IMG/VR virus record: IMGVR_UViG_3300038465_000091
Location: 124,001 to 188,000 of that record
DNA: 64,000 bases
Direction: 5' to 3' (one strand)
Part shown: positions 1 through 64,000 of the stretch, one piece after another
Layout of the letters: the number at the start of each line of letters is the position of its first letter
Position numbering within the stretch: position 1 is the first letter of the stretch
Position numbers and translations under genes: made by a program
The notes under the pieces: generated by a model
What the model saw: the letters and a program-made list of their open reading frames with translations, nothing else
What the model was told of the DNA's origin: nothing
The model's database searches: none

Positions 1-1
1 T

Positions 2-529
2 GCCCCCAACGACGACATTCCAGAAAGCATCGCTCTGGCACAGGTCCGTAGCGATTTGGAAAGCGAGCCTGAGCTTTTCAATCAGGATTGGCTCCAAGGA
101 CACATCGACGAGGTGCGCCTCCGTGACCATCTGTACTCAGACACGGAGGAAATGATCCGTGATTCCCCCGACTCTTATGGGTGGGTGCCCGGAGGCGGCG
201 AAGAACTCGTCCGCTTTAACGCCGAGGGTGAAGAAGAGGATGACGGCGAGTACGATTCGGCTGGTGAGCCCATTGTAGAGGAGACCGAACCCTCCGACGA
301 CTGGCTTGAAGAGAAGACCAATGAACTCCTCCGCTATCCCGTGCAATACCTGACGGACATGTTAGGCGAAGAGGACGGCATCAAACAGGCGATATCGATT
401 GCTGGGATCGACATTAACGCAGCGGCAGAAGAAGCGGTTGCAGCCGATGGCTGGCAGCACTTCCTGTCCCGTTATGACGGAAACTCGTACGATCTCGCTT
501 CTGGCGGGGTTTATTGGCGAGAAAATTAA
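2..529 (+). CDS. Hypothetical acidic phage protein, 5'-truncated by the window edge
   Basis: The frame of ORF 56..529 stays open back to position 2; its stop abuts the next ATG at 530. Confidence 0.7.
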   Translation, partial: APNDDIPESIALAQVRSDLESEPELFNQDWLQGHIDEVRLRDHLYSDTEEMIRDSPDSYGWVPGGGEELVRFNAEGEEEDDGEYDSAGEPIVEETEPSDDWLEEKTNELLRYPVQYLTDMLGEEDGIKQAISIAGIDINAAAEEAVAADGWQHFLSRYDGNSYDLASGGVYWREN

Positions 530-737
530 CATGAGCCAAATCAGTCCCGTCTACCACGTAAATCGTCATGGTGGTGCGGCCTGTGAGCACTGTTTGGGTA
601 TTGTCCGCTGCGCCTCGTGGTGCCTCACCAAGAACACTGAAATTTTCTACGCCTACGACATCCTTGTCCATCCAGAAACCCTGACCGAACAAGATAGAAT
701 TACTCTTCACGCTCTCGGCGTGCTTTGGACTAACTAA
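530..737 (+). CDS. Small hypothetical protein with CxxC motifs
   Basis: ATG at 530 directly after the upstream TAA, within track ORF 399..737; CEHC...C...C pattern. Confidence 0.6.
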
Positions 738-751
738 AATCCTCAAAAAGC

Positions 752-759
752 GGTATTAT
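752..759 (+). promoter_or_regulatory. Putative extended -10 element (GGTATTAT) upstream of the structured RNA at 764-1009
   Basis: The same GGTATTAT/GGTATAAT motif recurs at 3073, 6675, 7650, 10224 and 17847 in intergenic positions. Confidence 0.55.
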
Positions 760-763
760 CTAA

Positions 764-1009
764 TAGCTCCGGTGACCGTGGGCAGCAGCCGTTTCTGATT
801 CCGAAAGTATTCCCACGGGTGTATCTGACTTTGCCATGGGCAAAAGGGTTGCTGGTGCCCTCCGTGGTCGGTTCGCAAACACACCGTAAGCACCGCGATG
901 GGTCGAAAGCGAACTAGGCCCTCCTTGGTTTCAGGAATAGGCTGAGGCGTCGGCGGTGGTCAGGCGGTTGAGCCATGGTGACCGAGACGGAACTCCATGG
1001 CCGGAGCTA
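764..1009 (+). ncRNA. Putative structured non-coding RNA (~245 nt), class unknown
   Basis: Ends pair (TAGCTCCGG 764-772 / CCGGAGCTA 1001-1009). Internal stems: CCGTGGG/CCCACGG, GGTGC/GCACC, CCATGG/CCATGG. It starts just after a -10 box and has no credible ORF. Confidence 0.55.
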
Positions 1010-1024
1010 ATTTTAGGAGAAAGC

Positions 1025-1801
1025 ATGAATCTCAAGTTTTGGGAGTGGTTTAAGAAAAAACAGGAGACCGATCCAACTCTCCTCGATCCTTTCGAAGGCA
1101 GCGTACTCAAAGAGTATCAGGATGCCGTAGGAATACGGCGTATCCCGATGCAGGTCACTGATCGCCACGATCTCACCACGAGTGAAGTCGCCAACCCCGA
1201 CCTCGGTAAAGATGATGCCGAGACTCTCAAGAAGAAACTCAAGTCCGGCATCCACCAGTCTGTTATGACTGGTCCCGATACGCACAGAGTCAGCGGCGTG
1301 CGAGTAATATCGGAAGAGGGCGGCACTGTCGAGGTCATCAAAAAGATCGACAAGTCCAAGCTGTACGAACTTGGCTATGACATTACGGAAGAAAATGAAA
1401 CTTTCGTGAAGAACCTTGGATTAGAGCCTGAACCTTCGCTTTTCCTCGGACTCTCTCAAATACGGAAAAACGTGGAAGGTACGTCAGAGGAAGAGCGACT
1501 TCATTCAGAAGGCGTTGACTTCCATCACTACTCAGGTAAGCCTGCAAATCGTCCTTCGGAAATGCAGCCCAATGAACTAATGGGGGGTTCGGAGCCAGCC
1601 GAATCGTATCCGACTGCCGTGGCTGAACTTGTTGTGCCTGAACTGGAAGAAAGCATCAAGGCCAGAATTGAGGCATTCCACGCTGGAGCCAAGAATCATG
1701 ACCCCTCGTGCCCATGCTACGAGCATTGCATGGAGCATATCGACAAGTTGGGTCAGGAGTACGACTGCTTCCACGTCTGTAACTGCAAAGGGAAACAATG
1801 A
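1025..1801 (+). CDS. Hypothetical protein with C-terminal Cys/His cluster
   Basis: AGGAGA RBS at 1015-1020, ATG at 1025 in frame with track ORF 956..1801. Confidence 0.7.
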   Translation: MNLKFWEWFKKKQETDPTLLDPFEGSVLKEYQDAVGIRRIPMQVTDRHDLTTSEVANPDLGKDDAETLKKKLKSGIHQSVMTGPDTHRVSGVRVISEEGGTVEVIKKIDKSKLYELGYDITEENETFVKNLGLEPEPSLFLGLSQIRKNVEGTSEEERLHSEGVDFHHYSGKPANRPSEMQPNELMGGSEPAESYPTAVAELVVPELEESIKARIEAFHAGAKNHDPSCPCYEHCMEHIDKLGQEYDCFHVCNCKGKQ

Positions 1802-2175
1802 CGATCAAGGGGACCTTGCACTTGTATAGCGAGACGGGAACCGAAGGCGGCTATTGGGCGATTCAGGATGAGCGGTTCATTCAACCGCCGACCGAGGAAT
1901 GGCCGCATGAGCGGTGGTCCTACGACGGTCTACATGCTCTCAACGACGGCGACCACCTGAAAATTTTCCATCCTGACGGCACGCTCCTGTGGGAAGGTGA
2001 AATCAAACTGAAAAAGTATCCCGCCTTTACGGAAGCGGTAGATATCCACGATGAAAGCGCGAACGTAAACCTCGGGCTGTGGATTCACGCCGATCAAATT
2101 GGAATGAGCCGCCACGATTGGGCGTATCCATTCTTGAAGCAGTATCAAGGGGAGTTAACGGAACATGGAAAATGA
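1798..2175 (+). CDS. Hypothetical phage protein
   Basis: ATGA overlap with the upstream gene; 125 aa. Confidence 0.7.
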   Translation: MTIKGTLHLYSETGTEGGYWAIQDERFIQPPTEEWPHERWSYDGLHALNDGDHLKIFHPDGTLLWEGEIKLKKYPAFTEAVDIHDESANVNLGLWIHADQIGMSRHDWAYPFLKQYQGELTEHGK

Positions 2176-2314
2176 CGGCTACGATCCGATGGGTTCTTGT
2201 TTCCTGTTCGACTACGATCCCGTTGCCGCAGGATTGAACGTGGTGCCCTACGTCGAGAAGCCCGCAGAATTTACTGAGAAGGACAAGCAATGGCTCAACG
2301 ACACGCTGAAGTGA
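2165..2314 (+). CDS. Small hypothetical protein (49 aa, MENDGYDP...DTLK)
   Basis: Translated by hand; fills the gap between flanking genes with short overlaps. Confidence 0.45.
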   Translation: MENDGYDPMGSCFLFDYDPVAAGLNVVPYVEKPAEFTEKDKQWLNDTLK

Positions 2315-2568
2315 AAAAACAAAAACTGGTCACTGTAGAGCAATACGTCACTCATCATCTGGGGCGTCCCAGCATGACATACGACCGTCCGAAGACGTAT
2401 GCCCAAGTCCGCAAGATGAGGCGGGAGCTTGCCAAACATAACATAGCGGTTAGCTGCGGGCGACGTTATGTCTACGTCAGTCCGCTGGACTGGGAGGGCC
2501 TCATTCCCCGTAATTTTACTAGCGTTGCCGATCAGATCGTGTTCGATAATGGTGGAGGTTGTCAGTGA
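2311..2568 (+). CDS. Hypothetical basic protein
   Basis: GTG at 2311 overlaps the upstream TGA; within track ORF 2290..2568. Confidence 0.55.
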   Translation: MKKQKLVTVEQYVTHHLGRPSMTYDRPKTYAQVRKMRRELAKHNIAVSCGRRYVYVSPLDWEGLIPRNFTSVADQIVFDNGGGCQ

Positions 2569-2825
2569 TGCACGCATGGCTGGTAATTCGACACAACGAG
2601 TCCGAGTACATCGAGAAGTTCAGACTGTTTTCGGACAGCAAGACCGCGTATGCATTCGCACGTTTCTGGGGATACGAAGACCCGTTTGGAATGGGCGATG
2701 ATGATCGCCCGGGAATGATGAACACTTATCAGGCGGGCGACGTACACATCGGCGTCATCCATTTGGAGACCACGCCACGCCATATTCCTGCGGAGGAACG
2801 GCATGAAAAATTCTGGGCTAAGTAG
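2565..2825 (+). CDS. Hypothetical protein
   Basis: GGAGG RBS at 2554-2558; GTG/ATG at 2565/2568; ends in TAG. Confidence 0.6.
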   Translation: MMHAWLVIRHNESEYIEKFRLFSDSKTAYAFARFWGYEDPFGMGDDDRPGMMNTYQAGDVHIGVIHLETTPRHIPAEERHEKFWAK

Positions 2826-2953
2826 AGCATTGTGGTTGGCGTGGCACCCGCTTGAGCTTCTGCATCTCATCCTCGGCTCGATTATCATTCTCTTGATGAT
2901 TGTGATTTCCTATGTGAGAGAGGCCATCGACGAGGCTAAGAAATGACTTTCTG

Positions 2954-3032
2954 TTGCAGCGGTTTCGAGTACCCCGATACGTGCATTGACTGCGGCAACC
3001 CCGGCGGCAACCAAAGGTCGAAACCGCCGCAA
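2954..3032. repeat. 15-bp inverted repeat (one mismatch) upstream of the Pth-like gene promoter
   Basis: TTGCAGCGGTTTCGA (2954-2968) versus TCGAAACCGCCGCAA (3018-3032). Confidence 0.7.
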
Positions 3033-3052
3033 AATAATTAGAAAAATAGTTG

Positions 3053-3080
3053 TTGCAAATTTCTCAACTACTGGTATTAT
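3053..3080 (+). promoter_or_regulatory. Sigma70-like promoter
   Basis: TTGCAA (3053-3058), 16-nt spacer, TATTAT (3075-3080); AGGAG RBS at 3087-3091. Confidence 0.6.
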
Positions 3081-3099
3081 GTCTTTAGGAGCTACTCAA

Positions 3100-3540
3100 A
3101 TGCGTAAGATCGATGAAGGCAACATCACGGGTCTCTAGGTTTCACAGCAGCAACCAGCGTACTTCTTCCTTTTCGTCCGTCAAGACATCTCCCTAGCACA
3201 GCAATTAGTCCAAAGCAACCACGCCACGTTTGAAATGGCGAAGCGTTTGCCGTCCGATTACGATCAAACCCCAAATCTCATCCTTGTCGGCGTGCCCGAT
3301 AAGTCAGCTTTATTCCGTGTTATCAACAAGTTAAATGACAATGCCATCGGCCATGAAGTGTTCTATGAGCCCGATGACAACCTCGGGTTGACCGCAGTCG
3401 CGACCTACCCGCTCACGCAGGAGCAGCGTCGTGCGCTTTCCAACTATCGGTTGTGGAAGTCCGACGTTGCCCCTGCACCACAAACCATCGTGCCGCAATT
3501 CAAAGAACAATTCAAGGAGGCATCAGCCTGTGAAATCTAA
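3100..3540 (+). CDS. Peptidyl-tRNA hydrolase (Pth2-like) with an in-frame amber (TAG) at codon 13
   Basis: RBS + ATG 3100: MRKIDEGNITGL-TAG(3136-3138)-VSQQQPAYFFLFVRQDISLAQQLVQSNHATFEMAKRL... in frame with track ORF 3235..3540. The FVRQD...Q..HA, LILVGVPD and TAVA segments match the PTH2 fold pattern. Confidence 0.75.
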
Positions 3541-4174
3541 AGAACTAATTCGGCTTTTGCAAGAGGAAGACCCGACTGGCGAAACAGAAGTCAGCGTCGG
3601 CAACCACGATATTTTCGAGCTTCGCACGGAGCCCGCATACTGGGACGGCAAGCTGCAACTTTTGATTCGTGATCCAGCGAAAGCTCCGTATTACGACATA
3701 GTGGGCGGCAAGTATTGCACGGCAGGCAGCAAGATCGTCATCAACGCCATGAGCATCAGCGATGTGCTGTGGCAGGACCCTGACGCCACTGTGGACTACT
3801 CGGAACTTGGGCAGTACGCCGACAAGTACCGCGAGGCCGATGAGAAGACACGGCGGGCATCCCGTGACGTGACGCTCAAGGTAGGGATGGACGCCTTCTA
3901 TCGTTGGGTAAAGTCGAAGGCGGAAGCGATTCGCCCGGGTGACACGGATTGCCGCAGCGGAGCGGATTACTTCTTCGAAAAGCATTTGCATGTGGACGAC
4001 CCATTGAAGGAATTGCCGAAACAGAAGCACGTAGATTCGACTGGCAAGGAATACGAATGTTGGCCGAGCGTTAACGACCGCCGTGAGTCAGGTTGGGATG
4101 ATCGCATCGAGGTCTACTGGCGTGGCGGCTGGGGTATCAAGATGAAAGACGGCTCCGCTGTCGAAGGGGAATAA
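3530..4174 (+). CDS. Hypothetical phage protein
   Basis: AGGAGG RBS at 3515-3520, GTG at 3530, in track ORF 3431..4174. Confidence 0.75.
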   Translation: MKSKELIRLLQEEDPTGETEVSVGNHDIFELRTEPAYWDGKLQLLIRDPAKAPYYDIVGGKYCTAGSKIVINAMSISDVLWQDPDATVDYSELGQYADKYREADEKTRRASRDVTLKVGMDAFYRWVKSKAEAIRPGDTDCRSGADYFFEKHLHVDDPLKELPKQKHVDSTGKEYECWPSVNDRRESGWDDRIEVYWRGGWGIKMKDGSAVEGE

Positions 4175-4180
4175 GTTTGC

Positions 4181-4270
4181 GGGCGATAAAAGGCGTCGAG
4201 ATCGTGCTTGCTGGATTGCTACGGCGAGCGTGATTGAAGTGCTGGGTGCTGAAAGGTGCCACGCCCACCA
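4181..4270 (+). ncRNA. CCA-ended tRNA-like RNA A (90 nt; acceptor-like stem, long hairpin, GAAA-capped stem)
   Basis: GGGCG/CGCCC-A-CCA ends; internal hairpin ATCGTGCTTGCT...GGCGAGCGTGAT; 3' half homologous to RNA B (5158-5207). Confidence 0.55.
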
Positions 4271-4271
4271 T

Positions 4272-4353
4272 ACGCGGGTAGCTCAGGTGGAGTTTCAGAG
4301 CGTCGGGACGCAAGTCTCGAAGGTCGGTGGTTCGAGTCCGCCCCCGCGTACCA
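4272..4353 (+). tRNA. tRNA-like RNA T1 whose anticodon loop is replaced by a GCAA tetraloop
   Basis: Acceptor ACGCGGG/CCCGCGT-A-CCA, D stem GCTC/GAGC, T arm GGTGG-TTCGAGT-CCGCC; anticodon arm TCGGGAC-GCAA-GTCTCGA. Confidence 0.8.
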
Positions 4354-4381
4354 AGTTTGCTCTTGAGAGCACTAGCGTTTG

Positions 4382-4389
4382 AGTATTAG
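4382..4389 (+). promoter_or_regulatory. AGTATTAG motif, candidate phage-specific promoter element
   Basis: Identical octamer at 4382, 5559, 9139 and 26745, each a short distance upstream of an ORF start. Confidence 0.4.
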
Positions 4390-4394
4390 ATTGT

Positions 4395-5033
4395 ATGACA
4401 AGAAATTTACTGATTACTGCACCGCCGTTCAAAGTGGAAGCATCAATGAAACAACTGGGTTCCAACTTACGTACAGCACGAATTCGACGCGAACTGACGA
4501 TAAAGCAGGTCGCTGAAAGTATAGGGACAGGACCACGCGCCGTCATGGATGCCGAAAAAGGAAAATCCACCACGGGATTAGTTGTTTACACCGCACTTCT
4601 TTGGAAGTATCTACTATTGGATAAAATGCACGAATTAGCCGATCCCCTTCGAGATGAAATCGGGCTTATCTGTGCCTCTAAGCGGGAACCAAAGCGTGCA
4701 ACACGTGCACGTGGAGTTGAAGAGGTGGGTGTCCCGAGCGTGTATTTTATAGGCGACACAAAGCGAGGCATTGTTAAAATTGGAAAATCCAATAAGCCCG
4801 TCAACCGTTTTGAAAGTCTTCAAGCGGCCAATGCGGGGCCGTTGCAACTATTGGCTGAGCTACCCTTTGAAACGGATCATGCCGCTTGGACCGCCGAAAG
4901 CGAACTGCACGCCAAATACAAATACCTCAATACCCACGGTGAGTGGTTTCGATTGGATTCGAGCCTGAACGAGGAAATTCTGGGTATTCGAGCGCGGAGT
5001 TTAAGGAGAGCAGATTTTGTAAGGCCCGAGTAG
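4395..5033 (+). CDS. XRE-type HTH fused to a T5orf172/MUG113-like GIY-YIG nuclease domain
   Basis: N-terminal LRTARIRRELTIKQVAESIG HTH; C-terminal VYFIG...VKIGKS..P..R...LQ......LQLL...E..LH......HGEWF. Its TAG stop lies inside T2. Confidence 0.75.
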   Translation: MTRNLLITAPPFKVEASMKQLGSNLRTARIRRELTIKQVAESIGTGPRAVMDAEKGKSTTGLVVYTALLWKYLLLDKMHELADPLRDEIGLICASKREPKRATRARGVEEVGVPSVYFIGDTKRGIVKIGKSNKPVNRFESLQAANAGPLQLLAELPFETDHAAWTAESELHAKYKYLNTHGEWFRLDSSLNEEILGIRARSLRRADFVRPE

Positions 5034-5114
5034 CTCAGTGTTAGAGCGCCTGTGCAACGCCCGCAAGGGCTACGCCACAGGAGGTCGGTGGTTCGATTCC
5101 ATCCTCGGGTACCA
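5024..5114 (+). tRNA. tRNA-like RNA T2 with a 21-nt hairpin-containing insert in place of the anticodon loop
   Basis: Acceptor GCCCGAG/CTCGGGT-A-CCA with normal D and T arms; stem CCTGTG/CACAGG encloses CAAC-GCCC-GCAA-GGGC-TACGC. Confidence 0.8.
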
Positions 5115-5157
5115 AGTTTGTATGGCGTAGAAGACGAATGTCTTTTATAAAATACAC

Positions 5158-5207
5158 GGGCGGTAGAGCAGCGCAAGCTGGGTGCCGCAAGGCATCACCG
5201 CCCACCA
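5158..5207 (+). ncRNA. 50-nt CCA-ended tRNA minihelix-like RNA B
   Basis: Perfect 7-bp GGGCGGT/ACCGCCC + ACCA; GGTGCC-GCAA-GGCATC stem at the T-arm position; small GC-GCAA-GC hairpin. Confidence 0.65.
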
Positions 5208-5212
5208 AGTTT

Positions 5213-5361
5213 GGGGAGTTCGCTAGGCGAAAACTTAGTAGGTGATATCGCCGAACGGTCAGTAACCGATAGGTGTGAGGCCAGCGGCGTAGTCGCCTTT
5301 AGCGAGGCTTGGCTGAAAAGCGACGAGACTGCGAGGGGTTCGAATCCTCTACTCCCCACCA
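5213..5361 (+). ncRNA. 149-nt tRNA-like RNA C with an expanded central domain
   Basis: Acceptor GGGGAGT/ACTCCCC-A-CCA; T arm AGGGG-TTCGAAT-CCTCT; internal stems CGGT/ACCG and GTCGC/GCGAC; no 7-nt anticodon loop found. Confidence 0.7.
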
Positions 5362-5384
5362 ATTTTTGTGGTAGAATACATTAT

Positions 5385-5460
5385 GCGCCCGTAGCTTAGC
5401 GGTTAAAAGCAGTCGTCTCTAAAACGATGATCGTCGGTTCGAATCCGACTGGGCGCACCA
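5385..5460 (+). tRNA. Amber suppressor tRNA (anticodon CTA)
   Basis: Canonical 76-nt cloverleaf: GCGCCCG/TGGGCGC-A-CCA; anticodon arm GTCGT-CT-CTA-AA-ACGAT (CTA at 5419-5421); T arm GTCGG-TTCGAAT-CCGAC. Confidence 0.85.
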
Positions 5461-5463
5461 AAT

Positions 5464-5543
5464 GGGCGAGTAGCTCAGTGAAAGAGCGGCTTCCGTTCTA
5501 GAACGGAAGAGGGTCGGTGGTTTAAGTCCATCCTCGCCCACCA
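5464..5543 (+). tRNA. tRNA-like RNA T3 with an extended palindromic anticodon arm
   Basis: Acceptor GGGCGAG/CTCGCCC-A-CCA; the anticodon arm is the perfect 20-nt palindrome CTTCCGTTCTAGAACGGAAG; T loop TTTAAGT. Confidence 0.75.
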
Positions 5544-5622
5544 ATTTCCCCAAACCTCAGTATTAGGTAAGAGCGACCCTAACGGGCGTGTATCAATTTT
5601 CAAGAAACTGAGGAAACGTTCC

Positions 5623-6201
5623 ATGAAAATCCTAAGCTGTGCCCAAGGCTGTCTTAATGGCCTCGACAGACTTGCTCTCGCCTTTGGCTATCTAGCCGAA
5701 CCACCAACCAACAACTCAATTCAAAGCCAGACTGTTTATGAAGTTCATCGCCTCTCCTGTGATGAGTGTGATTCAATTGAACGTAACGTGGGGGGCAACT
5801 GTGAACGCTGCGAAGAAGGTAAAATCCTTGTTCGTCAAGCAGATAACTCGGCTAAGAAAGATCGAGTCAAATATCCGCACTCCGACGAACCTTCAGTGCG
5901 CGGCGAAGTCTGTCAATACGTACTTTTCAATCCGCAAGATTTCTACTACTATCTGTACAACTATGGCAAAGGCTTCTTAAATCATTTTGATCGGGAGACT
6001 CAACAAAAACTTGTTCGTCGGGGCGTCGTCGGATACTTGTGGGGAGCGACCGTGCTGCTGGATCGTGGTGTTCCTCGGGGGTACATCTGCCTCTCACCGG
6101 ACATCCGCGAGAAAGCCCTAACCTCGAAGCAGTCGATCCTGATTGACGGCGGCTTCATAGAACTGAAAAGCATGAAATATACGCTTGAAGATTATGCCTA
6201 A
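5623..6201 (+). CDS. Cys-rich N-terminus fused to a fragment paralogous to the major capsid protein
   Basis: LFNPQD...FDRETQQKLVRRGVVGYLWGATVLLDRGVPRGYICLSPD aligns by eye with FFNPRD...IDRETQRKLLKTGVMGYLWGATLLQSRKVGYGCIYILAD in 46489..47448. Confidence 0.8.
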   Translation: MKILSCAQGCLNGLDRLALAFGYLAEPPTNNSIQSQTVYEVHRLSCDECDSIERNVGGNCERCEEGKILVRQADNSAKKDRVKYPHSDEPSVRGEVCQYVLFNPQDFYYYLYNYGKGFLNHFDRETQQKLVRRGVVGYLWGATVLLDRGVPRGYICLSPDIREKALTSKQSILIDGGFIELKSMKYTLEDYA

Positions 6202-6363
6202 GAAGCCGACATTCGGACAGCAGATGGAAGCGATGCTCGTGCTGGGCTGCGTGGTCTGGCTCGTCATCGGGATCGCCAGTGACGTTTTGAATTTCATCAT
6301 GCGTCACTGGACGATTTTCTCGCCTCTTTCCATTCTCCTTGATTTGGTGGTATATTAAACGAG

Positions 6364-6621
6364 ATGGCAAAAATCAATAAGAAGACCAAGACCTGCGGTA
6401 GCACCACCTGCGTCGGCTGCCTGCCGCCGAAGAAGTTCGTATTCAAGATTGAGGGGAGCTTTGAGCTTCCAGCTTTCTGGACTGCGGACGCCGCCGAAGT
6501 GATACTGACAAAGGCTCTCGATCAGGGGTTGAACCTCATCGTCGAGGGGCGTTGCAGTAATAGCATCGAATACGCCGCTTACGTTTTCGAGGACAAAGAT
6601 GCCGACTCCAGCTTCCGTTGA
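6364..6621 (+). CDS. Hypothetical protein
   Basis: 85-aa ORF; ATG 7 nt after a TATATT box, possibly leaderless. Confidence 0.6.
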   Translation: MAKINKKTKTCGSTTCVGCLPPKKFVFKIEGSFELPAFWTADAAEVILTKALDQGLNLIVEGRCSNSIEYAAYVFEDKDADSSFR

Positions 6622-6713
6622 GATAATGCAGTACGCATAGTCCAAAATTCCTATCGATTCTGATCCATTTTTGGGTATAATAGTCTTTCAGGCTCTTCTA
6701 TAGGGGATACCTT

Positions 6714-7109
6714 ATGCATGGAACTGGCGATGTCTTAGGCGATCTGCTCAAGATCGCGGCAATGAACAAGGCGCAGATCGAGAAGCTCCTTGAACATTGG
6801 CAGATGGTGCAGCAAAAGAACCCCCCATCATCTGGGGAATGGCAAGACGCCTCAAAGCGAATCCACGAATTGGCCGAAATTCAACGACTCGTCACCGATG
6901 CGCTCAAGAACCCTTTTGGGAAGCCCGACTACAAGTTCGTCAACCTCGAAGAGGTCTCCGCTCTTTTCAAGCGTCAGATCGAGCGGCTGGGTTGCACCGA
7001 TGTCAAAATAGCGGCCACTTTGAATCACGACGCTATTGACATCGAAGCTCGCTTTACACCCCCGCCATCCCCAATTGTTATCAGTTTCACGGTTGAACCG
7101 AAGGAGTAA
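6714..7109 (+). CDS. Hypothetical protein
   Basis: 131-aa ORF downstream of a GGTATAAT box at ~6675. Confidence 0.65.
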   Translation: MHGTGDVLGDLLKIAAMNKAQIEKLLEHWQMVQQKNPPSSGEWQDASKRIHELAEIQRLVTDALKNPFGKPDYKFVNLEEVSALFKRQIERLGCTDVKIAATLNHDAIDIEARFTPPPSPIVISFTVEPKE

Positions 7110-7112
7110 CCC

Positions 7113-7325
7113 TTGGTTGAACACCACCACGAACGTTGCCACAGTTGCCATAAGCCGTTCGATCATGAATTGCTGGATTTCTTGTCCTGCGAATTGAATG
7201 AGTGCTACCGCTGCACTATGATCGACGAAAAAGACGCCTTCCGCCGTCTGCGGGAGTTGCGGCGTCGGATAATCGTCGGCAACCTGATGGATAGCGTGCC
7301 GATGGCGACGAAAGCGATCCAATGA
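7113..7325 (+). CDS. Small Cys/His-rich hypothetical protein
   Basis: AAGGAG RBS, TTG start; CxxC...CxxxxCxxC. Confidence 0.55.
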   Translation: MVEHHHERCHSCHKPFDHELLDFLSCELNECYRCTMIDEKDAFRRLRELRRRIIVGNLMDSVPMATKAIQ

Positions 7326-7615
7326 AACCCGATTGGACTCAAATCACCTTCGGCCCGCGTGCTCGCTGGGAACGCCGCGATGGGGCGATTGTGAGATACG
7401 ATGAGTCATCGCCATATCCCAACCCAGCCGTGTCCTCGGCAAAGATGTTCACGGCATGGGAGCCCGATCCTTCCGAGCGGGCGTTATCGATGGAGCGAGG
7501 CCACTGGCGAGTAGCTCAGGACGGGCACAGATTCAAGTTTTCGTTTCCTCGGCGATGGAAGACGGCAGAAGCAGCGATGCGGGCGGTGAACAAAGAATTC
7601 CCCTTTCAAAAATAA
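7322..7615 (+). CDS. Hypothetical protein
   Basis: ATGA overlap; 97 aa. Confidence 0.65.
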   Translation: MKPDWTQITFGPRARWERRDGAIVRYDESSPYPNPAVSSAKMFTAWEPDPSERALSMERGHWRVAQDGHRFKFSFPRRWKTAEAAMRAVNKEFPFQK

Positions 7616-7649
7616 TTTTCAAATTTCTATCGAAAATCTCGACTTCCAT

Positions 7650-7657
7650 GGTATTAT
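7650..7657 (+). promoter_or_regulatory. Extended -10 promoter of the tRNA operon (probably leaderless transcript)
   Basis: TG-G-TATTAT ends at 7657; the leader ATG is 7 nt downstream at 7665 with no SD sequence. Confidence 0.6.
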
Positions 7658-7664
7658 AGTAGAC

Positions 7665-7754
7665 ATGAAGCAGACACTCCAAACTCGAACTACAACGCAA
7701 CAAATTACAATTACGTGCGTGCGGGTCGGCGTGTCTGGTACTCAGGGTGAGTAA
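7665..7754 (+). CDS. Attenuator leader peptide MKQTLQTRTTTQQITITCVRVGVSGTQGE
   Basis: Translated by hand; codons 3-17 contain 7 Thr, 4 Gln and 2 Ile, matching the downstream tRNA species. Confidence 0.8.
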   Translation: MKQTLQTRTTTQQITITCVRVGVSGTQGE

Positions 7755-7785
7755 CCCCTAGAAAAATCAGAGACTTCCGAGCCGC
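7721..7785 (+). promoter_or_regulatory. Putative antiterminator helix
   Basis: GCGGGTCGG (7721-7729) pairs 8/9 with CCGAGCCGC (7777-7785), and GTGTCTGGT (7731-7739) pairs 8/9 with 7766-7774; this would sequester the 5' strand of the terminator. Confidence 0.7.
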
Positions 7786-7807
7786 CCACGGGCGGCTTTT
7801 GTATTTT
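7780..7807 (+). terminator. Intrinsic terminator (attenuator) immediately before the first tRNA
   Basis: AGCCGCC-CACG-GGCGGCT followed by TTTGTATTTT. Confidence 0.8.
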
Positions 7808-7883
7808 GGCGGGTAGCTCAACTGGCTAGAGCACTGAACTGATAATTCAGAGGTTGGGGGTTCAAGTCCCTCTCCGCCAACCA
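7807..7883 (+). tRNA. trnI: tRNA-Ile(GAT)
   Basis: Cloverleaf; anticodon arm CTGAA-CT-GAT-AA-TTCAG; encoded CCA. Confidence 0.9.
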
Positions 7884-7902
7884 AATTTTAGAGGAGGTAG
7901 TC

Positions 7903-8040
7903 ATGGCTGAGACCTTGGAACAAGAGGATTACTCGACGTGGACTTCGTGCCAGATGTACGGGCACAATTACGTGACTGATGAAGATCAGCCGAACTATCA
8001 CTTCTGTACCGACTGTGACGAAGCTTACTTTGACGAGTGA
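7903..8040 (+). CDS. Small Zn-finger-like protein (45 aa) within the tRNA array
   Basis: GAGGAGG RBS; MAETLEQEDYSTWTSCQMYGHNY...HFCTDCDEAYFDE. Confidence 0.6.
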   Translation: MAETLEQEDYSTWTSCQMYGHNYVTDEDQPNYHFCTDCDEAYFDE

Positions 8041-8050
8041 GTTTCGTTGT

Positions 8051-8124
8051 GGACCCGTCTTCCAATGGCAGGATCGGCGACCGATTATCGCTCAATGGTG
8101 GTTCGAATCCATCTGGGTCTACCA
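8051..8124 (+). tRNA. Atypical tRNA-Ile(GAT) (C33, U37)
   Basis: GGACCCG/TGGGTCT-A-CCA; anticodon arm GGCGA-CC-GAT-TA-TCGCT; T loop TTCGAAT. Confidence 0.65.
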
Positions 8125-8132
8125 AGTTCAAT

Positions 8133-8354
8133 GTGGCATATCGTACCCATACAGGGGCCGATTAGGGGAGTATAAGCCGCCTTATGGGTACAACGGACGA
8201 GCGACCATGCGAGGCGTGCGGAGTCAAGGCGGGTGGGAACCTGCGGATGCATGAGAAGGATTGTGCGTTGATCGCGAGTTATTGTGAAAGGTTTCCCGGG
8301 GGCAAGAACTCGCCGCAGTGGGAACGTAAAGGCCCTCGGATGAATGCGAAACAC
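8133..8354 (+). ncRNA. Putative structured RNA (~220 nt) inside the tRNA array, class unknown
   Basis: Stems GTACCCATA/TATGGGTAC, GCGGGT-GGGA-ACCTGC and GCGAGTT/AACTCGC; flanked by tRNAs; no RBS-led ORF. Confidence 0.45.
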
Positions 8355-8368
8355 TAAAATTTAGAAAT

Positions 8369-8450
8369 GCTAGCGTGGCACAGTGGCGACTGCAATGGTT
8401 CCGTAAACCATCATACAACACCGGGGGTTCGAGTCCCTTCGCTAGCTCCA
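8369..8450 (+). tRNA. trnT: tRNA-Thr(CGT), with C33 and an enlarged variable loop
   Basis: GCTAGCG/CGCTAGC-T-CCA; ATGGT-TC-CGT-AA-ACCAT. Confidence 0.8.
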
Positions 8451-8455
8451 GATTT

Positions 8456-8531
8456 GCAGACGTAACACAATTGGCAGTGTACTTTCTTGGTAAGAAAGAG
8501 GTTGTGGGTTCGACTCCCATCGTCTGCTCCA
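8456..8531 (+). tRNA. trnT: tRNA-Thr(GGT)
   Basis: GCAGACG/CGTCTGC-T-CCA; CTTTC-TT-GGT-AA-GAAAG. Confidence 0.9.
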
Positions 8532-8547
8532 TTTTTAGGAGAACAGC

Positions 8548-8844
8548 ATGTACAACTGTGAGATGTGCAACACGTCGTTCGAGGAAAAGGCGGACTTTCT
8601 CGCCCATCCTCATATCATCCAGAAGAAGCTACCAGTCGGTAGGGTGGAAGTGATGCACAGTTGCGGACACGTGGAAGTAGTCCGCAGTTTCGACGACCCG
8701 ATGTATTCGGAAGAGCGAATCGCAAAGCTCGGGAAGACGAAGGAACAGTTCGTAAAGGAACAGATTGAATGGTACGCGAGCGTGCCCTGTCCCGGCTGCT
8801 ACGTTCCTCGACACGGATATGCGATGAACGGGCCGTGTTGCTAG
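8548..8844 (+). CDS. Zn-finger hypothetical protein
   Basis: AGGAGA RBS; CxxC...H...H, HSCGH and CPGC motifs. Confidence 0.7.
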   Translation: MYNCEMCNTSFEEKADFLAHPHIIQKKLPVGRVEVMHSCGHVEVVRSFDDPMYSEERIAKLGKTKEQFVKEQIEWYASVPCPGCYVPRHGYAMNGPCC

Positions 8845-8886
8845 GCGGGTAAGCGCCTAAGAAAAGTTTAGGCGGAAAGACGCCTA
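8842..8886. repeat. Tandem pair of TAGGCG-N6-CGCCTA hairpins
   Basis: 8842-8859 and 8869-8886. Confidence 0.7.
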
Positions 8887-8895
8887 CAAAAATTT

Positions 8896-8980
8896 GCTAC
8901 TGTGGCTCAGCGGCGACAGCACCGCACCTGTAATGCGGCGGGGAAACCCCACGGGAGTTCGAGTCTCCCCGGTAGCTCCA
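8896..8980 (+). tRNA. trnT: tRNA-Thr(TGT), with C33 and a GGGG-AAA-CCCC variable arm
   Basis: GCTACTG/CGGTAGC-T-CCA; CCGCA-CC-TGT-AA-TGCGG. Confidence 0.8.
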
Positions 8981-9065
8981 AGTTCGATTGATTCGTATGC
9001 CAGAAAGTGACTTATACGTCGCTTTTCAGCTACGGATCGATCTAAAGTGACGTAGAAATCACATT

Positions 9066-9139
9066 TGGGAGATCGTTCAACGGCAGGACGACAGACTTTG
9101 AATCTGTCTATCTAGGTTCGAATCCTAGTCTCCCAGCCA
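9066..9139 (+). tRNA. trnQ: tRNA-Gln(TTG)
   Basis: TGGGAGA/TCTCCCA-G-CCA; ACAGA-CT-TTG-AA-TCTGT. Confidence 0.9.
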
Positions 9140-9151
9140 GTATTAGCCCTT

Positions 9152-9484
9152 ATGGGCTACAAAAACAAAACGGATCAACTAGCAAGCCAACGACGTTGGT
9201 ACAGCAACCATAAAGTTGAAGAGGTCGAACGAGTTCTTCAACGCCGACGTGATTTATACGACTGGCTCCGCAAATTAAAGAGAACTCTTAAGTGCAATCG
9301 GTGTCCCGAGAGTTTTTGGGTATGTTTGGATTTTCATCATACCGATCCAACTGAGAAGGACATGAGTGTGGCGCAGGCTGTTCGCAACGGTTGGAGCAAG
9401 AAACGCATCTTGGCTGAAATTGCCAAATGCGAGGTTCTTTGCAAGAACTGCCACGCGAAAGAGCACGCCAAAATTGGGAAGTAG
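9152..9484 (+). CDS. HNH homing endonuclease between two tRNA-Gln genes
   Basis: CNRC...LDFHH.DP..K......E..KC.VLC.NCH..EH pattern; its TAG stop lies in the following tRNA. Confidence 0.85.
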   Translation: MGYKNKTDQLASQRRWYSNHKVEEVERVLQRRRDLYDWLRKLKRTLKCNRCPESFWVCLDFHHTDPTEKDMSVAQAVRNGWSKKRILAEIAKCEVLCKNCHAKEHAKIGK

Positions 9485-9551
9485 CTCAATTGCGTAGAGC
9501 AACTGCCTTTGAAGCAGAAGGTTGGGGGTTCGAGTCCCTCCTTCCCAGCCA
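9475..9551 (+). tRNA. trnQ: tRNA-Gln(TTG), second divergent copy
   Basis: TGGGAAG/CTTCCCA-G-CCA; CTGC-CT-TTG-AA-GCAG. Confidence 0.85.
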
Positions 9552-9558
9552 AATTCTC

Positions 9559-10002
9559 ATGACTACCCATTTCATGGGTATGGACATCCTTCACAAATTC
9601 ATTCTGGGCGGTGAAATCTACCTCGCCGCCGCTTCAGGACTCGTTGTCGTTAGTGCGTTGTTCCGTAGCTGGCATCACCTTCGCGGCACATCGAACACCA
9701 TGCCAATGAACCCCGCGAACATCGCTATCGCTATGGCGAAGTCCAATAACGAAAGCCGCATCCACCGCTGGCTAGACGCGTTCGATATTTTCTTGAATGT
9801 CAGTTTTATGAACGGGTCCAACGATGAAACGATGTCCGCGCACGCATGGCGAGCATCCGTCGAAGGTCATCTGTGGGGCAAGGCGATGAACTGGTGGTTA
9901 AGTGGCTTCCAGCCGAACCACGGGTATCAAGCCGCTTGCGGCGATCTCCAGCGGGCGCTGAATCGCATGGCTGTTGAGAAGAAGGCGCTCGGCCTTCAGT
10001 AG
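9559..10002 (+). CDS. Hypothetical membrane protein
   Basis: ATG at 9559 in track ORF 9427..10002; one hydrophobic segment. Confidence 0.6.
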   Translation: MTTHFMGMDILHKFILGGEIYLAAASGLVVVSALFRSWHHLRGTSNTMPMNPANIAIAMAKSNNESRIHRWLDAFDIFLNVSFMNGSNDETMSAHAWRASVEGHLWGKAMNWWLSGFQPNHGYQAACGDLQRALNRMAVEKKALGLQ

Positions 10003-10178
10003 TTACGCCGTGCTGGTGCCTGTTCTTTGGTCCTTGCCTGTAAAAATTCCGCAGCTTTAATCAGCAATGCGGGGTCATCCGAGAAGCACCCCATACCCTT
10101 TGTTGTGCCAAACCAGTGCAATTTTGAGCATTTTGTGATAGACTTTTGAATGTGACTGACACTACCATTTTCAGTCAT
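9996..10178 (-). pseudogene. Possible remnant of an endonuclease VII-type gene
   Basis: C-terminal KGMGCFSDDPALLIKAAEFL resembles the G.G.F.D....L..A..YL tail of Endonuclease_7; the CxxC/HDH motifs are absent. Confidence 0.35.
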
Positions 10179-10244
10179 AAATCAAGTTTCAAAATTCCTA
10201 GCCAAAACGCAACCCCTTCGGTATAATGGGGACGAGGAGAATAC

Positions 10245-10607
10245 ATGGGAACAACTTGTCCATTGAATGATCTCGGGTTACATTTTTGTCAATGTAAGGA
10301 TGAGCCAGTTCGGTCGATCAACTCGAAAGAAGAGTTTACCCGCGCACTGACTCGCCTTGTCCTCACGCTAGCCGCTAAACTCGATCTGACGCCAACCGAT
10401 CTATACGGTGTGGTTGTTCGACTTAGTGACATCGATTCCGAGATCGTCACGAAATTCACCGAAGCACATGCGGGGCAGACTTTTGGTACCGCCGTTGAAG
10501 CGGGGCAGCGTAGCATGGAATTTCGCCGCGAATACCTCACCGCCCTTCTGGAAAATGAATCAAATATCTCAAACGAGGAACAGAACAATGAACTCACTAC
10601 TGACTAA
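10245..10607 (+). CDS. Hypothetical protein
   Basis: GGTATAAT box and GAGGAG RBS upstream. Confidence 0.65.
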   Translation: MGTTCPLNDLGLHFCQCKDEPVRSINSKEEFTRALTRLVLTLAAKLDLTPTDLYGVVVRLSDIDSEIVTKFTEAHAGQTFGTAVEAGQRSMEFRREYLTALLENESNISNEEQNNELTTD

Positions 10608-11373
10608 GGTTCGATCTCTTTCCGCTGGCGTGGTTGCCGTAGTTGTTGGTCTCTTCACACCAGCGACCATGCCCGCCCAAACCCCCACACCCACGTTTCA
10701 GGACACTTTTGTCGGCGGAAATTTCGATCCGTCGCTTTGGACCGTGGCCACTGGCCCAGCCGCTGGCGGCGGCGTGTATCTCGCGCAAAACGTGGACTCC
10801 TCCGAGGGACATTTGCGCCTGAAGCTCTCGCAGCGCAGAGAAGGCGCGGTTCTCATCTCCGAGGGCAGTGAAATCATGTCCAAGGGACTCTACGGATACG
10901 GCACCTACACCTACGTGATGCGGATGTCGTCAACCGCCGCCTCGCATAAACTTTCGGGCAAGTCTGTATCGGGTAGTGTGTCGGCTGGGTGGAATTACCT
11001 CCCGGGATCGGAGACCGAGATTGATTTCGAATTTCGTGCGGATAAGCCGAACGGCGTCCAAGTGGGTTGTTTCACGAATCGCGACCCATCGCGACAAGAG
11101 ACCCGCATCCATATCAGTTCGATGAGTAGGAACTCTAACTTAGAGCAAAGCTTCCACACATACACCTTTATATGGACTCCAAAGTCCATCGTTTGGTACG
11201 TAGATGGGAAAAAGTCTTGGCAGACGAACAGCAACGTGCCGACGAAGCCAGCCCAGATTCGCATCAACCACTGGGGCATCGACAATCCGAAGTTCGGCGG
11301 CTCAGCTACCGTGAACGTGGATCGGTACATGTACGTGAAGAGCGTGAGTTTCGCGCCCCTCGCGGGAAAGTAG
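10588..11373 (+). CDS. Secreted glycoside hydrolase family 16
   Basis: Signal-peptide-like N-terminus; catalytic ExDxE motif (EIDFEF); YGYGTY, FHTYTFIWTP and WYVDG segments typical of GH16. Confidence 0.85.
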   Translation: MNSLLTKVRSLSAGVVAVVVGLFTPATMPAQTPTPTFQDTFVGGNFDPSLWTVATGPAAGGGVYLAQNVDSSEGHLRLKLSQRREGAVLISEGSEIMSKGLYGYGTYTYVMRMSSTAASHKLSGKSVSGSVSAGWNYLPGSETEIDFEFRADKPNGVQVGCFTNRDPSRQETRIHISSMSRNSNLEQSFHTYTFIWTPKSIVWYVDGKKSWQTNSNVPTKPAQIRINHWGIDNPKFGGSATVNVDRYMYVKSVSFAPLAGK

Positions 11374-11379
11374 GGGACT

Positions 11380-11460
11380 GTGAACATCTACATCTACGTC
11401 GTTGCCCTTTTAGCGGTCATCATTGGCGTGCTTAAAAAGGCATATCGGAAAGAAAGCTGA
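11380..11460 (+). CDS. 26-aa single-pass membrane peptide coupled to the synthase
   Basis: GTG...MNIYIYVVALLAVIIGVLKKAYRKES; its TGA overlaps the ATG at 11460. Confidence 0.4.
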   Translation: MNIYIYVVALLAVIIGVLKKAYRKES

Positions 11461-12731
11461 TGCCTATGAAACACTATCTAACGCCCGAGTTCCTGATGGT
11501 CATAACGGTGTTGATGCCCGTGATCTACTTGGTCTTCAGGGCGATCTACATGGCTTTCTCCGAGACCATTCACCCGAAGAAGGCGCAGGTCCAGAAAGAC
11601 GTGAACCACACGCCCTCCGTGGCCGTGGTCATTCCGTGCTACAACGAAGGGAAGGGCGTCTACGACTGCATCAAGCATATCTGGGAGAGCGACTACCCGA
11701 AAGACATGCTCAAGATTTACCCGCAGGACGACGGCTCAGTGGACGACAGTTGGGAGTGGATGCTCAAGGCGGCGAAGGATTTTGATCGGGTGTACCCGGA
11801 AAGAAACGGCGGCGACGTACCGAAAAACAAAGGCAAGACGGACACGTACCTCAGGGCGATGGAACGTGCGGAGCCTTCCGAGATTCTCGTGAACGTGGAT
11901 TCCGACACTCTCGTCGGCACGGACACCATCAGAAAGATGTTGCAATGTTTCGCGGACCAACGTATCGGCGTCGTCGGCGCACCAGCGGGCATCATCAACG
12001 CGAACGACAGCATATTGACCGCGTTGCAGGCGTACAACTGGACATTCTACAACCAATTCCTCGTCAACCTTGAGAGCACCTACAGGGCCAATCAGGTGTG
12101 CGGCGGGTGGAGCCTCGCGGTCAGGCGGCACATCCTCGAAGAGATAGCCCCCGAAATTTTGGGTCGGCACTGGTTCGGCTGCTCCACCAAGGACGGGGAA
12201 GATCGTTTCATCACGCATCTGGCGCTTCTCCGAGGCTGGGACAGCTACGTAGTGCAGAACACGTGCAGCAAGACCCACGCAATGGAGAACTGGACGCGGT
12301 ATTGGGGACAGCAAGTACGATGGCGCAGAAGCACTTACCGAAGCTTCTGGTGGGTGCTGCGGAAACTGTGGTACCACACGGGGCGCATGAACCCTGCGGC
12401 TCTGTGGGCTATTCTCTCGCAGGGCTTCATGTTCTTCGCGCTCGTAATAATCATCGTCCACTTCGCCCTTACGATGCCCTTTGCCCTCCTGAGCCCTGTC
12501 AAGGTAGCTATTTTTCTTGGCATTTCTTCTGCCTTGATGATACTATGGGACAGGAAGATGAACTGGCAAAAACTCAGGAATCCGTTCAAAACCATATTGG
12601 TGATCCCGTGGGCCATCACCAGCATGTTCTATCTCGCCATCGTATGCCTGCTCTCGCTGGATCAGGATGCATGGGGAAACAGGATTAAAACAACGCCAAC
12701 ACCACCGACTTCGAAGGAGTTATCACAATGA
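11460..12731 (+). CDS. Processive GT2 polysaccharide synthase (hyaluronan synthase / NodC-like)
   Basis: IPCYNE, DDGS, VDSD, GEDR and QQVRW (QxxRW) motifs; N- and C-terminal TM helices. Confidence 0.85.
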   Translation: MPMKHYLTPEFLMVITVLMPVIYLVFRAIYMAFSETIHPKKAQVQKDVNHTPSVAVVIPCYNEGKGVYDCIKHIWESDYPKDMLKIYPQDDGSVDDSWEWMLKAAKDFDRVYPERNGGDVPKNKGKTDTYLRAMERAEPSEILVNVDSDTLVGTDTIRKMLQCFADQRIGVVGAPAGIINANDSILTALQAYNWTFYNQFLVNLESTYRANQVCGGWSLAVRRHILEEIAPEILGRHWFGCSTKDGEDRFITHLALLRGWDSYVVQNTCSKTHAMENWTRYWGQQVRWRRSTYRSFWWVLRKLWYHTGRMNPAALWAILSQGFMFFALVIIIVHFALTMPFALLSPVKVAIFLGISSALMILWDRKMNWQKLRNPFKTILVIPWAITSMFYLAIVCLLSLDQDAWGNRIKTTPTPPTSKELSQ

Positions 12732-13780
12732 AGTTTTTCGGGTTCGACAGAATCAATTTGATGCGGAAGGGCGTCTTGTCTGTCTACCGCGTCTTCTCAC
12801 TCGTCACGCTGTACAGCATCCTTTTCTGCATTTTGGCCTATGCGGGTGCCTTGCTGTTCTATTCGGCAAGCACGTCGTGGATCGTGCCATTCATGGTCAC
12901 CAAGTCCGACATTTCCGTGCTCGCGATAGGCGGTCAGTTGGCTACGTCCACTCAGGCCGTCAACGCGCTTCAACTGGACTACGACAAGACCGTCAAGACG
13001 CTGATCGAGGCAAAGGCGCAGGAGAAAAGCCTCGGTGCCCTCAACCGTCAGATTGACCGCACCATCACGGCACAGAAAAAGGTGTGGGCTGGTCCTACCG
13101 TCGAACTGAAGGATTACGAAACGCAAAAGAAAACCAACAACGCGGTCCTGACGCAAGACACCCTCACGGGCAAGGACCTGCGCCGTATCATCCAAAAAGA
13201 CTTGGCAGAAGGGATTATCACGAAGGCGGACGCCGAGACGGAATTGCTTCAGTTGGACTCGTTTGACAACGCCGCCACGGACAGCAAGATCGCCACGACC
13301 CTGCTGAACGATAGCGTCCGCCAGCACCAGATGGTTGACATCAGCGGACTCGATGTTCTGGCGCAGAAGGCCCAACTAGAAGTCCTGATAAGCCAAGTAC
13401 GTGTGGTGGTCGAGACTGCCGAAGAGGAATTGAGTCTTGACCGAGCGTCCATCAAGGTCATTGACGAGGTTGTCAAGACCGCGACGGGCAGCCCGTTCTA
13501 CTCGGTGATTGATGCGGCTAAGCCAGTTTCATTGGCAATCGTGCCGTACAACCTTGACACTCCGCGTTTGCCACAGGGGGCTCAGGTGTTCGACTGCTTC
13601 TTTGGCATGGTGATATGCCGTAAAGCGGGCACGATCAAAGCGGTGTACACGAATGAGCAATTGTTCGAGCACCCCATCCTTCACATCAACATGCGCGGGT
13701 ACATCGTGGCAATCGACGTGGATGACGATGCCGCCAAGTCGAAAACCCTCATCGTGGGACGCAAGCCATTCTTATTCTAG
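12728..13780 (+). CDS. Membrane-anchored coiled-coil protein, possibly a membrane-fusion/adaptor export component
   Basis: N-terminal TM helix, long heptad helical region, beta-rich C-terminus; translationally coupled to the GT2 gene. Confidence 0.45.
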   Translation: MKFFGFDRINLMRKGVLSVYRVFSLVTLYSILFCILAYAGALLFYSASTSWIVPFMVTKSDISVLAIGGQLATSTQAVNALQLDYDKTVKTLIEAKAQEKSLGALNRQIDRTITAQKKVWAGPTVELKDYETQKKTNNAVLTQDTLTGKDLRRIIQKDLAEGIITKADAETELLQLDSFDNAATDSKIATTLLNDSVRQHQMVDISGLDVLAQKAQLEVLISQVRVVVETAEEELSLDRASIKVIDEVVKTATGSPFYSVIDAAKPVSLAIVPYNLDTPRLPQGAQVFDCFFGMVICRKAGTIKAVYTNEQLFEHPILHINMRGYIVAIDVDDDAAKSKTLIVGRKPFLF

Positions 13781-13788
13781 GGAGAAAT

Positions 13789-14862
13789 ATGAAAACGCTG
13801 GTTATTATCGCTGCTCTACTCCTCACGGGAGTCTCCCAAGCGCAAATCGCGCTTGACCAGAAGGACCATTGCGATGCTATGATGGAGCAGGCGAGGGGTC
13901 TCGCGGCCCAGCTTCGCATCCCCAGTCTCGTCGTTGGGGGCACCGCACCAGCCGCAGGCACAGCACCCCAGATTTATACGGGCCTGCAAAACAGCCTTGC
14001 CAGCGATAGGAAGGCTGCCGACGCGATCCAACTCGCTATCCGCACGTGTTCGCTGTACAACACCACGGAGGATGCCACGTTGCGGTTGTTTTACGCCGCT
14101 CCCAGCTTGCAGAAAACCGCACTGGATCACCGCGCCATCATCGACAGCATAGCGGAGACCCAGTTGAACACCATAATCGCGGACGCACAGAAAAGGGTCG
14201 AAGCACAAAACTTGCCACGGCCCGCGCTCTACCTGTTGCAATCCTCTCGGGCTAGGCTGGAATTGGACAGGGCATCGTCTGCGGCGACCGCCGTGGCTTT
14301 CTATATTCCCGAGGGAATGAACCCCGCGCCCATCAGCCAGTTGCTCAGCATCAAGCAGCAAGAGGAAATCATCGTACAGAAAGCCACGGAAAAGTATGCC
14401 CGAGCGGCTAATTGGGACGTGCTGTTTGAGGGTGGTATGCATCACCAGCTAACATCCACTAGCACTCCGGGGACGCCCGTCAGCAGTTCGACAGGTGCTT
14501 ATGGCGGAGCGACTCTCACTTGGGGTCTCGGCACCCAAAAGGCCGACAAGCATTTCGACAAGGCTGTGACGGCATACGGCAAGTGGAAAGAGACGCAGGA
14601 AGGCGATGTCATCCGTACCGCCATCGCCCTCAGAAAGACGCTCACGGACAGCATCACCGTGCTCGGGAGCAACCTGAAGATGCTACAAGATCAGGGAGAC
14701 GCAATCGACGCCAATCTCGAACTGGTCAAGGACGCCGACACCAGCGCGTCCCTCGCTTTCAAGATGCAGTTGCAGGCCGACAGATTGCTGCTTAGGGTTG
14801 AAGTCGAGGACACGCAGTTCCGCCTCGATGCCTTGCAGACGTACCTAGCGGACAACTTTTAA
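13789..14862 (+). CDS. Secreted helical protein, possibly outer-membrane efflux (TolC-like)
   Basis: Signal peptide; helical repeats alternating with beta segments (WDVLFEGGMHHQL, YGGATLTWGLG); operon context. Confidence 0.4.
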   Translation: MKTLVIIAALLLTGVSQAQIALDQKDHCDAMMEQARGLAAQLRIPSLVVGGTAPAAGTAPQIYTGLQNSLASDRKAADAIQLAIRTCSLYNTTEDATLRLFYAAPSLQKTALDHRAIIDSIAETQLNTIIADAQKRVEAQNLPRPALYLLQSSRARLELDRASSAATAVAFYIPEGMNPAPISQLLSIKQQEEIIVQKATEKYARAANWDVLFEGGMHHQLTSTSTPGTPVSSSTGAYGGATLTWGLGTQKADKHFDKAVTAYGKWKETQEGDVIRTAIALRKTLTDSITVLGSNLKMLQDQGDAIDANLELVKDADTSASLAFKMQLQADRLLLRVEVEDTQFRLDALQTYLADNF

Positions 14863-14868
14863 GGGGAT

Positions 14869-16243
14869 ATGATGAAGATCGCGATTGTGGGTAGCGGATA
14901 CGTGGGGCTCGTGGCAGGCGCTTGTTTCGCCGAAATCGGGCACGATGTCGTGCTGGTGGACAACGACCCCAAGAAGTTAGCGGTGCTCAGGGCGGGGCAG
15001 TGCCCCATTCACGAAGAACAATTGCCAGAATTGTTGAAGAAACATTTGGGGCGTAAGCTCACGTTTACTGACAACCTTCATCAGGCGGTGAGCGCAAGCA
15101 AGGCTATTTTCATTGCTGTAGGTACGCCAGACGGTGGTGATGGTAAGGCCGACTTGTCCTATGTCGAAGCTGTAGTCCGATCCATCGCGGGGGCGATTAA
15201 CGACTATAAGGTGATCGTGGAAAAATCCACGGTGCCTGTATTGACAAGTGAAGCCATTCGCCAAACCCTCCTGCTTAACGGAGCGGACCCCACCAAATTT
15301 GACGTAGCGTCGAATCCCGAATTTTTGAAAGAGGGTACGGCGGTCGCCGATTTCCTTCGCCCAGATCGGATTGTGATTGGCACCGACAGTGAGCGAGCCA
15401 TCGGTGTCTTACGGGAAATTTATGCCCCCATGGTCGCCAGTGGCTATCGTTTGATCGAAACCAGCACCAAAAGCGCCGAACTCATCAAGCACGCATCCAA
15501 CGCTTTCCTTGCGATGAAAATCAGTTTCGTCAACGCTGTCGCTTCGGTGTGTGAGCAAGTGGGGGCAGACGTGACGGAAGTTGCCGAGGGCGTTGGCGCG
15601 GATAGTCGTATTGGACCGCAATTCCTCAAGCCGGGTATCGGCTACGGGGGTTCTTGTTTTCCCAAGGACTTGATGGCATTCAAAGCTGTCGCGGAACAGA
15701 ACCATTACAAGATCAGGCTGTTGGAAGAAGTCAGCCATATCAACGGCGATCAACAAAAACGGTTCATGAGCAAAATTCGTGAAGCTCTCTGGACGTTGCG
15801 TGGGAAACGGTTGGCGGTTCTGGGGCCTCGCATTCAAGGGAGGCACGGATGACATCCGTGAATCCCCCGCGATCTCGATCATCCAAACGCTCTTGAAGGA
15901 AGGTTGCCACATCGTGGCGTACGACCCCGCCGCCATGGATAATGCTCGCAAGGCGTTTAATGAGTGCTCGACCACGTGTCCTCATAAATGTGATGGGACT
16001 ATCGAGTACGCAACAGACTCATACGCGGCGGCTCGGAACGCAGACGCTTTGTTGATACTGACGGATTGGCCTGAATTTGTGGAATTGAATTTGGACCAAC
16101 TTGAGTTAAAAAACCCTTTGGTGATCGATGGGCGCAACCTGTACGATCCGAAGGTTATGGCGAATCTTGGGTTTACCTACTACAGCGTAGGTCGCCCCAT
16201 AGTGCGCGGCAAGACACCCGAAAAATTGGCAGCAACCGAATAA
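14869..16243 (+). CDS. ugd: UDP-glucose 6-dehydrogenase, split by a one-base frameshift at the G-run 15822-15825
   Basis: GSGYVG Rossmann motif, VEKSTVP, SNPEFLKEG and GYGGSCFPKD in 14869..15852; (L)GLAFKGGTDDIRES and DGRN in 15779..16243. Removing one G joins them. Confidence 0.9.
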
Positions 16244-16353
16244 CGGGTTGTGTCCACCCCACTAACGTGCTATAGTGGTAATACACCACCAGTGGTAACA
16301 TTTTCATTGTAGCAAGTAACTTGACTTCACCAAGAAAAGGAAAAGAGAAAAAT

Positions 16354-17793
16354 ATGAATTTCAAACGTACGTTGTTTTTGGCAGTAATGGCGATGGCTCT
16401 ATCATGTACGGCTTTCGCGTGGAATTGTTCCGATCCTCTGGCATCGCGTGTTGACGTAGGACCAGTCAATCCGGGCGGCTCCGCAGGCGACGGCGACGGC
16501 CAGTGGTTCCTCGGCACAGGTTCCGAAGGCACCAAGGGTGACTACTACGTCTGCGAAGTTCCCAAGAAGTCCACAGGCGGCGGGTCTTCGACCACGAACA
16601 CGAATTCCAACACCAACAATAACTCCAACCAGCAAGGTCAGCAACAAGGTCAGCAACAGGGCCAACAGCAAGGACAGACCGCGAACGGCGGCTCCTCGTC
16701 CAGCACCGCTACGGGCGGCAACGCCACGGGTGGTAATGCGACAGCCACAGGCGGACAGGGCGGAAGCTCTTCGTCCAAGTCTGGCGTAACCAACAGCGGC
16801 AACTCTTCCGCGACAGGTGGTGCGGGTGGGGCTGGCGGTGCAGGTGGTGCAGGCGGTTCAGTGAGTGGTTCAGGTAACTCCACGAACACGAACAACGTGA
16901 ACACGACCGTGGCTCCCGTTATCACTTCGACGAACAAGCTGAGCAACAGCGGCAACTCGTCCAACACGAACAACAACACCGCGAACGGCGGCACGTCGAA
17001 TGCCAACGGCAACGGCTCGAACAACACGACTTCGGCTTCGTCCAACCAGACGCAATCGAACTCTTCGACCAATGCCAATCAGTCGTCAGCTTCTAACCAA
17101 GCGAACGGCAACGGCAGCAACTCGAATAACACCGTCAACAACTCAGTAGTGGAAGCTCCGAAAATTCCGGTTAACACTGCTTACGCTCCGACAACCATCC
17201 CAACGTCACCCTGTCTCAAGTCTTACAGCGGCGGCGGGCAGGGTTCAAGCTTCGGTTTGAGCTTCGGCGGAAGTAAGTCAGACAAGAACTGCCAACTGCT
17301 TGAGCTTGCACGATCCTTTGATTCCATGAACGAGCGTCTGGCAGGCTGCAAGATTAAGGTTGAAGCTGCCAAGAAGATCGCCAAGGATGCCGATGTCACA
17401 GTGGAAGACTGCATGATGCATGAGATGGTCGCCGTTCCAGTTCCTACGGCGCTATTAGCACCTATTGCTGCACCTGCCCCACAGGTGATCGTGGTTCAAG
17501 TGCCAGCGGTCGCGCCCGCTCCCGTCGCTCCAGTCGTCTCGAATGTCATTTCGTCCTTCCAAGGCTTCTACACGCAATTCAACAACGTGGCGAAGGCGCG
17601 GTTCGACGGAACGATTCTCTTGATGAAGAACAACCTCGATGGTCATCTTCGCCTTCGTTTCAACCCCGCAACTGCGGCGGTCGTTGATAGCATTCAAGCG
17701 TACCTGATTGCTAACGGCATTGACCGTGAGCGCATCGAAGCGCGTGATGACGGCCATGAAAAGGGCGTCGAAGTGCTCTTCATCGCTCAGTAG
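16354..17793 (+). CDS. Secreted low-complexity (N/S/G/Q-rich) protein with a Cys-containing domain and a degenerate OmpA-like C-terminus
   Basis: Signal peptide; QQGQ repeats and N/S/G tracts; C-terminal ...IQAYLIANGIDRERIEAR. Confidence 0.65.
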   Translation: MNFKRTLFLAVMAMALSCTAFAWNCSDPLASRVDVGPVNPGGSAGDGDGQWFLGTGSEGTKGDYYVCEVPKKSTGGGSSTTNTNSNTNNNSNQQGQQQGQQQGQQQGQTANGGSSSSTATGGNATGGNATATGGQGGSSSSKSGVTNSGNSSATGGAGGAGGAGGAGGSVSGSGNSTNTNNVNTTVAPVITSTNKLSNSGNSSNTNNNTANGGTSNANGNGSNNTTSASSNQTQSNSSTNANQSSASNQANGNGSNSNNTVNNSVVEAPKIPVNTAYAPTTIPTSPCLKSYSGGGQGSSFGLSFGGSKSDKNCQLLELARSFDSMNERLAGCKIKVEAAKKIAKDADVTVEDCMMHEMVAVPVPTALLAPIAAPAPQVIVVQVPAVAPAPVAPVVSNVISSFQGFYTQFNNVAKARFDGTILLMKNNLDGHLRLRFNPATAAVVDSIQAYLIANGIDRERIEARDDGHEKGVEVLFIAQ

Positions 17794-17810
17794 TCCAGCC
17801 CCTCCCCACG

Positions 17811-17843
17811 ACCCCTCGCCGATCCTTGGCGGGGGGTTTTCTT
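17811..17843 (+). terminator. Intrinsic terminator
   Basis: CCCCTCGCC...GGCGGGGGG followed by TTTTCTTT. Confidence 0.75.
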
Positions 17844-17859
17844 TGTGGTATTATAGGAT

Positions 17860-18132
17860 ATGCAACGACACGACCTGAAAACATGGCCGAAGCAGTTCCG
17901 TGCCATCCTCGCAGGTAGCAAGCGGTATGAACTTCGAGTCAACGACCGCAACTTTCAAGAAGGCGACGAGTTGATGCTGCTGGAATGGGACCCCAAGGCA
18001 GAGAAGTACACGGGGCGGCACATCCTGACGACCGTGACGTACATGACCCGAGGCGGTGAGTTTGGGCTTCCAGAAAATTTGGTGGTAATGTCGCTTGCGA
18101 TTCAGTATTGGAATACGGGGAATGCTGCGTGA
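17860..18132 (+). CDS. ASCH/PUA-like protein (DUF3850 type)
   Basis: HDLKTWP..F.AI..G.K.YELR.NDR.FQ.GD.L.L.EW pattern. Confidence 0.8.
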   Translation: MQRHDLKTWPKQFRAILAGSKRYELRVNDRNFQEGDELMLLEWDPKAEKYTGRHILTTVTYMTRGGEFGLPENLVVMSLAIQYWNTGNAA

Positions 18133-18587
18133 TTCGAAAATGCAAATACGGGCATGAATTGACGCCCGAGAATCTAACTGGAAGAAAGCGGAAACAGTGT
18201 AAACTATGCCGTCGTGCCAGTTGCAAGAAATGGCGTGACGCCCATCTAGACGAACAACACGCTCGAACGTCGGCGTGGAACCGTGCGAATCGTAAAAGGT
18301 GCAACGCCGCCAGTTTGCGTTCCCGACGAAAGAAACGATGCGATTTGACCCCTCAACAGTGGGAACGGACTTTGAGACGCCAGAAGGGTAAATGTGCGAA
18401 TACGGGCTGCCCAAATCCCGCTTCACACGCAGACCATGACCATTTGACGAGGAAATTTCGTGGTGGGCTATGCAATACTTGTAATCTGGCTCTCGGGCAC
18501 CTAAAAGACAGTATTAAACGAATAAGGGGTTTAGCAAACTACCTGCGGAGGCACCTTGCGAAGAACAAAAGCCGGGTTCGTTCTTGA
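18129..18587 (+). CDS. Endonuclease VII-type HNH homing endonuclease
   Basis: CKYGH...CKLC N-terminus; QKGKC...C...DHDH...RGGLCNTCNLALG. Confidence 0.85.
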   Translation: MIRKCKYGHELTPENLTGRKRKQCKLCRRASCKKWRDAHLDEQHARTSAWNRANRKRCNAASLRSRRKKRCDLTPQQWERTLRRQKGKCANTGCPNPASHADHDHLTRKFRGGLCNTCNLALGHLKDSIKRIRGLANYLRRHLAKNKSRVRS

Positions 18588-19122
18588 AAAACTTTTGCAT
18601 GGCATGAAGTACCGTTATATTCTTTGCTGGTCAGGCAATGAAGCCGACATGGAATGGGGCGGGGCTTATGATTGCGCTTGTTGCATCACCTATATAGGCG
18701 AGGACGCTGCCGTAGCGGGCTGTGGCTGCATCTGTCATCAGCGCATTGAAAAGATTGTCCAAAATCCAGACCTACGGATGTTCTTGCTGGCCCTAAGTAG
18801 CTCCGAGGAAATGCCATTCGTCCCCAAGGATTATCCCGACTGGATGACGTACAATCGCAAGCTCAAGCGGGAGCACGATGTCTGGCGCAAAGAAGGTAGT
18901 CCCAACGCTGGCACCTTTGAAGACATCTCCAAGTGCTGCGAAGCCTGTAAGATGGTTGCTGAGATGGAAGTCCGCTTCCAAGAACACCAGAAAGACCCCA
19001 AGAACCAGTGCGGCAAGCCGTGCCACGTCTGTGACGAGGCTAATGCCGCTCACGCAGTCGAGCTAAAGGAGATCAAACTCATCTCCAAGAAGTTTGCCAG
19101 CAAGAAGAAAAAGAGAGACTAA
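18556..19122 (+). CDS. Cys-rich hypothetical protein (true start may be 18604)
   Basis: Multiple CxC/CxxC motifs. Confidence 0.6.
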   Translation: MRRTKAGFVLEKLLHGMKYRYILCWSGNEADMEWGGAYDCACCITYIGEDAAVAGCGCICHQRIEKIVQNPDLRMFLLALSSSEEMPFVPKDYPDWMTYNRKLKREHDVWRKEGSPNAGTFEDISKCCEACKMVAEMEVRFQEHQKDPKNQCGKPCHVCDEANAAHAVELKEIKLISKKFASKKKKRD

Positions 19123-19916
19123 TGAGCAAGCGTAAGAGCAAGCAGGCGGTTAGCCGCCCCATGGTGTTGACGGGTGCCACGAATAAGGGGATGCGGAGCT
19201 ATCAGGAAGACCGACATCTGATGATCTCCGCTGAAGAAGGCTTGATTATGGTCGTCATGGATGGTCATGGCGATGCGGGCTGTGCTCTCCTCTTAGAGAA
19301 GAAATTCTGCGAGGTTTGGGACTCTGTTTTCTCCCCCGAGAAGAGCCCCGACATTCTCTTCAAGGAACTCTTCGATAAGTTCGATATGCTCACTTCATTC
19401 ATGGGCTGCGGGTCCACCATGAGTGTCGCCTTCATCCCGAAAGCTAACACAGGGAAAGAGACTAAAGTTCATGTCGCCATCCTCGGCGACTCCCCGGTGA
19501 TCGTGCAGCAACCAGATGGGACATTCCATGTCAGCCCCGAACATAACGTCCGCACCAACATGGCGGAACGTGCAGCGGCTCAGGCACGCGGCGGCTACTA
19601 CTCCTCGAACGGCTATATTTGCTACGGCCCAGAAGGGCATGGGTTGCAGATGAGTCGAGCTTTCGGCGACCGCGATCTGGGAAAAATCCTTTCCCGCATT
19701 CCCGAGGTCTACACGGTTGAATTGGGTGACTGGGTTCTGGTGGGATCGGACGGACTTCTATCCCCCGGCCACGATGAATCGGGAGTGCAGATGCTTCTTG
19801 ACATCGTGAAGATGATCGAGGAGCAGGATGTCAACGCCGAGGAACTCGTTGATTACGCTGCTAACGTGGTAAAAACAGGGGACAACGTAACGGCGATTTT
19901 GTGGAGGAGATCATGA
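19122..19916 (+). CDS. PP2C-family Ser/Thr protein phosphatase
   Basis: QEDR, MDGHG, GST, GDS, SRAFGD, SDGL and GDNVT motifs in the canonical order. Confidence 0.9.
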   Translation: MSKRKSKQAVSRPMVLTGATNKGMRSYQEDRHLMISAEEGLIMVVMDGHGDAGCALLLEKKFCEVWDSVFSPEKSPDILFKELFDKFDMLTSFMGCGSTMSVAFIPKANTGKETKVHVAILGDSPVIVQQPDGTFHVSPEHNVRTNMAERAAAQARGGYYSSNGYICYGPEGHGLQMSRAFGDRDLGKILSRIPEVYTVELGDWVLVGSDGLLSPGHDESGVQMLLDIVKMIEEQDVNAEELVDYAANVVKTGDNVTAILWRRS

Positions 19917-20137
19917 GTAAGATTGTAAAACGCGAAATGTTCGATGAGGATATGGACAATATAGTTTTGGAGTGTGGTCATGGTCTCATTGCCCACACAA
20001 TCCCGAACCCAATGGTAATTGCCGCAGGATTTCCAGATGCTTCCGTTCCAAAGGATGCTATCGAAATTTCATGTCCCGTCTGTGAATGCAACCCCAGCGA
20101 GCTTTATAACCCTCATCCAGTCCTTAAATGCAGTTAA
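19913..20137 (+). CDS. Small Zn-ribbon hypothetical protein
   Basis: GGAGGAG RBS; LECGH...CPVC. Confidence 0.6.
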   Translation: MSKIVKREMFDEDMDNIVLECGHGLIAHTIPNPMVIAAGFPDASVPKDAIEISCPVCECNPSELYNPHPVLKCS

Positions 20138-22098
20138 ATGAAGAACAGACGCTCGCGGTTGAACACCCGCTCGACGAACCCGCCTGCCTCATCGCAGGCG
20201 CGGGCAGTGGCAAGACCGCTACTATGACCGCCCGAGTCAAATGGCTAATAGCTCATGGCGTCAAGCCCCGCCGTATAGCGGTTATTACGTTCACTAATCG
20301 TGCAGCGGGGGAGCTTGTAGCGCGTATAGGCGTGACCGATCCTCATTCCCCCGATTCTCCGCGTGTTAGCACCATCCACAGCTTGGCCTTATCCGCAATC
20401 CGCAAAAACCCCCTCGGTTTTGGTCTTCAAGAGAGAGTCTCTCCGCTGGATGATTACGATCAGAGTCAGATGATGAAGAAGATCATCGAGCGAGAGAAAA
20501 TTACCGACACAAATCCGTATGCCGTTTTGGAAAAGATTCAGTTTCATCGTGCTCGTGGCGTTGGATTTGTGGTGGACTATACCGAAGAAGTCGCCGAAGA
20601 AGCTGAGCGTATGTACAGTGGGTACCACCTGATGTCGGACACGGATTTGAAGCTTTGGGGATTATACCAAACCGAAAAAACACGAACGAACGTGCTCGAC
20701 TTCGATGACATGATTTTGTTGTGTAATAGGCGGTTTGCAACAGATGAGGATTGGAAACGGCGCATACAAGCGATGTGGGATCATGTGCTTGTCGATGAGG
20801 TTCAAGATATATCGAAGATTCAGTGGCAGTTCATCGAAGGTCTACTCGCACCCGACAACTTTAACCTATTCGTTGTTGGGGATTTGAACCAAAGTATCTA
20901 CTCATTTACCGGGGCGGCACCGTATCTCCTCAAACAATACAGCGAGAACTGGCGAAGTGTAGTTCCTCGCATGTACAAAATCGTCCGCAATCACCGCAGC
21001 GTACCTGAAATCGTTCGATTGGCTAACGTTATTCAATCTAAAATGGGCGAGGGTTCTATTCCGCTAAAAATGGAAAGCTGGCGTGGTGGAAATGGAGAAA
21101 GCGGCAAAATAGAAATCCTCAAAGGGGTCATGGCGTCAGAGATCGCCGCCGATATCGCTGTTGAGATTTTCAAAGACAACGAAAAGTTCCTGCGTGATGA
21201 ACGTACACGTGCCGAAGGTGGGACACCCCGAGAGTCACAAGCGAAACCGATCTCCTATCGAGAAAATTTCATTCTGGTAAGAGCCGCAATCCAGATTCGT
21301 GATATTGAAACTGAGCTAGTAAGGCGCAGAATTCCATACGTCGTGCGAGGAGGTCGGGGCTTACTCCAAACTGAAGAAGTTAGAGATGTACTAGCGTACA
21401 TGCGGTTGGCTACGAACCATAAAGATTTTATGGCTTTCGTTCGAGCCGCTCAGGTGCCTCGACGCGGGTGTGGCGAGGTTGCTTTGGAGAAAATCCGCGC
21501 CATAGCCAATGGTAAATACGACGGTGATCTAATCGCCGCCGCTGAGGGGGATAAAAATGCGAAGATCGCGTCCTTTGGCGGCGTTGTCAGACTCGTCACC
21601 CAATTTAGTGAGAACCCCGTTGCTATGCTTGAACGAACGCTTGCCTTGACCCAGTACACAACTTACATCAGCGACAAGTACAAAAGAGATAGTGGTAAAG
21701 TCAAAACCAAACTTGAGAATCTTGATCGTTTCGGTTCACTCATTGATGGGCTGGTTGCTGACGGCGCGATGACCGCTGAGGACATGATTTTCCAACTCAC
21801 GCTTGATCGTCCGAAAGATGACGATGAGTCGGGAGCCGTCACGATCAGCACAATTCATAGCGCCAAGGGACTAGAGGCCAAAAGAGTCTATGTTAATAAT
21901 GTAACAGAGGGCAGCCTCCCTCACAAATTTTCGTCTGGAAATGAAGAAGAAATTCGCGAAGAGAGGCGTTTGTTTTACGTCGCCTGCACACGAGCACGAG
22001 ATTATCTGATCCTGTGTATTCCTGCCCTGCTTCAGCAGGGTCCCAATGTTACTAACCTTCGGCCATCCCGTTTCTTGATAGAAATCGGCGTTGCCTAG
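20128..22098 (+). CDS. UvrD/PcrA/Rep SF1 DNA helicase
   Basis: AGAGSGKT, ITFTNRAA, DEVQD, VGDLNQSIY, NHRS, TIHSAKGLE and EERRLFYVACTRAR. Confidence 0.95.
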   Translation: MQLNEEQTLAVEHPLDEPACLIAGAGSGKTATMTARVKWLIAHGVKPRRIAVITFTNRAAGELVARIGVTDPHSPDSPRVSTIHSLALSAIRKNPLGFGLQERVSPLDDYDQSQMMKKIIEREKITDTNPYAVLEKIQFHRARGVGFVVDYTEEVAEEAERMYSGYHLMSDTDLKLWGLYQTEKTRTNVLDFDDMILLCNRRFATDEDWKRRIQAMWDHVLVDEVQDISKIQWQFIEGLLAPDNFNLFVVGDLNQSIYSFTGAAPYLLKQYSENWRSVVPRMYKIVRNHRSVPEIVRLANVIQSKMGEGSIPLKMESWRGGNGESGKIEILKGVMASEIAADIAVEIFKDNEKFLRDERTRAEGGTPRESQAKPISYRENFILVRAAIQIRDIETELVRRRIPYVVRGGRGLLQTEEVRDVLAYMRLATNHKDFMAFVRAAQVPRRGCGEVALEKIRAIANGKYDGDLIAAAEGDKNAKIASFGGVVRLVTQFSENPVAMLERTLALTQYTTYISDKYKRDSGKVKTKLENLDRFGSLIDGLVADGAMTAEDMIFQLTLDRPKDDDESGAVTISTIHSAKGLEAKRVYVNNVTEGSLPHKFSSGNEEEIREERRLFYVACTRARDYLILCIPALLQQGPNVTNLRPSRFLIEIGVA

Positions 22099-22163
22099 CT
22101 TTTTGAGTGTACTTTTTAGCCGAAATCAGTGTACACTAGGTAGAATAGCCGCTGGAGGCGAGA

Positions 22164-22427
22164 ATGAGACAGGCTGAGAATAAACAAAAAACCGCCCAGA
22201 TTGAACGACTAAAGCGCAATGCGAAACCAAATGTCAGTCCCGCTGAATTTGCTGGCACCCAGATGGCGAATTTTCTGGAGTTGCTCTCCAAGCAATCCTA
22301 CATACCCGAGTGGTATCGTCGCGATGCCAAGAAACTCTACGAACGGTGGGACTCCATCTGCTCATTCCGCCTGAACAACCCTATCGTGGCGTCGGAACTG
22401 GAAAAGGAACTTTTCCCCAATGGCTAA
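22164..22427 (+). CDS. Hypothetical protein
   Basis: TAGAAT box and GGAGG RBS upstream. Confidence 0.65.
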   Translation: MRQAENKQKTAQIERLKRNAKPNVSPAEFAGTQMANFLELLSKQSYIPEWYRRDAKKLYERWDSICSFRLNNPIVASELEKELFPNG

Positions 22428-22623
22428 GGATTACACGCAAGCCGAGCAGGTCATGGACACCGAACGGTGGACGACCGAGTTTTACATGGACACGCCAGAC
22501 GGTAGAATGAGCGTGAGAATGCCGAATTTTCTATCGAACGTCGAGCAGCAACGCCGCATGAAAGTGATTGAGGGCGCACTCAATGGAAGCGAAAGTACCA
22601 AACCGAAGTCTCTATATGGTTAG
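22420..22623 (+). CDS. Hypothetical protein
   Basis: Overlapping 67-aa ORF. Confidence 0.55.
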   Translation: MAKDYTQAEQVMDTERWTTEFYMDTPDGRMSVRMPNFLSNVEQQRRMKVIEGALNGSESTKPKSLYG

Positions 22624-23044
22624 AGAATTCATCGCCGCCCTACTACTCTCGGTGGTCGCTCAGGCCACACCCACTGTCCAGCATGTTCAGGAACGGGAAC
22701 CCGATTGGGGGTTCGTCCTTCGTGTGGAGGAGTACAAAGCGGTAGCCAACACCAACTACGGCGACACCAACGGTAGAGACCCCTTTCTCCCAGCTTGTGC
22801 CCATACGGTCGATCCGAGACCGGCAAACACACCGAGTCCAACGCTGAGCGATGGTGCTAACGTGGCGGTGAGCTTCATAATAGGTACGGACGGTCGAGTA
22901 TATAGCGTGTTCACGTTAAACGACGCCGACAACAGCCCTAATGCCCAAATCGTGATTAGAACGGTGGAAAGATGGAGATTTCATCCCGGCACATGCAACG
23001 AAGTGCCCGTTGATTCAGAGGGTTTGGTGCTGTTTAAGCGGTAA
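22616..23044 (+). CDS. Secreted protein with a TonB C-terminal-like domain
   Basis: Signal peptide; V.VSFIIGTDGRV......A..V..WRF.PG.C...PV pattern. Confidence 0.7.
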   Translation: MVREFIAALLLSVVAQATPTVQHVQEREPDWGFVLRVEEYKAVANTNYGDTNGRDPFLPACAHTVDPRPANTPSPTLSDGANVAVSFIIGTDGRVYSVFTLNDADNSPNAQIVIRTVERWRFHPGTCNEVPVDSEGLVLFKR

Positions 23045-23045
23045 C

Positions 23046-23336
23046 CTAATTGTCAAAGTAGAAGTCCCACCCAGTCAGAGCGCCTTTTATGTCTTCGTCA
23101 TACTGATCGTCGTAGGGCATCCTGACGTGCCTTTTGGGGTTTTCCAGCAGATCGGCTTTAAGGGCAGCTTCATACTTACGCCAAGCAGTATTGCAAGCGA
23201 TCAAGTATTTGCCGCTCGCTGTCTCAAGGCTTTTCCAGAATTCTTCATCCAGATGTTGCTGCTTCCTACCCTCAGGTTCTACGGGATTGACCACGGCAAG
23301 AGCGGTGGATGGGGTTTGTGCTTTTTTCTTCGCCAT
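23046..23336 (-). CDS. Hypothetical protein
   Basis: 96-aa minus-strand ORF filling the intergenic space. Confidence 0.55.
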   Translation of the reverse strand: MAKKKAQTPSTALAVVNPVEPEGRKQQHLDEEFWKSLETASGKYLIACNTAWRKYEAALKADLLENPKRHVRMPYDDQYDEDIKGALTGWDFYFDN

Positions 23337-23374
23337 GCTACTGTTTAATACCCAAACCGCAGTATTTATAGTAC

Positions 23375-24151
23375 ATGAATAACAATTTTAAGGGCTCTCC
23401 CTTCTGGCAAGAAGTTCGCACTGGTCTCTTTGTGATACGCGATTACGAGTGGCGTAAAGCACTCCTGACACTCCCCGAAATGCTCGATACGGAGTTGGTC
23501 GTCAGGGGACTTCAGACCAATCAGCAGATACTTAGTTCGGGCTTTACTGGACATGCAATTATCCGTGGCCTTCCCGTCGATACCACCCCCAACGCCGATA
23601 TTCTCGCCGCCGCATTGATGCCTGACGGCTACTACAATCAAGAAGCGTTGTTCCTCCAATGGATGTACCACTACTACATTCTCGAAGGCGTGGGCGATGG
23701 CTTCCGCGAGACCCCGCTCGCACAGTGGTCAAAAGGGATGCTCCAAATGATCGAACAAACGCTACATTTCATGGTGTTTGTTTCGGCGGTGATGTGCTTG
23801 CTTGAGGATGGTGTAATCAAGGGAGCCCCGACCAAAGATGGTATGGCCGCTCTTTTGCCGATGGTGCAGTTAAAGATCGAAAAAATCACAGAGACTCTTT
23901 TATCTAAGACCGCCGACTACGGCGAAAGCTTCCGCCGCCACGGGCTACAGGGCACCGTTCCTCGCATCTGGGATAAAATGGCCCGCTACGCCCAACTGAG
24001 TGCTCTAGGCAGAACGGCAAACTACGAACCGAAGGCGGATGCGATCAAGGATTTGCTGGGCTATTGTGTAATTGCATGGAGCCTCGTTTTGGAAGTTTCT
24101 CTTCCCGAAGATTTGCCAGTGGCTCCTACTACTGGTACAATACAAGCATGA
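23375..24151 (+). CDS. Protein with a C-terminal DUF1599-like (nucleotide-modification-associated) domain
   Basis: K..DYG.SF...G..G...RI.DK..R......E...D...DL.GY. Confidence 0.65.
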   Translation: MNNNFKGSPFWQEVRTGLFVIRDYEWRKALLTLPEMLDTELVVRGLQTNQQILSSGFTGHAIIRGLPVDTTPNADILAAALMPDGYYNQEALFLQWMYHYYILEGVGDGFRETPLAQWSKGMLQMIEQTLHFMVFVSAVMCLLEDGVIKGAPTKDGMAALLPMVQLKIEKITETLLSKTADYGESFRRHGLQGTVPRIWDKMARYAQLSALGRTANYEPKADAIKDLLGYCVIAWSLVLEVSLPEDLPVAPTTGTIQA

Positions 24152-24453
24152 GAAAACTCACAAAGAAACGAGACACATTGCTTCGCCAAGCCGCAGCCGC
24201 ACTTCGCAAATCCCTCGATCCCGATCTCAAGATCGTTGCCAAACACCTGAAAGGCGGGCTTGAAGCCGTCAACTATCTTTTCGAGGCGACCGACGCCGCC
24301 CGCAAGAAGGTCCCCACACAATTCGAGATCGAACCCATCACCATTACCAGCACCAACAAGAAAACAACGGGCGACCTTTTGGCCGCAAGGTGGTTGATCG
24401 CTATTGTTTCGGAGCACGCCAGATATGTCATCGAAAATCAAGCTGCCATCTGA
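24148..24453 (+). CDS. Hypothetical protein
   Basis: ATG 6 nt after TACAAT, possibly leaderless. Confidence 0.55.
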   Translation: MRKLTKKRDTLLRQAAAALRKSLDPDLKIVAKHLKGGLEAVNYLFEATDAARKKVPTQFEIEPITITSTNKKTTGDLLAARWLIAIVSEHARYVIENQAAI

Positions 24454-24796
24454 GGAATTTCTCCCACCAGTCACGAAGTACTGCGATACAGTGGGACATC
24501 TCATGTCGGAACTCAGGAGTAGGTTCCCGCTTGATGAACACCACGAGTCGGGCTTGGCTCGGTCGCTCGGTGTTTTCTTGGGGTATTGCTATGGAAAAGT
24601 GGTAGCGGACCTAGAAGCCATCAAACCCTCCCCTGTTTTGACTCGCGAAGAGTGGGATGTAGCCTCGGAGGAAATAAAACGAGTACATCTGCGCTGGCAA
24701 TCGAATTTGAAATACATTAAGCAGAGGAACCGCCACTACGTTGAGATGGTCGGTTATCGGGGACTATCGAATGACAATGCCGAACTGGAGACGTAA
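24425..24796 (+). CDS. Hypothetical protein
   Basis: In track ORF 24404..24796. Confidence 0.55.
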   Translation: MSSKIKLPSEEFLPPVTKYCDTVGHLMSELRSRFPLDEHHESGLARSLGVFLGYCYGKVVADLEAIKPSPVLTREEWDVASEEIKRVHLRWQSNLKYIKQRNRHYVEMVGYRGLSNDNAELET

Positions 24797-25160
24797 GTAC
24801 AGGATGGGGCTGGTGCTCCATGATGGCTACTTCTGCTACGGCTGGAAACACGGTTGGATTCCGTGGGCACCCGAGTGGTTTAAGCACGCCGTCGTTCACG
24901 TGTGGAATTCCATCTACTGCATGAGGCAGGGGCACGATACCACGCTGGTTGATCTGTACAAGGCGCTTCTAGCAGAAGGCGAAGACCCCGAACCGCCCAA
25001 CTGCTCTCGTTGTCTCACCGAACTCCCCGTTGACGGAAAGTACGTTACCCCTGTGAAGGAGCCTTGGTGGAAGAAACCGCCGACGAAGGAAGAGATTGCC
25101 GAGTGGAAAGAACTAGCTGAACAGCCCGATCCCCCAGAAGACTTTCCTGATCCCAGTTAA
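24771..25160 (+). CDS. Hypothetical protein
   Basis: In track ORF 24741..25160. Confidence 0.55.
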   Translation: MTMPNWRRKYRMGLVLHDGYFCYGWKHGWIPWAPEWFKHAVVHVWNSIYCMRQGHDTTLVDLYKALLAEGEDPEPPNCSRCLTELPVDGKYVTPVKEPWWKKPPTKEEIAEWKELAEQPDPPEDFPDPS

Positions 25161-25631
25161 CCTCTAACCAAAAATTTCCGATTAGGTCACGAACGGTCAC
25201 GTCTAGAGCCCGAGCGTCCGCCTCTGTCCGCTGCGTACGAGATTCAGGATCGTAACTTCTGGCCGTGGGTGGATGAAAACATTATAGGTGTCAAAGGAAG
25301 GTTCGATATCTTGAATAACCGCCTTGAGGTTCTGGTAGTACGGGTGGTTTTGGCAATAGAGAAGACACTGAGCAATCGGTGAATCGCTGACAGCTACCTC
25401 GACACCATGTCGTTTAAGTCGCAACACCCGCTCATAGGTCTCTCCGACCATGAGAATCTGGTTGTCGAGAAGTTGTGGCGGGACCGTGTTGGGTACGCCG
25501 CCGTAGATGAGGTCGCGGCTCGGTTCGTATAGCAAATCTGCCCTAACCCCCGCTTTTTCAGCCTATACGCCAGATAGTAGCTAAAAGTGGTTTTACCCGC
25601 CCCGTCCGCCGCACAGGTTGAAAAGTACCAT
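25045..25631 (-). pseudogene. NadR/AAA_28-type P-loop kinase broken by three single-base frameshifts
   Basis: MVLFNLCGG | GAGKTTFSYYLAYRLKKRGL | ADLLYEPSRDLIY...VSDSPI...FDTYNVFIHPRP | SYDPESRTQRTEADARALD, with the pieces in successive frames. Confidence 0.7.
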
Positions 25632-25686
25632 TCGCCGATCCCTCTAATTATTGATACTGGATTCTTAAGCAGGGGCACCCACTTTT

Positions 25687-26715
25687 ATGGTCACTTTTAC
25701 CCAAGGAATGACATTAGGGCCGAGCAATCTCAGCATCTTAGTACGGGATGCAACTGGGGCTCTAGTTGACCCCGTTCTCATCAACTATACCATCTTTCAC
25801 GTTACCGACCAACTCCCGTTGAAAATTACGCAGGCGTATGAATGGGATTTGCACCAACCGCAAAATATGACGGGTGGACCTCCGTTGCCGAACGAAGACG
25901 TGCAGTTGGCTGGACCTCCTCAACAGGTTCCTACTCGTGTGTCGCAGGGGGCTTACTATGTAAACCAATTTATTCCGACCACGTGGAAGGGCGTCTACCG
26001 TTTGGTGTGGAACATTCAGATGTACTCTTCTGAATGTCCAGTGGACACCATAGTTGAGGTATTCGTAGTTCAAAGCATCGACCCGCTTAATCCGAGTTTT
26101 GAAGCACCCTCGGTGATCGTCGCCGTTCCAGACTCCATCGCCAATTCAGGGATGACCACTCCCGCCATGTTCGCCAAGGCTGTAATGTACGTTCGTGAGC
26201 TTCTGTCGGATACGAACCCCGACCGTAACTACCATTTCCGCCCACCGACACCGGGCCGCGTGGTCGCTGGGTATAACACTCGCGTAGGCTACATTTGGTT
26301 GGATGCGTCGATCCTGATGCATCTGGATATGAGTATCAGCATGTTGAATCTCTACAACCCAATGAATCTCTACAACTGGACGCTGGACACCATTCCGAGA
26401 GATTGGGGTCGCATTGCCGCACTCGGAGCAGCCGCGTTTTGCCTTAAGCAGGAAGGCAATCGCTGGGCAGCCGATCAATTCAGCTATTCGTTGAATGGTG
26501 TGAGCTTGGACATCAACAAGGCCGACTTGTATAGTGGCTTGGGCGAAACGTACATGCAGCAATTTAATACCATGGCACCGCTTGTGACGGCAAATCGTCC
26601 GATGAGTGTGGGATTAAGACAACAAAGATGGCTTTTGGGAGCTTTAATCCCTTTCCCGTTTATTTGGCCGCAACTTGTTCAGATGTTTCACATTATTCAT
26701 CATTTGGTGCGATAA
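25687..26715 (+). CDS. Virion structural protein, possibly head-tail adaptor/neck
   Basis: First gene of the structural block; helical C-terminal domain ending ADQFSYSLNGVSLDINK, as in connector proteins; position-based call. Confidence 0.5.
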   Translation: MVTFTQGMTLGPSNLSILVRDATGALVDPVLINYTIFHVTDQLPLKITQAYEWDLHQPQNMTGGPPLPNEDVQLAGPPQQVPTRVSQGAYYVNQFIPTTWKGVYRLVWNIQMYSSECPVDTIVEVFVVQSIDPLNPSFEAPSVIVAVPDSIANSGMTTPAMFAKAVMYVRELLSDTNPDRNYHFRPPTPGRVVAGYNTRVGYIWLDASILMHLDMSISMLNLYNPMNLYNWTLDTIPRDWGRIAALGAAAFCLKQEGNRWAADQFSYSLNGVSLDINKADLYSGLGETYMQQFNTMAPLVTANRPMSVGLRQQRWLLGALIPFPFIWPQLVQMFHIIHHLVR

Positions 26716-26766
26716 CTTAGCGGCTTACATTTTCCGACTTCTTCAGTATTAGATAGAGAGGTCGAA

Positions 26767-27495
26767 ATGTTCATCTACCTAATCGTCAACCACATCACAG
26801 GCAAATATTACGTCGGACAGCACAAGGGTGATGACCTACAGCATTACCTTCAACAGAAATTTTATGAGGCGGAACGCCACTTAAAAGGCCGATCTTACCT
26901 TTATCATTCCATCCGCAAGCATGGGCGAGAGGCTTTCACTATCCACGCCCTCCTATCCGACATTCAAACTCGACCCGAGCTTGACGCCTATGAACGAGAC
27001 TTCATCGCCTTCCTCAGAAGTCAGGACTCAGAATATGGCTACAATATTTGCCGTGGTGGTGAAGGATTTACTGGACCGCACACAGAAGAGACAAAAAGGA
27101 AGAACACTGAAAACTCCTTAGCAACGTGGCAGGACCCAGTAATCCGAGCGCGAAGGGTGAAGAACCAAAAACAAGTGCGTGACGCTCGTGGCGGCTCTTT
27201 TCTTACAGCGGAATCGGTCACGAAAATCAAAGCCGCCCGTGCTGTTCAAGACGAAACTCCACGAATTGCGGGCTGTCAAAAGTACGCAGAGGAACACAAA
27301 GAGGAAATGTCCACACGCCTGTCCCACGAAGCCCACGTGCTGGGCGGCAAGGCTGGATCACGTGAAGCCAAACAACGAGCCGCTAGAATTAGTGTGCAGA
27401 ATGGCAGCTACGCTAAGGCTCAACATCAGCGTTGGCACGTCAACCGTGGGCGAACGAACTCATTCTGCGCGTTTTGCCGCCCGTCAGCCGACTAG
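26767..27495 (+). mobile_element. Free-standing GIY-YIG homing endonuclease
   Basis: MFIYLIVN..TGKYYVGQ, YLY.SIRK.G.E.F, E..FI.......GYNI..GGEG, NUMOD3-like HTEETK. Confidence 0.9.
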
Positions 27496-27622
27496 CGATT
27501 TATTACTTAGGGAAGGAAGGTATGAAACCCATTTGGTTCAAAAAAGAATGGATATGCCCAAAGTGCCGAGTCAAGGCTATATGGATTCACAATCATTGGG
27601 TGTGTGATTGTAAGGGACAAAC

Positions 27623-28960
27623 ATGGTAACTAATCTGTTGGTGATGAATTCGAGCTACGTCGGCAGCCGTGACCTCTGGTGGGTTGAGGACCCAGAAGCA
27701 AAGAAAGGTTACAATGTCTACCGAGCTTTTGACCATCCAAGCAACTGGCATAAAATCAACCCCTATCCATGGGTGGGGCACTTCTATCGAGATCAGTCGG
27801 CTCTCGAAGATGTTCTTTACACCGTAGAAGATAAAGACTGGCTCGAACGCGGTAACGGTCTTGGTCGCTGGGGCTTCCGCATTCCAGACTTCCCGTACTC
27901 CGATGTGGTGCAGGGCCGCCCCGTGCTGGCGAACAGCCCATACGGTGTTAACGGCTCCATCATCGTCACCGTCATTTTAGACGGACAACCTTTCTTACCC
28001 ATCAAGGTCTCGGGGCTCGACAAGAGCATCTGGCTGCAAATGGACAACACTGTGCCTCTGGGCGGTGCCGTGAGTGCCTACCCCATAAAATCAAACGGAA
28101 CGGTGTGGCAAGCCGACTATTCCGGCGTGCAGAAATTCCAAGTCCAGTACAAGAAGCTCCACAACTTTGTCGAGATTTACGAGTCGATGGTCAGAACCTT
28201 CTATACGGTCGTGCCCGTGGGAACGGATGGTGAACTCCACAAGCCGGGAGCGAAAGACACGATGATCGTCAACACGATGGAGGTTGATAAGATCACATGG
28301 GAATATCAGGAGATGATCCGCCGCAACCAGTGGATTTTTGAGGAAGTGGGCGAGCCCGCGTACCTGATGTTCAAGAAGACTCGCGGGAAACTTTGCGGTT
28401 GCTCCGATACGGGGCTGGGCCAAGCTCGCAGTACATGTCCCTCCTGCTTTGGCGTTGGTATCGTGGGCGGCTATTACGGTCCATACGATTTCATTTTTGT
28501 TGACCCCGACACTGCCTTGAGCGTGGAACTTAACGAAGGCGGCAGGAAAGTGACTCGTGGTTCTCAAAGTTACCTCGGTCCTACGCCCATCATTCAGGCT
28601 GGCGACTTGATTATTCGCCGTAACGCCGAGCGTCTAGTGATAGGGCCAGTGGTCTATAAGCAACCTCGCGGTGTCCTTCTTCAGCAGGATTTCACCGCAA
28701 CCTTGATAGATGAGGGGGATACGCGGTACTTGATCCCGATCAATACAGGCTTGCCTACGATCCACAATCCAGTTGTTCGCCCCAATCCAAACGACGGCGA
28801 GTCGGGACCGTTTGTCGGAGGTAAGGGGCCTTCTGGCGGACCAAATCCCACGGGCAGTGGGGAGCCCATTTTCGATCCCCGCACGGTTCCCGGCAAGGAT
28901 TGGGAGAATCGAAACATACCAATCGGTCGTTCCGTTACTTTTGGCAAAATCCAAACGTAA
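27623..28960 (+). CDS. Virion structural protein (neck/head-closure candidate) with a Zn-binding insert
   Basis: C.C......C..CFG.G..GGY motif; structural context. Confidence 0.5.
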   Translation: MVTNLLVMNSSYVGSRDLWWVEDPEAKKGYNVYRAFDHPSNWHKINPYPWVGHFYRDQSALEDVLYTVEDKDWLERGNGLGRWGFRIPDFPYSDVVQGRPVLANSPYGVNGSIIVTVILDGQPFLPIKVSGLDKSIWLQMDNTVPLGGAVSAYPIKSNGTVWQADYSGVQKFQVQYKKLHNFVEIYESMVRTFYTVVPVGTDGELHKPGAKDTMIVNTMEVDKITWEYQEMIRRNQWIFEEVGEPAYLMFKKTRGKLCGCSDTGLGQARSTCPSCFGVGIVGGYYGPYDFIFVDPDTALSVELNEGGRKVTRGSQSYLGPTPIIQAGDLIIRRNAERLVIGPVVYKQPRGVLLQQDFTATLIDEGDTRYLIPINTGLPTIHNPVVRPNPNDGESGPFVGGKGPSGGPNPTGSGEPIFDPRTVPGKDWENRNIPIGRSVTFGKIQT

Positions 28961-28991
28961 ACCAACTTTCGGAGACCTATTTAGAGGACGT

Positions 28992-29861
28992 ATGCGCGTA
29001 GTCCAAGACGATTTATGGCTGTGTAGCGACTGCCTTTTTGCGGCGGTCAACGACGATTATAGCGGATTGGACTATTACTACAGTCCTGAAGACGCTGAAA
29101 AAAGAATGCAGGAAATTCAGGCTGGGTTGCAGGAGTTAGGACCGAATCTCGTCTACAACGCCGATTCCGAGACGGGGGAAGGCGTAGATGAATTTTCTTC
29201 TCGCCGATGCGATTGCTGCGGATCGAATTTGGCTGGGAGTAGGGAAAGATTTGCTATTCTCGGCCCCGACGAAGACTTTGAGGTAGGCGAGCAAGAAGCT
29301 CCCGTACCGACTCACACCGAACCAAAGGCAGGTAACACTATGGATGCACAGACACTAGCAAGCGCGGTCAGCAAGACCGCTCGTATTCTGACTGAAGAAG
29401 ACCTGCCAAACGGGAATCCCGAACTTCAGAAGATGGTCGGCGATCCCGACGACTTCCGCACTTCCACTTTTGCCCAGTTCGCTCCGAATCCGGGCAACCT
29501 CCTCCTACCCAATCCCCTATCGCCAGTTGAAGGCGACGAGGTTTTCTTCGCCTACATGATGCCGGGCGCGATCTTCCAAGCGCACGATGGCAGCCAATGG
29601 TGGATTCTGGGCTACGACTACCGTGGTCAGGTTGAGATCGAGAATCGCTGGTATCCGCGTATTCATGCTCAGGTGAGCGTTTATGACGTTCGTCGTTCCA
29701 TCGACCAGTGGGTCGAGCCTATTCAGCAGACGGTTCCACCGCCTCCTCCGGGCGTCAACTACGACGCACAGCCAGTTGTCATTGTCGATAACGAGGACTT
29801 CGGTGCCGTGGACGATCTGGCTACAGGCCATCCGAATCGTGGCGGCTCGGGCGGTTGGTAA
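28992..29861 (+). CDS. Two-domain protein: Cys-rich accessory-like N-terminus plus a virion-associated C-terminus
   Basis: GAGGA RBS, ATG 28992; CSDC...CDCCGSNLAG.R N-terminus, KTAR linker, Pro-rich C-terminus. Confidence 0.6.
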   Translation: MRVVQDDLWLCSDCLFAAVNDDYSGLDYYYSPEDAEKRMQEIQAGLQELGPNLVYNADSETGEGVDEFSSRRCDCCGSNLAGSRERFAILGPDEDFEVGEQEAPVPTHTEPKAGNTMDAQTLASAVSKTARILTEEDLPNGNPELQKMVGDPDDFRTSTFAQFAPNPGNLLLPNPLSPVEGDEVFFAYMMPGAIFQAHDGSQWWILGYDYRGQVEIENRWYPRIHAQVSVYDVRRSIDQWVEPIQQTVPPPPPGVNYDAQPVVIVDNEDFGAVDDLATGHPNRGGSGGW

Positions 29862-29894
29862 AACGGACTTTCTGTTGCAATAACAGAGGGTCAG

Positions 29895-30617
29895 ATGGTC
29901 GTATATCGCAGAACCAATACGAAAAACGGTAAGGTCTACATTGGAAAGACTACGCGAACCGCAGAAGAGCGGTGGATTGACCTACTCGCCGAAGTAAAGC
30001 GAGGAAGCACCAACCCTGTCCATAATGCTATCCGCAAGTACGGCTCCGAGGTTTTTACGACCGAGATTCTGCACGTCGCGAAAACCTTCGAAGAACTGAA
30101 TGCGATGGAAACCTTCTTCATCATTCTGCACCAATCTCACAAACCTGAAAACGGTTATAACCTAACTTTAGGTGGCGATGGTGCGGCACCGGGGGAATTG
30201 AATCCTATGTGGGGGAAGACGCACACGGATGAAGTGAAGGCTGTGCTGCGAGCACTTCGGTTAGGCACTATCAATAGCCCTGAGTCGAACGAAAAACGTC
30301 GTCAATCCGAATCAGGTGAGAAAAATCCCGCTTATGGGAAAGTCTACATGAACGACAGGGCGGTAGAGGGTCGTAGAAAAGGCGGGTTTTCTCACCTCGG
30401 CAAGAAACGTAGTGCCGCGACTCGGGCAAAAATGAGTCAGTCAGCGAAAGGTAAAAAGTTTAGTACGGAACACTGCTTACATATCAGTCAGGCGAAGTTC
30501 GGTCAGGGCCTCGGTCGAAAGCACACGCCTGAAGCAATTGAGTGTATGCGTGAAATTAAGCGCCAATGGTGGGCGCATCGAAAAGGGGGTATGGACTTAA
30601 GTCCTTTGTTATCATAG
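29895..30617 (+). mobile_element. Free-standing GIY-YIG homing endonuclease with NUMOD3 repeats
   Basis: VVYR.TN.KNGKVYIGKT, AIRKYG, NGYNLTLGGDG, NPMWGKTHTDE. Confidence 0.9.
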
Positions 30618-32392
30618 ATTTAACGGGGGCCAATTTAGTTGCGTATCTGCAACGACTCATCCGTCCAATTGTTGAGAAGAACCCGAGGTTTCGCAATGCT
30701 CTGGGCAACGTGACTTTCCCCGCCAATAGCAATCCAACCACAGCCTTGCGTTGGAAAGACCTCCAAGTAATCGTCAAGAATGTTAGCGGGAGTGGCAATC
30801 GTTTATCCCCAGATTATTATATGTGTACCCAGCGCGGTCGAGCCATCCTTTGTAAGGTAGCCGACAAGGAAGGTCTTTTTGTCGAATGGACAAAAGAGAT
30901 TGACCCCACCCAAACAACTCCCGATGCGGGCGTCTACTACATGAACATTGACTACGTAAGCGAGGAGACACGCGACGTTGGTCTGACGGTTCAAAAGTAC
31001 AAGTGGGTCGAAGGTAAGGGTCAAGCTGGAGGCGCGGTCGGCTCCGTTGTCACATTTCGTCCTAACATCATTGACCCGAGTACGGGTAAACCCGTAGACC
31101 TGAACACGCTGATAGCGACAGACCCATCAGTGGGCACTCCCGTGGTCTTTAACGCCATGAACTCATCGTTTGGCGGTACGATGAGCCTCGTCACCCCGTG
31201 TGCTAAACTTTGGCTCACTTTTTCGAATGGCACCGCACTCGTTCCCAACACCGATTATTGGTATGAGCGGTCAGTCACCGAACTGATTTGCCAATCCACT
31301 GTTGGCGGGGCAGAGGTTCTTGGTATCTCGGGTGCGTATGTGACTGCTACTTTCACCGACCAGAATGGTTACCAGCTTCGCCCAGAAATCGATTATCGTT
31401 TTTATGGCAGTCCCCAGTTTATCCAGCTTTCCACTCAGTCGCCGCCGGGGAGCACCATCACAGTAAACATGTTAGCGAAACTCAATCCGTACACGACATC
31501 GCCGACCAACCCAGAGAACGTCATCAACATCGGGATGTTGCCGAGCCAGAGTTTGGCAACGAATCAAGTATTCATCCACACAACGTCGGGCGACTACACC
31601 AACCCTACCGTGAACTCCGATGGTACGATCACGCTCCCAGTCCTACTTCAGCCCGGGGAGTGGTATCGATACGACATTCGCATCAACGCAGGCCAATTCA
31701 AAGCTATCGCCAAGAAGTGGGAAATCAACAGTTTAGTGATCGTTGACCCCGCCACGATTGAATGGGCGAAGCCCGATCCGAATCAACAAGGCAAATGGGA
31801 GCCCGTATCCGCAGCTTGGGTAGCGTCCGCTGATCCGAGCCAACTGGTGGGGGTCGTTCAGACCTCGGCTGGTAAGCCGCTGCTAGACCAGAGCGGTAAT
31901 CGGAGCTATGTTTTTCCCGGATTGTGGTTGGCATTTGGTGACATAGTTGTCGTCGGCGATCAGGCGGCAATCATAATAAGTCCCTCACTTACAGAGACTT
32001 ACCAAGTATACGGCTCGAAAGAGAACCTGACTTTCACGTTGGAAATCAAGTCCAATGATCTCCAGACCTCCTCCGATCTGACCGAGATGATTAAGCAACA
32101 CCTCCTCATCACAAGTCGCAAGAACGTGGAGGCAGACGGATTGACGATTTTCGAGATGACTCACGATTTTATAGGTGAGTCTCGTGACCCATCGGGCACG
32201 GCGTCGAACTACATTTTCAACGTGACTGTGACAGCTTCCGCAGACTGGAAGCTGTACAAGCCACTAGTGACGCGGCTGGTCAGTTTCGAAATTACCAATA
32301 GACCTGTGACAGGCAACTTCGCGGGAAACCTTCAAGCTACATCAAGAATGGCGGTATACGGCACGACGATGTTTATTCCAGCGTACAGCTAG
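30566..32392 (+). CDS. Virion structural protein, possibly tail terminator/completion; start uncertain
   Basis: 608 aa, beta-rich, upstream of the sheath; C-terminal LTFTLEIKSND...DLTEMIKQHL resembles tail-terminator folds. Confidence 0.45.
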   Translation: MVGASKRGYGLKSFVIIDLTGANLVAYLQRLIRPIVEKNPRFRNALGNVTFPANSNPTTALRWKDLQVIVKNVSGSGNRLSPDYYMCTQRGRAILCKVADKEGLFVEWTKEIDPTQTTPDAGVYYMNIDYVSEETRDVGLTVQKYKWVEGKGQAGGAVGSVVTFRPNIIDPSTGKPVDLNTLIATDPSVGTPVVFNAMNSSFGGTMSLVTPCAKLWLTFSNGTALVPNTDYWYERSVTELICQSTVGGAEVLGISGAYVTATFTDQNGYQLRPEIDYRFYGSPQFIQLSTQSPPGSTITVNMLAKLNPYTTSPTNPENVINIGMLPSQSLATNQVFIHTTSGDYTNPTVNSDGTITLPVLLQPGEWYRYDIRINAGQFKAIAKKWEINSLVIVDPATIEWAKPDPNQQGKWEPVSAAWVASADPSQLVGVVQTSAGKPLLDQSGNRSYVFPGLWLAFGDIVVVGDQAAIIISPSLTETYQVYGSKENLTFTLEIKSNDLQTSSDLTEMIKQHLLITSRKNVEADGLTIFEMTHDFIGESRDPSGTASNYIFNVTVTASADWKLYKPLVTRLVSFEITNRPVTGNFAGNLQATSRMAVYGTTMFIPAYS

Positions 32393-32462
32393 TTGCGGAT
32401 AACGGTGAATGACATTTAGGACTTTAGAAGCCACAATCAGAGACGTTTTCTGGGGGTTTTCA

Positions 32463-32801
32463 ATGACTTATGAATTCAAATGCCATGACTGTAACCTTGT
32501 TCTGGAGCATCTTTGCCCGATAGGGGAGCAGCCGAGCTACAAGAAATGTCCGAAGTGTGGCAAGCGGTGCGAGCAAACAATTTTCGCGCCAGCGGTTCAA
32601 ACTGGCGGAATGAGCAACTCTTCTCTGGATGTCGCAATTGGGCGTGATGCCGAGAAACGGTGGGATCGCATCCACAAGCGACAAGAAGTTCGCGACAAGG
32701 TTCGCAAGGAAAGCGGTAAACCCGCACTGACGAAAGTTGGACAGGACGAGTACAAAGCTCACAATAGGCCACTCGATTTTGTTCCGACAAATGGAAAGTA
32801 A
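32463..32801 (+). CDS. FmdB-family zinc-ribbon protein
   Basis: MTYEFKC.DC....E........CPKCG pattern. Confidence 0.75.
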   Translation: MTYEFKCHDCNLVLEHLCPIGEQPSYKKCPKCGKRCEQTIFAPAVQTGGMSNSSLDVAIGRDAEKRWDRIHKRQEVRDKVRKESGKPALTKVGQDEYKAHNRPLDFVPTNGK

Positions 32802-32879
32802 GGGCTGAAAATCTTAGATTTACGAGAGAAATCGACTTCCAGTTTCCTAGATTGAAGTCAATTTTAAGAGGGAAAACCC

Positions 32880-35800
32880 ATGGCACTGTTCACATCCTAC
32901 GCACCACCGGGCGTCTACACGCAAGTAATTCTGCAAACCAACTCGGCCCCCACGCTGGGGACTGCCCGTATTCCCGTAATCATCGGTGAAGGTCAACAGT
33001 TTTTCAGTAACAACAACGTTGAGTTGTTCCGTGGTTCCTCCTCAGTTCAGGATGACCAGTCGGTCAGTGAAAACATCTCGAACCAAGTCACAGGGTTGAC
33101 TCGCACTTTCAACACGAGCTTCTATCCAGTCACAGACGGTACTGGCAAGGGCGTGATCTCAAACAACCCCACTGACGTTCAAGTCGAATCGATTGACCAG
33201 AGTGGCAACGTTGTTCCCGTAACAGTGATCTCACTGAACGGTGCAACGGGCGTATTCACAACGCAACTCATCATCCCCACGGGCTTCGAGCTTCTCATCA
33301 CCTACTTCTTCAAGCGCGGTGACACGTTCATCGGCATCGGTGGTGTGACTCCGTACAACGTCCCAGAAAACCTTCTGTCACAGATTCCGAGCACGGCATC
33401 CCTGACAGTGGACGACAGCGGCGGCTCACCTCCGGGAACTCAGTCGGTTGTGTTGGGTCTCTCGACTCCCGGTCAGACGGGTAATCTCGTCACCCTCCAG
33501 TTCGTTGCAGGTGCAGCGGTTCCAGATGCTCAGGCGGTTGGCGGTGCAGGCACAGACGCCATCTCGATCAACATCACAGGTCCGAGCGCAACACGTACCC
33601 TCGCTGATCTCGTCAGCCTCGTCAACGCTGGTATTCCAACGCTCGACGGCGGATACCTGACGGTCACAACGACCACGGGCGCACTCAATGCTCCCCTGAC
33701 GGTAAGCTCTGGTGCACAGCCTTTCACGGGCGGCAGCGGCGGCAACAGTAACACGGTATTCAAAGTCGCCCACACCCCAATCGTAGACGGCACCAACGGT
33801 GGTGTGGTCACGACTGACGTGACGAAGGTGATCGTTCAGGTGAACGGCAACCCAGTCACAGTCGCATCGTTGAACGGTGCGGCAGGAACCTTCACGTTGG
33901 CTTCGCCTGTTTCCGCGCCAGTCGCGTTGGGCGGAACTACAACGTCCTTCACGATTCAATACTACTTCAACTCGTGGCAGAATACGTATGACTTGCTTCC
34001 CGGTCAGAACATTGCTTCGATCACTCAGGTCGGTCTCGGCCCTAATCGTGCAGACTTTGTTCAAGGAACGGATTACGTCCTCGGCAGCATCACTGCTCCC
34101 GATGGTTCCACAGTCCAGACCATCAATTGGGGTGCTTCGGTATCCTCAGCAATCGGACAGTCGGCTGCTGGTGAACTCGCCAACTTCACTCCCGCTGAAG
34201 TCACTACCGCACTAAGGGACGACCAAGTTTACCTCCAACCACTGACTGGCGCTGTAAATGGCAAGAACGTGGTCTTCTCGCTCCCAGATGTGCCGACTGA
34301 CGGAAGCGGTCTCTCTATTGCGACCGATAACCCCGCATTGGTTCAGGTCTACGTCGGCTCCGATCCTCTGGAAGCTTTCCTCAACGGCGCTGTACGTGTG
34401 GCTCAACTCTCTGGTGCAAACCAGCTTGTGACCCTGTACAACCCGCCAGCGTCGGGCAGCCTCGTGTACGCCTCGTACTATCGCAGCCAGTTGGCTGACC
34501 ATCAGTACAGCATCACGGTCGTCAACCCGGGCTACGCAGGCAACGGCACATTCATCATCACCGATGAGCTTGGCCGCGTTGCCCCCCTCGTGGAATTCAA
34601 CTTGGCTGCCAGCACCGTTGCTCAGAACGGGCCGTTCCAAGACACGGGTGTTGTTTACCCGAATGACTTCTCCGATGCACAGGCTCAGGCAGGCGCAGCG
34701 GTTGACGAAACAGTCACACTGACCTTCAACAACGACGGCAACACCACTATCGTCCTCGCCATCCAAGCAAGGCTGGCATTGACGTTCGGCGCTGGTACGC
34801 TGACGTTCCATGCGACGACTCCGGGCATCGGCGGCAACCTTGTCCAAATCGTGATTGACGCTACGGATTTGAACGCCGACCCAGTATCGATCAATGGTGA
34901 CATCGTTACCATCTACTCAAGCTGGGCAGGAACGGCATTGTCCCTCGCTCAGATCGCAGCCTTGTTCCCATCTGGCGAAACGATTGATGGTGGGCAGATT
35001 CTCTGCACCGCGTCGGGTACGACTTCAGGCAACGCCGCGACAACGGGTGCCACGAACCTGTCTGGTGGTGCAAACGCAATTACCACCCCCGTCACGCACA
35101 GCTATACGGTCTCTTCGACCAACTCGAAGGGTTCGGGCTCGCTGAACAACATCGGCTACCTTGACCAGACTTACGAGGACCTTGCAACTGGGTTCCGTGT
35201 GACGATTGTCAATCCCACCGACCACGCGGACTACGGTGTGCCGAACATTCCATCGGCTTACAACTTCGAACCCGGCGACAAACTCATCTTCAACGTGTAC
35301 GCCGATGCAACGGGTGCCAACGCAGCCGTCCGCAATGCGGGCACGCCGGGTATCGCTCCCGCACAGGCGAACAACCTGATCGCAATTCAAGGTCTCGACA
35401 CCACGGTCATCTCGAACTTCGGTTCGACCGCTGGCGACTCCGTGATTGTCAGCACATTCAACAAGTCGGGCAACAACCCCAACATCGGCGAGTTCTACTA
35501 TGTGTCGTTCACAACCGCAAAACAGGCGGCTGATTACGCGATCCATCTTTACACCGATCCAAAGGTTGCTTACGCGAACTATGGTCAGCCGAGCACAGTC
35601 AACCGCGTCTCTCTCGCCATCCAGTTGATGGCCGCTAACGGCGTGCAGACCTTCGGCGTCATCCAAGTCCCAGTGGTCCCGGGCACCAATCAGGGAACCT
35701 CGCAAGACTTCATGAACGCAATCCAAACTCTCACCATAGCCCTGCCCGGTTACACTACAAAGGCAAACATCATTTGCCCTCTGAGCACCGATCCTACAGT

Positions 35801-36542
35801 GCACCAGTTCTTGAGCCGTCAGTTGACGACTCAGGCGAACGTTCGTCAGAAGGGCGAGGCTATCGGCTTCGTCGGCTACGATCAGTTCCAGACACCCGCC
35901 ACGATGCGTGCAAACGCTCGTGGTTTGGCAAACAAGCGCATGATTGCAATCGGTGCCCCAGTCGCAGGTATCCTCATCACTGACCCGAACACGGGTGTGG
36001 CGGTGGAATACGCGGTAAGCGGCGAATTCATGGCAGCCGCCATGATGGGCTTGAACGCAAACCCCTCGAACGACGTGGCTCAGTCTCTCACGTTCCAGAA
36101 CTTGGTGGGCTTCAGCCGCTTGCTTGTGACCTACGACGACCCGACAATGGACTCGATGGCTGCGGATGGTCTGACCGACCTGTTGAACAACAACGGCGCT
36201 CTGCTCATCCGCCACTACAAGACCACTGACCCATCGAACCCGCTCACCAGCGAGCCGACAGTTACCACGATTACGGATTACGTTTCGCAGATATTCCGTA
36301 CAGACCTCAACCAATTCATCGGTCGCAAGCTGCTCGACTCGCTTGTTACCGACATTCAGGTGGTCTGCAACGCCCGCCTGTCGTCCTTGGTGAACCAGCA
36401 GATCATCAGCGGTTATCAGAACTTGTCGGTTGTGCAAGACTCGACCGATCCGACACAGGCCGACGTTACCGTCACCTTCAAGCCGATGTTCTGCTTGTTG
36501 TATGTACAGGTCACATTCATCGTCCAGACGCAATTGAGCTAA
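32880..36542 (+). CDS. Tail sheath protein (1220 aa, with inserted domains)
   Basis: Y..PGVYT N-terminus; C-terminal sheath domain (GEAIGFVG...LTFQNLVGF...IVQTQLS). Confidence 0.9.
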   Translation: MALFTSYAPPGVYTQVILQTNSAPTLGTARIPVIIGEGQQFFSNNNVELFRGSSSVQDDQSVSENISNQVTGLTRTFNTSFYPVTDGTGKGVISNNPTDVQVESIDQSGNVVPVTVISLNGATGVFTTQLIIPTGFELLITYFFKRGDTFIGIGGVTPYNVPENLLSQIPSTASLTVDDSGGSPPGTQSVVLGLSTPGQTGNLVTLQFVAGAAVPDAQAVGGAGTDAISINITGPSATRTLADLVSLVNAGIPTLDGGYLTVTTTTGALNAPLTVSSGAQPFTGGSGGNSNTVFKVAHTPIVDGTNGGVVTTDVTKVIVQVNGNPVTVASLNGAAGTFTLASPVSAPVALGGTTTSFTIQYYFNSWQNTYDLLPGQNIASITQVGLGPNRADFVQGTDYVLGSITAPDGSTVQTINWGASVSSAIGQSAAGELANFTPAEVTTALRDDQVYLQPLTGAVNGKNVVFSLPDVPTDGSGLSIATDNPALVQVYVGSDPLEAFLNGAVRVAQLSGANQLVTLYNPPASGSLVYASYYRSQLADHQYSITVVNPGYAGNGTFIITDELGRVAPLVEFNLAASTVAQNGPFQDTGVVYPNDFSDAQAQAGAAVDETVTLTFNNDGNTTIVLAIQARLALTFGAGTLTFHATTPGIGGNLVQIVIDATDLNADPVSINGDIVTIYSSWAGTALSLAQIAALFPSGETIDGGQILCTASGTTSGNAATTGATNLSGGANAITTPVTHSYTVSSTNSKGSGSLNNIGYLDQTYEDLATGFRVTIVNPTDHADYGVPNIPSAYNFEPGDKLIFNVYADATGANAAVRNAGTPGIAPAQANNLIAIQGLDTTVISNFGSTAGDSVIVSTFNKSGNNPNIGEFYYVSFTTAKQAADYAIHLYTDPKVAYANYGQPSTVNRVSLAIQLMAANGVQTFGVIQVPVVPGTNQGTSQDFMNAIQTLTIALPGYTTKANIICPLSTDPTVHQFLSRQLTTQANVRQKGEAIGFVGYDQFQTPATMRANARGLANKRMIAIGAPVAGILITDPNTGVAVEYAVSGEFMAAAMMGLNANPSNDVAQSLTFQNLVGFSRLLVTYDDPTMDSMAADGLTDLLNNNGALLIRHYKTTDPSNPLTSEPTVTTITDYVSQIFRTDLNQFIGRKLLDSLVTDIQVVCNARLSSLVNQQIISGYQNLSVVQDSTDPTQADVTVTFKPMFCLLYVQVTFIVQTQLS

Positions 36543-36558
36543 ACCGAGGGGTTAAGGA

Positions 36559-36993
36559 ATGCTGATAACACCACAGGTAACGCAGGCGAACGGGATCATT
36601 AAGTTGAAGCTTGTTGCCACGTTCGTCGGTGACCTGACTGATGCGAGCGACAAGGCGAATATCGCGGCTTTTGGCGATCCGCAAGTCAACATGGCGGGGT
36701 CGTTTCAAGACCCGCTCAATCCTGCCTTCACGTTTTTGTTTCCCGCCACTGATGTAATAGTGGGAATCACGACGCAGATGAGCACGAAGACGACACGTTT
36801 CATGCTGGCTTTGCCGAATGGACAGAATCCAAACCAGCCCGCCCCGATTCAGGGTGAGTTGGATTGCATCACGACGAACCCGAGTGAGGCGTGCGAGGCG
36901 TATTACACGGTCATGTGCCAGCGCATCACACAATCAATGTTGATCCTCCGACAGAAAATGTTGGTGCCACAGCTTCAAAACCAGACGATTTAA
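36559..36993 (+). CDS. Hypothetical virion-associated protein
   Basis: 144 aa, RBS-led, follows the sheath. Confidence 0.65.
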   Translation: MLITPQVTQANGIIKLKLVATFVGDLTDASDKANIAAFGDPQVNMAGSFQDPLNPAFTFLFPATDVIVGITTQMSTKTTRFMLALPNGQNPNQPAPIQGELDCITTNPSEACEAYYTVMCQRITQSMLILRQKMLVPQLQNQTI

Positions 36994-37001
36994 GAGGAAC
37001 G

Positions 37002-38453
37002 ATGAGCAAGTTGATGGAGCAACGCAAAGCGGCACGAACAAAGAAGTCAACGGTTCTTTTGTCCATCGATACGGCTAAGGATGCAGTCAATATCGGTAAG
37101 TCGCTGTTGAACGCAACCCAAGCTGAGGGTCAAAATGATCCGCAACTGGAACAAGCTGTAAGGCACTTGGAAGGGCTGTTAGCTAGTCAGCCAGATCAAA
37201 TGCAGTCAGAAGGGGCAGTGAACGTCGAAGATTATTTCGACGATACTATTTTGCCTGAAGTAGCACGTCAAGCCAAAAACGAGGTAGATATGATCGCACA
37301 AAAACGCAGGGAAGCACGTCCCGCACAAGGAACTCAGCAACAGCCAGCTTTGGCATCGGATGAGAAATCCGCAGCCACGGGCACCGATGCTTTCGTGACC
37401 GACCGCGACGAATCGGGTAACCCCAAGACCCCCGAAAAGGCCGAAGTTCCCCGTCTCGCAGCCAAGAAGAAAGAAGCACAGCCCGAAGCTGTGCCCCCAG
37501 TCCCTCCCGTCGCAGCCCCAGCCGTTGGTGGGGGTGGTGGTTCGCTCGACGCCCTCTTCGCCAAGCTGCCGTCTGACTTCCTCGCCGATCTGGTGAAGAA
37601 GCTGACCAGCCTCGAAGGTTTTGAACAGGACAAGGACGTACAGGCAGCCGTTGAGAATTTGGCTGGAAAACTCCAGCAACGTCCTGTTGAAGCGGCTCCC
37701 GTTCCCGGTGCTCCTGCCGCTGCTCCGACCGCCTCCGTAAAGAAGGGCGGCGACTTTGGCGGTAAGCAAGCTCCTCCGTTCGGTAAGAAAGACGATGACA
37801 AAAAGGACGACAAGAAAGCATCCGTTGCCCGTCTTGGTTTGAATTTTGTCGCAGCCGAAAAGGTTGCCGTAGCCCCTCCGGGTCGCGAAGATCAGGTGAA
37901 GGCACTCAAGAAAGAAGACGTAGATAACCCCTACGCCGTGGCATGGGCCAGCTACAACAAAGGCGACAAGCAGGGCGCTCTTCGGGCCGCTCATGCGGTG
38001 ATCGCGAAGTTCGCTGCCGCTGGTTTCTTCACGTGGGATCAGGCAACTGGCGACGTAACTGAGTCTGGCGGACGCACTCCAGAAGTTCAAGAAGCACACA
38101 GCAAGATTGATGAAGCTCCCGCCCATCTGGAACGTCCTGATACGACGCTCCCGATCAAATTAGCAGGCGAGATGACGGCTCAAAAAGCTGTAAAGGAGGC
38201 GGAAAGGCTAGGCAACGAGCTTAAAAAGACCTACCTTGACGCCAAATCAATCTGTACGGTGAACGATAGCCGTCCAGTACGTGAGTTTGTAGAGAGTATC
38301 TTCCGTGCGGGCGACATGGCTGATGAGGCGGTTAAGACCCTCAACAAGCAAGTCATGCAGGAAGAATCCGAAGAAGCGGCTGCAAAAGTCCGTGAGAAGA
38401 GCAATAAGAAGTCCGCTCTCAACGATTTAACGTTGGCAGCTTCGGCTGAGTAA
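37002..38453 (+). CDS. Low-complexity modular head/internal protein
   Basis: GAGGA RBS, ATG 37002; A/P/K/E-rich; shares the DAF.TDRDE.G.PK module with 62499..63653. Confidence 0.6.
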   Translation: MSKLMEQRKAARTKKSTVLLSIDTAKDAVNIGKSLLNATQAEGQNDPQLEQAVRHLEGLLASQPDQMQSEGAVNVEDYFDDTILPEVARQAKNEVDMIAQKRREARPAQGTQQQPALASDEKSAATGTDAFVTDRDESGNPKTPEKAEVPRLAAKKKEAQPEAVPPVPPVAAPAVGGGGGSLDALFAKLPSDFLADLVKKLTSLEGFEQDKDVQAAVENLAGKLQQRPVEAAPVPGAPAAAPTASVKKGGDFGGKQAPPFGKKDDDKKDDKKASVARLGLNFVAAEKVAVAPPGREDQVKALKKEDVDNPYAVAWASYNKGDKQGALRAAHAVIAKFAAAGFFTWDQATGDVTESGGRTPEVQEAHSKIDEAPAHLERPDTTLPIKLAGEMTAQKAVKEAERLGNELKKTYLDAKSICTVNDSRPVREFVESIFRAGDMADEAVKTLNKQVMQEESEEAAAKVREKSNKKSALNDLTLAASAE

Positions 38454-38456
38454 AGA

Positions 38457-38677
38457 TTGCGAGCATCCAGAAATCCCCCAAACCGGGCAACCGCAGAGGG
38501 GTCAGTACGGGATGAGCGGCAAATTGAATAGCCGCTTGTAAGCACCGAGGTGAATGCTCGGCTCGCAAAGATTCGGGGAACGAAAAACGCCGGGTCATCG
38601 TGTGGTGAATTTCACTGCCTTAGGTCCGTTAAGGTTACGAGCGATGAATTGGAACGAAGGTAGTAACGTTCCCCGAG
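38457..38677 (+). ncRNA. Putative two-domain structured RNA upstream of the tail tube gene
   Basis: Domain 1 closed by TTGCGAGC/GCTCGCAA (with AGCGGC/GCCGCT and CCGAG/CTCGG); domain 2 closed by the 11-bp TTCGGGGAACG/CGTTCCCCGAG (with TCATCG/CGATGA and CCTTA/TAAGG). Confidence 0.6.
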
Positions 38678-38745
38678 TAGTAATTTCAGTTTTCTGGATT
38701 TCGCAACTGTAGTGTAGAAACCCCTTTTATAGGTGGGAGGCAAAC

Positions 38746-39411
38746 ATGTCCGAAGGTGGATACGTATATCGACAGGGTACATCACCCAACACTGAGACTG
38801 TAATCTCGTCTCGGTTCAAAATCTTTACAGATGCCGTTGATGTCGGCAAGTTCGTAAAGCTGGGCGTAACCTCGTCCTTCACTTACTCAGAATCGAAGAC
38901 TGTCGATGCGGTTCGCGGCCTCGGCTACGGCGATCAGGTTGCGGAACTCGTTCCCGGCGTGACTCAGCCGCTCAGCATTTCGATCACCCGTACTTGTCTG
39001 TATCTGGCGAACCTCATGCAGGTTGTCGGCTACAAGGCAGGCGTGAGCGGTGCAGTCCGCTCTCTCAAGCACCACCGCTGGCCGTTCGACATCAAGCAGG
39101 AGATTGTATTCTCCCAGCTTGCTACCGAAGACCCGAACGTTGGTCAGGCAACTCTGGCTGACATCCCGAATGAAGGTGGTCTGAACAACCTTGGCAACCC
39201 CGGGCTGCTCGCAATCGCGACAGTGTACGAGGGCTGCTGGATGGAGTCTTACAACACGGCGTTCACGGTTGACACCGCCGCCGTCACCGAAGATTGCACC
39301 ATCACTGTCACCGACATTTTCGATGTCGCTGGCTCTGTCTACGGCGAGTTCCTTGACGCAGGTCTCAACACTGGGGATGCCACTGGACGTTCACTCCTCT
39401 ACAGCACCTAA
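38746..39411 (+). CDS. Tail tube protein
   Basis: Size (221 aa), position after the sheath, and the beta-rich ...SRFKIF...GV..SF.YSES...EGCWMESY...TVTDI pattern. Confidence 0.75.
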   Translation: MSEGGYVYRQGTSPNTETVISSRFKIFTDAVDVGKFVKLGVTSSFTYSESKTVDAVRGLGYGDQVAELVPGVTQPLSISITRTCLYLANLMQVVGYKAGVSGAVRSLKHHRWPFDIKQEIVFSQLATEDPNVGQATLADIPNEGGLNNLGNPGLLAIATVYEGCWMESYNTAFTVDTAAVTEDCTITVTDIFDVAGSVYGEFLDAGLNTGDATGRSLLYST

Positions 39412-39423
39412 CGAAACTAGGCT

Positions 39424-39456
39424 GAGGCGGGTACTGGTTATCCGCCTCTTCCTCTT
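39424..39456 (+). terminator. Possible terminator/processing hairpin after the tube gene
   Basis: GAGGCGG/CCGCCTC stem; weak pyrimidine tail. Confidence 0.4.
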
Positions 39457-39467
39457 GAGGACCGTGA

Positions 39468-41159
39468 ATGACGCCTAGAAACCCACTCCTACAAAAAAGA
39501 GCACTCGACGAAACCATGGTCATGTGGAACGACCCTGATTACGCCGAAAATCAACACCACTCCGATCCCAGCTACACCACTCAAAACGGCAAGGATTACG
39601 CGGGACGCGGCACCACTGAGAATGAAGAGGGTGCGCTTAAAGATGGCATCCCCGCAGGTCTCCTGTCGGTTGAACTCGGCAAAGAAGCCGCAGGCAGTAC
39701 GGACCCCGTTGACTTGTTAAGGCGAGCGGCGGATACCCTGCAAGGATATTGCGCCGAGGTCAATGGCGACATGAACGATAGCTTGGCGACGGAGATAGAG
39801 GAGTATCTCGCCCAACAGTCTCAACCCAAGCAAGCCGATACGGGCAACCCTCACGTCACTACGATGCCAAGTGCGCCAGCCCCAGTCGATCCCGATAACG
39901 CAACGTTCTTTAAGGAAAGTGAACCGAGTTCGCCGTTCACTGACGCTGAAGAAAAAATTAACGCCGCAGCCGCAGGTAGTGGTTTCCACTATGTGGGTCG
40001 CGTTACAGACGGGACTACACTGTGGTACAGGGGGAAAGACGAACGTTTGTCGTTTGACCCTAAGACTGGAAACGTCACGCACCTGAGGGACGGGAAAGTT
40101 GTATCGGAATGCCCCATTAACCAACTCGGACGTATTAAGTCTGCCGCCGATAGCTTTCATGCGGCCCTGAAGAAGGGACTTAAGCAGGGCGCAATCCGCC
40201 CATCTCCCCACACTGTGTTTGAAAACAAAGTTGACAATGCCACGGGGAAACAGCCCATCGCACCCACGGAACCTTCCGATGATGAGGTGATGAAAGCTCA
40301 AAAAACCCTCGAAAACGCTGGGGTTGGCGATCAAATTGGTGTCAACGCTTCGAAGACCGTCGAGGTTAAGGAGCTTGGAACCAAGATGAGCGGCTTCACT
40401 GGCGGCGGGCCGTTTAGCTGCATGGATTGCGTGCATCGTACTCCGCACTCTAAGAACGCCAAGGGCGAAGAAGTTGATTCGTGCAAGCATCCCGATGTGA
40501 TGGCCGATCCCGAGCTTGCAGATCGCAAACTCCCTGACGGAACTATCGAAGTTGACGCTGATGATTGCTGCCGTTTTGTAAGGCCGACGAAGAAAGAATC
40601 CGAGAAGGAAGCGGCGGTCACCAAGACCTACGGCACTGGCACACCTCCGGGCGGAACGCCCAATGATCCGAGTATCGACGATGAAGACGCGGACGAAGGG
40701 AAGACCTCTAGCCAAAAGCGAGCGGATGTTGATATTCACGAAACGCCGAAGTTCCTCCCGCCTCGCGATGACATTCGTCGGCACCTCGACAAGGATGTGC
40801 AGGATGAAATCACCGATGAGGTGATGGAAGGCGTGAAAGACGCATCGGAAGAGGGCGAATACTACTTGGATAAAGTTCGTGACATGAAGAACGAGGCCAA
40901 GGAAGCGTTCATGCAGGATGGTTCCATGCAACAAGAGGCTCAGGATGCGGGTATGAGCATGGAAGACCTGTGGAAAGAAATCGGTGGGGAGTTCACCGAG
41001 AACTACTATATTTCGGCCTACTCCAAGCAGGGGTCGATTGCGGTTGAAGAGGGGTTTAAGTGCCCTAACTGCAAGAGCCTGAAGGGGAAACCAGTCGAAG
41101 ATGGTTTGGACGACACGGTAAGCTTGCGAGAGTGTTTAACTTGCGGGAGCTTTTACTAA
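39468..41159 (+). CDS. Modular acidic head/internal protein
   Basis: 563 aa of short domains linked by KRA/KEA/KQA/KSA motifs. Confidence 0.6.
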   Translation: MTPRNPLLQKRALDETMVMWNDPDYAENQHHSDPSYTTQNGKDYAGRGTTENEEGALKDGIPAGLLSVELGKEAAGSTDPVDLLRRAADTLQGYCAEVNGDMNDSLATEIEEYLAQQSQPKQADTGNPHVTTMPSAPAPVDPDNATFFKESEPSSPFTDAEEKINAAAAGSGFHYVGRVTDGTTLWYRGKDERLSFDPKTGNVTHLRDGKVVSECPINQLGRIKSAADSFHAALKKGLKQGAIRPSPHTVFENKVDNATGKQPIAPTEPSDDEVMKAQKTLENAGVGDQIGVNASKTVEVKELGTKMSGFTGGGPFSCMDCVHRTPHSKNAKGEEVDSCKHPDVMADPELADRKLPDGTIEVDADDCCRFVRPTKKESEKEAAVTKTYGTGTPPGGTPNDPSIDDEDADEGKTSSQKRADVDIHETPKFLPPRDDIRRHLDKDVQDEITDEVMEGVKDASEEGEYYLDKVRDMKNEAKEAFMQDGSMQQEAQDAGMSMEDLWKEIGGEFTENYYISAYSKQGSIAVEEGFKCPNCKSLKGKPVEDGLDDTVSLRECLTCGSFY

Positions 41160-41187
41160 CTACAGCCCTCTTTAGATAGGGAACCCT

Positions 41188-42090
41188 ATGCCTTTTACGA
41201 AGATAGCTAACGCTGCGTTACAAGAACCAGTCATCGCACCCGAGGACTGGATCAAGCTGCATGGAAAGCACGTGTTCGGGCAGAAGTCCGCCTCGGGCTC
41301 CGCAGCCGCCGCTACCTTCAGGAAGTCCGCTGACACCTCGAAATACCTCTTGTCCCACTGCACCATTATGGCAAGTGTGATGGTCGAGGCCGACCCTTAC
41401 GATTACCTAATCAAGCCAGAATGCAGTCACCTCGTCAACAACAACGATGACGCATGGACGAACGAAGTTCTGAAGCTCAGCCACAGCAGCTTTGTTGGTG
41501 CTTTCAACTTCGTGGAACATTTCCAGAATTCCAAGTATGCGAAGGGTCACATTCTCGACGCCATTCTTCGCAAGATCAAGTTGAACGGCGATGGCTCTGT
41601 GTGGGTCTATTTCTGCGATATCCTTGTCGCCACGGACCTCGGACACGAGAAGCTGATTGACGACATCCGCAGCGAAAAGGTCAAGTACCTGAGTATGGGC
41701 TGCGTGACCGACCTCGTAATTTGCAGCTATTGCGGTGCTCGCGTCACCGATCAAAATACCTACTGCAACCATCTGTCGTATCAAAAGGGCATGTTCCTGA
41801 CCGACGACGATGGCATTGCACGTCGTGTCGCCGAGCTTTGTGGGCACAAGACAATGGAAAACGGCGGCGTGAAGTTTGTGGAAGCTTCGTGGGTTGCTAC
41901 ACCAGCATTCCCCGGGGCTGCAAAACGTAACACGGTCTCCGAAGAGTGGGAAGGACCCCGCACCAAGTACACCAAATCGTCCACCGCTGGGAAGATGGCA
42001 AAAATTGCCAGTGTGAATGATGAATTCGAAACCCTTAATCTAGGTGATGCGTTAATGAACGCGAATTTGCACGGAAGGTTGACTCGGTAA
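41188..42090 (+). CDS. Prohead protease-like protein
   Basis: NNNDDAW...FVGAFNFVEH...KG.ILDA...LSMGC...C..CG...C.HL...F.EAS.V..PAF..A; lies immediately before the scaffold/capsid genes. Confidence 0.6.
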   Translation: MPFTKIANAALQEPVIAPEDWIKLHGKHVFGQKSASGSAAAATFRKSADTSKYLLSHCTIMASVMVEADPYDYLIKPECSHLVNNNDDAWTNEVLKLSHSSFVGAFNFVEHFQNSKYAKGHILDAILRKIKLNGDGSVWVYFCDILVATDLGHEKLIDDIRSEKVKYLSMGCVTDLVICSYCGARVTDQNTYCNHLSYQKGMFLTDDDGIARRVAELCGHKTMENGGVKFVEASWVATPAFPGAAKRNTVSEEWEGPRTKYTKSSTAGKMAKIASVNDEFETLNLGDALMNANLHGRLTR

Positions 42091-44549
42091 TGGCCGATCA
42101 GAAGACAACGCACTACAATGGCTACACTCTGAGTTACGCCAGTCAGCATGAGTCAGTGATTATTAAGTTGGACGGCAAGAAAGTTAAAACAGCACCAAAC
42201 CTAGAAAAGGCGAAGGCGTGGGTGAATCAAGCGCCGGGAAGCTTTAGTAAGGGCGAGAAAAAGGCTGGTACGCTAATGGCAAAAGAAATAGTTCATTGCA
42301 CAAAGTGCGGCAACATGATCGAGTCGCTCAAGCCTGAAAAATGTGAGCATTGTGGTGGCAAAGCAAAAGTTAAGAAGGGCTCTATGAAATCAAAACTAGC
42401 AGCAGCAAAAGCGGCACTTGACCGCAAGCAGGCCGATTTGGACGCTATTGACGACCAGATCATGGGTCTGGACTCTGGTATCCCAATGGATGCCCCATCT
42501 ACCCCCGAATTTGACCTCCTCACTGCGAAGCGCGAAGAGCTTGAAGAAGAGATTCGCACGATGCGCGAAGGCGTTCAGTTTATCTCCGAGTGGGAAAAAT
42601 TGAAGGGCGGACAGTGGTCGGAAGGTATCAAATCCCAGTTGGACGGCCTCGACTCAGAAATCGCCAATATAGCTGGCAGCGAGGGTGCCGTTGAGTCGGG
42701 TATGGATATGGGAGCCCCGATGGGCGATCCCCTAGCCGCCCCGCCAGTTCCCGAAGCCCCAGTAGCACCAATGGGAGACGTGGCCCCTGAAGCCGCCCCA
42801 GCACCAGAAGTGGCACCCGATGCCGCCGCACCAGAAACACCCGCACCTGCCTTGGAACCTCCGATGGCGAGCGCAAAATCCGCAGTAAATAAGAAAAATA
42901 ACTATCAAACCTCTCAAAAGAGGGGCAATATTGCCTCTCCCCAGATGAAAAAGGAAGGCTCCAACATGGCAAATCCTACAGCTACCAAGCCCTCGAACTT
43001 GAAAGAGAAGCTTGCTGAACTGAAAACGAAGCGCGAGACGATCAAGAGGGAAGCACAGGTTCGCACCGCTGCGGCGTATACAATCGCCAACACGATGCTG
43101 CCGGGTGCCCCCGTCGAAAAGCGTCAGGCATTCGCCTCTTCGCTACTCCAAGGTAACGACACCAAAGCCCTCGTTGCTGCCCTCCGTCAAACCGCGATCA
43201 ACGCCCACTACTCCAAGGTCGCCGAACAATTCAAGGAAGTCCACAAAGTCGAACTCAATGATCTCCTCGAAGACCCGTCCGTTCTGAAGTCCGAGCGTTC
43301 GGCTGTCGAAAAGGAAATCAAGGGTGACGCGAAGTCGGCTACCTCGAAGAAGGCCGATGACCGCAAGGACGCAGGTCCGCAGACCGAGACGTACAACGAC
43401 GGTCGTGGTTGCGGCGGCGGGACTCACTCTGAGCCGAAGGAAATGGAAGCCTCGAAAGCTGGCGACCGTCCCGACGCTGGCGAGAAGCCCGGTCAGACCG
43501 TGAACCTCAGCGACGGCAAATCTGCCGCCGCAAAGAAGTCAACATGCAAGGACGGCGAGAAATGCGCGGGTTGCGAGAACTGCAAGTCCGCCGCCAAGAA
43601 AGCCGCCGAGAAGAAATGCGACAAGTGCAAGGGTGAATGTAAGTGCGCTTCCAAGGTCGTTGCCAAGGCAAAGAAGGCCGACGAGCCGCCGATGGACGCC
43701 CCCGCACCAGATGCAGGCGCACCGCCGATGGAAGACGAAATGGGCGATGCAGGTGCTCCGTTGGATGAAGTTCCTCCGATGGACGGTATGGAAGGTGAAG
43801 CTCCAGTCGATGACGCTGGCGCGATCCTTACCGACGAGAAGAAGATGGTCGTTCAGGAGGAAATCGACACCGTTAAGGATGCCGTTCAAGCTCTTGAGCA
43901 GGAACTTCTTGAAGAGAACGAAGAAGAGATTCCGCTTGCTCTTGAAGAAGGCGAACCCTCCGAAGAAGAGCTTGACCTTTCGTCCGTGTTCGATCAGGGC
44001 GAGATGGAAGACAAAGCCGCTTCGCTTGCCAACGAAGGTGAAGATCACACCGCTGGCGACGACGGCGATGGTAACTTCTTCGCCCCAACATCTGCCGCAG
44101 GCATGGAATCAGTGCTTGACGACAGCGGTATGCAGGTAGCCAGTATCGAGAGCTATTTCGATATGCAGGGCTCCGATGCCGACCCACTGTACAGCTTGAT
44201 CGCATCTGAAACCAAGGAAGCAGCATCCGTCGCTGGTTTTGACGTGCTTGAGTCCTTCACTGGTGAAGTGGCGAACAAGATGAAGCAGGACACCACTGGC
44301 GAAGCCCGCGACAACGAAGGCGACCACGACGAAGACCTCTTCGTCGAAGCAATGAAGGACATCAAGCCTGAGGAACAGGGTGCAAAGCGTACCCCGCAGG
44401 ATGCACGTCCCGAGTTGCAGGCTCCGAAGTCCGCAGCCGCAAAGACCGCAGCCAAGGCTCCCACAGGCAGCATCAAGCGTGTCCGCCCTGTCGTAGCCTC
44501 ACCGAAAGCCGTTGACATCGCTACCGCGTTGTTCGGCTCCGAAGAGTAA
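42090..44549 (+). CDS. Scaffold-like protein
   Basis: Highly acidic/Ala-Pro-rich coiled-coil protein between the protease and capsid genes. Confidence 0.6.
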   Translation: MADQKTTHYNGYTLSYASQHESVIIKLDGKKVKTAPNLEKAKAWVNQAPGSFSKGEKKAGTLMAKEIVHCTKCGNMIESLKPEKCEHCGGKAKVKKGSMKSKLAAAKAALDRKQADLDAIDDQIMGLDSGIPMDAPSTPEFDLLTAKREELEEEIRTMREGVQFISEWEKLKGGQWSEGIKSQLDGLDSEIANIAGSEGAVESGMDMGAPMGDPLAAPPVPEAPVAPMGDVAPEAAPAPEVAPDAAAPETPAPALEPPMASAKSAVNKKNNYQTSQKRGNIASPQMKKEGSNMANPTATKPSNLKEKLAELKTKRETIKREAQVRTAAAYTIANTMLPGAPVEKRQAFASSLLQGNDTKALVAALRQTAINAHYSKVAEQFKEVHKVELNDLLEDPSVLKSERSAVEKEIKGDAKSATSKKADDRKDAGPQTETYNDGRGCGGGTHSEPKEMEASKAGDRPDAGEKPGQTVNLSDGKSAAAKKSTCKDGEKCAGCENCKSAAKKAAEKKCDKCKGECKCASKVVAKAKKADEPPMDAPAPDAGAPPMEDEMGDAGAPLDEVPPMDGMEGEAPVDDAGAILTDEKKMVVQEEIDTVKDAVQALEQELLEENEEEIPLALEEGEPSEEELDLSSVFDQGEMEDKAASLANEGEDHTAGDDGDGNFFAPTSAAGMESVLDDSGMQVASIESYFDMQGSDADPLYSLIASETKEAASVAGFDVLESFTGEVANKMKQDTTGEARDNEGDHDEDLFVEAMKDIKPEEQGAKRTPQDARPELQAPKSAAAKTAAKAPTGSIKRVRPVVASPKAVDIATALFGSEE

Positions 44550-44575
44550 TCACGAGCTAAACCGTAACACCCAAC

Positions 44576-44607
44576 AGGGGTCGCCAAAAGCGGCCCCTTC
44601 ATTTTTT
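44576..44607 (+). terminator. Intrinsic terminator
   Basis: AGGGGTCGC-CAAAA-GCGGCCCCT followed by TCATTTTTT. Confidence 0.7.
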
Positions 44608-44795
44608 GGGGGCGTAGATGGTACCCAGATAGCCGAGCAAAACCCATTTCATTTTCTTCTCGTCGTATTCGTCGGATCGGAGTTCCATCTTCGGACAAAT
44701 CAAACCTATCGTGTGTGCAACCTTCATCTGCCCGCAATTGGCGCACCGTGGTTCAGTCATCTTCCCATTATATCACTACTACCCGAATCTTTTAT

Positions 44796-45320
44796 ATGAC
44801 GCCTCCAGCCAAAATTCTAGCAGTGCAACTCTCTACTCCTGAGCTTAACGTACAGCCTACGGGCGGGGTGGAGCAAATTGGATACAGATGCATTTTGGCC
44901 GTTGGTTCCATTTTAGCTAAGGTCCAAACCACGGTCCTGTTTGGCAGTGATCTGTTTGGCATCGGACGGATGAGCAATTTCTCTGAGGAAACCATATTCC
45001 CACGTTTTGTGAATTCATTCAAGGACAAACCTTGGAAATGGGCGCAGTTGAATGCGATTCCCAACCCCCCTATTCCGTATCCCCAATATCTAGCCGCCCC
45101 GCAGCCTCCAGTAGCGACTGGAATCTGCACGGTGCTGAACGCGGGTTGGGATGCCATGTACGGATACTGGGTTGAATTCAAGGGGAATTACTTCCTGCAT
45201 TTCCCGCTGTTCAAGGACTGGGCGAACATCGTCATTCGCGACGGCCCAGACTATAAGGGGTTCCAACGCTCTGCGTATTCGGGCTCGGGGTCGGGTTCAT
45301 CAGGCAATCGCAATTGCTAA
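44796..45320 (+). CDS. Hypothetical protein
   Basis: ATG 44796 in track ORF 44715..45320. Confidence 0.6.
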   Translation: MTPPAKILAVQLSTPELNVQPTGGVEQIGYRCILAVGSILAKVQTTVLFGSDLFGIGRMSNFSEETIFPRFVNSFKDKPWKWAQLNAIPNPPIPYPQYLAAPQPPVATGICTVLNAGWDAMYGYWVEFKGNYFLHFPLFKDWANIVIRDGPDYKGFQRSAYSGSGSGSSGNRNC

Positions 45321-45766
45321 ATCGGCGGTTCCATGTTGACCACTGCGTTGAGTAGGTCCTGAGATATTACGGTGTCTTTCTTTCGTTTCTTTTTAGGTAC
45401 GAATGGCGTGTAGGGGACCCACAGACTACCAATTTTGACCTGCCATTGCCCATCCACTTGACGACGCTCTTGTCGAGGTTCCGCCCATTTTCGCTTGATC
45501 CAATTGCAGTTGGCGCACAGAAGTTGGTACTTTTTTGTAAACTCGGGGTCTGAAAGCATTTTGTGGTATTTCCATCCCCCCATCCTTCGGGGCAGCGGGT
45601 CACCATCGCTTTGAATTATCTGTAGACAACGAATATCGGTACAACCCCGGCTTTTGTTCTCATTGATCCATTGACAATCGGGGGACTGACACTGCCCGCC
45701 TAAGCGTCGTATCGCCTCTTCTCTATTCCCCGCACAACGGTATTCCATAAAGCCATGATACCACAA
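45317..45766 (-). CDS. HNH-like endonuclease (degenerate)
   Basis: LGG.C..P.C......D.R.L.......YQLLCANCNWIK pattern. Confidence 0.6.
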   Translation of the reverse strand: MWYHGFMEYRCAGNREEAIRRLGGQCQSPDCQWINENKSRGCTDIRCLQIIQSDGDPLPRRMGGWKYHKMLSDPEFTKKYQLLCANCNWIKRKWAEPRQERRQVDGQWQVKIGSLWVPYTPFVPKKKRKKDTVISQDLLNAVVNMEPPI

Positions 45767-45902
45767 AAATCGCTAATGAACGAGTTTTCTTGATACCAAA
45801 CCCTTATTACGAACGCACTTTTCTATAGTCCTTCGCCCCCAAAAGGCCGGATTGGAATTGGGCAATCTGTTTCAAATTTGCTTCACAATTCTGGAGAACT
45901 AA

Positions 45903-46472
45903 ATGAGCGTAAAGCTTCATTATCTGGGTCAGAACGATTCCGTTAACTGCACCCCAGCTTTGTTCCTCACTGGCGATCCGGGAACTGACCAACAGACGTT
46001 AGCTGCTGGCGGGTATGTGGGCGGTGTGATTGTTGCCATCACTGGCGCGAGCACAAACGCAGCGTATCCAGTCCAGTCGGCGAACCAACCTGCTTTCGGC
46101 CTCATCGGTAATATCGTTCCGTGCGACACGGACGCTACGACCTATGGCTCGACGAATGGCGGCGTTCCCTTCGCGACACTACTCAATAACGGCGGCGAAT
46201 TCGCTGGCGCTATTGGTCCTTCCGGTTCCAAGAAAGCCCCCGTTGTCCGTGCCATGTGGCAGGGAATGGTGGGTAACTCGGACGGGAAGTGCTACGACAC
46301 GGCGGCAACATTCGTCCTCGGTGCATACCTGTACTGCGGCGGCTCAGCCCACACGAACGTCGGACAGTACACCGATGCGGCACACAGCAATGCGTCCGCG
46401 ATCAAAGTCGGCATCTGCACCCACGTTCCCACCACGACCGAAGCTTGGCTCGGCGTAGCGTCGTTACTGTAA
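45903..46472 (+). CDS. Capsid decoration/cement protein candidate
   Basis: 189-aa Gly/Ala-rich gene immediately before the major capsid gene. Confidence 0.6.
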   Translation: MSVKLHYLGQNDSVNCTPALFLTGDPGTDQQTLAAGGYVGGVIVAITGASTNAAYPVQSANQPAFGLIGNIVPCDTDATTYGSTNGGVPFATLLNNGGEFAGAIGPSGSKKAPVVRAMWQGMVGNSDGKCYDTAATFVLGAYLYCGGSAHTNVGQYTDAAHSNASAIKVGICTHVPTTTEAWLGVASLL

Positions 46473-46488
46473 AGGAGAATGAACTAAC

Positions 46489-47448
46489 ATGGCAAATCTT
46501 TCTCGTACACAACAGCAGACGGCTATGCTTGGACAGTTGCTCAAGACCGCAGGTGGTCGTCAAAAATTAGCGGCGTCGTTGGGACCGTCCCTCCGTCGTC
46601 GTCGTGACTATATGAGCATTGCTCGTAAGGCTCTTATGGTCGAAACTCTTCCCGATGGCGCACTCCCCATCTACGACAAGGAATTCGATGTTAGCGCGAT
46701 GACTGTGGGCTCGACCCCCGGCTCGTCTTTCGTTGAAGCCTTTGTGGTCGGTGAAGAAGGCGGCGACATTGTGCGTGTGACCAAGCCAAAGCGTGTCACG
46801 GTTCCGACGTTTGAAATCGTGTCCAACCCCATGATCCCGATCACCCAGATCAAGGAACGTCGTTTCGATCTCGTTGCTCGCTCACTCAACCTCGCAAAGG
46901 CTGAAGTAGGCGCGGCAGAAGATGGTTACGTGTTCAATCTGTTTGACGGTGTTGCGGCGGGCGCAGTCGGCCATGCACCAAACGATCCGGTTTACAACCC
47001 CGACATTCCAATCAACGCCCCCATCGACATCAACTCGCTGGCGGATGGATTTGGTCAGGTTGCACGCCACGATCTGTCGGTTGCTTTCATCTTCTTCAAT
47101 CCTCGCGATTACACGGATTTGTTGAAGTGGACGCAGCAAAACATCGACCGTGAAACACAGCGCAAGCTGTTGAAGACGGGCGTCATGGGCTATCTCTGGG
47201 GCGCAACGCTCCTCCAGTCTCGTAAGGTCGGCTACGGCTGCATCTATATTCTGGCGGACGCTGAGTTCCTCGGCGTAATCCCAGAACGTATTCCGTTGAC
47301 CGTGATGAGTGCCGACCGTCCTGATTTGAGGCAAATCGGATTCTCGATATTTGAGAATTTGGGCTTCCTCGTCTTCAATCCTTCAGGCGTTCAGCGGTTG
47401 ACCGTTAACGGTCGCTTCAACGCGGCTGCCAACTTCGGCGAGAACTAA
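46489..47448 (+). CDS. Major capsid protein (HK97-fold candidate)
   Basis: AAGGAG RBS; 319 aa; R..L.VE.LP.GA.P.YD, PTFEI.SNP.I....I..R.FD, GYLWGA; strong terminator follows. Confidence 0.85.
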   Translation: MANLSRTQQQTAMLGQLLKTAGGRQKLAASLGPSLRRRRDYMSIARKALMVETLPDGALPIYDKEFDVSAMTVGSTPGSSFVEAFVVGEEGGDIVRVTKPKRVTVPTFEIVSNPMIPITQIKERRFDLVARSLNLAKAEVGAAEDGYVFNLFDGVAAGAVGHAPNDPVYNPDIPINAPIDINSLADGFGQVARHDLSVAFIFFNPRDYTDLLKWTQQNIDRETQRKLLKTGVMGYLWGATLLQSRKVGYGCIYILADAEFLGVIPERIPLTVMSADRPDLRQIGFSIFENLGFLVFNPSGVQRLTVNGRFNAAANFGEN

Positions 47449-47473
47449 CCTTCTCGTTGTTTTGGTACAACTT

Positions 47474-47507
47474 AGGGGCACGGGAAACCGTGCCCCTTTT
47501 TCTTTTT
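47474..47507 (+). terminator. Intrinsic terminator
   Basis: AGGGGCACGG-GAAA-CCGTGCCCCT followed by TTTTCTTTTT. Confidence 0.9.
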
Positions 47508-47555
47508 CCCCAATATCCTTCTCTCTTTTGGGTATTAAACAGCTAGGGGTAAAGA

Positions 47556-48026
47556 ATGCAAAAAATTTATGTAGCCAAGTCCCCGATCAATTTTGTTCAA
47601 TTTAGCTTCCGAGTTAACGCGGGGGATATTCTCGTTCACGATACCGTCAATCAAAAGCTGACCGTGTTTCGCAATGGACAGATCGTCAAGACCCTGAAGC
47701 AATCTTCGCTAGGCATGAGTGCTCTCCTCAAGGACCATGCCGAGGAGGTGGTCACTAAGCCGACGCCCCAACCGATTGATCCCGCAGAGTGCCAGCGAAT
47801 GCTGAAGCTCTCGTTGCCAAAACTCAAGCCTGACCTACCAAAAACTCCATCAACACCGCAAAAACCGACACAGGAAGAGATTAAACAGAAGCGGAAGAAA
47901 GCCCAACCGACTGAAGTCTCTACCGATGACCCCGTGTTCCGCGAGCGGATGGGTCTCAAAGACGGTGAGGACCTCGAAGACCCGAAGGTGCGTAAGCGTC
48001 TCGGCCTCAAAGATAAGACGTTCTAA
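47556..48026 (+). CDS. Hypothetical protein
   Basis: 156 aa, RBS-led. Confidence 0.65.
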   Translation: MQKIYVAKSPINFVQFSFRVNAGDILVHDTVNQKLTVFRNGQIVKTLKQSSLGMSALLKDHAEEVVTKPTPQPIDPAECQRMLKLSLPKLKPDLPKTPSTPQKPTQEEIKQKRKKAQPTEVSTDDPVFRERMGLKDGEDLEDPKVRKRLGLKDKTF

Positions 48027-48196
48027 ATGCCAAACCGTAATAAGCCTACCAGCCTACAGACTGAGCCCGCATACCCAGACCATGAAACAGTGTGCTTCTG
48101 TATGGGTGCCCCCGATTTAACCTGTCATTCCGCATCAAGTCGTTGCCTCATTGAGGAGCCGCACCTGATCGTGGGATGTGGAGAATTTGACCATGA

Positions 48197-49135
48197 ATGA
48201 AGTTATTCATCTACCTAACCATTAGGTGGGGGCGTCTTGTGATTGTCTACCGCATAACCAACAAAATAAACGGCAAGGTTTATATCGGCAAGACCGTTAA
48301 GCCGCTTACCAGACGTTGGCAACACCACAAAAGAGATGCTCGTGGTGAGAGTCAAGTGTACTTTCATCGCGCTATCCGCAAACACGGTCCGGAATCTTTT
48401 ATAGTTGAGCCTGTCTATGTAGCCAAAACTGAGAAAGAGTTGGCTGCGATGGAGACGTTCTTCATTGTCCTGCATCAGTCTTACAAACCAGAAAATGGCT
48501 ACAACGGAACTCTTGGTGGGGATGGTATCGGACTTCTCACGGACGAAACCCGTCAACGGATGCGTGATGCTAAAACTCCAGAAATTAGGCGTCGTATGAG
48601 TGAGCGGATGATGGGTGTTCCTCTCTCCATAGAGCATTGTAGGCGCATCGGGGATTCGAAACGTGGTGAAAAAAACCCGCATTGGGGCAAACCACGTAGT
48701 GAAGAAACCCGTCGCAGGATTGGGAAGGCTCAATTAGGAAAGAAACTATCCCCCGAGCACCGCGAAAAAATAGGTAAAGCGCACCAAGGAAAGGCACTGT
48801 CAGAAGAACATCGTCTTGCCTTGAGTGAGGCCCATAAAGGGTTGGTGTTCTCCGATGAACACCGCAAAAATCTTAGTCAAGCTCTCTCGGGGGAGCGAAA
48901 CGTTGGGTACGGCACGAAGTGGGTATCCAAAGATTCCGAAACAATCAGGATTCCTTCCCATCTTCTCGATTCTTATGTAGAACAGGGCTGGACGGCGGGA
49001 AGGGCGTCTTTGTTGGGCAAGAAACCACCTAAAGAACGGATTGAGAAGGTGTTGGCGTACTGGACTCCCGAACGTCGAGCACAGCGGTCGGAGGACTATA
49101 CTATGCGACGGGAGAATCAAACACAATGTTCGTAA
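48197..49135 (+). mobile_element. Free-standing GIY-YIG homing endonuclease with NUMOD3 repeats (start probably GTG 48239)
   Basis: IVYRITN.INGKVYIGKT, AIRKHG, NGYN.TLGGDG, repeated H...I..A..G motifs. Confidence 0.9.
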
Positions 49136-50145
49136 CGATTCCCCTGTCAAAACTGCAACAAAAGTTCGGGGTAAAAACAGCCATCAGTCTTCCCGACTTG
49201 GTGCGTCAAACCAACAGTTTTTCTAAACGCTATAGGCCCGGGTGTACCCCGACTCTCCTTGATTCAAACCCCAAAGCCTTGTTTCTTCACTACAACGTGA
49301 AGTGCAACAAAGAAGATTCCGACCCGGCGGGACACGATGTGCGTGTTCAATTTGACACGACAAAGGTGCAGGAATCTAGCCAAGCGAAAGACCTCGACGT
49401 GCAAATTAGCTGCTCCTGCCCTGCGTTTTTGTATTGGGGTGCCCAGTGGAACCTCCACCAGCGAGATGGGCTGCTAGGGACGCCCAGACCGCAGCTACAG
49501 GCACCTACAGAGCGGCTTGACCTGCGGGGCAACTTCGTTATCTGCAAACACGTCCATTCGGTGTTCGAGCGCATCCTGCCGAGCGTGCAGCACAACATCG
49601 TGAAGATATTGCGTGAGCGGACGATGCAAGAGAAGAAGGACGAACTGGACAAGACGCCCGAGCGCCTCCAAGAGAAACAGGAGGAGATGAAGAAAAAGAA
49701 GGAACTGGAGAAGATCAGGAAGGTTAAGGACAAGGAGGTTCAGGACAAGCTGTACGAAGCCCTCCGCGAGCAAGAGGAAGCCCGCCTGATGCATGAAGAG
49801 GACTTGGAGGATCAGGTAGAGCCCGTGGTCGAGCGCGACAAGCCAGCGACCGCGCCTGCCGAGGAAAAGCCGAAGCCTGCTCCAGTGCCCGCACCAGCAC
49901 CAAAGCCTGCCCCGAATGGAGAAGAAGAGGCGATTCAGAACCTTTATCAGAACGAGCAGGAGAGTATTGAAGAGAAGCACCGTAAGGGCGAGCCTCATTT
50001 GCATCAAGGGCTGCCATACGAAGAAACAGAGGCAAAACCCGTGAAGGAAAAGAAGTCACCTGAGTACATGGAAAAACTTCGAAAGGTCTGGAAGTACGTT
50101 AAGGACCGCGCAAAAGAACTGGCTCTAAGCGAAGAGGGAAAGTAA
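49126..50145 (+). CDS. SWIM zinc-finger protein with a charged C-terminal tail
   Basis: CSCPAF.YWG...CKH. Confidence 0.7.
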   Translation: MFVTIPLSKLQQKFGVKTAISLPDLVRQTNSFSKRYRPGCTPTLLDSNPKALFLHYNVKCNKEDSDPAGHDVRVQFDTTKVQESSQAKDLDVQISCSCPAFLYWGAQWNLHQRDGLLGTPRPQLQAPTERLDLRGNFVICKHVHSVFERILPSVQHNIVKILRERTMQEKKDELDKTPERLQEKQEEMKKKKELEKIRKVKDKEVQDKLYEALREQEEARLMHEEDLEDQVEPVVERDKPATAPAEEKPKPAPVPAPAPKPAPNGEEEAIQNLYQNEQESIEEKHRKGEPHLHQGLPYEETEAKPVKEKKSPEYMEKLRKVWKYVKDRAKELALSEEGK

Positions 50146-50285
50146 TGTCTACGCCTTGGACTCGCGGCGATGTGCTCGATCTGCACATCTTCATCCTGCT
50201 GTTGATCTGGTTCACACTGGACCGAAGCAACATCTATTTCACAGATGTGATCGCATTTGCAAAGAGGCTGTTCAAGAGGAAGTAA
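50145..50285 (+). CDS. 46-aa membrane peptide
   Basis: MSTPWTRGDVLDLHIFILLLIWFTLD...KRLFKRK; overlaps both neighbours by one base. Confidence 0.45.
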   Translation: MSTPWTRGDVLDLHIFILLLIWFTLDRSNIYFTDVIAFAKRLFKRK

Positions 50286-51085
50286 TGCAAATCGTAACGG
50301 CATTCACGAATGGGGCGTACCCGAACAGAGTTCAGCTTGTGGTATCGCCGCCGTTTGTCGGCCCGTTTACACAGCCCGGACCTCTTGGTGCGTTCAACCC
50401 CGTTCGTGATCTGAGCATTTACGCGGATGGGGCGCTTCAGACCATCTCATCCTTCAGTTTCGATACGAATAACAGTCGGTACCTGATCTACTTGATTCAA
50501 GCTATCGATCCTCAGAGTTTTGTTCAGGTCGTCCACCACGTGCCTAATCCCCCCTTCATGGACTTGGTAGCTGGCAGTATCCCCGACTCCTTTGTGCTAC
50601 TAGAAGACGGCTCCATACTTCTTCTTGAGGATGGCGGGGTGGTTGAACTGGAATCGTCGGTCAGCGAATTGCCCAACGTGCCCGGATTTGCGCTGGTTGC
50701 TACCTTCATTCCAGCGGGAGACATCGTATCACCTGAAATGGCATTGACCCCCGTCCCGTCAACTGCCATCTTCGCTGGCGGTACAATAACGCCAAACGTC
50801 ATTGACCTGTTGTGGCTGACGGCGGGTGTGGCACAAGTCATTATAACGGGCACTAATGGGCTCGATACGGGGTTCTTGGGACCTTCGGGCGTCTATTTTT
50901 TAGACCTCACGGGCTCTGGCTCTGGGTGGGGTGTAAGTTGGGGGAATTTTTGGGGAGGGGGAACGCAAGGACCGGGTACCATCATTCTGACGATGACGGG
51001 GTACGATGCCGTGGGAAACCCGATTTTGGTGGGCTCGCCGCCAATCCTTTTGACGGTTACCGCAACTATAACCATAACCACGTAG
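50285..51085 (+). CDS. Virion structural protein (tail/baseplate-associated)
   Basis: ATG 50285 in track ORF 50156..51085; beta-rich; SFVLLEDGS.LLLEDG repeat. Confidence 0.55.
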   Translation: MQIVTAFTNGAYPNRVQLVVSPPFVGPFTQPGPLGAFNPVRDLSIYADGALQTISSFSFDTNNSRYLIYLIQAIDPQSFVQVVHHVPNPPFMDLVAGSIPDSFVLLEDGSILLLEDGGVVELESSVSELPNVPGFALVATFIPAGDIVSPEMALTPVPSTAIFAGGTITPNVIDLLWLTAGVAQVIITGTNGLDTGFLGPSGVYFLDLTGSGSGWGVSWGNFWGGGTQGPGTIILTMTGYDAVGNPILVGSPPILLTVTATITITT

Positions 51086-51179
51086 AGGGACTACAAATCC
51101 GTTATATAGGTGCCGATTAGAGCGGTTGGGAGAAAACAGATGGCTAACGAATTTTACACCTACCTGTGGGAGCATCATA

Positions 51180-54100
51180 ATGCCTAATGGAAAAATCAGT
51201 CAGCTTGCCTCAGGCATCCCCGCCCAAGGTGGAGACCTGCTCCTCATAACACGCATTGGCTCGCCCAATCAAAGCCTTTCCGTGTCGGCGGCGAGTGTCG
51301 CGGCTCTGGGCGGTGGATCGTTCACCAATCTTGCGACTGGCACCAACACCGCAGCCACATTTACGATAGGCAACGGAGCATCACTCACGTTTTCGGGTAT
51401 CACATCCCCAGTCATTACGCAATTAGCTACGGCGTCAGCTTACGCCATCCTCGGTGCATCAGCAGTCACGAACTCGGACGGTGCAAGCACCATAATCAGC
51501 GGCGGGAACATCGGCTCCTTCCCGACCAACACAATCACGCCGGGAAGCCCGCCATGGACTCTTTCGGGTGCAGCAGTGATTACGGCAGTTGCTCAAAACC
51601 AGACAGACTTGGCTACAGCAATCGCAACTTACCAAGCGATGGGGCCGGGAACCGCCCTTGGTGTGGCTCTCGACGGCCTAACCCTCACCCCCGGCGTTTA
51701 CAGCGGCGGCACTTTCACCATCAGCGGCGGAACACTAACTCTCAACGGCGCGGGCGTTTACGTTTTCCTCGCCTCAACTACGATTGGCTTGACGAGTGCT
51801 TCAACAATCATTCTGGCAGGTGGTGCAACAGCCGCGAACGTTGTTTTCGTTTGTGGCAGTTCATTCACCGCAGCCGCCAACGCTGGCACCGTGTTCAACG
51901 GCAACATTCTCGCACATACCTCCATTACAGTTGATGGCGGTATTTACAACGGTCGGTTACTTGCCAATATCGGAGCAGTCACCATTTCTACCGCTACCAC
52001 CATCGCTACACCAGTGGGCTCTTCTCTTGGCATAATCAATGCGAATGAAATTTTCGGCGTGGTTGTTAGCGGGATAGCCCCAACCGCAGGACAAGTTCTC
52101 ACAGCAACAAGTGCCACAACAGCGAATTGGCAAACTCCCAGCGGGGGCGGCGGTTCGGGAACAGTGACCTCAGGCACCGTGGGACAAATCGCTATTTATG
52201 CAGCCAGCGGCACTACGGTTAGCGGCTTTTCCAATGGCGTGTTTTACCCCGAGACGTATGGCGCGGTTGGCAACGGTATCCACGATGACACTACAGCCAT
52301 CCAAGCAGCAATCACAGCCGCTTCAGCGAGCGGTGGAACAGTTCAGTTTGGTGTCAAGACCTACCTTATCACTGCTACGCTTGTAATCACCTCCTCTAAT
52401 GTCGGCATGGCGGGATTGACCGCAGGTACTCCCGTTGGGGGAGGCGCTAGTGGAACCATAATCACTTGCAACAGCGCAACTGTCGATATGGTAAATGTCG
52501 GCAACGGCGGCACACAGGTTCACAGCAATCTTCTAAAAGACTTCTGCCTTGCACGATCCGTCACTCCCACCACTGGAAACGGACTCATACTGAACAGCGT
52601 GATCGATGCCAAGCTGGAAAACCTCTGGGTCTTCGACAGCATCTTCTGCTTCTATCACCAGAATGCCCAGCTTTGCACGTACACTAATTGCTTAGCTGAA
52701 TGGACGGCCCTCAGCAACGGCATCACGGGATACGGCTTTAAGATGGTGGGAACAAACACTACGGGGTTCTTCTCTACGCGAATGACGGACTGTATTGCCA
52801 TCAACAAAGCGTCCTCAGGAACTTTCCATGGAATGCACGTAAGCACTTCGGGGGCTGGAGTATCCGATCTTTTCACCGAGGGTTTCGAGACGGCCTCATG
52901 CACGTATGGAGTGTACATCGACGGAGCTTCATCTAACTTCAACGAAGATATTCATTTCTTAAGAACCATCCACGACGCTTCAACTGTGAGTGCTTTTTAT
53001 ATCACAGGTTTGAACGGGCACGACGCTTACGTAGAAATAAACGGCGGGTACACAGCTAATCTTGGGTCGGCACCCGCTATCGACATCGAGAACAGTTCTG
53101 GAGTTGTAGTTAACAATGTCAATTTCATCGGGCTCAACGCCGGTACTGGTCCGTGCGTCCTAATAAATGGTTCTAGCTCAAAAGGTAATATCGTTCAGTC
53201 GAACGTGATGTACTGTAGCTCTACGTCGCAGACCGTGATTAGCCTTACGGGGAGTGCCGCGAATAACAACGTCAGCAGCAACATCATAGTTGGAGCCGTG
53301 CACAGCTTCGCCGTTGGTATCGGTCTGGCTTCGTCGTCATACAACACGGTTGACGGAAACACGTTGTCAGGTACGGGCACAGTAGGAATTTCATTGGACA
53401 CTGGCAGTGGGCACAACGGTGGAGTCAACGTAGTCGATCCCACATCTATCACAACCCCTCTATTGGATCATGGCACGGGGAATTTCGTTACGATCACTGG
53501 AGGCGGCGGTTCGGGAACGGTCACTCACACGGGTTCGTTGACTTCAAATGCCATCATTCTTGGCAATGGCTCTGCGGATATTAAACCGGGGGTAGTTCTT
53601 CCCGGCAGCGTGACGGTCTATTATGACGGTACGGGAAATTTCAGCGTGCCGGGAGGTGGAGGGGGAAGTCCGGGCTCCCTATTTGCTAAAACGTGGTTTA
53701 CAACGGGGCTGGCGGGGCAGAGAGCAATAAATACTGTCTATCAGAACACCACGGGGCAACCCATCATAGTGTTTGGGTGGATGGTGGGAAATAACAACGA
53801 TCTTCAAGCCGTGACCGATGCATCTCCCACCCCGTCTACAGTAGTGTTAGACCAGTATGCCCAGTCGGGATTTGGCACCAATTTCTTTTTCATGGTGTCT
53901 AACAACGATTACTACGAACTCATCTGCGTTGGTGGTACTTCTGTAGCTTGGGTAGAGTTGGAGATTATCACAGGGAGCGTTACATTTTCAGGAGAATTGT
54001 CGGGCAGTCGTTCGCTAAGTACGGTTTACCAAAACACCAGCGGCGGAGCAATGCTGGTGCTGGTCGATCTTTCAAGCGTCGGTGGTGGTACAACCATCCA

Positions 54101-54608
54101 AGGTATAAGTGACGCTGGCGCTTCCCCCACAAACGTTGTTTGGCAGTCCGATGGGGTCTCCACGGGAAGCCAGACGATCTGGATGATGATTCCGAACAAT
54201 CATTACTACGAAGTGACTTGCTCGGGGGCGTCTGTTGGACATTGGAATGAGTATTCTCTGCCATTCAATGCTTCCAAGTCCATTGATTATTCGATTGCTC
54301 CAGTGCTGAGAAGTCTTCAAGCCATCGCGGGTTCCGCCCCATCAACCACAGGCGTTCAGATAGCGAGTGTGGGCAAAGATATGTTTGTATCGGTGTCATC
54401 CCTGCCTTCAACGACGGGAAATTTGATTATAAACTCCAGTTATTGTTCCCCTCCGGGAACTACTCCGTATGATACCACCACTATGTCGAACACCAATTCG
54501 CAACGTAGTGCGGGGGCACTGTTTGTATCACTTGGGGAATTCTATACCGCTCGACAAAACAGTGGTTCGCCCACGTTGGCTCACTGGTGGGAATATACAC
54601 TCGGGTAA
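51180..54608 (+). CDS. Tail fibre/spike: DUF3494 ice-binding-like domain, pectate-lyase-like beta-helix, triple C-terminal repeat
   Basis: AYAILGASAVTN...DLATA...LTLTPGVY...LTL.G.GVYVF...GGATAANVVF.CGSS...F.GNILA.TSIT...GRLLA..GAVT (~51410-52010); YGAVGNG.HDDT.AIQAAI (~52240); NTVYQNT repeats. Confidence 0.8.
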   Translation: MPNGKISQLASGIPAQGGDLLLITRIGSPNQSLSVSAASVAALGGGSFTNLATGTNTAATFTIGNGASLTFSGITSPVITQLATASAYAILGASAVTNSDGASTIISGGNIGSFPTNTITPGSPPWTLSGAAVITAVAQNQTDLATAIATYQAMGPGTALGVALDGLTLTPGVYSGGTFTISGGTLTLNGAGVYVFLASTTIGLTSASTIILAGGATAANVVFVCGSSFTAAANAGTVFNGNILAHTSITVDGGIYNGRLLANIGAVTISTATTIATPVGSSLGIINANEIFGVVVSGIAPTAGQVLTATSATTANWQTPSGGGGSGTVTSGTVGQIAIYAASGTTVSGFSNGVFYPETYGAVGNGIHDDTTAIQAAITAASASGGTVQFGVKTYLITATLVITSSNVGMAGLTAGTPVGGGASGTIITCNSATVDMVNVGNGGTQVHSNLLKDFCLARSVTPTTGNGLILNSVIDAKLENLWVFDSIFCFYHQNAQLCTYTNCLAEWTALSNGITGYGFKMVGTNTTGFFSTRMTDCIAINKASSGTFHGMHVSTSGAGVSDLFTEGFETASCTYGVYIDGASSNFNEDIHFLRTIHDASTVSAFYITGLNGHDAYVEINGGYTANLGSAPAIDIENSSGVVVNNVNFIGLNAGTGPCVLINGSSSKGNIVQSNVMYCSSTSQTVISLTGSAANNNVSSNIIVGAVHSFAVGIGLASSSYNTVDGNTLSGTGTVGISLDTGSGHNGGVNVVDPTSITTPLLDHGTGNFVTITGGGGSGTVTHTGSLTSNAIILGNGSADIKPGVVLPGSVTVYYDGTGNFSVPGGGGGSPGSLFAKTWFTTGLAGQRAINTVYQNTTGQPIIVFGWMVGNNNDLQAVTDASPTPSTVVLDQYAQSGFGTNFFFMVSNNDYYELICVGGTSVAWVELEIITGSVTFSGELSGSRSLSTVYQNTSGGAMLVLVDLSSVGGGTTIQGISDAGASPTNVVWQSDGVSTGSQTIWMMIPNNHYYEVTCSGASVGHWNEYSLPFNASKSIDYSIAPVLRSLQAIAGSAPSTTGVQIASVGKDMFVSVSSLPSTTGNLIINSSYCSPPGTTPYDTTTMSNTNSQRSAGALFVSLGEFYTARQNSGSPTLAHWWEYTLG

Positions 54609-54632
54609 GACCGTTAAGTAGGAGAAAAACAA

Positions 54633-55295
54633 ATGTCCGTTTCGTTTGGTCCTAAAATCCCGCAACTTTTCGTCAGCGCAGCCCTCGGTGATAACTACTA
54701 CACTGCGGGTGAGGCAATGCTTCGTAGTTTTCAAGCATTGATTCAGCCGAATGTCATCGGCGTCGGGCTGAACACACCGCCCGGCTCACCTGCCAACGGG
54801 GACTCCTACGTTGTTGGGACTGCTCCCACGGGTTTGTGGACAGGCCAAGCCAACAGTATCGCCTATTGGACTACGGATGATCCCACCAACATACCGGGCT
54901 ACTGGATGTTCTTTGTCCCTAAATCGGGATGGATTGTAGGGAGCGCAGGTCAAATCTATATCTTTGGCACATCGTGGGGGCTCATCTCCTCAGGAGTAGC
55001 GATCAATAATCAGACAGTCAACTACGTCGCCGCCTTGTCCGACAACAACAACATGACGGACATGAACATGGCTACACCCGGCACGTTCACGGTTCCACCG
55101 AACTCCAGCGTGGCTTTTCCGATTGGCGCGGTTCTGACCGTGGTTCAAGCGGGGATAGGTCAAATCACGTTTGTACAGGGCGCTGGTGTGACCATTAACA
55201 CCCCCGCATCGCTGGCAACCCGTACTCAGTTTTCAACAATTGCTGTGACTCAAACCGCCGCAAATGTTTGGCTGGCTAGTGGAGACCTCGCCTAA
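54633..55295 (+). CDS. DUF2793-like tail-associated protein
   Basis: TPPGSPANGDSYVVG..PTG.W.GQ...IA.W...W.F..P..GW. Confidence 0.75.
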   Translation: MSVSFGPKIPQLFVSAALGDNYYTAGEAMLRSFQALIQPNVIGVGLNTPPGSPANGDSYVVGTAPTGLWTGQANSIAYWTTDDPTNIPGYWMFFVPKSGWIVGSAGQIYIFGTSWGLISSGVAINNQTVNYVAALSDNNNMTDMNMATPGTFTVPPNSSVAFPIGAVLTVVQAGIGQITFVQGAGVTINTPASLATRTQFSTIAVTQTAANVWLASGDLA

Positions 55296-56219
55296 ATGAA
55301 TACGACGTTCAAACTATTTCCACACCGCCACAAATGGTTCTCCAAGTATAATTACATTCCGAGTCCGGGAGGTCGTGTTCTTAACACGGTTTATCAGAAC
55401 ACAAATGTGAAATCCCTCATCGTTATAGGAGCCGTTAGCGGAATCATGACTATCTTAAGTGATAGCTCTCCGACTCCAACCACTACAATTCTTCAAGGAC
55501 ATGGGTTTCTGAATCAATGGTTTCCCTTCACTGTCATCGTTCCTCCGGGTGACTACTATGAGATCGTGGGAACGCCTCCTAATTTGCAACTAGAAGCCGA
55601 GCTAACGGTCAACGGCAGCCCTGTCGTGTTTTCAGGTGATCTCGGTCCAGCAGGCGCAAACACTCGCGCAATGAACACCGTTTATCAAAACACGGCAAGC
55701 AAGGCAAAACTGATCGTGGCGAACATCGGCTCTTCCACTAGCGGTACCATTGGCTTGATCTGTGACGCTTCACCGACTCCAACGACAATAATCGGCGATT
55801 CCGTCATGTCCAACGGCAGCACATATCAGTTTCCGATGGTCATGATGGTGCCTCAAGGATACTATTACCAAGTAACGGGGTCAGCGACAGTTTCGAACTG
55901 GAATGAGTATACGCTTCCTTTTGGAGCAACGCAGTCGATTGATCTTGTCGGGAGCCGATCCTACGACACGCCCTACTCCGCAGGCGTGAAGGATATGTGG
56001 ATCACCGCTTCAGGTAATGTGACGGGTGCGGGTCAAGTCTCTTCTTCTGGCGCTGGTCAACCGGATCCAGTCGGGCAAACCGCATGGTCAACTTGGCTGG
56101 GACTGGATGCCATGTCTTGGGCACTCGTCCAGCCAAATGACGTGTATGTTCAGACAGCAGTTCAGACAGCAGGAGTGGACGGGACGTTAACACACTGGTT
56201 CGAGTACGTTTTGGGTTAA
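55296..56219 (+). CDS. Stand-alone paralog of the tail-fibre C-terminal triple repeat
   Basis: RVLNTVYQNT and RAMNTVYQNT units; ends LTHWFEYVLG versus LAHWWEYTLG in 51180..54608. Confidence 0.75.
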   Translation: MNTTFKLFPHRHKWFSKYNYIPSPGGRVLNTVYQNTNVKSLIVIGAVSGIMTILSDSSPTPTTTILQGHGFLNQWFPFTVIVPPGDYYEIVGTPPNLQLEAELTVNGSPVVFSGDLGPAGANTRAMNTVYQNTASKAKLIVANIGSSTSGTIGLICDASPTPTTIIGDSVMSNGSTYQFPMVMMVPQGYYYQVTGSATVSNWNEYTLPFGATQSIDLVGSRSYDTPYSAGVKDMWITASGNVTGAGQVSSSGAGQPDPVGQTAWSTWLGLDAMSWALVQPNDVYVQTAVQTAGVDGTLTHWFEYVLG

Positions 56220-56306
56220 GAGAGCTTTATTTATCAGTAGTTTACTGGATTATTTGACTTTAGTATTCAAAGATAGGGGACGATTTCCCTCCATGGAGAA
56301 TCAAAA

Positions 56307-56543
56307 ATGTCGAAAAAGATAGCAGCACAAGATGCCACAGCAATGAACAGCCTGTATGCTGGCGAACTCGGTCGCCTCGGCCTCAAGGTCGCACAGAAGG
56401 ACGCAAAGGACTCAGCCGCAGGGCAGTCTCACGACCCTCAGGCTTTCGCCGACCACCAAAATTATATGGATATCCTCGAATCGGTTCTGAAGGAAGACGA
56501 AAAGACGGACGGCGAAGCCGCTAACGACCCGATCACCGACTAA
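56307..56543 (+). CDS. Hypothetical protein
   Basis: GGAG RBS; 78 aa. Confidence 0.65.
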   Translation: MSKKIAAQDATAMNSLYAGELGRLGLKVAQKDAKDSAAGQSHDPQAFADHQNYMDILESVLKEDEKTDGEAANDPITD

Positions 56544-56552
56544 GGAGGAAAG

Positions 56553-59500
56553 ATGAAGCTGGACGCCACACAAGCGGCGGCTGCCAAGCTTTCCCACCTA
56601 ATCGAGCCCGGGCGAACCGTCTATTCCACAGACGGCCACGCCTATAGGGTCTTGTCAAAGATCGCCGCTGGCGGCTCCTTGAGCTTCCGACTTGCGAACC
56701 TTCAGGGACAGCCGGTTCCAATCCCCGCAGACTTCTCCCCGATTGACGGGGCTCGGATGCGTTTCGCGTCCTTCCTGAAGTTCGCATTCAACAAAGACCT
56801 CACTGCGATTGTCAACTCACTGATTGAACAGGCGGGGCTCCCCACTGACCCAGCGATGAACTGGGCTGGGTGGTTTCAAAAGGTCTATGGCGAAATCCTA
56901 GCATCTGTTACCCCCAACTTTGATCTCCAAGACGAGATCATGTACAACACCGTCATTAAGCTCCTGATGATGCGTAAGGACAAGGACGGAAAAACACTTC
57001 TGGAAAACGCTGCCGACAAAATTTCAGGTTTGTCCAGCGGCATTAACAAGATAAAGCGTCAACTTCGTGATCCGAACTTGACTCCAGACGAAAAGAAGAC
57101 GCTAGAGAATCGACTCCACTGGCAGGAAAAAGTTAAGGCTGATCCTGTGGAGAAACAAGTCAGCAGCCTCCTGAAGAAAACTTTCGAGTATTACGCACGA
57201 CATCATGCTCGTGTGGATGCGAAAAATTACGCCTATTCGGTGCATACCCCCAGCCATCGCCTCGAAACGGAAAATATCGAAGACGTTGCTATCGAACAAC
57301 CCACACCATCTGGAGAGGGAACGTATAATATCCTTGATACCGAGGAACACGGCGTGGCTCCGGGCGTCGGACTGGGCGAGTCCGAACGCGACATCATGCA
57401 GTTCATCGATCAATTCCAAGAGTGGGTGAGGGGCAAGGAGACCCCGAAATCCGCTCCTAACTATGCCGAATTGCTCAGGATTTACTGGGATCAGGCACAG
57501 CGAATTGACGATGTTAAGATCAGCGATCTGACTCAAGAGTGGATTCGCCGCACAGGTTTGAGCTTTGACTCCCTGAAGCAGTATCGGGATAAGCTCGGCA
57601 TCCTGATTCGAGATTTCGTCTACGAGAACAAAGTCCAACTGGGCAACTCCTACAAGTTCGTGGACTTGCTAAAGCACATGTTCCCGCCGCCAAAGCAAAA
57701 AGCACGTCCCGCCAAGGCTTCGTCCGACCACCATCACGACCGAACCGAATGCAGAAAGTGCGGCAATGTCCAGACTTGCCGTTGCCCTGCGACCAAGGTC
57801 ACGTCCTATGTGGCTTCCTGCGACAACTGCAAGACGGCGGATGGTTTGGAAGCACGAGTGCTTGATCCGAACTGTCCTGAATACAAAAAATACGCCGATG
57901 ATTTGATCCGTCGCTTCGGTCAGACATCGCAGGTCTCCGAGATGCTGGGACAATTCGAAGATGAGCATTTCCCCACTTGTGTACACTGCCAGCAATACAA
58001 TCAGGATTGGCGGGCAGGTAAGGTATCAGCGGCAAAACCCAAGTGCCCCCATTGTGGCTCTGACGATTACGGCTTGATGCCCACGGACTTCGAGACCGCC
58101 AAGTGCAATGGTTGCGGCAAGAACTGGAATCATGGCATCGTCAAGGGTATCAATGATCCGAAGGAAGCTGCTCGCACGGCGGATGATGAAGGAGGGGGTA
58201 AAACGTGCGAAAATTGTGGGAGTTATTACGGTGGGTATACATGTCTTAATTGTGGGCGAAAAAAGAAGCTGGAAGAAGAGGTAGATCGTACCAGCAAGGA
58301 ACTCAAGAAGTTCCCCAAGGGACCAACAGGCATGACGCCCGACGATGTGAAGGCTACTCCCGAATGGCAGGCGGCTAAACGTAATTACGGTCAAGCCTTC
58401 GCCAAGCTGCGAGAGTTCAATTCCAAAAAGTGTGCTGCCGATGATCCGACTCGTGACACCCTTGACGAGACGCTGAAGTATGACAACCCAGACAAGGACA
58501 CCAAGGGGTTCCACGACCCCGCCGACCTCGGTCAATGCGCCTGTGAGTGGGATGAATGTCCGCTGGGTCACCAAGCGGGTGGGTGCCAGAATCCCGCAGC
58601 CCACATGCTTGAAATCTATGGATACAAAACCCGCTACTGCCAGCCATGCACCGACGCAACTATCGAGTACATCCGATTGGAACAAGGCACTGGCGATCCC
58701 GATGACACGGTTAAGATTCTGTCCTCCGCACATACTGCTGGTGCCCCGTACTGCGACGGTTGTGATCGTCTGAAGGCAAACTGCATCTGCGAAGGCTGCG
58801 AGTGCCCAGAAAATAAAAACGCAGGCAAGTGGGGCGATAAAATCAAGAAGATGGAAGCTCGACGTGGCGAGTTCATCGAGAAAACTCTTAAGAATGCCGT
58901 AGGGCCAACGGAAGAGGATGATCTTGAGATGGCTAGGCGTGGTCCGATTCAATACGAGGAACTACCCGAAATGGAAACCCGAATTCGCCCACGAGAAGAA
59001 CAGTCGAAATTTCCGACTCCTCGACCTACTACACGGCGTAAGGAGGGGATGCTCGGTCATGATTTTGTGGATGCCGATCAGCAAGCGATTCGCCCCGACA
59101 TTACGCCGGGTGACACTGGGCGCTTACCTCATGGACGCACGCAGGGATCAGTTAAAGAATCTGCGGAACTTGCTGGTCGCGGCGGGGATAAAGATGACGT
59201 GCGCGGTGCGGGCGATCTGTGGCGTGAAGAGTTTTACCAAAGCGGCAATGCGCCCCCAAAGATTGCGACATCAGGTAAATGGAAAGTTCTTCTGCGGGAT
59301 TCCAAGGGGAATCAGCGTGAGCAGGAGGTTTCAGGCGTAAATTACGGCTCTGCCGAACGTGCTGTGAGAAAATATATGAAGAATGGTGAAAGGGTTGTGT
59401 CGATGACTATCGCAAGCAAGACGGCTGCCCCCGCTCCTGCGGCACCCGCACAGGCACAAGCACCAGCGCCCGCCCCAGCACCAGCAGCCACTCCCGCCCC

Positions 59501-62456
59501 TCCAGCGCAAGCGCCAAGCGCGAACACGGTAGTTGCCCCACCGCCCGGAACGCCGATTGCTCTTCCCTCGGGACAAGGAGAAGATACACCGGAAAAAAGA
59601 ACAGTTCCGCCAGAAATCCCGAACAGGAAGTACCACATGACAAGTAAAAATTCCGCACTTAAAACCGAACAGAATACGCCAGAGATGGAAGCTCAGGTAG
59701 CTCAACTGGCACAAACGAACCCGCTCACGGAGATTCACGAGAACTGCAACCCGTACTTCGAGCACGGGCAATGGTGGGTTGTCTGCGGGCCGTGCGGAGC
59801 CACTTGGTCGGTCGTTGATGTGGGTCAGTTCATCGGAGATGAGGGCGACATCGACCTTGAAGAGATTGATAACGGTGACGGTTCTTGTGCGGAGAATTTC
59901 CACGAGTCTGCCGATCACAGCAGCCCACGTCAGGGCTTCATCTATCAGGCGGAAATGTGGTGCCCGACTTGTGCGAAGGAGATCGCCGCCGACATTCAGA
60001 AGAACTACCCTAAGCAGGTCCCCGCCGATCCAACGGATGAGTATTCTTATGATTCCGACAGCTACCCGAAGGGACCGTTCTTCGAGGAAGAATCAGACGC
60101 TCCTGAGCACTGCGCGGGCTGCCACATTTTCCTTGAGAACCCTCTGACCACGCATGGTCAGGAGTACATGCAGTCGATGGTTGACGAAGCTCTGGCGAAG
60201 GGACGCGGCGAAGAGCCGCACATCAAGGAATGGATGGACTTTTACGGCTATCATCCTGACACTGAGGGAGCCGAAGACGAACATGAGGCGTCCGCCGCTT
60301 CCGACAGAATCAATGCGATGCCGCAGCGTGGCAAGCCAAAGACTCCCGAAGAGTTGGGGCTGGTTGAGAAATCCGATACGGAACTCCGTCTTGAGGGGAT
60401 TCCTCCGCGTCCTAAGAAAACCGCCGATGGCGCTTCGTTGCTTGAACCAGAAGTTAGCTTCGAAGATAAACCAGACCCCTTGCTCGACAACAGTAATAAT
60501 TTGCAAAACTACAGCTATGCACCGCAGAAAGACACAACAGATAGTAGGGACACGGCCACGCTGGACGACAACATCGAAATTTTGAAACGTTACGGCTATG
60601 CCCTTTTCAGTGGTGGAAAATCGGGTGGGAAACAATTCTGGAAAAGTCCCATTGGAACTGTAGTTATCATGTCCACCAGCGGTGAGTGGATGTTTGGTGC
60701 GGACGGTACCAGAGGAACGACCAGCACGGATTTAGACAGTAAGCTTTTGAAATACCACCACAAAATGGTCCCAAAAGCGGGGGCGTCCAAAACCGCCGAA
60801 ATTGATATGGGTCAGCTTGAGAGCGTGCAGGATCGAAAAGATCGCCTGAGCAAGCCCGACAAGAGTCCGATGTACGGCGTGACACTTCTTCGCGAACTTT
60901 CAGCCCCCGGCATTCCAAAGGGTGAAGTGATCGTGTTCGGTTATTACTACCCAGATGGGCAATGGGGCAAGCAGCAGCTTCAATGGTGGACAACGATGGC
61001 GAAGACCGAGTATGATAGCACCGTCACTCAGGTCAAACGTCGCAGTCGCGGTACGAATCAGGAAAAGTCAACGGCCCTGTACGAGTCGTTGAAAGGACGT
61101 GGTACGGCGGTTGAGCCGGGTACGTCGTCTGACGCTATCATCGAGCAATTCAAGACGCAGAAGGAATCATCCATGGAAAACAAACAGGCTGCAATCGCAC
61201 AACCCACGTCTGGCGAGGACGAAGGCTATTACGTCAAGGTCACCTACACTAAGGGCGGTATTGATCTGAGCCCGACTGAGAATCTTCTAAGGGAAGTCGC
61301 CGAGGAGCAAATGCAGGATGAAAGCGGCAACTCGACTTATGAGTTCGCCCACAACATTGAGCTTGACGACATCTGGGAAATGATGGAGGATTTCTTCACC
61401 AATGGCTGGGAGAAAGTAAATCCCGAGGATATTGGTGCGCTAACTGACGGAGAAATCTTCTCCGATCCCAACGGCAACGTCTACTGGCATGAGCGGTATC
61501 AGATCGAAAGCATGACCGATGAACTGAAGGCAGGCAACACGGTGTTCATGCAGTACGGCGGCAATCTGTTCGATGAGGAAGATGAAGAAACGCCTGCTCC
61601 CGATCCGAACCAGATGAACCTCCCACTCCAGTCTTCCAAGAAGGAAGCCACGGGCGAGATGAGTCAGTCCGAGGCTGATGACCGTGAGGCATGGCCGATG
61701 CACCACGCTATCGCTGACGCTCTGGGCGGCACGGTCAAGGCTTTTGACCAGTATCAAGGTCCGTACGTTCTTGTGGGCTCTGAGGCTCGCGGACAGGGCA
61801 CCTATGCTCCCGCAATCCCGATGAAGGGTACCGTGCGCCTCTGGGTACAGGCGGACGAGGGTAGTGACGGGGCATTCCTGACCGTCTACAACGAAGACAA
61901 CGATAAAGTTAGCGAGCCGTTCCATTGGGAAGACATGGAAGGCGCGGTCAATGCCGCCATGAGCGTAATGGGCGATGAGCCCGAGACAATCGAAGCCTCC
62001 ACCAAGCAGGCGGAACTTGACATCCCCAAACCGGACAGTTGGGGGTGTACTTGTTCAGATAAAGGAGCACGCGGACAACACAAGTCCAATTGTCCTAAGG
62101 CTCCGAAGCAACGTGGCGAGTACCACGGCGCGAGTAAGCAAGCAGCGCCCGGCGACGGTGGACTACAACGCGACGTGCAGAACCAGTACGAGAACCACCC
62201 CCTGATCGAAATGCTGTGGGGTTCCCTGAAACGTGACCCAGCGAACAAAGATCGCGTCCAGACGGCATGGGGCACCAAGACGAAGCAGGGTTTGGTGCTC
62301 AGTGTAGCTCGCGCCATGAAGGAAAGCCCCGTCTCGGGTAAAGAAAGCAGTCAGAAATGCAAATGCGGCAAACCGACAGCTAAAGGCGATCACCGCTGCG
62401 AGGACTGCCGCTCAAAACAGCATTCCGAGGCAGAAAAAGCGACTGGCGTAGAATAA
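56553..62456 (+). CDS. 1967-aa mosaic protein, candidate internal-head polyprotein
   Basis: AGGAGG RBS; many short Zn-ribbon and helical modules separated by K-x-A linkers. Confidence 0.7.
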   Translation: MKLDATQAAAAKLSHLIEPGRTVYSTDGHAYRVLSKIAAGGSLSFRLANLQGQPVPIPADFSPIDGARMRFASFLKFAFNKDLTAIVNSLIEQAGLPTDPAMNWAGWFQKVYGEILASVTPNFDLQDEIMYNTVIKLLMMRKDKDGKTLLENAADKISGLSSGINKIKRQLRDPNLTPDEKKTLENRLHWQEKVKADPVEKQVSSLLKKTFEYYARHHARVDAKNYAYSVHTPSHRLETENIEDVAIEQPTPSGEGTYNILDTEEHGVAPGVGLGESERDIMQFIDQFQEWVRGKETPKSAPNYAELLRIYWDQAQRIDDVKISDLTQEWIRRTGLSFDSLKQYRDKLGILIRDFVYENKVQLGNSYKFVDLLKHMFPPPKQKARPAKASSDHHHDRTECRKCGNVQTCRCPATKVTSYVASCDNCKTADGLEARVLDPNCPEYKKYADDLIRRFGQTSQVSEMLGQFEDEHFPTCVHCQQYNQDWRAGKVSAAKPKCPHCGSDDYGLMPTDFETAKCNGCGKNWNHGIVKGINDPKEAARTADDEGGGKTCENCGSYYGGYTCLNCGRKKKLEEEVDRTSKELKKFPKGPTGMTPDDVKATPEWQAAKRNYGQAFAKLREFNSKKCAADDPTRDTLDETLKYDNPDKDTKGFHDPADLGQCACEWDECPLGHQAGGCQNPAAHMLEIYGYKTRYCQPCTDATIEYIRLEQGTGDPDDTVKILSSAHTAGAPYCDGCDRLKANCICEGCECPENKNAGKWGDKIKKMEARRGEFIEKTLKNAVGPTEEDDLEMARRGPIQYEELPEMETRIRPREEQSKFPTPRPTTRRKEGMLGHDFVDADQQAIRPDITPGDTGRLPHGRTQGSVKESAELAGRGGDKDDVRGAGDLWREEFYQSGNAPPKIATSGKWKVLLRDSKGNQREQEVSGVNYGSAERAVRKYMKNGERVVSMTIASKTAAPAPAAPAQAQAPAPAPAPAATPAPPAQAPSANTVVAPPPGTPIALPSGQGEDTPEKRTVPPEIPNRKYHMTSKNSALKTEQNTPEMEAQVAQLAQTNPLTEIHENCNPYFEHGQWWVVCGPCGATWSVVDVGQFIGDEGDIDLEEIDNGDGSCAENFHESADHSSPRQGFIYQAEMWCPTCAKEIAADIQKNYPKQVPADPTDEYSYDSDSYPKGPFFEEESDAPEHCAGCHIFLENPLTTHGQEYMQSMVDEALAKGRGEEPHIKEWMDFYGYHPDTEGAEDEHEASAASDRINAMPQRGKPKTPEELGLVEKSDTELRLEGIPPRPKKTADGASLLEPEVSFEDKPDPLLDNSNNLQNYSYAPQKDTTDSRDTATLDDNIEILKRYGYALFSGGKSGGKQFWKSPIGTVVIMSTSGEWMFGADGTRGTTSTDLDSKLLKYHHKMVPKAGASKTAEIDMGQLESVQDRKDRLSKPDKSPMYGVTLLRELSAPGIPKGEVIVFGYYYPDGQWGKQQLQWWTTMAKTEYDSTVTQVKRRSRGTNQEKSTALYESLKGRGTAVEPGTSSDAIIEQFKTQKESSMENKQAAIAQPTSGEDEGYYVKVTYTKGGIDLSPTENLLREVAEEQMQDESGNSTYEFAHNIELDDIWEMMEDFFTNGWEKVNPEDIGALTDGEIFSDPNGNVYWHERYQIESMTDELKAGNTVFMQYGGNLFDEEDEETPAPDPNQMNLPLQSSKKEATGEMSQSEADDREAWPMHHAIADALGGTVKAFDQYQGPYVLVGSEARGQGTYAPAIPMKGTVRLWVQADEGSDGAFLTVYNEDNDKVSEPFHWEDMEGAVNAAMSVMGDEPETIEASTKQAELDIPKPDSWGCTCSDKGARGQHKSNCPKAPKQRGEYHGASKQAAPGDGGLQRDVQNQYENHPLIEMLWGSLKRDPANKDRVQTAWGTKTKQGLVLSVARAMKESPVSGKESSQKCKCGKPTAKGDHRCEDCRSKQHSEAEKATGVE

Positions 62457-62498
62457 CCAGTAAAATCCAACTTTTTGACTCATTAACAGGAGTACACC

Positions 62499-63653
62499 AT
62501 GGCAAACAAAGTGAAGAAGGCAAATCGTGAGACCGTCCGTAAGGCTATCGTAGCCCGTCGCGAAGCTCGCAAGCAGGAAAAAGCCGCGAATTATGCAAAA
62601 ATGCGCGAATGCGCGAAGTCTCCAGCGAAGTTCGCCAAGGCCCTTGACGAGCTTGTAGCGAAGACCGCACGTCAAGCCTACAGCATGGACGCCCTCCGCG
62701 AAAATCTCGGATTGGTGAAATTTGCCAAGGAAGTTCCCGCCAAGGTCCGCATCGCCGCCGCTAAGAATTACGGCAAGAAGTTTGTCCGTATCGCCGAAGA
62801 GCAGCCAGACATTCTGGCTGACGCCCTCCAGCAAGCCTACAAGGGCTTGGATGAGCAGGCAGCGGCCATGGAAATCGCCGCCGAAGCTCTGGGTATCGAT
62901 CTGGGTGCCTCGCCTGCTGAGAAGGCATTCACCGACGAAGGCAAGCACGAACTTGAGCTTGGCGAAGACAAGGGCGAAGAGAAAGCGACAGAAGAAGGTC
63001 CTGATTTCGGAGCCGAAGAAGAGACCGAAGCGGAAGAAGGGGCCGATAAATTTGTATCGGATTCTGAAGCGGAGGCCGAACCTTTGCCCGAGGAAGATAA
63101 AGAAGCCAGTGGTTCCGACGCTTTTAGCACCGACCGCGACGAAGGTGGGTCGCCGAAAGCACCACAAAAGACTCAGAGCCCACAGGCTCAGGGCGAAGCG
63201 GCAAAGCAGTCGGCAGCGCAAGGCGCTGGCAAATTCGTAAAGGAAATCCCGCAGGCTCAGGGAAAGACAGCGGTCACCGAAGCAAAGCATTGTCCCGAGT
63301 GTAAATACCCGGGGAGAACGGTTGAACCTGAGACTGGCAAATGCCGTCATTGCAAAAAGAAAGTGATGGAGCCGTTCGACAAGAAGGCCGCAATGGGCAA
63401 GAAAGATTTCATCGCCTTGGCGGATGCAATCAAGAACATGAGCGTTGGACCTGATGAGAAGCGAAATATCGCTGAAGGTCTGTGCGAGACGTTTCGCGCA
63501 TCCAACCCACGTTTCATGAAAGATCGTTTCATGGACTACGTTATGGGCCTCGGCGGTTCGAGTGGCGGTAAGGTGAAGCCGCAAGGAACGCCACGCCCGC
63601 GCAAGGGCGTCATTGATCCGTATGCTAGTGCTGGTGGGCATCCTTTGGAGTAA
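62499..63653 (+). CDS. Ala/Lys/Glu-rich head/internal protein
   Basis: AGGAG RBS; shares a module with 37002..38453. Confidence 0.65.
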   Translation: MANKVKKANRETVRKAIVARREARKQEKAANYAKMRECAKSPAKFAKALDELVAKTARQAYSMDALRENLGLVKFAKEVPAKVRIAAAKNYGKKFVRIAEEQPDILADALQQAYKGLDEQAAAMEIAAEALGIDLGASPAEKAFTDEGKHELELGEDKGEEKATEEGPDFGAEEETEAEEGADKFVSDSEAEAEPLPEEDKEASGSDAFSTDRDEGGSPKAPQKTQSPQAQGEAAKQSAAQGAGKFVKEIPQAQGKTAVTEAKHCPECKYPGRTVEPETGKCRHCKKKVMEPFDKKAAMGKKDFIALADAIKNMSVGPDEKRNIAEGLCETFRASNPRFMKDRFMDYVMGLGGSSGGKVKPQGTPRPRKGVIDPYASAGGHPLE

Positions 63654-63662
63654 TCATGTTTT

Positions 63663-64000
63663 ATGACCTCCAAGAAAAACGCTAAGTCGTCTCCCGCGCC
63701 ATCTGAACCGCTTCCCACCCCGACTAGTCCCGCACCTGTGGCGGTCGAAGAAAAGCTCGGGCTTCCGCACAGAATCATCAAGTTCATTGCCGCCGCATTC
63801 TCCGAAAAGGGGGAGCCTAGCAGCGCCCGCATTCTTAGTGGTTGGTTGAGTGTGTCCAGTATGGCGTTGATTTGGTTTATGGTGCGGCACATTTTCTACA
63901 CCGATAACCCAGAAAAGCTCATAACGTGGGTTGGCGGGATGCCAGCGATTATCTATGCTCTGGCGGCGTTTGCCATTAGCCCGTTTGGTCTGGCGAAGAT
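63663..64000 (+). CDS. Holin-like membrane protein, 3'-truncated
   Basis: MTSKK...AFSEKGEPSSARILSGWLSVSSMALIWF...GMPAIIYALAAFAISPFG; two TM segments; the frame is open to the window end. Confidence 0.5.
   Translation, partial: MTSKKNAKSSPAPSEPLPTPTSPAPVAVEEKLGLPHRIIKFIAAAFSEKGEPSSARILSGWLSVSSMALIWFMVRHIFYTDNPEKLITWVGGMPAIIYALAAFAISPFGLAK

What the first reader, a model, noticed from the sequence alone, without database searches (positions are those of the whole stretch)
3053..5460. Amber-gated peptidyl-tRNA hydrolase upstream of its own amber-suppressor tRNA
Seen in sequence: promoter, AGGAG RBS and ATG 3100 give 12 codons, then TAG (3136-3138), then the frame continues into the PTH2-like core (FVRQD...QSNHA). 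No alternative start with an RBS lies between the TAG and that motif, so a functional protein needs read-through. About 2.2 kb downstream on the same strand, with no obvious terminator between, is a canonical tRNA with anticodon CTA (5419-5421). Many other genes in the window end normally in TAG, so this is a local switch, not genome-wide recoding. Inference: Pth synthesis reports the balance between suppressor tRNA and release factor 1 (conceptually like RF2 autoregulation). The hydrolase would be made when termination is impaired and peptidyl-tRNA accumulates.
Basis: partly seen in the sequence, partly recalled or inferred. Interest (0 to 1): 0.88.

Follow-up and report, generated by a model that had tools for sequence, protein, structure and literature searches.

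The report
Amber-gated tRNA hydrolase gene in jumbo phages
A jumbo phage has a stop codon right after the start of a tRNA-hydrolase-like gene, so the protein can only be made when the phage's own suppressor tRNA reads that stop; this design recurs in about 70 other phage lineages, which gives these puzzling suppressor tRNAs a likely target.

Summary
AGGAG and ATG 3100 are followed by 12 codons, then TAG 3136-3138. The frame then runs 133 codons to TAA 3540, and no in-frame ATG/GTG/TTG occurs before 3235. The first strand and helix of the fold lie in the stretch before 3235. A canonical tRNA with anticodon CUA lies at 5385-5460.

The product has a PTH2 (peptidyl-tRNA hydrolase 2) fold, though the window protein misses the Pfam threshold and the catalytic Lys aligns to Gln.

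In 138 related phage loci (94 clusters), 72 clusters carry the same device: SD, ATG, usually 1-3 codons, TAG, then a purine (71 of 72). Cultured jumbo phages have it too (GAP32, BF, Yen9-03, ME3, XacN1, RsoM2USA, Arash, RAS14). Two independent lineages carry TGA instead, and both have a UCA tRNA next door. A sister clade lost the gate through a homing-endonuclease insertion and also lacks the CUA tRNA.

An HD-type partner gene, fused to the PTH2-like gene in XacN1, is also amber-interrupted in most lineages. TAG is an ordinary stop for about 14 of 56 window ORFs, so this is a local, selected translational gate, not genome recoding.

Why the gene is gated remains inferred. I found no prior description.

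The parts
3053..3080 (+). sigma-70-like promoter match (TTGCAA, 16 nt spacer, TG-TATTAT)
   Evidence: Consensus scan. This stretch is 95% identical in the L006 clade. Function was not tested.
3088..3092 (+). Shine-Dalgarno AGGAG, 7 nt before ATG 3100
   Evidence: Sequence. An SD-like motif precedes the leader in 59 of 72 gated relatives.
3100..3135 (+). 12-codon leader (MRKIDEGNITGL), the longest leader variant seen
   Evidence: Relatives read MRKAIVGDL, MRKAIGDL, MKLQLEGL, or mostly just ATG + 1-2 codons.
3136..3138 (+). gate codon TAG, followed by G (a purine at +4)
   Evidence: The +4 base is A in 49, G in 22, C in 1 and T in 0 of 72 clusters. Ordinary TAG stops in the window show 6 purines of 14.
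3139..3540 (+). PTH2-fold protein body (133 codons + TAA). Strand 1 and helix 1 (FVRQD...QSNHA) lie before the first internal Met at 3235.
   Evidence: AF2 model with pLDDT 82.7. The top 13 Foldseek PDB hits are all PTH2 family, with E from 5e-6 to 1e-4. Homologue alignment A1. The XacN1 homologue passes Pfam PF01981.
3530..4174 (+). downstream ORF of 214 aa, function unknown, whose start overlaps the end of the gated gene
   Evidence: no family hit.
4272..4353 (+). tRNA-like gene with a GCAA tetraloop in place of the anticodon loop; ends in CCA
   Evidence: Rfam tRNA 42 bits; fold.
4395..5033 (+). HTH + MUG113/T5orf172 ORF. It looks like a mobile insert and explains the unusually long distance between the gene and the tRNA.
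   Evidence: Pfam. In many relatives the suppressor lies only 0.1-0.5 kb from the gene.
5385..5460 (+). canonical tRNA with anticodon CUA, the proposed reader of the gate; G1-C72, A73, encoded CCA
   Evidence: ARAGORN; Rfam 65.5 bits; cloverleaf MFE.
5464..5543 (+). tRNA-like gene reported as 'ctag'; probably an anticodon-less tRNA-like (8-bp stem + CUAG tetraloop), not a suppressor

Best explanation
**What it is.** The gene at 3100-3540 encodes a PTH2-fold protein that probably acts on the ester at tRNA 3' ends. Its translation is gated by a stop codon.

**How the gate works.** Ribosomes start at a good SD/ATG and translate 12 codons, then meet UAG.
- If RF1 acts first, only a 12-residue peptide is released.
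- If the phage's own aminoacylated CUA tRNA (5385-5460) decodes the UAG, translation continues to give a protein of about 146 residues.

Enzyme output therefore depends on two things together: the mRNA, and the activity of charged suppressor relative to RF1.

**Why this looks like a selected device.** It is conserved across jumbo phages as SD, ATG, usually 1-3 sense codons, UAG, then a purine. The purine is the context known to favour tRNA suppression. The gate sits in the non-conserved N-terminal tail. Failure therefore costs only a tiny peptide, and the identity of the inserted residue should not matter.

**The wider unit.** The same suppressors also gate an HD-type phosphoesterase partner, which is fused to the PTH2-like domain in XacN1 and RAS14. 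The unit is thus a small suppressor-dependent regulon of enzymes that probably act on tRNA 3' ends. It sits inside the phage's tRNA/tmRNA module.

**Shown here.** The anatomy, the fold, the conservation, the codon-anticodon covariation, the co-loss of gate and suppressor, and the specificity to these families.

**Inferred.**
- That read-through really occurs.
- Which amino acid is inserted.
- The purpose. My preferred reading is that the gate ties synthesis of a potentially harmful tRNA-ester hydrolase to the presence of functional, charged phage tRNA. This could be an AND gate or delay, possibly with negative feedback if the enzyme deacylates the suppressor.
For: **Anatomy**
- Coordinates and frame are as described.
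- A product starting at ATG 3235 would lack strand 1 and helix 1 of the fold.

**Fold**
- The top 13 Foldseek hits are all PTH2 structures, with TM 0.67-0.74.
- The XacN1 homologue passes Pfam PTH2 (25.3 bits against a 23-bit cut-off).

**Conservation**
- 72 of 94 clusters at 95% identity, drawn from 138 loci, carry the N-terminal stop gate.
- The gate lies on both sides of the family tree.
- It is present in cultured phages BF, GAP32, Yen9-03, ME3, XacN1, RsoM2USA, Arash and RAS14, and in huge-phage assemblies of 595 and 735 kb.

**Covariation**
- The only two TGA-gated lineages (L025, L115) sit in different major clades.
- Each has a UCA tRNA 0.1-0.5 kb away and no CUA tRNA.
- Only 3 of 94 clusters have any UCA tRNA, giving p = 7e-4.

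**Co-loss**
- In the sister clade L006, an Endo-VII-type homing endonuclease gene split the leader and TAG from the gene.
- A new ATG is now used there. ARAGORN finds no CUA tRNA in the syntenic tRNA array of that locus.

**Independent amber positions in the same genes**
- There is a mid-gene TAG in L041 and a second TAG near codon 35 in six lineages.
- The HD-type partner has N-terminal gates in about 19 lineages. It has internal TAGs at codons 41, 48 or 23 in others.

**Context and specificity**
- The +4 base is a purine in 71 of 72 gates, against a baseline of 0.64 (p = 4e-13) and 6 of 14 at ordinary TAG stops.
- An unbiased scan of all loci found 96 gate-like sites. Of these, 64 are in the PTH2/HD families.
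- Suppressor tRNAs lie within 5-6 kb in 53 of 72 stop-dependent clusters, against 5 of 14 independent ones (Fisher p = 0.011).
Against: - There are no expression data. Read-through, charging of the tRNA and the inserted residue are all untested.
- 19 of 72 gated clusters show no suppressor within the fetched flanks. It may lie elsewhere: in XacN1 the suppressors are in the terminal repeats (PMC5852040).
- The gate-suppressor association is not corrected for phylogeny, and the independent-pairs test is underpowered.
- A few lineages have an ATG directly after the TAG (L036, L070, L079, L139, L140). That would allow suppressor-independent reinitiation.
- The window protein does not reach the Pfam PTH2 threshold. 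The catalytic Lys of PTH2 aligns to a conserved Gln, so the chemistry may differ.
- TAG ends about a quarter of the window's ORFs. An efficient suppressor would also extend those proteins. Suppression must therefore be weak, timed, or context-dependent.
Confidence: 0.8

Rival explanations
1. One reading: the gate is a sensor of termination capacity. The hydrolase is made mainly when RF1 is limiting or termination is impaired and peptidyl-tRNA accumulates, in the manner of RF2 autoregulation.
For: - A UAG decoded in competition with RF1 is inherently sensitive to RF1 activity.
- The gene sits in a module with a tmRNA. In one relative that module also holds an RF-1-domain ORF.
- The PTH2 fold fits a role in clearing peptidyl-tRNA.
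Against: - Nothing links the product to RF1 or to UAG recognition, so no feedback loop is demonstrated.
- A dedicated suppressor tRNA would be unnecessary for a pure RF1 sensor. Yet the tRNA co-varies with the gate and is lost with it.
- The HD-type partner is gated too.
- The catalytic Lys of PTH2 is not conserved.
Confidence: 0.15
2. The short leader is a regulatory mini-ORF. The protein is made by termination-reinitiation, or from a non-canonical start just after the TAG, without any suppression. The suppressor tRNAs serve something else.
For: - ATG-NNN-stop resembles two-codon minigenes.
- The codon after the gate is ATH (Ile) in 30 of 72 clusters.
- Five lineages have ATG directly after the TAG.
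Against: - In 42 of 72 clusters, including the window (GTT), the next codon is not even a near-cognate start.
- The window has no start-like codon before the conserved motif.
- This reading does not explain the two independent TGA-with-UCA-tRNA pairings.
- It does not explain the mid-gene TAGs in L041 and in the HD-type genes of BF, GAP32 and Yen9-03.
- It does not explain the loss of the CUA tRNA together with the gate.
Confidence: 0.07
3. The phage is on the way to genome-wide TAG reassignment (code 15-like). The TAG in this gene is one of several that accumulated neutrally once a suppressor was present.
For: Phages with reassigned TAG and suppressor tRNAs are well known. A path through suppressor acquisition has been proposed (bioRxiv 10.1101/2021.08.26.457843). 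The 735-kb assembly LR756501 has two TAGs in this gene.
Against: - Only 1 of about 56 window ORFs is interrupted, and 14 end in TAG.
- GC content is 53%.
- Gate-like sites are concentrated in two linked families (64 of 96).
- The gate sits at a fixed position with a fixed +4 context across deep divergence. That indicates selection, not drift.
Confidence: 0.05
4. The gene is a pseudogene or the TAG is an assembly error, or a truncated protein from ATG 3235 is the real product.
For: Gene callers and several GenBank records annotate only the truncated ORF or nothing at all.
Against: - Two samples give identical sequence.
- The TAG is conserved in 72 clusters, while the codons right after it are under clear protein-level conservation.
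- A product starting at 3235 lacks strand 1 and helix 1, the best-conserved motif.
Confidence: 0.02

Closest known systems
Stop-codon-reassigned phages (crAss-like, Lak, Agate, Jade; codes 15 and 4) with phage suppressor tRNAs
   Same: A phage-encoded suppressor tRNA is needed to translate phage genes that carry in-frame TAG or TGA. Regulation of gene expression by the suppressor has been proposed.
   Different: In those phages, hundreds of in-frame stops lie in late and lysis genes, the stop is no longer used as a terminator, and GC is low. Here there is one gene per 64 kb (two or three per module). The stop sits at codon 2-13 of a translation-module gene. TAG is still a normal terminator, and GC is 53%.
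RF2 (prfB) autoregulation by an early in-frame stop
   Same: An early in-frame stop in a translation-related gene makes output depend on competition at the A site.
   Different: prfB uses a +1 frameshift stimulated by an internal SD, and its product reads the very stop codon. Here the frame is unchanged, a dedicated tRNA reads the stop, and no link between the product and stop recognition is known.
bldA tRNA-Leu(UUA) regulon of Streptomyces
   Same: A single specialised tRNA licenses translation of a small set of genes that contain its otherwise rare codon (knowledge; see PMC10732093).
   Different: bldA reads a sense codon and controls development regulators. Here the tRNA reads a stop codon, is viral, and sits next to its targets.
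Synthetic suppressor-tRNA AND gates / feed-forward loops
   Same: An amber codon near the start of a gene, plus a co-expressed suppressor tRNA, removes leaky expression (PMC7969014).
   Different: Those circuits are engineered. This appears to be a natural, conserved counterpart.
PTH2 / Bit1 peptidyl-tRNA hydrolases (PF01981)
   Same: Same alpha/beta fold. One family member passes the Pfam threshold. The motif order matches: (V)R.D ... Q..HA ... EPD ... T.(A).
   Different: The window protein gives no Pfam hit at E <= 0.1. The loop carrying the catalytic Lys is two residues shorter, and the Lys aligns to a conserved Gln.
Lambda bar minigenes (two-codon ORFs that provoke peptidyl-tRNA drop-off, toxic in pth mutants)
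   Same: SD + ATG + one sense codon + stop is the commonest form of the leader (37 of 72 clusters). The link to a Pth-like enzyme is suggestive (knowledge).
   Different: bar minigenes have no in-frame continuation. The window's leader has 12 codons. No toxicity data exist.

Membership tests
PTH2 (PF01981) peptidyl-tRNA hydrolase | Sequence match to the family model above its curated threshold | tested here: not met
   The window protein gives no Pfam or NCBIfam hit at E <= 0.1. The XacN1 homologue (33% identical) does pass, with 25.3 bits against a 23-bit cut-off.
PTH2 (PF01981) peptidyl-tRNA hydrolase | PTH2 alpha/beta fold | tested here: met
   AF2 model pLDDT 82.7. The top 13 Foldseek PDB hits are all PTH2 (2zv3, 3erj, 1q7s, 1wn2, 1rlk, 1xty), with probability 1.0 and TM 0.67-0.74. 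The next hit has E = 0.23.
PTH2 (PF01981) peptidyl-tRNA hydrolase | Catalytic Lys before helix 1 and Asp in the strand-3/4 loop (knowledge of archaeal Pth2) | tested here: inconclusive
   The HMMER alignment to PDB 24bt_A places its 'KK' opposite the conserved 'QQ', and the loop is two residues shorter. An Asp (EPD) is nearly invariant, but its equivalence to the catalytic Asp was not checked residue by residue.
PTH2 (PF01981) peptidyl-tRNA hydrolase | Hydrolysis of peptidyl-tRNA / complementation of pth(ts) | not testable with these tools
   Needs biochemistry or genetics.
Stop-codon-reassigned (code 15) phage | Many genes with in-frame TAG, and TAG not used as a terminator | tested here: not met
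   1 of about 56 window ORFs is interrupted, and 14 of 56 end in TAG.
Stop-codon-reassigned (code 15) phage | Phage-encoded suppressor tRNA with anticodon CUA | tested here: met
   tRNA at 5385-5460.
RF2-type autoregulatory recoding | Early in-frame stop bypassed by a +1 frameshift with an SD-like stimulator | tested here: not met
   The body is in the same frame as the leader in the window and in all gated relatives.
RF2-type autoregulatory recoding | The product acts on the recoding event itself (feedback) | not testable with these tools
   It is unknown whether the PTH2-like protein affects suppressor charging or termination.
tRNA-licensed regulon (bldA-like logic) | The codon read by the special tRNA occurs, as a sense position, only in a small specific gene set | tested here: met
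   The unbiased scan found 64 of 96 gate-like sites in the PTH2/HD families, 2 in a third family, and the rest as singletons.
tRNA-licensed regulon (bldA-like logic) | Target codon and tRNA anticodon change together | tested here: met
   Two independent TGA gates, each with a UCA tRNA beside the gene.
Lambda bar-type minigene | SD + ATG + one sense codon + stop, with no in-frame continuation | tested here: not met
   The window leader has 12 codons. In every case a conserved ORF continues in frame.

The most novel reading that the evidence does not exclude
The stop-codon gate is a translation-state sensor. Two enzymes that appear to act on tRNA 3' ends are an ester hydrolase (PTH2-like) and a phosphoesterase (HD-type, related to the C-terminal part of tRNA nucleotidyltransferases). 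Both would be synthesised only while a processed, CCA-intact, aminoacylated phage tRNA is available. If they deacylate or trim tRNA, their own synthesis falls, giving homeostatic feedback on the phage's private tRNA pool. The anticodon-less tRNA-like RNAs in the same module may be their substrates or decoys. On this reading, the dedicated purpose of suppressor tRNAs in standard-code jumbo phages is this switch.
Probability: 0.25. Interest if true: 0.9.

Novelty: new variant of a known kind. Interest (0 to 1): 0.82.

Why it matters
Several jumbo-phage genome papers report suppressor tRNAs whose targets are unknown. XacN1's authors read through all 18 amber stops and found nothing (PMC5852040). 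The phiKp24 authors left the purpose open (PMC8386662).

This finding supplies a specific, conserved target set: a PTH2-like gene and its HD-type partner. These genes were missed because the stop sits at codon 2-13, so gene callers truncate or drop them.

It would be a natural example of a suppressor-tRNA AND gate of the kind synthetic biologists build. It is also a possible intermediate on the road to full stop-codon reassignment.

It also flags systematic mis-annotation. Genes are split or missing in BF, GAP32, Yen9-03/04, RsoM2USA, Arash and XacN1, and a CUA tRNA is labelled tRNA-Phe in Arash.

The idea is directly testable, because cultured phages of Enterobacterales and other Gammaproteobacteria carry the device.

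Tried and rejected
- **Direct family searches** of the window protein against Pfam, NCBIfam and PDB sequences gave no hits. Fold search and a homologue were needed instead.
Cellular homologues and wider sampling were therefore not examined.
- **Amino-acid identity of the suppressors.** I tried to infer it from similarity to sense tRNAs. The best identities were 0.65-0.79 with no consistent isotype. At least three scaffold classes exist.
- **A read-through-stimulating RNA structure after the gate.** The mean z-score of the 60 nt downstream is -0.46 over 67 lineages, so there is no support.
- **Phylogenetically independent pairs test** of gate against suppressor presence was underpowered.
- **A second read-through candidate** at 38554-38712/38746 was rejected. 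ATG 38746 has its own strong SD, and the upstream ORF looks spurious.
- **The 'second suppressor' at 5464-5543** was rejected as such. It folds into a long hairpin with a tetraloop.
- **Five literature searches** found no description of the gate. The library lacks most subscription journals, so prior description cannot be excluded.


Full report
**1. The observation**

The window is from a jumbo myovirus with 53% GC. It carries a tail sheath gene at 32880-36542 and a helicase at 20128-22098. The window is identical over 9,537 nt to two IMG/VR contigs from different samples, one of them 223.5 kb long.

At the reported place, AGGAG (3088-3092) and ATG 3100 open a frame of 12 codons (MRKIDEGNITGL) that ends at TAG 3136-3138. 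The same frame then runs 133 codons to TAA 3538-3540. The first in-frame ATG/GTG/TTG after the TAG is ATG 3235. No near-cognate start precedes the FVRQD motif either.

A canonical tRNA with anticodon CUA lies at 5385-5460 on the same strand and scores 65.5 bits against Rfam tRNA. A promoter-like match lies at 3053-3080. The simple scan finds no + strand terminator-like site between the gene and the tRNA. Both of these are consensus matches only.

TAG is an ordinary terminator for 14 of 56 greedy ORFs. No other window ORF looks TAG-interrupted.

**2. What the protein is**

Pfam, NCBIfam and PDB sequence searches with the window protein find nothing. PHROGs gives only families of unknown function, plus a weak 'hydrolase' match.

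An AlphaFold model built on 31 homologues has pLDDT 82.7. Its order of elements is strand 8-14, helix 19-36, strand 46-52, helix 55-67, strands 72-77 and 83-89, helix 94-99. The 13 best Foldseek matches in the PDB are all PTH2 peptidyl-tRNA hydrolases: MJ0051, AF2095, human Bit1, PH1539, TA0108 and Sulfolobus Pth2. Their E-values run from 5e-6 to 1e-4 and TM scores from 0.67 to 0.74. The next hit has E = 0.23.

A family member, the C-terminal domain of Xanthomonas phage XacN1 ORF364, passes the Pfam PTH2 threshold. So the 'PTH2-like' label holds at the level of fold.

Two reservations remain. A profile alignment places the conserved Gln-Gln of the phage family opposite the Lys-Lys of a solved PTH2, and the loop there is two residues shorter. 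The chemistry is therefore unproven.

Strand 1 and helix 1 are the best-conserved part of the family. They lie between the TAG and Met 3235, so a product starting at 3235 could not fold.

**3. The gate is a conserved device**

Two scans of viral contigs, a tblastn search of GenBank phages and three contig look-ups gave 142 loci. The first 138 were classified. I used an HMM on stop-masked translations and clustered them at 95% identity into 94 clusters.

Seventy-two clusters carry a stop just upstream of the Y-x-[YF]-x-F-V-R-x-D motif. The stop is preceded by a short in-frame leader, with no ATG in between.
- The leader, counting the start codon, has 2 codons in 37 clusters, 3 in 16, and 1 (ATG directly followed by TAG) in 2.
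- The window's 12 codons is the longest leader seen.
- The start is ATG in 70 of 72, and an SD-like motif precedes it in 59 of 72.
- The base after the stop is A in 49, G in 22, C in 1 and T in 0.

The purine rate of 71 of 72 compares with a first-codon-position purine rate of 0.64 in window genes (p = 4e-13). It compares with 6 of 14 at ordinary TAG stops (p = 5e-7). By established work on nonsense suppression in E. coli (my own knowledge), a 3' purine favours suppressor tRNAs. The residues encoded after the gate vary (I, V, N, T, D and others), so the constraint is on the nucleotide.

Ungated homologues begin M-T-[PKHE]-Y.... The gate therefore falls in a non-conserved tail, and the inserted residue should not matter.

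The gate occurs on both sides of the family tree. Ungated members are scattered singletons or small clades.

Cultured phages carry it:

| Phage | Leader and gate |
|---|---|
| Serratia BF | ATG ACG CAC TAG A |
| Cronobacter GAP32 | ATG GCA CAA TAG A |
| Yersinia fHe-Yen9-03 | ATG TCT CAC TAG A |
| Acinetobacter ME3 | ATG ACT TAG A |
| Ralstonia RsoM2USA | ATG TTG TAG A |
| Salmonella Arash | ATG CTG TAG A |
| Xanthomonas XacN1 and Stenotrophomonas RAS14 | ATG AAG TAG A |
| 595-kb and 735-kb huge-phage assemblies | gate present |

In GenBank these genes are unannotated, truncated, or started at an internal Met.

**4.

Most gated loci have one to three CUA tRNAs on the same strand within 0.1-4 kb.

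The decisive evidence is covariation. Only two lineages have TGA instead of TAG.
- L025 reads ATG CAT TGA A.
- L115 reads AGGAGG..ATG GTC TTC ACG TGA A.

They sit in different major clades, and well-supported branches force two separate changes. Each has a tRNA with anticodon UCA beside the gene: 0.5 kb downstream in L025, and ending 27 nt before the leader ATG in L115. Neither has a CUA tRNA. Only 3 of 94 clusters have any UCA tRNA, so the chance of this pairing is 7e-4.

A natural loss points the same way. In the sister clade of the window (L006-L009), the leader and TAG are still present, reading MRKAIGDL*VSQQQPPYF. An Endonuclease-VII-type homing endonuclease gene has been inserted on the opposite strand right after them. 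The PTH2-like gene now starts at a new ATG (MTHIYIFVRQD). ARAGORN finds no CUA tRNA in the otherwise syntenic tRNA array.

Overall, a suppressor lies within the fetched flanks in 53 of 72 stop-dependent clusters, against 5 of 14 independent ones (Fisher p = 0.011). This test is not corrected for phylogeny, and the independent-pairs test was underpowered.

**5. A small amber regulon, not recoding**

An HD-type gene lies directly after the PTH2-like gene in many loci.
- Its motifs are HDCGKP, HFPNHA, HDMD.H, EIHSNA and FKIK.K.
- Its AF2 model has pLDDT 95.6.
- Its profile hits the C-terminal half of class-II tRNA nucleotidyltransferases 3wfo-3wfr (E = 3.5e-4).
- Foldseek gives the same entries first, then HD phosphodiesterases.

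In XacN1, RAS14 and L127 this gene is fused in front of the PTH2-like domain behind a single gate. That argues the two work together.

As a separate gene it is also amber-dependent in most lineages.
- It has ATG-NNN-TAG-R gates in about 19 lineages, including RsoM2USA.
- It has a conserved internal TAG at codon 41 in BF, GAP32, Yen9-03/04, CBB and their metagenomic relatives. Annotators split the gene there.
- It has a TAG at codon 48 in L070 and at codon 23 in L108.

The PTH2-like gene itself has a mid-gene TAG in L041. It has a second TAG near codon 35 in six lineages, including the 735-kb phage. A third gated family of unknown function occurs in L013 and L014.

I ran an unbiased scan of all loci and the window, on both strands. 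The pattern was SD + ATG + up to 6 codons + TAG/TGA + an ORF of at least 70 codons. It gave 96 unique hits: 64 in the PTH2/HD families, 2 in the third family, and 30 unrelated singletons. No HD-type homologue lies within this 64-kb window.

**6. How it most likely works**

Shown: the anatomy, the fold, the conservation, the covariation, the co-loss and the specificity.

Inferred: ribosomes that meet RF1 at the UAG release a tiny peptide. Ribosomes that meet charged suppressor continue. Output therefore requires both the mRNA and active suppressor.

The purpose is not established. I favour licensing. On this reading, enzymes that act on tRNA 3' ends, and are potentially harmful, are made only where and when the phage's own tRNA set is expressed, processed and charged. 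If they deacylate the suppressor, that would add negative feedback.

It does not explain why a dedicated tRNA co-evolves with the gate.

Reinitiation without suppression is unlikely, for three reasons.
- The codon after the gate is not start-like in 42 of 72 clusters, the window included.
- Mid-gene TAGs occur.
- The stop codon and the tRNA anticodon change together.

Five lineages do have ATG directly after the TAG and may bypass the gate. No conserved RNA structure follows the gate.

One point remains open. TAG ends a quarter of the window's ORFs, so suppression must be weak, timed, or favoured by the early-codon and +4 context.

**7. Known relatives and novelty**

The closest known kind is stop-codon reassignment in crAss-like, Lak and other gut phages with suppressor tRNAs. 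This case differs in scale, position, targets and genome code.

In logic it resembles the bldA tRNA regulon and engineered suppressor-tRNA AND gates (PMC7969014). The resemblance to RF2 autoregulation is only superficial, because there is no frameshift.

Five full-text searches found no description of the gate. Jumbo-phage papers state that the targets of their suppressor tRNAs are unknown (PMC5852040; PMC8386662). The family is large, with 2,536 representative clusters at E <= 1e-3. Database 'full-length' members that I checked are in fact gated, their called start being the first ATG or GTG after the TAG.

**Verdict:** a real, selected feature. It is a new variant of a known kind, it is testable in cultured phages, and its biological purpose is still open.

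Noticed in passing
window 4272-4353, 5024-5114, 5157-5207, 5464-5543; also L004 6552-6627, L010 8538-8611, L011 7007-7081 and 7402-7477, L023 6354-6428: A family of tRNA-like genes has normal acceptor, D and T arms and an encoded CCA. The anticodon loop is replaced by a long stem capped with a tetraloop (GCAA, GAAA, CUCG, CUAG) or by an extended arm. They cannot decode. They sit between the gated gene and the suppressor tRNAs, and could be substrates or decoys for the PTH2-like and HD-type enzymes.
   Followed up: partly
window 5211-5362: An element of about 150 nt has a tRNA-like acceptor stem (ggggagt/actcccc), a T arm and CCA, but a large unexplained insert. It has no Rfam match.
   Followed up: no
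L001 1966-2308 (about 0.9 kb before the window start); many other loci: A phage-encoded tmRNA (tag AEAPKAFAAHA) is conserved 1.5-4 kb upstream of the gated gene. Together, the tmRNA, the gated hydrolase and the tRNA array form a conserved translation module.
   Followed up: partly
L049 3312-3878, L053 6321-6887, L058 6321-6887 (Serratia BF, Cronobacter GAP32, Yersinia fHe-Yen9-03): The HD-type partner gene has a conserved internal TAG (...ISELDTG*GDP...). GenBank annotates it as two short hypothetical genes.
   Followed up: yes
L013 7787-8248, L014 7969-8451: A third, unrelated gene family of unknown function is gated by ATG ACA TAG R. Its first canonical start lies 75-88 codons later.
   Followed up: partly
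L006 5285-6051: An Endonuclease-VII/HNH-type homing endonuclease gene is inserted on the opposite strand into the N-terminus of the PTH2-like gene. It leaves a relic leader and TAG, and the clade has no CUA tRNA in the syntenic array.
   Followed up: yes
window 4395-5033: An HTH + MUG113/T5orf172 (GIY-YIG-like) ORF lies between the gated gene and the tRNAs. Its end overlaps the tRNA-like gene at 5024. It is probably a mobile insert.
   Followed up: partly
L052 4301-4375 (Salmonella phage Arash, OQ632216): A tRNA with anticodon CTA is annotated as tRNA-Phe in the record. The gated gene is annotated only as a 50-residue 'peptidyl-tRNA hydrolase' fragment.
   Followed up: partly
L056 5989-6366 (LR756501, 735-kb phage assembly): The PTH2-like gene has two in-frame TAGs, at codon 3 and at about codon 37, with two CUA tRNAs 2.4 kb downstream. 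The second TAG position is shared with L098, L105, L112, L116 and L117.
   Followed up: partly
L141 1-103: An RF-1-domain (PF00472) ORF lies about 5 kb upstream of a gated PTH2-like gene, inside a tRNA array. It may be an ArfB-like rescue factor in the same module.
   Followed up: no
window 7807-9551: Isoacceptor tRNAs come in pairs with the same anticodon but very different scaffolds: two Ile-GAT at 7807 and 8051, and two Gln-TTG at 9066 and 9475.
   Followed up: no

What the first reader, a model, noticed from the sequence alone, without database searches (positions are those of the whole stretch)
4181..5207. Two homologous CCA-ended minihelix RNAs (90 nt and 50 nt) with a GNRA-capped 'T arm'
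Seen in sequence: A (4181-4270) and B (5158-5207) both start GGGCG and end GCTGGGTGC(T/C)G(A/C)AAGG...CA(C)CGCCCACCA. B has a perfect 7-bp acceptor stem, ACCA and a GGTGCC-GCAA-GGCATC stem, but no D or anticodon arm. The differences between A and B in this stem preserve pairing through GU/GC swaps. Established knowledge: acceptor-T minihelices can be substrates for RNase P, the CCA-adding enzyme and some synthetases. Inference: a compact phage RNA class that standard tRNA finders would miss.
Basis: partly seen in the sequence, partly recalled or inferred. Interest (0 to 1): 0.72.

Follow-up and report, generated by a model that had tools for sequence, protein, structure and literature searches.

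The report
CCA-ended minihelix RNAs in phage tRNA arrays
Two small genes in the tRNA cluster of an uncultivated giant peat phage encode stripped-down tRNA look-alikes that keep only the acceptor stem and CCA tail; they are conserved in related giant phages, no tRNA or RNA-family finder detects them, and their function is unknown.

Summary
A (4181-4270) and B (5158-5207) are at the stated coordinates. A has the same plan, with the first hairpin expanded into a long arm.

B recurs in tRNA arrays of at least six other lineages of huge peat and soil phages. It is 84-98% identical there, while neighbouring tRNAs are about 62-83% identical and an adjacent protein 58-63%. Sequence changes fall on the N of GNRA or are compensatory: 5 pairs changed on both sides, 99.3% of cells paired. 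A has homologues in two further lineages. Covariance models of A and B find each other. ARAGORN, Rfam, 50,697 phage records and 185,579 species genomes give nothing.

Both sit in tRNA-like processing contexts. The same arrays hold hairpin-plus-CCA RNAs and full-size tRNA-likes whose anticodon loop is replaced by a tetraloop.

Best reading: a clade-specific family of non-decoding, tRNA-derived RNAs matured like tRNAs and acting through the acceptor/CCA end. They may be mimics or decoys in tRNA-directed phage-host conflict. That function is inferred, not shown, and transcription is essentially untested.

The parts
4181..4270 (+). Element A: 90-nt CCA-ended RNA. 5-bp acceptor GGGCG/CGCCC, A-rich linker, long arm (4 + 14 bp) with the invariant loop GAUUGCUA, 6-bp GAAA-capped hairpin, ACCA.
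   Evidence: Sequence; fold. Homologues at L097 6555-6643 (78/90 identical) and L054 8158-8251(-). R1 hit at 22.5 bits. No ARAGORN or Rfam hit.
5158..5207 (+). Element B: 50-nt CCA-ended three-way-junction minihelix. 7-bp acceptor, AGAG linker, 4-bp GCAA hairpin, 6-bp GCAA hairpin, ACCA.
   Evidence: Eight distinct copies with covariation. 84-98% identity across lineages.
4272..4353 (+). tRNA-like with intact acceptor, D and T arms, whose anticodon stem-loop is replaced by a 7-bp GCAA-capped hairpin. It starts 1 nt after A's CCA, so the two form a dimeric precursor layout.
   Evidence: Rfam tRNA 42 bits only at the E-value threshold; ARAGORN misses it; fold. Alignment A9 shows the L096 orthologue is an ordinary tRNA-Lys(UUU).
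5024..5114 (+). tRNA-like whose anticodon arm is extended by an internal loop and a GCCC-GCAA-GGGC cap. ARAGORN calls it 'tRNA-Arg(acg)' with an insert.
   Evidence: The L001 and L097 copies carry compensatory changes in the cap helix.
5213..5361 (+). 149-nt CCA-ended RNA with a 7-bp acceptor and a T arm around a ~110-nt insert. It follows B after a 5-nt AGUUU spacer (5208-5212).
   Evidence: Fold. 147/149 identical in L001. No Rfam family. Layout resembles T4 rnaC.
5385..5460 (+). Amber-suppressor-type tRNA (anticodon CUA).
   Evidence: ARAGORN and Rfam. One to three copies in every related array.
5464..5543 (+). tRNA-like with acceptor GGGCGAG (first 5 bp as in A and B) and an 8-bp palindromic 'anticodon' arm with a CUAG loop.
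   Evidence: 77/80 identical in L097.
5208..5214 (+). Trailer AGUUUGG directly after B's CCA. The same A-R-UUU trailer follows most tRNA CCA ends of this genome, also occurs at 4354 and 5115, and lies between the upstream stop codon and A at 4174-4178.
   Evidence: trailers of all 37 tRNAs; for relatives. The reading as an RNase E-type site is from established knowledge, not tested.
5130..5148 (+). Conserved spacer hairpin GAAGAC-GAAU-GUCUU followed by a U run, upstream of B here and downstream of B in relatives.
   Evidence: Function unknown.
3079..3540 (+). PTH2-like (peptidyl-tRNA hydrolase 2 family) gene with a conserved in-frame TAG at 3136-3138.
   Evidence: Translation. The L054 orthologue has the TAG at the same place. 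Pfam PF01981 E 0.024 for the L054 copy, below the cut-off. Atlas score 0.95 with 227 shared features to viral PTH2 clusters.
3530..4174 (+). Conserved protein of unknown function whose stop codon lies 6 nt before A. It precedes the array in the window, L001, L002, L096, L097 and L098.
   Evidence: No Pfam or PHROG family. AF2 model unusable. Absent from G003, which still has A, B and the hairpin.
4395..5033 (+). HTH + T5orf172/MUG113 (GIY-YIG-like, homing-endonuclease-like) ORF between the RNA genes.

Best explanation
A and B are two members of a clade-specific family of non-decoding, tRNA-derived small RNA genes in the tRNA arrays of huge contractile-tailed phages from peat and soil.

Inferred mechanism:
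1. They are co-transcribed with the tRNAs.
2. They are cut out by the tRNA maturation machinery. RNase P cuts at G1, an endonuclease cuts in the A-R-UUU trailer or the neighbour's RNase P site, and exonucleases trim back to the genome-encoded NCCA.
3. They accumulate as stable 50-nt and 90-nt RNAs.

Their only tRNA-like surface is an acceptor helix stacked on a GNRA-capped helix, ending in single-stranded ACCA-3'. They cannot decode because they have no anticodon loop.

They most likely act by presenting this acceptor/CCA end to a protein that normally reads tRNA 3' ends. That would make them mimics (competitor, decoy or dedicated substrate) in the conflict over tRNA integrity between phage and host. 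Of these roles, a decoy or competitor for enzymes directed at the acceptor stem or CCA tail is my first choice.

Shown: existence, conservation, structure, array context. Inferred: transcription, processing, stability, binding partner, biological role.
For: Real, constrained RNA structure:
- Eight distinct B copies are 99.3% paired, with 5 pairs changed on both sides. Only 0-1 of 500 shuffles reach the observed values, and slid controls collapse.
- Loop variation is confined to the N of GNRA: GCAA, GUAA, GGAA, GAAA.
- L002 has a second copy in which both hairpin stems have different sequences but the same pairing, GAAA loops and an identical acceptor.

Stronger constraint than its surroundings:
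- B is 84-98% identical across lineages. Orthologous tRNAs are about 62-83% identical, and the adjacent protein is 58-63% identical in amino acids.

A belongs with B:
- The models hit each other reciprocally.
- A's architecture and its GAUUGCUA loop are conserved in L097 and L054.

tRNA-type processing context:
- Same strand and spacing as the tRNAs. Spacers to the neighbour's CCA are 1-3 nt in L001, L002, L054, L096, L097 and L098, and 1 nt between A and the next tRNA-like.
- NCCA is encoded, as in 35 of 37 tRNAs of the genome, with the same A-R-UUU trailer.

Selection for the acceptor end without decoding:
- The same arrays hold simple hairpin + ACCA RNAs: L001 5121-5155, L054 8117-8148, and one seen in L096.
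- They also hold full-size tRNA-likes whose anticodon loop is replaced by a tetraloop. One is a clear derivative of tRNA-Lys(UUU).

Investment in tRNA ends:
- Both complete relatives encode a CCA-adding-enzyme family protein.
- A PTH2-like gene and a permuted tmRNA lie next to the arrays.

Published plausibility:
- Cas12a3 cuts tRNA CCA tails and accepts minimal hairpin + CCA substrates. Its authors state that phage countermeasures are unknown (PMC12851939).
- Phage tRNAs are proposed to evolve anticodon-loop changes that evade host nucleases (PMC10264068).
Against: - There is no direct evidence of transcription, of 5' or 3' ends, or of abundance. The only RNA-library signal is one 191-nt contig with an exact B copy in unrelated flanks, and DNA carry-over cannot be excluded.
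- A decoy would have to compete with a very large cellular tRNA pool.
- The invariant acceptor sequence of B fits a sequence-specific reader, such as a synthetase or another dedicated enzyme, better than a generic CCA-tail mimic.
- The held 71% of the window's own genome has no CCA-adding enzyme.
- No partner protein was identified. The syntenic 209-aa protein is absent from G003, which has A and B.
- The family was found in only about seven related lineages, so part of the 'conservation' could be shared ancestry. The much faster divergence of the flanking genes argues against that.
Confidence: 0.5

Rival explanations
1. Dedicated substrates rather than decoys. The minihelices are charged, or otherwise modified at A76, by a synthetase or another acceptor-specific enzyme. 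They would then serve as amino-acid carriers or cofactors for a non-ribosomal reaction, or as ligands for the phage PTH2-like hydrolase or CCA-adding enzyme.
For: - The acceptor helix and A73 of B are invariant in 8 of 8 distinct copies, including the copy whose internal hairpins are entirely different. An acceptor-free pattern finds only copies with that acceptor.
- G1-C72, G2-C71, G3-C70, C4-G69, G5-C68 and A73 are shared by A, B and the tRNA-like at 5464-5543.
- PTH2-like and CCA-adding genes occur in the clade.
- Established knowledge: several synthetases charge acceptor minihelices, and tRNA-dependent transferases read mainly the acceptor arm.
Against: - There is no G3:U70, no G-1 and no other known anticodon-independent identity mark.
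- No synthetase sits next to the arrays. Only weak class-II core fragments were found in one relative.
- Nothing was tested biochemically.
Confidence: 0.2
2. Cis-acting processing or stability modules. The elements would exist to give RNase P and RNase E entry points, or to cap 3' ends, within a long polycistronic transcript that mixes mRNAs and tRNAs. This is tRNA-punctuation style, like MALAT1-mascRNA. The released small RNAs would have no function of their own.
For: - A (or a hairpin minihelix) sits 6-10 nt after the stop codon of the upstream gene in the window, L001, L096 and L097.
- Homing-endonuclease ORFs are interleaved with the RNA genes.
- No terminator-like site lies between the upstream gene and A.
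Against: - B lies between two other RNA genes, not next to an mRNA, in most lineages.
- A structural punctuation mark would need only its shape. B's sequence is more conserved than real tRNAs, including an invariant acceptor.
- L098 and L002 lack any element at the post-gene position.
Confidence: 0.15
3. Decaying tRNA pseudogenes or array debris with no function.
For: - The arrays are mosaic and are invaded by homing-endonuclease-like genes.
- Some relatives lack A. Some tRNA-likes lack an encoded CCA, for example the L097 copy of the 4272-4353 element.
Against: - Compensatory changes are present, GNRA loops are maintained, and pairing is 99.3%.
- B is the most conserved unit of the array.
- Independent scaffolds reach the same end state: the anticodon loop is capped while the acceptor and CCA are kept.
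Confidence: 0.05
4. DNA-level or transcription-level signals: homing-endonuclease or recombination target sites, or terminators or attenuators, rather than RNA genes.
For: - Homing-endonuclease-like ORFs are nearby.
- The sequences are G+C-rich inverted repeats.
Against: - Substitutions preserve RNA pairing through G-U intermediates on one strand only.
- No U tract follows the stems, and the terminator scan does not flag A or B.
- The orientation is always that of the tRNAs, and NCCA is always on the tRNA strand.
Confidence: 0.05

Closest known systems
Phage T4 small stable RNAs, species 1 and 2 (rnaC, rnaD), in the T4 tRNA cluster
   Same: - Non-tRNA small RNA genes embedded in a phage tRNA cluster, on the tRNA strand, next to a GIY-YIG homing endonuclease (T4 annotation).
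- rnaC has a T-arm-like hairpin near its 3' end, like the window's 149-nt RNA at 5213-5361.
- Function unknown.
   Different: - T4 rnaC and rnaD are 119-139 nt, have no encoded CCA in the annotated gene, and have no GNRA-capped three-way junction.
- A and B have no T loop.
- A and B gave no blastn hit covering more than 66% of the query in 50,697 phage records, which include T4.
Acceptor-TΨC minihelices and microhelices (laboratory tRNA truncations)
   Same: - About 12-13 bp of coaxial helix ending in NCCA-3'. In B it is 7 + 6 bp.
- By established knowledge, such molecules are recognised by RNase P, CCA-adding enzyme, EF-Tu and some synthetases.
- A hairpin + CCA is also a substrate of Cas12a3 (PMC12851939).
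   Different: - Those are engineered fragments capped by a T loop.
- A and B are natural genes, capped by GNRA, and carry an extra arm and a purine linker, which makes a three-way junction.
Non-decoding tRNA-like RNAs released by RNase P (mascRNA type) and the tRNA-like domains of tmRNA and YrlA
   Same: tRNA mimicry without decoding. The proposed release by tRNA processing enzymes is also shared.
   Different: - mascRNA, tmRNA and YrlA keep a T arm or elbow.
- tmRNA has G3:U70 and a tag ORF.
- YrlA works with Rsr. No TROVE gene is present in the clade, and Rfam finds none of these families at A or B.
Phage tRNAs with anticodon-loop changes proposed to evade host anticodon nucleases (PMC10264068)
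   Same: - Phage tRNA arrays shaped by tRNA-targeting defence.
- Here tRNA-Lys(UUU) copies carry G33 or A33, and one paralogue has lost the loop altogether.
   Different: Those tRNAs still decode. A, B and the tetraloop-capped tRNA-likes cannot.
Armless mitochondrial tRNAs (D-arm-less and/or T-arm-less, down to ~42 nt)
   Same: Extreme size reduction with an acceptor stem and short connector regions.
   Different: Mitochondrial minimal tRNAs keep a 7-nt anticodon loop and decode. B's arms end in tetraloops, and A's long arm is about 18 bp with an 8-nt loop.

Membership tests
tRNA (Rfam RF00005 / ARAGORN) | Cloverleaf with D arm, 7-nt anticodon loop and T loop; detected by tRNA models | tested here: not met
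   No hit at A or B with ARAGORN or Rfam, even at E <= 5. The folds show no D arm, no T loop and no 7-nt loop.
tRNA (Rfam RF00005 / ARAGORN) | Acceptor helix followed by discriminator + CCA | tested here: met
   B: 7 bp + ACCA. A: 5 bp + ACCA.
tmRNA (one-piece or permuted) | tRNA-like domain with a T arm and G3:U70, plus a tag reading frame | tested here: not met
   Position 3-70 is G-C, there is no T arm, and the size is 50 or 90 nt. Rfam and ARAGORN place the phage's permuted tmRNA elsewhere (genome 123104-123446; relatives).
T4-type small stable RNAs (rnaC / rnaD) | Non-tRNA RNA gene inside a phage tRNA cluster, co-oriented with the tRNAs | tested here: met
T4-type small stable RNAs (rnaC / rnaD) | Sequence or structural homology to rnaC or rnaD | tested here: not met
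   No blastn hit of A or B covering more than 66% of the query in the phage collection, which includes T4. The folds differ.
Acceptor-TΨC minihelix (functional class) | ~12-bp coaxial helix ending in NCCA-3' | tested here: met
   B: acceptor 7 bp directly abutting the 6-bp hairpin. A: 5 bp + 6 bp with a 1-nt bulge.
Acceptor-TΨC minihelix (functional class) | Substrate for RNase P, CCA-adding enzyme, synthetase or EF-Tu | not testable with these tools
Y RNA-like (YrlA) / Rsr system | Rsr (TROVE) gene present and a YrlA model match | tested here: not met
   No PF05731 in the own genome or in three relatives. YrlA gives only weak sub-threshold hits, and these lie on ordinary tRNAs.
Intrinsic terminator | G+C-rich hairpin followed by a U tract | tested here: not met
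   Not flagged at A or B. The 3' flank of B is ACCAAGUUUGGGG.
Expressed small RNA gene (any) | Discrete transcript with defined ends | tested here: inconclusive
   One RNA-library contig holds an exact B copy in different flanks. No RNA contigs cover A. These are contig-level data only.

The most novel reading that the evidence does not exclude
A, B, the hairpin + CCA RNAs and the tetraloop-capped tRNA-likes are together a phage anti-defence RNA arsenal. They would be uncleavable or sacrificial mimics of the tRNA acceptor stem and CCA tail, and of the tRNA-Lys body. They would titrate or jam host immune effectors that attack tRNA ends or bodies, such as CCA-tail nucleases of the Cas12a3 type, acceptor-stem RNases, CCA-modifying toxins and tRNA-Lys anticodon nucleases. 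They would work alongside the clade's own CCA-adding enzyme. This would be an RNA-decoy counter-defence analogous to RNA anti-CRISPRs, and an answer to the stated open question of how phages resist CCA-tail cleavage.
Probability: 0.2. Interest if true: 0.9.

Novelty: new variant of a known kind. Interest (0 to 1): 0.72.

Why it matters
Phage tRNA clusters have been known for about 50 years to contain 'extra' stable RNAs of unknown function, such as T4 species 1 and 2.

Here an entire graded series is seen in one clade:
- tRNA-Lys with altered position 33;
- tRNA bodies with the anticodon loop capped by a tetraloop;
- a three-way-junction minihelix (A and B);
- a bare hairpin + CCA.

The smallest members are the most strongly conserved. 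That pattern says selection is acting on the acceptor/CCA end itself, outside decoding.

It comes at a time when bacterial immune effectors that attack exactly this end have just been described, with no known phage countermeasure.

Even if the decoy idea is wrong, the family gives three things:
- a natural, genetically encoded minimal substrate class for tRNA-end enzymes;
- a concrete target for covariance-model annotation of phage genomes;
- a warning that tRNA finders both miss such genes and mislabel their anticodon-less neighbours (for example 'tRNA-Arg' at 5024 and 'tRNA-???' at 5464).

Tried and rejected
1. Chance or repeat artefact: rejected.
2. Known RNA family: Rfam gives nothing at A or B in the window or at their homologues in the relatives.
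3. Archaeal-type bulge-helix-bulge intron in the extended anticodon arm at 5024-5114: the two 3-4-nt loops face each other rather than being staggered, so this is not a BHB motif (by inspection).
4. A's loop as an antisense or kissing site: its 8-mer complement occurs 4 times in the genome against about 6.8 expected, so there is no enrichment.
5. A's loop as an anticodon loop: it has 8 nt on an arm of about 18 bp, which is incompatible with decoding geometry.
6. Upstream 209-aa protein as partner:
   - no Pfam, PHROG or Atlas lead;
   - AF2 model at pLDDT 39, unusable;
   - absent from G003, which has A and B;
   - Complex prediction was not folded and gives no evidence.
7. PTH2 annotation of 3079-3540: kept only as a moderate call. 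The PDB sequence search was uninformative, and PF01981 was not detected by the genome scan.
8. RtcB and TROVE: absent.
9. Global TAG recoding: no signal.
10. Cellular genomes and cultured phages:
   - 0 hits in 185,579 species genomes;
   - no hit covering more than 66% of either query in 50,697 phage records;
   - Sinorhizobium phage Phosso (469 kb) has neither B nor the syntenic protein.
11. Most hits of the loose acceptor pattern (67 of 72 viral loci and most metagenome loci) are chance matches in coding DNA with no tRNAs nearby.
12. Sigma-70 promoter for B in the conserved spacer hairpin: the spacing does not fit, and the scan does not flag it.
Full report
**Context.** The window is bases 124001-188000 of a single 223,506-bp virus record with 53% G+C, estimated about 71% complete. 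It encodes a tail-sheath protein and a helicase. ARAGORN finds 37 tRNAs in four clusters plus a permuted tmRNA. Public runs that hold the stretch are peat, permafrost and soil metagenomes. Nothing close exists among 50,697 deposited phage genomes.

**The observation.**
- B folds, with 87% of the ensemble, into a 7-bp acceptor helix GGGCGGU/ACCGCCC, a 4-nt purine linker, CAGC-GCAA-GCUG, GGUGCC-GCAA-GGCAUC and a single-stranded ACCA. Its z-score is -4.4.
- A has a 5-bp acceptor GGGCG/CGCCC, an A-rich linker, a 4 + 14-bp arm with an 8-nt loop, GGUGCU-GAAA-GGUGCC and ACCA.
- The shared 3' hairpin differs between A and B at four pairs, each by a one-sided change through G-U.
- The shared 16-mer occurs nowhere else in the genome.
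- Neither ARAGORN nor Rfam reports anything at A or B, even at E <= 5.

**Homologues of B.**
- A degenerate pattern over the shared 3' module found B-type elements in three viral contigs.
- An acceptor-anchored pattern added L054 and L034. The other 67 loci from that scan were chance matches in coding DNA without tRNAs nearby.
- A metagenome scan followed by a covariance-model search added L096, L097 and L098.
- The distinct lineages are therefore: the window (with near-identical L003 and L095), L001 (103-kb contig), L002 (463 kb, complete), L054 (456 kb, complete; L034 carries the same elements), L096, L097 and L098.
- In every case the element lies on the tRNA strand inside a tRNA array.
- L002 carries a second copy with a different sequence in both hairpin stems (GUGG-GAAA-CCAC and GGGGAU-GAAA-GUCUUC) but the same acceptor.
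- L096 has CGGC/GCCG where the others have CAGC/GCUG.

**Covariation and specificity of B.**
- On the model-based alignment of the eight distinct copies, 99.3% of cells pair.
- Five pairs show changes on both sides.
- Only 0-1 of 500 shuffles reach the observed values, and sliding the 3' partners collapses pairing to 32-70%.
- Loop variation is at the N of GNRA (GCAA, GUAA, GGAA, GAAA). L054 instead has a hexaloop on the second hairpin.
- The acceptor helix and A73 never vary. An acceptor-free pattern recovered only copies with that same acceptor.
- A geometry-only pattern (GGG, two GNRA loops at fixed spacing, CCCACCA) hit only this family in 2.9 million viral contigs.
- No copy was found in one genome each of 185,579 prokaryotic species.

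**Degree of constraint.** Relative to the window, B is 49/50, 47/50, 42/50, 49/50, 45/50 and 46/50 identical in L001, L002, L054, L097, L096 and L098. The flanking tRNA and tRNA-like units are mostly 62-83% identical. The protein encoded just upstream is 58-63% identical and the PTH2-like protein 74-85%. B is thus the most conserved unit of the array.

**A and its relation to B.**
- A has homologues in L097 (78/90 identical) and L054.
- The L054 copy has a different acceptor (GCGGACG/CGUCUGC, then UCCA), covarying stems and the same GAUUGCUA loop.
- The 3' hairpin is capped by GAAA in all three copies.
- The B model scores A as the best non-B hit in the genome (22.5 bits, E 0.003).
- The A model scores L054's A at 31.7 bits and every B copy at 25-28 bits.
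- A is therefore a B-type three-way junction whose first hairpin has grown into a long arm.
- In L001, L096 and L054 the position just after the upstream gene is occupied by a 32-35-nt simple hairpin ending GCCCACCA. Its apical part resembles A's 3' hairpin. L054 has both this hairpin and A.

**Processing context.**
- Of the 37 tRNAs in the genome, 35 have an encoded CCA, and most are followed by A-R/A-UUU.
- B is followed by AGUUUG. The same motif lies between the upstream stop codon and A, and after the tRNA-likes ending at 4353 and 5114.
- A's CCA is 1 nt from the next tRNA-like.
- In five relatives B starts 1 nt after the preceding CCA, always preceded by AC.
- This is the layout of dimeric tRNA precursors. 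The A-R-UUU motif fits the RNase E preference known from enterobacteria. That is established knowledge, not something tested here.
- No terminator-like site separates the upstream gene from A.

**What else is in the arrays.**
- Several full-size tRNA-likes keep acceptor, D and T arms but have no anticodon loop:
  - 4272-4353 has a 7-bp arm with a GCAA loop.
  - 5024-5114 has an extended arm capped by GCAA, with compensatory changes in L001 and L097.
  - 5464-5543 has an 8-bp palindromic arm.
- The L096 orthologue of 4272-4353 is an ordinary tRNA-Lys(UUU) with the same acceptor, D and T arms. The anticodon stem-loop was therefore replaced.
- Other tRNA-Lys(UUU) copies carry G33 or A33.
- There are also two families of ~150-nt RNAs with a T arm. 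One is at 5213-5361 and ends in ACCA. The other occurs only in relatives, ending in ACCA in L001 and L002 but in ACCG in L096 and L098. Longer hairpin + CCA RNAs occur as well.
- Other clusters of the own genome contain further candidates.
- The layout recalls the T4 tRNA cluster with rnaC, rnaD and segB.

**Genes that bear on tRNA ends.**
- Both complete relatives encode a PolyA_pol/CCA-adding family protein. The held part of the own genome does not.
- A gene at 3079-3540, with a conserved in-frame TAG, is PTH2-like by a weak Pfam hit on its L054 orthologue and by Atlas neighbours.
- RtcB and TROVE are absent.
- The syntenic 209-aa protein has no recognisable family, gave an unusable model, and is missing from G003, which has A and B.
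- Complex prediction did not fold the protein-RNA pair and gives no evidence either way.

**Expression.** Only contig-level RNA data were available. One peat metatranscriptome run has a 191-nt contig (depth 8.5) with an exact copy of B. Its flanks are unlike any array seen here and are mutually complementary. No RNA contig covers A. This is weak evidence and remains unexplained.

**Interpretation.**
- *What the data establish.* There is a conserved, structured, clade-specific RNA gene family whose common denominator is an acceptor helix plus NCCA. Decoding capacity has been removed, and the genes are embedded in tRNA-type processing contexts.
- *What I infer.* Maturation is by the tRNA pathway, and action is through the acceptor/CCA end as a mimic.
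- *Choosing among roles.* I favour a competitor or decoy for enzymes that attack or read tRNA ends. Three points support this. The clade shows other signs of an arms race over tRNA integrity: altered tRNA-Lys loops, tetraloop-capped bodies and its own CCA-adding enzyme. Minimal hairpin + CCA molecules are recognised by a recently described CCA-tail nuclease (PMC12851939). Anticodon-loop evasion by phage tRNAs has been proposed (PMC10264068).
- *Counter-argument.* The invariant acceptor sequence argues for a sequence-specific reader and keeps a dedicated-substrate or aminoacyl-carrier role alive.
- *Less likely.* Punctuation-only, pseudogene and DNA-site explanations fit the conservation pattern poorly.

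**Novelty.** No described RNA family, deposited phage genome or paper found here covers these elements. In kind they extend the old, unexplained class of non-tRNA stable RNAs in phage tRNA clusters, and natural tRNA mimics more generally. I therefore rate them a new variant of a known kind.

Noticed in passing
window 4272-4353, 5024-5114, 5464-5543; L096 501-581(-): Full-size tRNA-like genes whose anticodon loop is replaced by a tetraloop-capped or palindromic hairpin. The first is a derivative of tRNA-Lys(UUU), as the L096 orthologue shows. ARAGORN labels two of them tRNA-Arg(acg) and tRNA-???(ctag), which is misleading.
   Followed up: partly
L001 5453-5527; L054 ~7960-8038(-): tRNA-Lys(UUU) copies with G33 or A33 instead of the universal U33. 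This is the kind of anticodon-loop change proposed to evade anticodon nucleases.
   Followed up: no
window 3079-3540 (TAG at 3136-3138); L054 8259-8720(-): PTH2-like peptidyl-tRNA hydrolase gene with an in-frame TAG conserved at the same position in a distant relative. It lies about 2 kb upstream of an amber-suppressor tRNA(CUA). Genome-wide ORF statistics show no global TAG recoding, so this may be a gene-specific programmed read-through.
   Followed up: partly
window 5213-5361; L001 5676-5824: 149-nt RNA with a 7-bp acceptor, a T arm, ACCA and a ~110-nt insert. It is 147/149 identical in L001 and has no Rfam family. Its layout resembles T4 rnaC.
   Followed up: partly
L001 ~5293-5439; L002 ~10388-10537(-); also L096 and L098: A second family of ~150-nt T-arm RNAs with a conserved core GGGAAACAUCGCGAUGAGUACCGCGU. 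It ends ...CCACCA in L001 and L002 but ...CCACCG in L096 and L098. It was not found in the window.
   Followed up: no
L001 5121-5155(+), 5834-5898(+); L054 8117-8148(-), 7745-7790(-); L002 9848-9925(-); L098 ~800-900(-): Further CCA-ended non-tRNA elements: simple GNRA-capped hairpins + ACCA, an 11-bp-stem RNA + GCCA, a B-like element with acceptor GGGGCAG, and a 78-nt tRNA-like with an aberrant T arm.
   Followed up: partly
own genome 60929-60996(-), 18382-18511(-), 60386-60642(-), 61735-62234(-): Other tRNA clusters of the same genome contain more candidates. These include a ~58-nt GGGGGU...GCCUCC-ACCA element, a ~115-nt CCA-ended RNA, a tRNA with a UUCG-capped insert in the anticodon arm, and a 500-nt gap that looks highly structured.
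   Followed up: no
window 5130-5148; L002, L054 and L098 just downstream of B: Conserved spacer hairpin AAGAC-GAAU-GUCUU followed by a U run. It changes sides relative to B between lineages. It could be a weak terminator, a processing site or a promoter-associated element.
   Followed up: no
window 5158-5207 versus run X25: A peat metatranscriptome contig (191 nt, depth 8.5) carries an exact B copy. Its flanks are unrelated to any array seen here and are reverse complements of each other over 13 nt.
   Followed up: partly
own genome 123104-123446; L054 12771-13053(-); L097 686-952(+): A permuted (two-piece) tmRNA gene is conserved a few kb upstream of the arrays.
   Followed up: no
G002 461074-461502; G003 217352-217804: Both complete 455-463-kb relatives encode a CCA-adding-enzyme family protein (ORFs of 444-453 aa).
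   Followed up: partly
window 4395-5033; L001 ~5921-6426; own genome 16340-16776(-), 62310-62699(-), 133140-133474(+): Homing-endonuclease-like ORFs (HTH + T5orf172 here, and ORFs that look HNH-like by eye elsewhere) are interleaved with the RNA genes. The N-terminal DNA of 4395-5033 matches intergenic tRNA-cluster DNA of PAK_P1-like Pseudomonas phages at about 78%.
   Followed up: no

Follow-up and report, generated by a model that had tools for sequence, protein, structure and literature searches.

Phage tRNA genes have so far been read as codon supplements or as replacements for tRNAs cut by defence systems. What role is left, then, for tRNA-shaped RNAs that carry no decoding loop? Three such RNAs, T1, T2, and T3, are encoded by a giant soil phage in a 64-kb stretch of DNA, which was analysed as a whole and is called the window here. 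In each of them a stable hairpin closes the decoding loop. An earlier note on this DNA had taken them for non-decoding tRNA mimics under selection. This core proposal holds, on the grounds of covariation and of independent capped lineages, and the earlier interpretation as a whole is partly supported. If the reading given below is true, phage tRNA genes have a third use besides these two: the tRNA shape, or simply the acceptor end, serves as the tool, and decoding is selected against.

Closed anticodon arms and the RNA array

T1 (4272-4353, plus strand) has the acceptor stem ACGCGGG/CCCGCGT and an anticodon arm of 7 bp closed by GCAA. In the anticodon arm of T2 (5024-5114, plus strand), a 6-bp stem leads through a 4x5 internal loop to a GCCC-GCAA-GGGC hairpin. 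The arm of T3 (5464-5543, plus strand) is the 20-nt palindrome CTTCCGTTCTAGAACGGAAG, which can form 8 bp with CTAG or, alternatively, 6 bp with TTCTAGAA. All three RNAs retain the 7-bp acceptor stem, the D and T arms, the discriminator base, and the encoded ACCA (A-CCA) end; the elbow between the D and T arms is also kept, as are the nucleotides of the tertiary core. The Rfam tRNA model RF00005 scored T2, T3, and T1 at 54.4, 42.7, and 42.0 bits (gathering score 29), and in its alignment 23, 11, and 8 nt, respectively, stand in place of the anticodon-loop positions. Single-sequence folding gave a cloverleaf body whose anticodon arm is closed in every case (z-scores of -2.4 to -3.3): a TCGGGAC/GTCTCGA stem capped by GCAA in T1, a CCTGTG/CACAGG stem around GCCC-GCAA-GGGC in T2, and the 8-bp stem of the palindrome in T3. 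The positions and features that the earlier note had assigned to the three RNAs are borne out by the sequence, the RF00005 scores, and the folds, and three different closed replacements of the anticodon loop are indeed seen.

A canonical anticodon arm, with a 5-bp stem, a 7-nt loop containing U33, and a 3-nt anticodon, is found in none of the three. T1 has 7 bp and a 4-nt loop, with a single extra nucleotide overall; T2 carries a 21-nt insert; and T3 has 6-8 bp and a loop of 4-8 nt. With a stable helix closing off the anticodon loop, T1-T3 should be unable to decode and should offer no single-stranded loop to nucleases. The class of nuclease-evading decoding tRNAs was rejected for T1-T3, because the anticodon loop is missing.

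Undetermined calls had been expected from ARAGORN. This was so for T3, reported as '??? (ctag)', but T1 was missed and T2 was called 'Arg(acg)' only if an intron was assumed. Although an intron model can be imposed on T2 in this way, the RNA shows no bulge-helix-bulge but a 4-nt/5-nt internal loop followed by a capped hairpin, and excision leaves no 7-nt loop with U33. In T1 and T3 the insert is absent and there is nothing to remove.

The three RNAs belong to an array on the plus strand (4181-5543), in which three further NCCA-ending RNAs, absent from the earlier note, are found. The first of these, E0 (4181-4270, plus strand), lies 1 nt ahead of T1, is closed by GGGCG/CGCCC, and has an ACCA end. 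In relatives, E0 is a 13-14-bp GNRA-capped hairpin followed by ACCA, and its orthologues (L013 5121-5155 and L017 2233-2267) show compensatory changes together with a change of GAAA to GCAA. The second, a mini RNA (5158-5207, plus strand), has a 7-bp acceptor stem (GGGCGGT/ACCGCCC) with ACCA and encloses two GCAA-capped hairpins; a T loop is absent, and the fold has a z-score of -3.9. In its L013 orthologue GCAA is changed to GTAA, and a full tRNA-like RNA with the acceptor stem of the mini RNA is found in L132 (6645). The third is a long RNA of 149 nt (5213-5361, plus strand), with the acceptor stem GGGGAGT/ACTCCCC, a T arm, ACCA, and a structured insert of about 110 nt; it is kept in L013 and matches no Rfam family. 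A canonical amber-suppressor tRNA with the anticodon CTA (5385-5460, plus strand), preceded by the extended -10-like TGGTAGAAT, lies 3 nt before T3. From 5024 to 5543, five RNA elements follow one another head to tail with no ORF separating them. An acceptor-type helix and NCCA are the sole features common to T1-T3, E0, the mini RNA, the long RNA, and a 20-nt hairpin of L146, and the acceptor stems are unlike one another among the RNAs of one phage.

T1-T3 are present as identical copies in three independent assemblies (L049, L055, and L065). This makes mis-assembly of normal tRNAs, an artefact against which the earlier note had warned, unlikely, and it was rejected as the origin of these RNAs. 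A DNA similarity search of deposited phage genomes returned nothing beyond ordinary tRNA matches.

Conservation and derivation

In the orthologues of T1, pairing is intact in 69 of 69 pair cells, and the GCAA loop shows no change. Both partners have changed in four pairs; two of these pairs lie in the new anticodon helix, and the covariation includes the pair adjoining the tetraloop-closing pair. In the orthologues of T2, all 104 pair cells are paired and covariation is observed in the inner hairpin. The T3 orthologue (L071 7707-7786) has a sole substitution, which preserves the extra pair as U.G. Since stem pairs are retained by compensatory change, these comparisons of sequence indicate that T1-T3 are under selection and not in decay. 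Random loop decay in homologues, which would have spoken against the earlier note, was not seen, and its preference for selection is upheld by the compensatory changes and by the many independent tetraloop-capped lineages. Decaying tRNA pseudogenes do occur in phage tRNA arrays, but here every stem substitution is compensated and stable tetraloop caps recur across many lineages; decay, or an intron in T2, is therefore very improbable.

The lineage of T1, defined by a common acceptor stem, comprises 12 phage contigs with differing closed caps: 7 bp with GCAA, 6 bp with GCAA, 6 bp with CTCG, 5 bp with CTTG, and a long arm with GTGA. As these caps vary in both length and sequence, the length of the arm seems to be free, and it is the closure and the upper half that are kept. 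In distant members (L136, L137, and L139) a 7-nt CAGATGA loop of the Ile type (GAU) is still present; these may be nuclease-evading decoding phage tRNAs. Judging from such relationships, T1 comes from a phage tRNA-Ile(GAU) lineage, and the loop context of T3 is that of an amber suppressor. GNRA tetraloops are strongly enriched: about half of some 22 independent tetraloop caps are GNRA when judged by eye, versus about 3% expected at equal base use, a frequency that is biased because the viral loci were gathered by a pattern requiring an abnormal anticodon arm.

The loop context of T3 might mean that decoding persists in T3, and possibly in further members whose loops have 8 nt, with T3 acting as a conditional amber suppressor or a quadruplet decoder in which TTCTAGAA opens. 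A canonical suppressor of a relative (L067 7922) shares the TTCTAG context, the suppressor tRNA of the window is close by, and a 4-base anticodon is read by ARAGORN. However, the stem has 6-8 bp instead of 5, the arm is 5 nt over the decoding geometry, and the L071 substitution retains the extra pair. Decoding by T3 is accordingly quite improbable, and T1 and T2 have no candidate anticodon at all. Very probably, T1-T3 are selected, non-decoding RNAs that were derived from tRNAs and work through their upper half.

The PTH2-like gene and its amber codon

A gene for a peptidyl-tRNA hydrolase-like protein of the PTH2 fold (3100-3540, plus strand) lies upstream of the array. It is preceded by a promoter-like site (3053-3080, plus strand; TTGCAA, 16 nt, TG-n-TATTAT), which is a consensus match from a scan, and by the Shine-Dalgarno sequence AGGAG (3087-3091). 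The ATG at 3100 is followed by an in-frame TAG at 3136-3138. The first ATG, GTG, or TTG past the TAG occurs only at 3235, so that the conserved first strand and helix need read-through of the TAG. An in-frame TAG just past the start codon is conserved in the PTH2-like genes of huge phages, and the same pattern is found in Acinetobacter phage ME3, Salmonella phage Arash, Pectobacterium phage CBB, and Ralstonia phage RsoM2USA. As these phages are cultured, read-through is accessible to laboratory tests.

A profile of the family matched a peptidyl-tRNA hydrolase in the PDB (24bt_A, E=0.0086). The AF2 model of the protein has a pLDDT of 84, and its top 13 Foldseek matches are all Pth2 (3erj, 2zv3, 1q7s, and 1xty), with a probability of 1.0, E = 4e-6, and TM values of 0.65-0.73. 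The product seems to adopt the PTH2 fold and is predicted to be a hydrolase. Searches of Pfam (including PF01981) and PHROGs and a direct PDB sequence search gave no match; it was the family profile and the predicted fold alone that revealed the identity. In an alignment to one PDB Pth2, the R-x-D and Q-x-x-H-A motifs are kept and there is a 2-residue gap at 'tgK', which means that the activity of the phage protein may differ from that of the canonical enzyme.

The PTH2-like gene is the single long TAG-joined reading frame in the 64-kb window, which rules out genome-wide TAG recoding as the purpose of the suppressor. Amber-suppressor tRNAs accompany the NCCA-ending RNAs and the PTH2-like gene in many unrelated huge phages, and a relative whose PTH2-like gene has no TAG has no suppressor tRNAs either. 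Translation of the gene thus seems, as far as sequence can tell, to require the phage's own amber-suppressor tRNA. This offers a specific answer to an old puzzle, namely that jumbo phages without recoding still encode amber-suppressor tRNAs; the adjoining PTH2-like gene appears to need their read-through.

At least 25 distinct contigs, from many unrelated huge phages, have the PTH2-fold gene next to unusual tRNA-like genes. The distance from its ORF to a capped element is 11-90 nt in L040, L050, L079, L039, L036, and L020, and in L101 there is an overlap with the hit ORF. The order of RNAs and gene differs between phages. In ME3, Arash, CBB, and RsoM2USA, a simple structural scan found no capped tRNA-like genes near the PTH2-like gene. 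Between this gene and the array of the window lies a conserved protein of unknown function (3530-4174, plus strand; start inferred from alignment), whose synteny is observed in L013, L017, L063, L067, L132, and others. It gave no lead in Pfam, PHROGs, or the ESM Atlas and is dissimilar to the product of the gene downstream of PTH2 in ME3.

This linkage might mean that T1-T3 are partner RNAs of the PTH2-like protein, acting as its regulator, inhibitor, scaffold, or preferred substrate in an RNA-protein module. In very distant phages the PTH2-like gene and a capped tRNA-like gene lie close side by side on one strand, the ester at the CCA end of tRNA is where PTH2 enzymes act, and the gap at 'tgK' would fit a non-canonical activity. 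One partner RNA would suffice, however, and the phage has at least six with different acceptor stems; the inconstant gene order and the many cultured-phage homologues without a nearby capped RNA also make a partner RNA doubtful.

Similarly doubtful is the idea that the disarmed tRNAs are cis-acting processing or stability signals for polycistronic transcripts, including the PTH2 mRNA. Here the tRNA body would serve RNase P and 3'-end processing, and the anticodon would be closed since decoding, such as stop suppression, would be harmful. E0 and T1 come straight after a stop codon, and a scan of the plus strand between 3080 and 7779 found no terminator-like site. The short distances of capped elements from the PTH2-like ORF in other phages point the same way, as do the loops of T3 and of the capped elements of L039 and L050, which centre on the stop anticodons CTA or TTA, and the joint absence of the TAG and the suppressors in a relative. 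Nevertheless, the five elements at 5024-5543 have no ORF between them, and real tRNAs would do equally well. Moreover, a cleavage signal would not need the observed conservation of the elbow, the tertiary core, and the encoded CCA, and the ancestor of T1 is tRNA-Ile, not a suppressor.

The strongest constraint on function, which the earlier note had missed, is the combination of the derivation from tRNA-Ile and suppressor tRNAs, the NCCA mini-helices, and the linkage to PTH2 and the amber suppressor. Since T1-T3 stand beside an apparently suppressor-dependent peptidyl-tRNA hydrolase gene, they and this gene have the look of a phage tool for tRNA ends that is so far undescribed.

Possible roles and related systems

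The comparisons above establish the structure of T1, T2, and T3, their conservation through compensatory changes, their origin from phage tRNA genes, and their genomic linkage. We infer that these converted genes would be expressed, be processed like tRNA, and display the acceptor end. The closed anticodon arm, usually GNRA-capped, would bar decoding and remove a nuclease target; PrrC anticodon nuclease is inhibited by a stable anticodon stem (PMC3014915). Together with the smaller NCCA-ending hairpins, T1-T3 would most likely act by mimicry through the acceptor stem and the CCA end. A tentative possibility, and the one preferred here, is that they are nuclease-resistant acceptor-end mimics, decoys for enzymes that read this end. 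As abundant decoy substrates or competitive inhibitors, they might lure attackers of the tRNA 3' end, such as tRNA-pyrophosphorylating toxSAS, nucleotidyl-transferase, and acetyl-transferase toxins, or alternatively draw host enzymes that attack tRNA bodies away from the real tRNAs. The neighbouring PTH2-type hydrolase might recycle blocked acyl- or peptidyl-tRNAs. Against decoys, a substrate in the minority would need a very high affinity to block a catalytic toxin well, the usual recognition target of anticodon nucleases is the loop missing from T1-T3, and the acceptor stems differ within one phage. The linkage to PTH2 is, in addition, equally compatible with a partner RNA or a processing signal.

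Somewhat more speculative is an acceptor-end module of huge phages. This would consist of a PTH2-type hydrolase, gated by an amber codon 2-12 codons past the start that the phage suppressor decodes, and of anticodon-less mimics graded in size, from a 20-nt micro-helix up to a full L-shaped tRNA look-alike. When the host attacks the translation apparatus, the mimics might act as RNA decoys or as peptidyl carriers that bypass the attack.

Carriers for ribosome rescue are improbable. Charged anticodon-less tRNAs would accept nascent chains on split 50S subunits or on ribosomes whose A site is empty, complementing the phage tmRNA, and the PTH2-like enzyme adjoining the RNAs would free the peptide. 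A permuted tmRNA lies a few kb upstream in relatives, and tmRNA itself shows that a tRNA-like domain can exist without an anticodon. But neither G3:U70 nor another anticodon-independent identity set was seen, and mini-helices without a T loop would bind EF-Tu weakly. Furthermore, no SmpB-like partner was found among the roughly 53 window ORFs scanned, a subset of the total; in the same subset, aminoacyl-tRNA synthetase, RNA ligase, CCA-adding enzyme, and Ro homologue were absent, as was a TROVE (Rsr) domain.

T1-T3 share the acceptor stem, the T arm, CCA, and the absence of an anticodon with the tRNA-like domain of tmRNA, which phage relatives also carry. They differ from it in lacking an mRNA-like part and in keeping the D arm in full as well as a helix in the anticodon arm; G-C or C-G occupies pair 3:70, and neither Rfam nor ARAGORN called a tmRNA in the window. 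The tRNA cluster of phage T4 contains small stable RNAs of unknown function (species 1 and 2, RNA C and D), which are encoded and processed together with the phage tRNAs. By their description, these are longer, and nearer to the 149-nt element than to T1-T3.

Bacterial Y RNAs of the YrlA type (RF02553; PMC4201824) are non-coding mimics of the tRNA elbow and occur in phages. The Y-RNA-like role that had been suggested earlier was rejected: the sole match in the window reached 20.4 bits (E = 1.1; gathering threshold 69) and lay across the boundary of the suppressor and T3. The topology is also opposite, since YrlA has a closed 'acceptor' and its ends in the Ro-binding helix, whereas the ends of T1-T3 lie at the acceptor stem with CCA and not in an anticodon-side Ro helix. 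mascRNA and menRNA (PMC9777231) are tRNA-shaped, processed by tRNA enzymes, given CCA, and non-decoding; unlike T1-T3, they are eukaryotic 3'-end products of long transcripts, without a GNRA-capped arm or a phage context.

Also related are the nuclease-evading phage tRNAs with anticodon-loop variants (eLife 2023 PMC10264068) and, as cited in other papers, the T5 tRNAs set against PARIS and retron defences. All these tRNAs likewise occur in phage tRNA arrays and have changes in the anticodon arm, which abolish recognition by host tRNA nucleases. They keep a 7-nt loop and an anticodon, however, and replace the cleaved host tRNAs, whereas T1-T3 have no decoding loop. Anticodon-capped phage tRNA look-alikes are not described in the literature covered, which leaves out most subscription journals. 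The 3'-end toxin FaRel2, a toxSAS, accepts RNA mini-helices as substrates (10.1101/2024.07.05.602228), so that acceptor stem and CCA suffice for recognition; those mini-helices are synthetic test substrates, and a natural decoy is absent from that preprint. Decoys of this kind, if real, would be the tRNA counterpart of the RNA-based anti-CRISPRs, and an acceptor-end module, if it exists, would represent counter-defence or rescue by means of RNA, without a described equivalent.

Structure and conservation of T1, T2 and T3

The window, in which recognisable proteins are few, is a + strand-coded part of a 223.5-kb phage contig from peat/bog metagenomes. Inspection of the sequence located the three tRNA-shaped RNAs where the earlier note had placed them, with the features it had described. 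T1 (4272-4353) reads ACGCGGG-T-A-GCTC...GAGC-G-TCGGGAC-GCAA-GTCTCGA-AGGTC-GGTGG-TTCGAGT-CCGCC-CCCGCGT-A-CCA. T2 (5024-5114) has the same body, and its anticodon arm is CCTGTG / CAAC-GCCC-GCAA-GGGC-TACGC / CACAGG; the arm of T3 (5464-5543) is formed by a 20-nt palindrome without mismatch, CTTCCGTTCTAGAACGGAAG. T1, T2 and T3 matched Rfam's tRNA model at 42.0, 54.4 and 42.7 bits, respectively (threshold 29), and where that model has its seven anticodon-loop positions they have 8, 23 and 11 nt. Single-sequence folds of all three gave a cloverleaf with a closed anticodon arm. They have the fold of a tRNA but lack its defining decoding loop. Undetermined or pseudo calls had been expected from ARAGORN, which did not detect T1, called T2 only with an intron and assigned T3 a four-base "anticodon". 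When compared with YrlA, the Rfam family suggested by the earlier note, and with tmRNA and intron-bearing tRNA, T1-T3 proved to belong to none of these. Mis-assembly of normal tRNAs, also raised there, is made unlikely by identical copies of T1-T3 in three assemblies.

Two routes led to related phages: DNA patterns, and a protein gene that lies upstream of the array and does not depend on the RNAs. The anticodon helix of T1 is TCGGGAC-GCAA-GTCTCGA in the window, CCGAGGC-GCAA-GCCTCGG in L013 and CCGGGGC-GCAA-GCTTCGG in L017. The orthologue samples are small and related, and shuffle counts are indicative only; within them, 69/69 pair cells are paired in this three-sequence alignment of T1, and 104/104 among the T2 orthologues. 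Of the T1 pairs, four have both bases replaced: two belong to the new anticodon helix, one of these next to the tetraloop-closing pair, and two to the T stem. In T2, the inner hairpin covaries (GCCC/GGGC, GGCC/GGCC, GTCC/GGGC, GGCC/GGCT), as do two acceptor pairs, and the sole arm substitution in the T3 orthologue of L071 converts a U-A pair to U.G. Pairing is maintained at each of the stem substitutions observed, although identity in the adjacent protein is only ~59%. The proposal of selection rather than decay is borne out by these fully paired cells and compensatory changes. The covariation speaks against decay or introns, the fifth and last of the rival explanations in our ranking. Judged from sequence, T1-T3 are conserved, structurally constrained, non-decoding derivatives of tRNA, with the upper half intact and CCA encoded.

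The T1 lineage and the accompanying RNAs

The T1 acceptor stem ACGCGGG/CCCGCGT was found in 12 distinct phage contigs. The anticodon arm has 7 bp and a GCAA cap in the window, L013 and L017, 6 bp and GCAA in L132, 6 bp and CTCG in L063, and 5 bp and CTTG in L135; that of L138 is long with a GTGA cap. L136, L137 and L139 have a normal arm, with 5 bp in the stem and the 7 nt CAGATGA in the loop (GAU Ile anticodon, A33). Because these members keep the Ile loop, T1 is a tRNA-Ile paralogue whose loop was lost. The arm ranges from 14 to 33 nt in this lineage, and therefore docking of its tip anywhere is unlikely; closure of the arm is conserved, as is the molecule's upper half.

Viral sequences were scanned with a pattern that combined the shared body with too long an anticodon region, which gave 56 loci, a biased set that permits no frequency claim; many have extended stems capped by GCAA, GAAA, GAGA or GTGA. 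By eye, GNRA makes up about half of ~22 independent tetraloop caps, against ~3% expected with equal base use. The identical pattern also matched 56 loci in 596 Gb of cellular genomes. Archaeal intron-bearing tRNAs, tRNA-Ile indel variants and phage-like contigs inside metagenome bins make up most of the cellular matches, so the capped class is mainly viral. A few candidate-phyla and Longimicrobiales MAG contigs (L106, L095, L129, L100, L078) do carry tRNA-like genes of this body type whose anticodon arm is closed or odd, e.g. 7 bp with GTCC; these may be cellular genes or mis-binned phage DNA.

Three further RNAs of the array, for which no Rfam family was matched, are all conserved in L013. 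E0 (4181-4270) is structured and ends in A-CCA 1 nt ahead of T1; its L013 and L017 counterparts are hairpins of 13-14 bp, capped by GAAA or GCAA, that precede ACCA and show several compensatory changes. The mini RNA (5158-5207) is a 50-nt three-way RNA, in which a 7-bp acceptor stem with ACCA encloses two GCAA hairpins; one loop is GTAA in L013, and in L132 the same acceptor stem sits in a full capped tRNA-like RNA. The long RNA (5213-5361, 149 nt) has an acceptor stem, T arm and ACCA enclosing a 110-nt insert. Loci reached from the protein side, without an RNA query, carry the same kinds of RNA, the smallest being the 20-nt hairpin GGGGAG-GTAG-CTCCCC-ACCA (L146, 2413-2432). An acceptor-type helix and an NCCA end are the sole features common to all, and mainly for this reason function is placed at the acceptor/CCA end.

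Several other features of the region should be mentioned. The ORF at 4395-5033, between T1 and T2, encodes a helix-turn-helix and a MUG113/T5orf172 (GIY-YIG-like) domain; L013 and L017 have a ~150-nt tRNA-like RNA and a tRNA-Lys there instead, which suggests a mobile insertion. The inverted repeat TGCTCTTGAGAGCA directly 3' of T1 (4358-4371) is conserved in L013 (about 5247-5260 and 5277-5290) and in L017, both of which carry an additional, imperfect copy behind it; it may be an operator or processing site. By eye, an extended -10-like motif (TGGTAnnAT or GGGTATAAT), probably of a phage early/middle promoter type, precedes several genes and the suppressor tRNA (3072-3080, 5368-5377, 6345-6353, 6677-6685, 7649-7657). 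The tRNA-Ile(GAU) of this phage group has C33 (loops CCGATTA or CCGATAA; window 8051-8124, L063 11490, L072 6426, L073 11000) in place of the near-universal U33. Two tRNA-Thr genes (8369-8450 and 8896-8980) have enlarged variable regions, one an 11-nt GGGG-AAA-CCCC hairpin, unusual for tRNA-Thr. An HNH-like ORF (9152-9484) lies within the tRNA array, and two GIY-YIG/NUMOD3 homing-endonuclease-like genes lie at 29895-30617 and 48197-49135. The UDP-glucose dehydrogenase ORF (14869-15852) has the N-terminal and central domains only and is overlapped in a different frame by the ORF at 15779-16243; gene splitting, a frameshift or faulty assembly could account for this.

The PTH2-like gene and its amber codon

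What is listed as an ORF at 3235-3540 forms the end of a longer gene (3100-3540, + strand). Its family profile matches a solved peptidyl-tRNA hydrolase (24bt_A, E = 0.0086). With the AlphaFold model (pLDDT 84) as query, the top of the Foldseek list consisted of Pth2 structures only (probability 1.0, E = 4e-6, TM 0.65-0.73); Pfam did not recognise the protein. PTH2 was previously known from jumbo phages (PMC7824862). With the profile, an ORF of this family was located next to the odd tRNA-like genes on 25 or more distinct contigs, very distant phages included; the spacing is 11-90 nt in L040, L050, L079, L039, L036 and L020, and in L101 the two overlap. Its closest tRNA-type neighbours are almost without exception amber-suppressor tRNAs or elements that are capped or odd, and tRNA(CUA) directly follows it in 4/7 protein-side loci. 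T1-T3 are linked to suppressor tRNAs and to a gene whose product is predicted to act on tRNA ends; that they are partner or regulator RNAs of this protein is the first-ranked rival explanation.

A promoter-like site and a strong Shine-Dalgarno AGGAG lie upstream of the ATG at 3100. An in-frame TAG (3136-3138) occurs twelve codons past this ATG, and the conserved domain starts after it. In the window sequence there is no ATG, GTG or TTG between the TAG and 3235, and therefore the first strand and helix, which bear the invariant R-x-D and Q-x-x-H-A residues, need read-through. The pattern of ATG, 1-12 codons, TAG and domain is seen in 24/26 distinct genes of the close family, including cultured phages ME3 (L148), Arash (L149), CBB (L150) and RsoM2USA (L151) and ~20 metagenomic loci; in each case the early stop is TAG, and neither TAA nor TGA occurs there. 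The L017 clade, including L061, has no TAG in this gene and no tRNA(CUA) across a 16.7-kb locus, whereas its TAG-bearing relatives have one to three tRNA(CUA). L142 lacks both; L005 is an exception, having CTA tRNAs without the TAG. There is little sign of TAG recoding in the rest of the window. A leader mini-ORF with re-initiation is an alternative, but it leaves the invariant choice of TAG unexplained. The simplest reading is that translation of the PTH2-like protein is licensed by the phage suppressor tRNA. The authors of the XacN1 genome paper did not find the targets of that phage's suppressors, and XacN1 carries a homologue of this gene. The amber codon may explain suppressor tRNAs in non-recoded jumbo phages.

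A tRNA-like gene of L017 (2909-3042; L061, about 9394-9527) has a ~65-nt anticodon-arm insert with two hairpin loops, AATTCTAGAAC and AATACTAGAATA, similar to the T3 loop TTCTAGAA; this phage has neither the TAG nor suppressor tRNAs.

Possible function and relation to known systems

T1-T3 are part of a coding-strand tRNA array, and a scan of this strand found no terminator-like site upstream of it. Presumably, the RNAs are expressed and then processed, by RNase P cleavage and by trimming to CCA. As our leading, though tentative, proposal, they might mimic acceptor ends and serve as decoys or competitive inhibitors against host enzymes that recognise or attack the ends or bodies of tRNAs. With the anticodon sealed, miscoding would be avoided, and defence nucleases would lose their preferred target. 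Such a mechanism is plausible, because the tRNA-3'-end toxin FaRel2 accepts mini-helices (10.1101/2024.07.05.602228) and a stable anticodon stem inhibits PrrC (PMC3014915).

The second-ranked rival, disarmed tRNAs retained as processing signals, would fit T3 and the other caps formed around CTA or TTA; residual decoding by T3 is placed fourth. The third, charged rescue carriers acting with PTH2 and tmRNA, should be considered together with the permuted (two-piece) tmRNA found in relatives, where it precedes the PTH2-like gene by a few kb (L063 5200-5421, L073 2624-2891, L072 2211-2429, L067 3894-4108, L146 282-553), with tags such as ATAPKAMAAHA. ARAGORN also called tmRNA in L059, L061, L071 and L132. 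The equivalent position in the window would fall past its left edge.

In the full-text literature searched, whose coverage excludes most subscription journals so that an earlier description is possible, neither the anticodon-capped class nor an amber-gated PTH2 module was described. The class is notable: its members occur widely among huge phages, are clearly under selection and are tied to a testable gene circuit. T1-T3 would fall under tRNA-derived non-coding RNA, a known kind. In possible mode of action, nuclease-evading phage tRNAs and the tRNA-like domain of tmRNA are the closest to them, and in concept they resemble RNA-based anti-CRISPR mimics.
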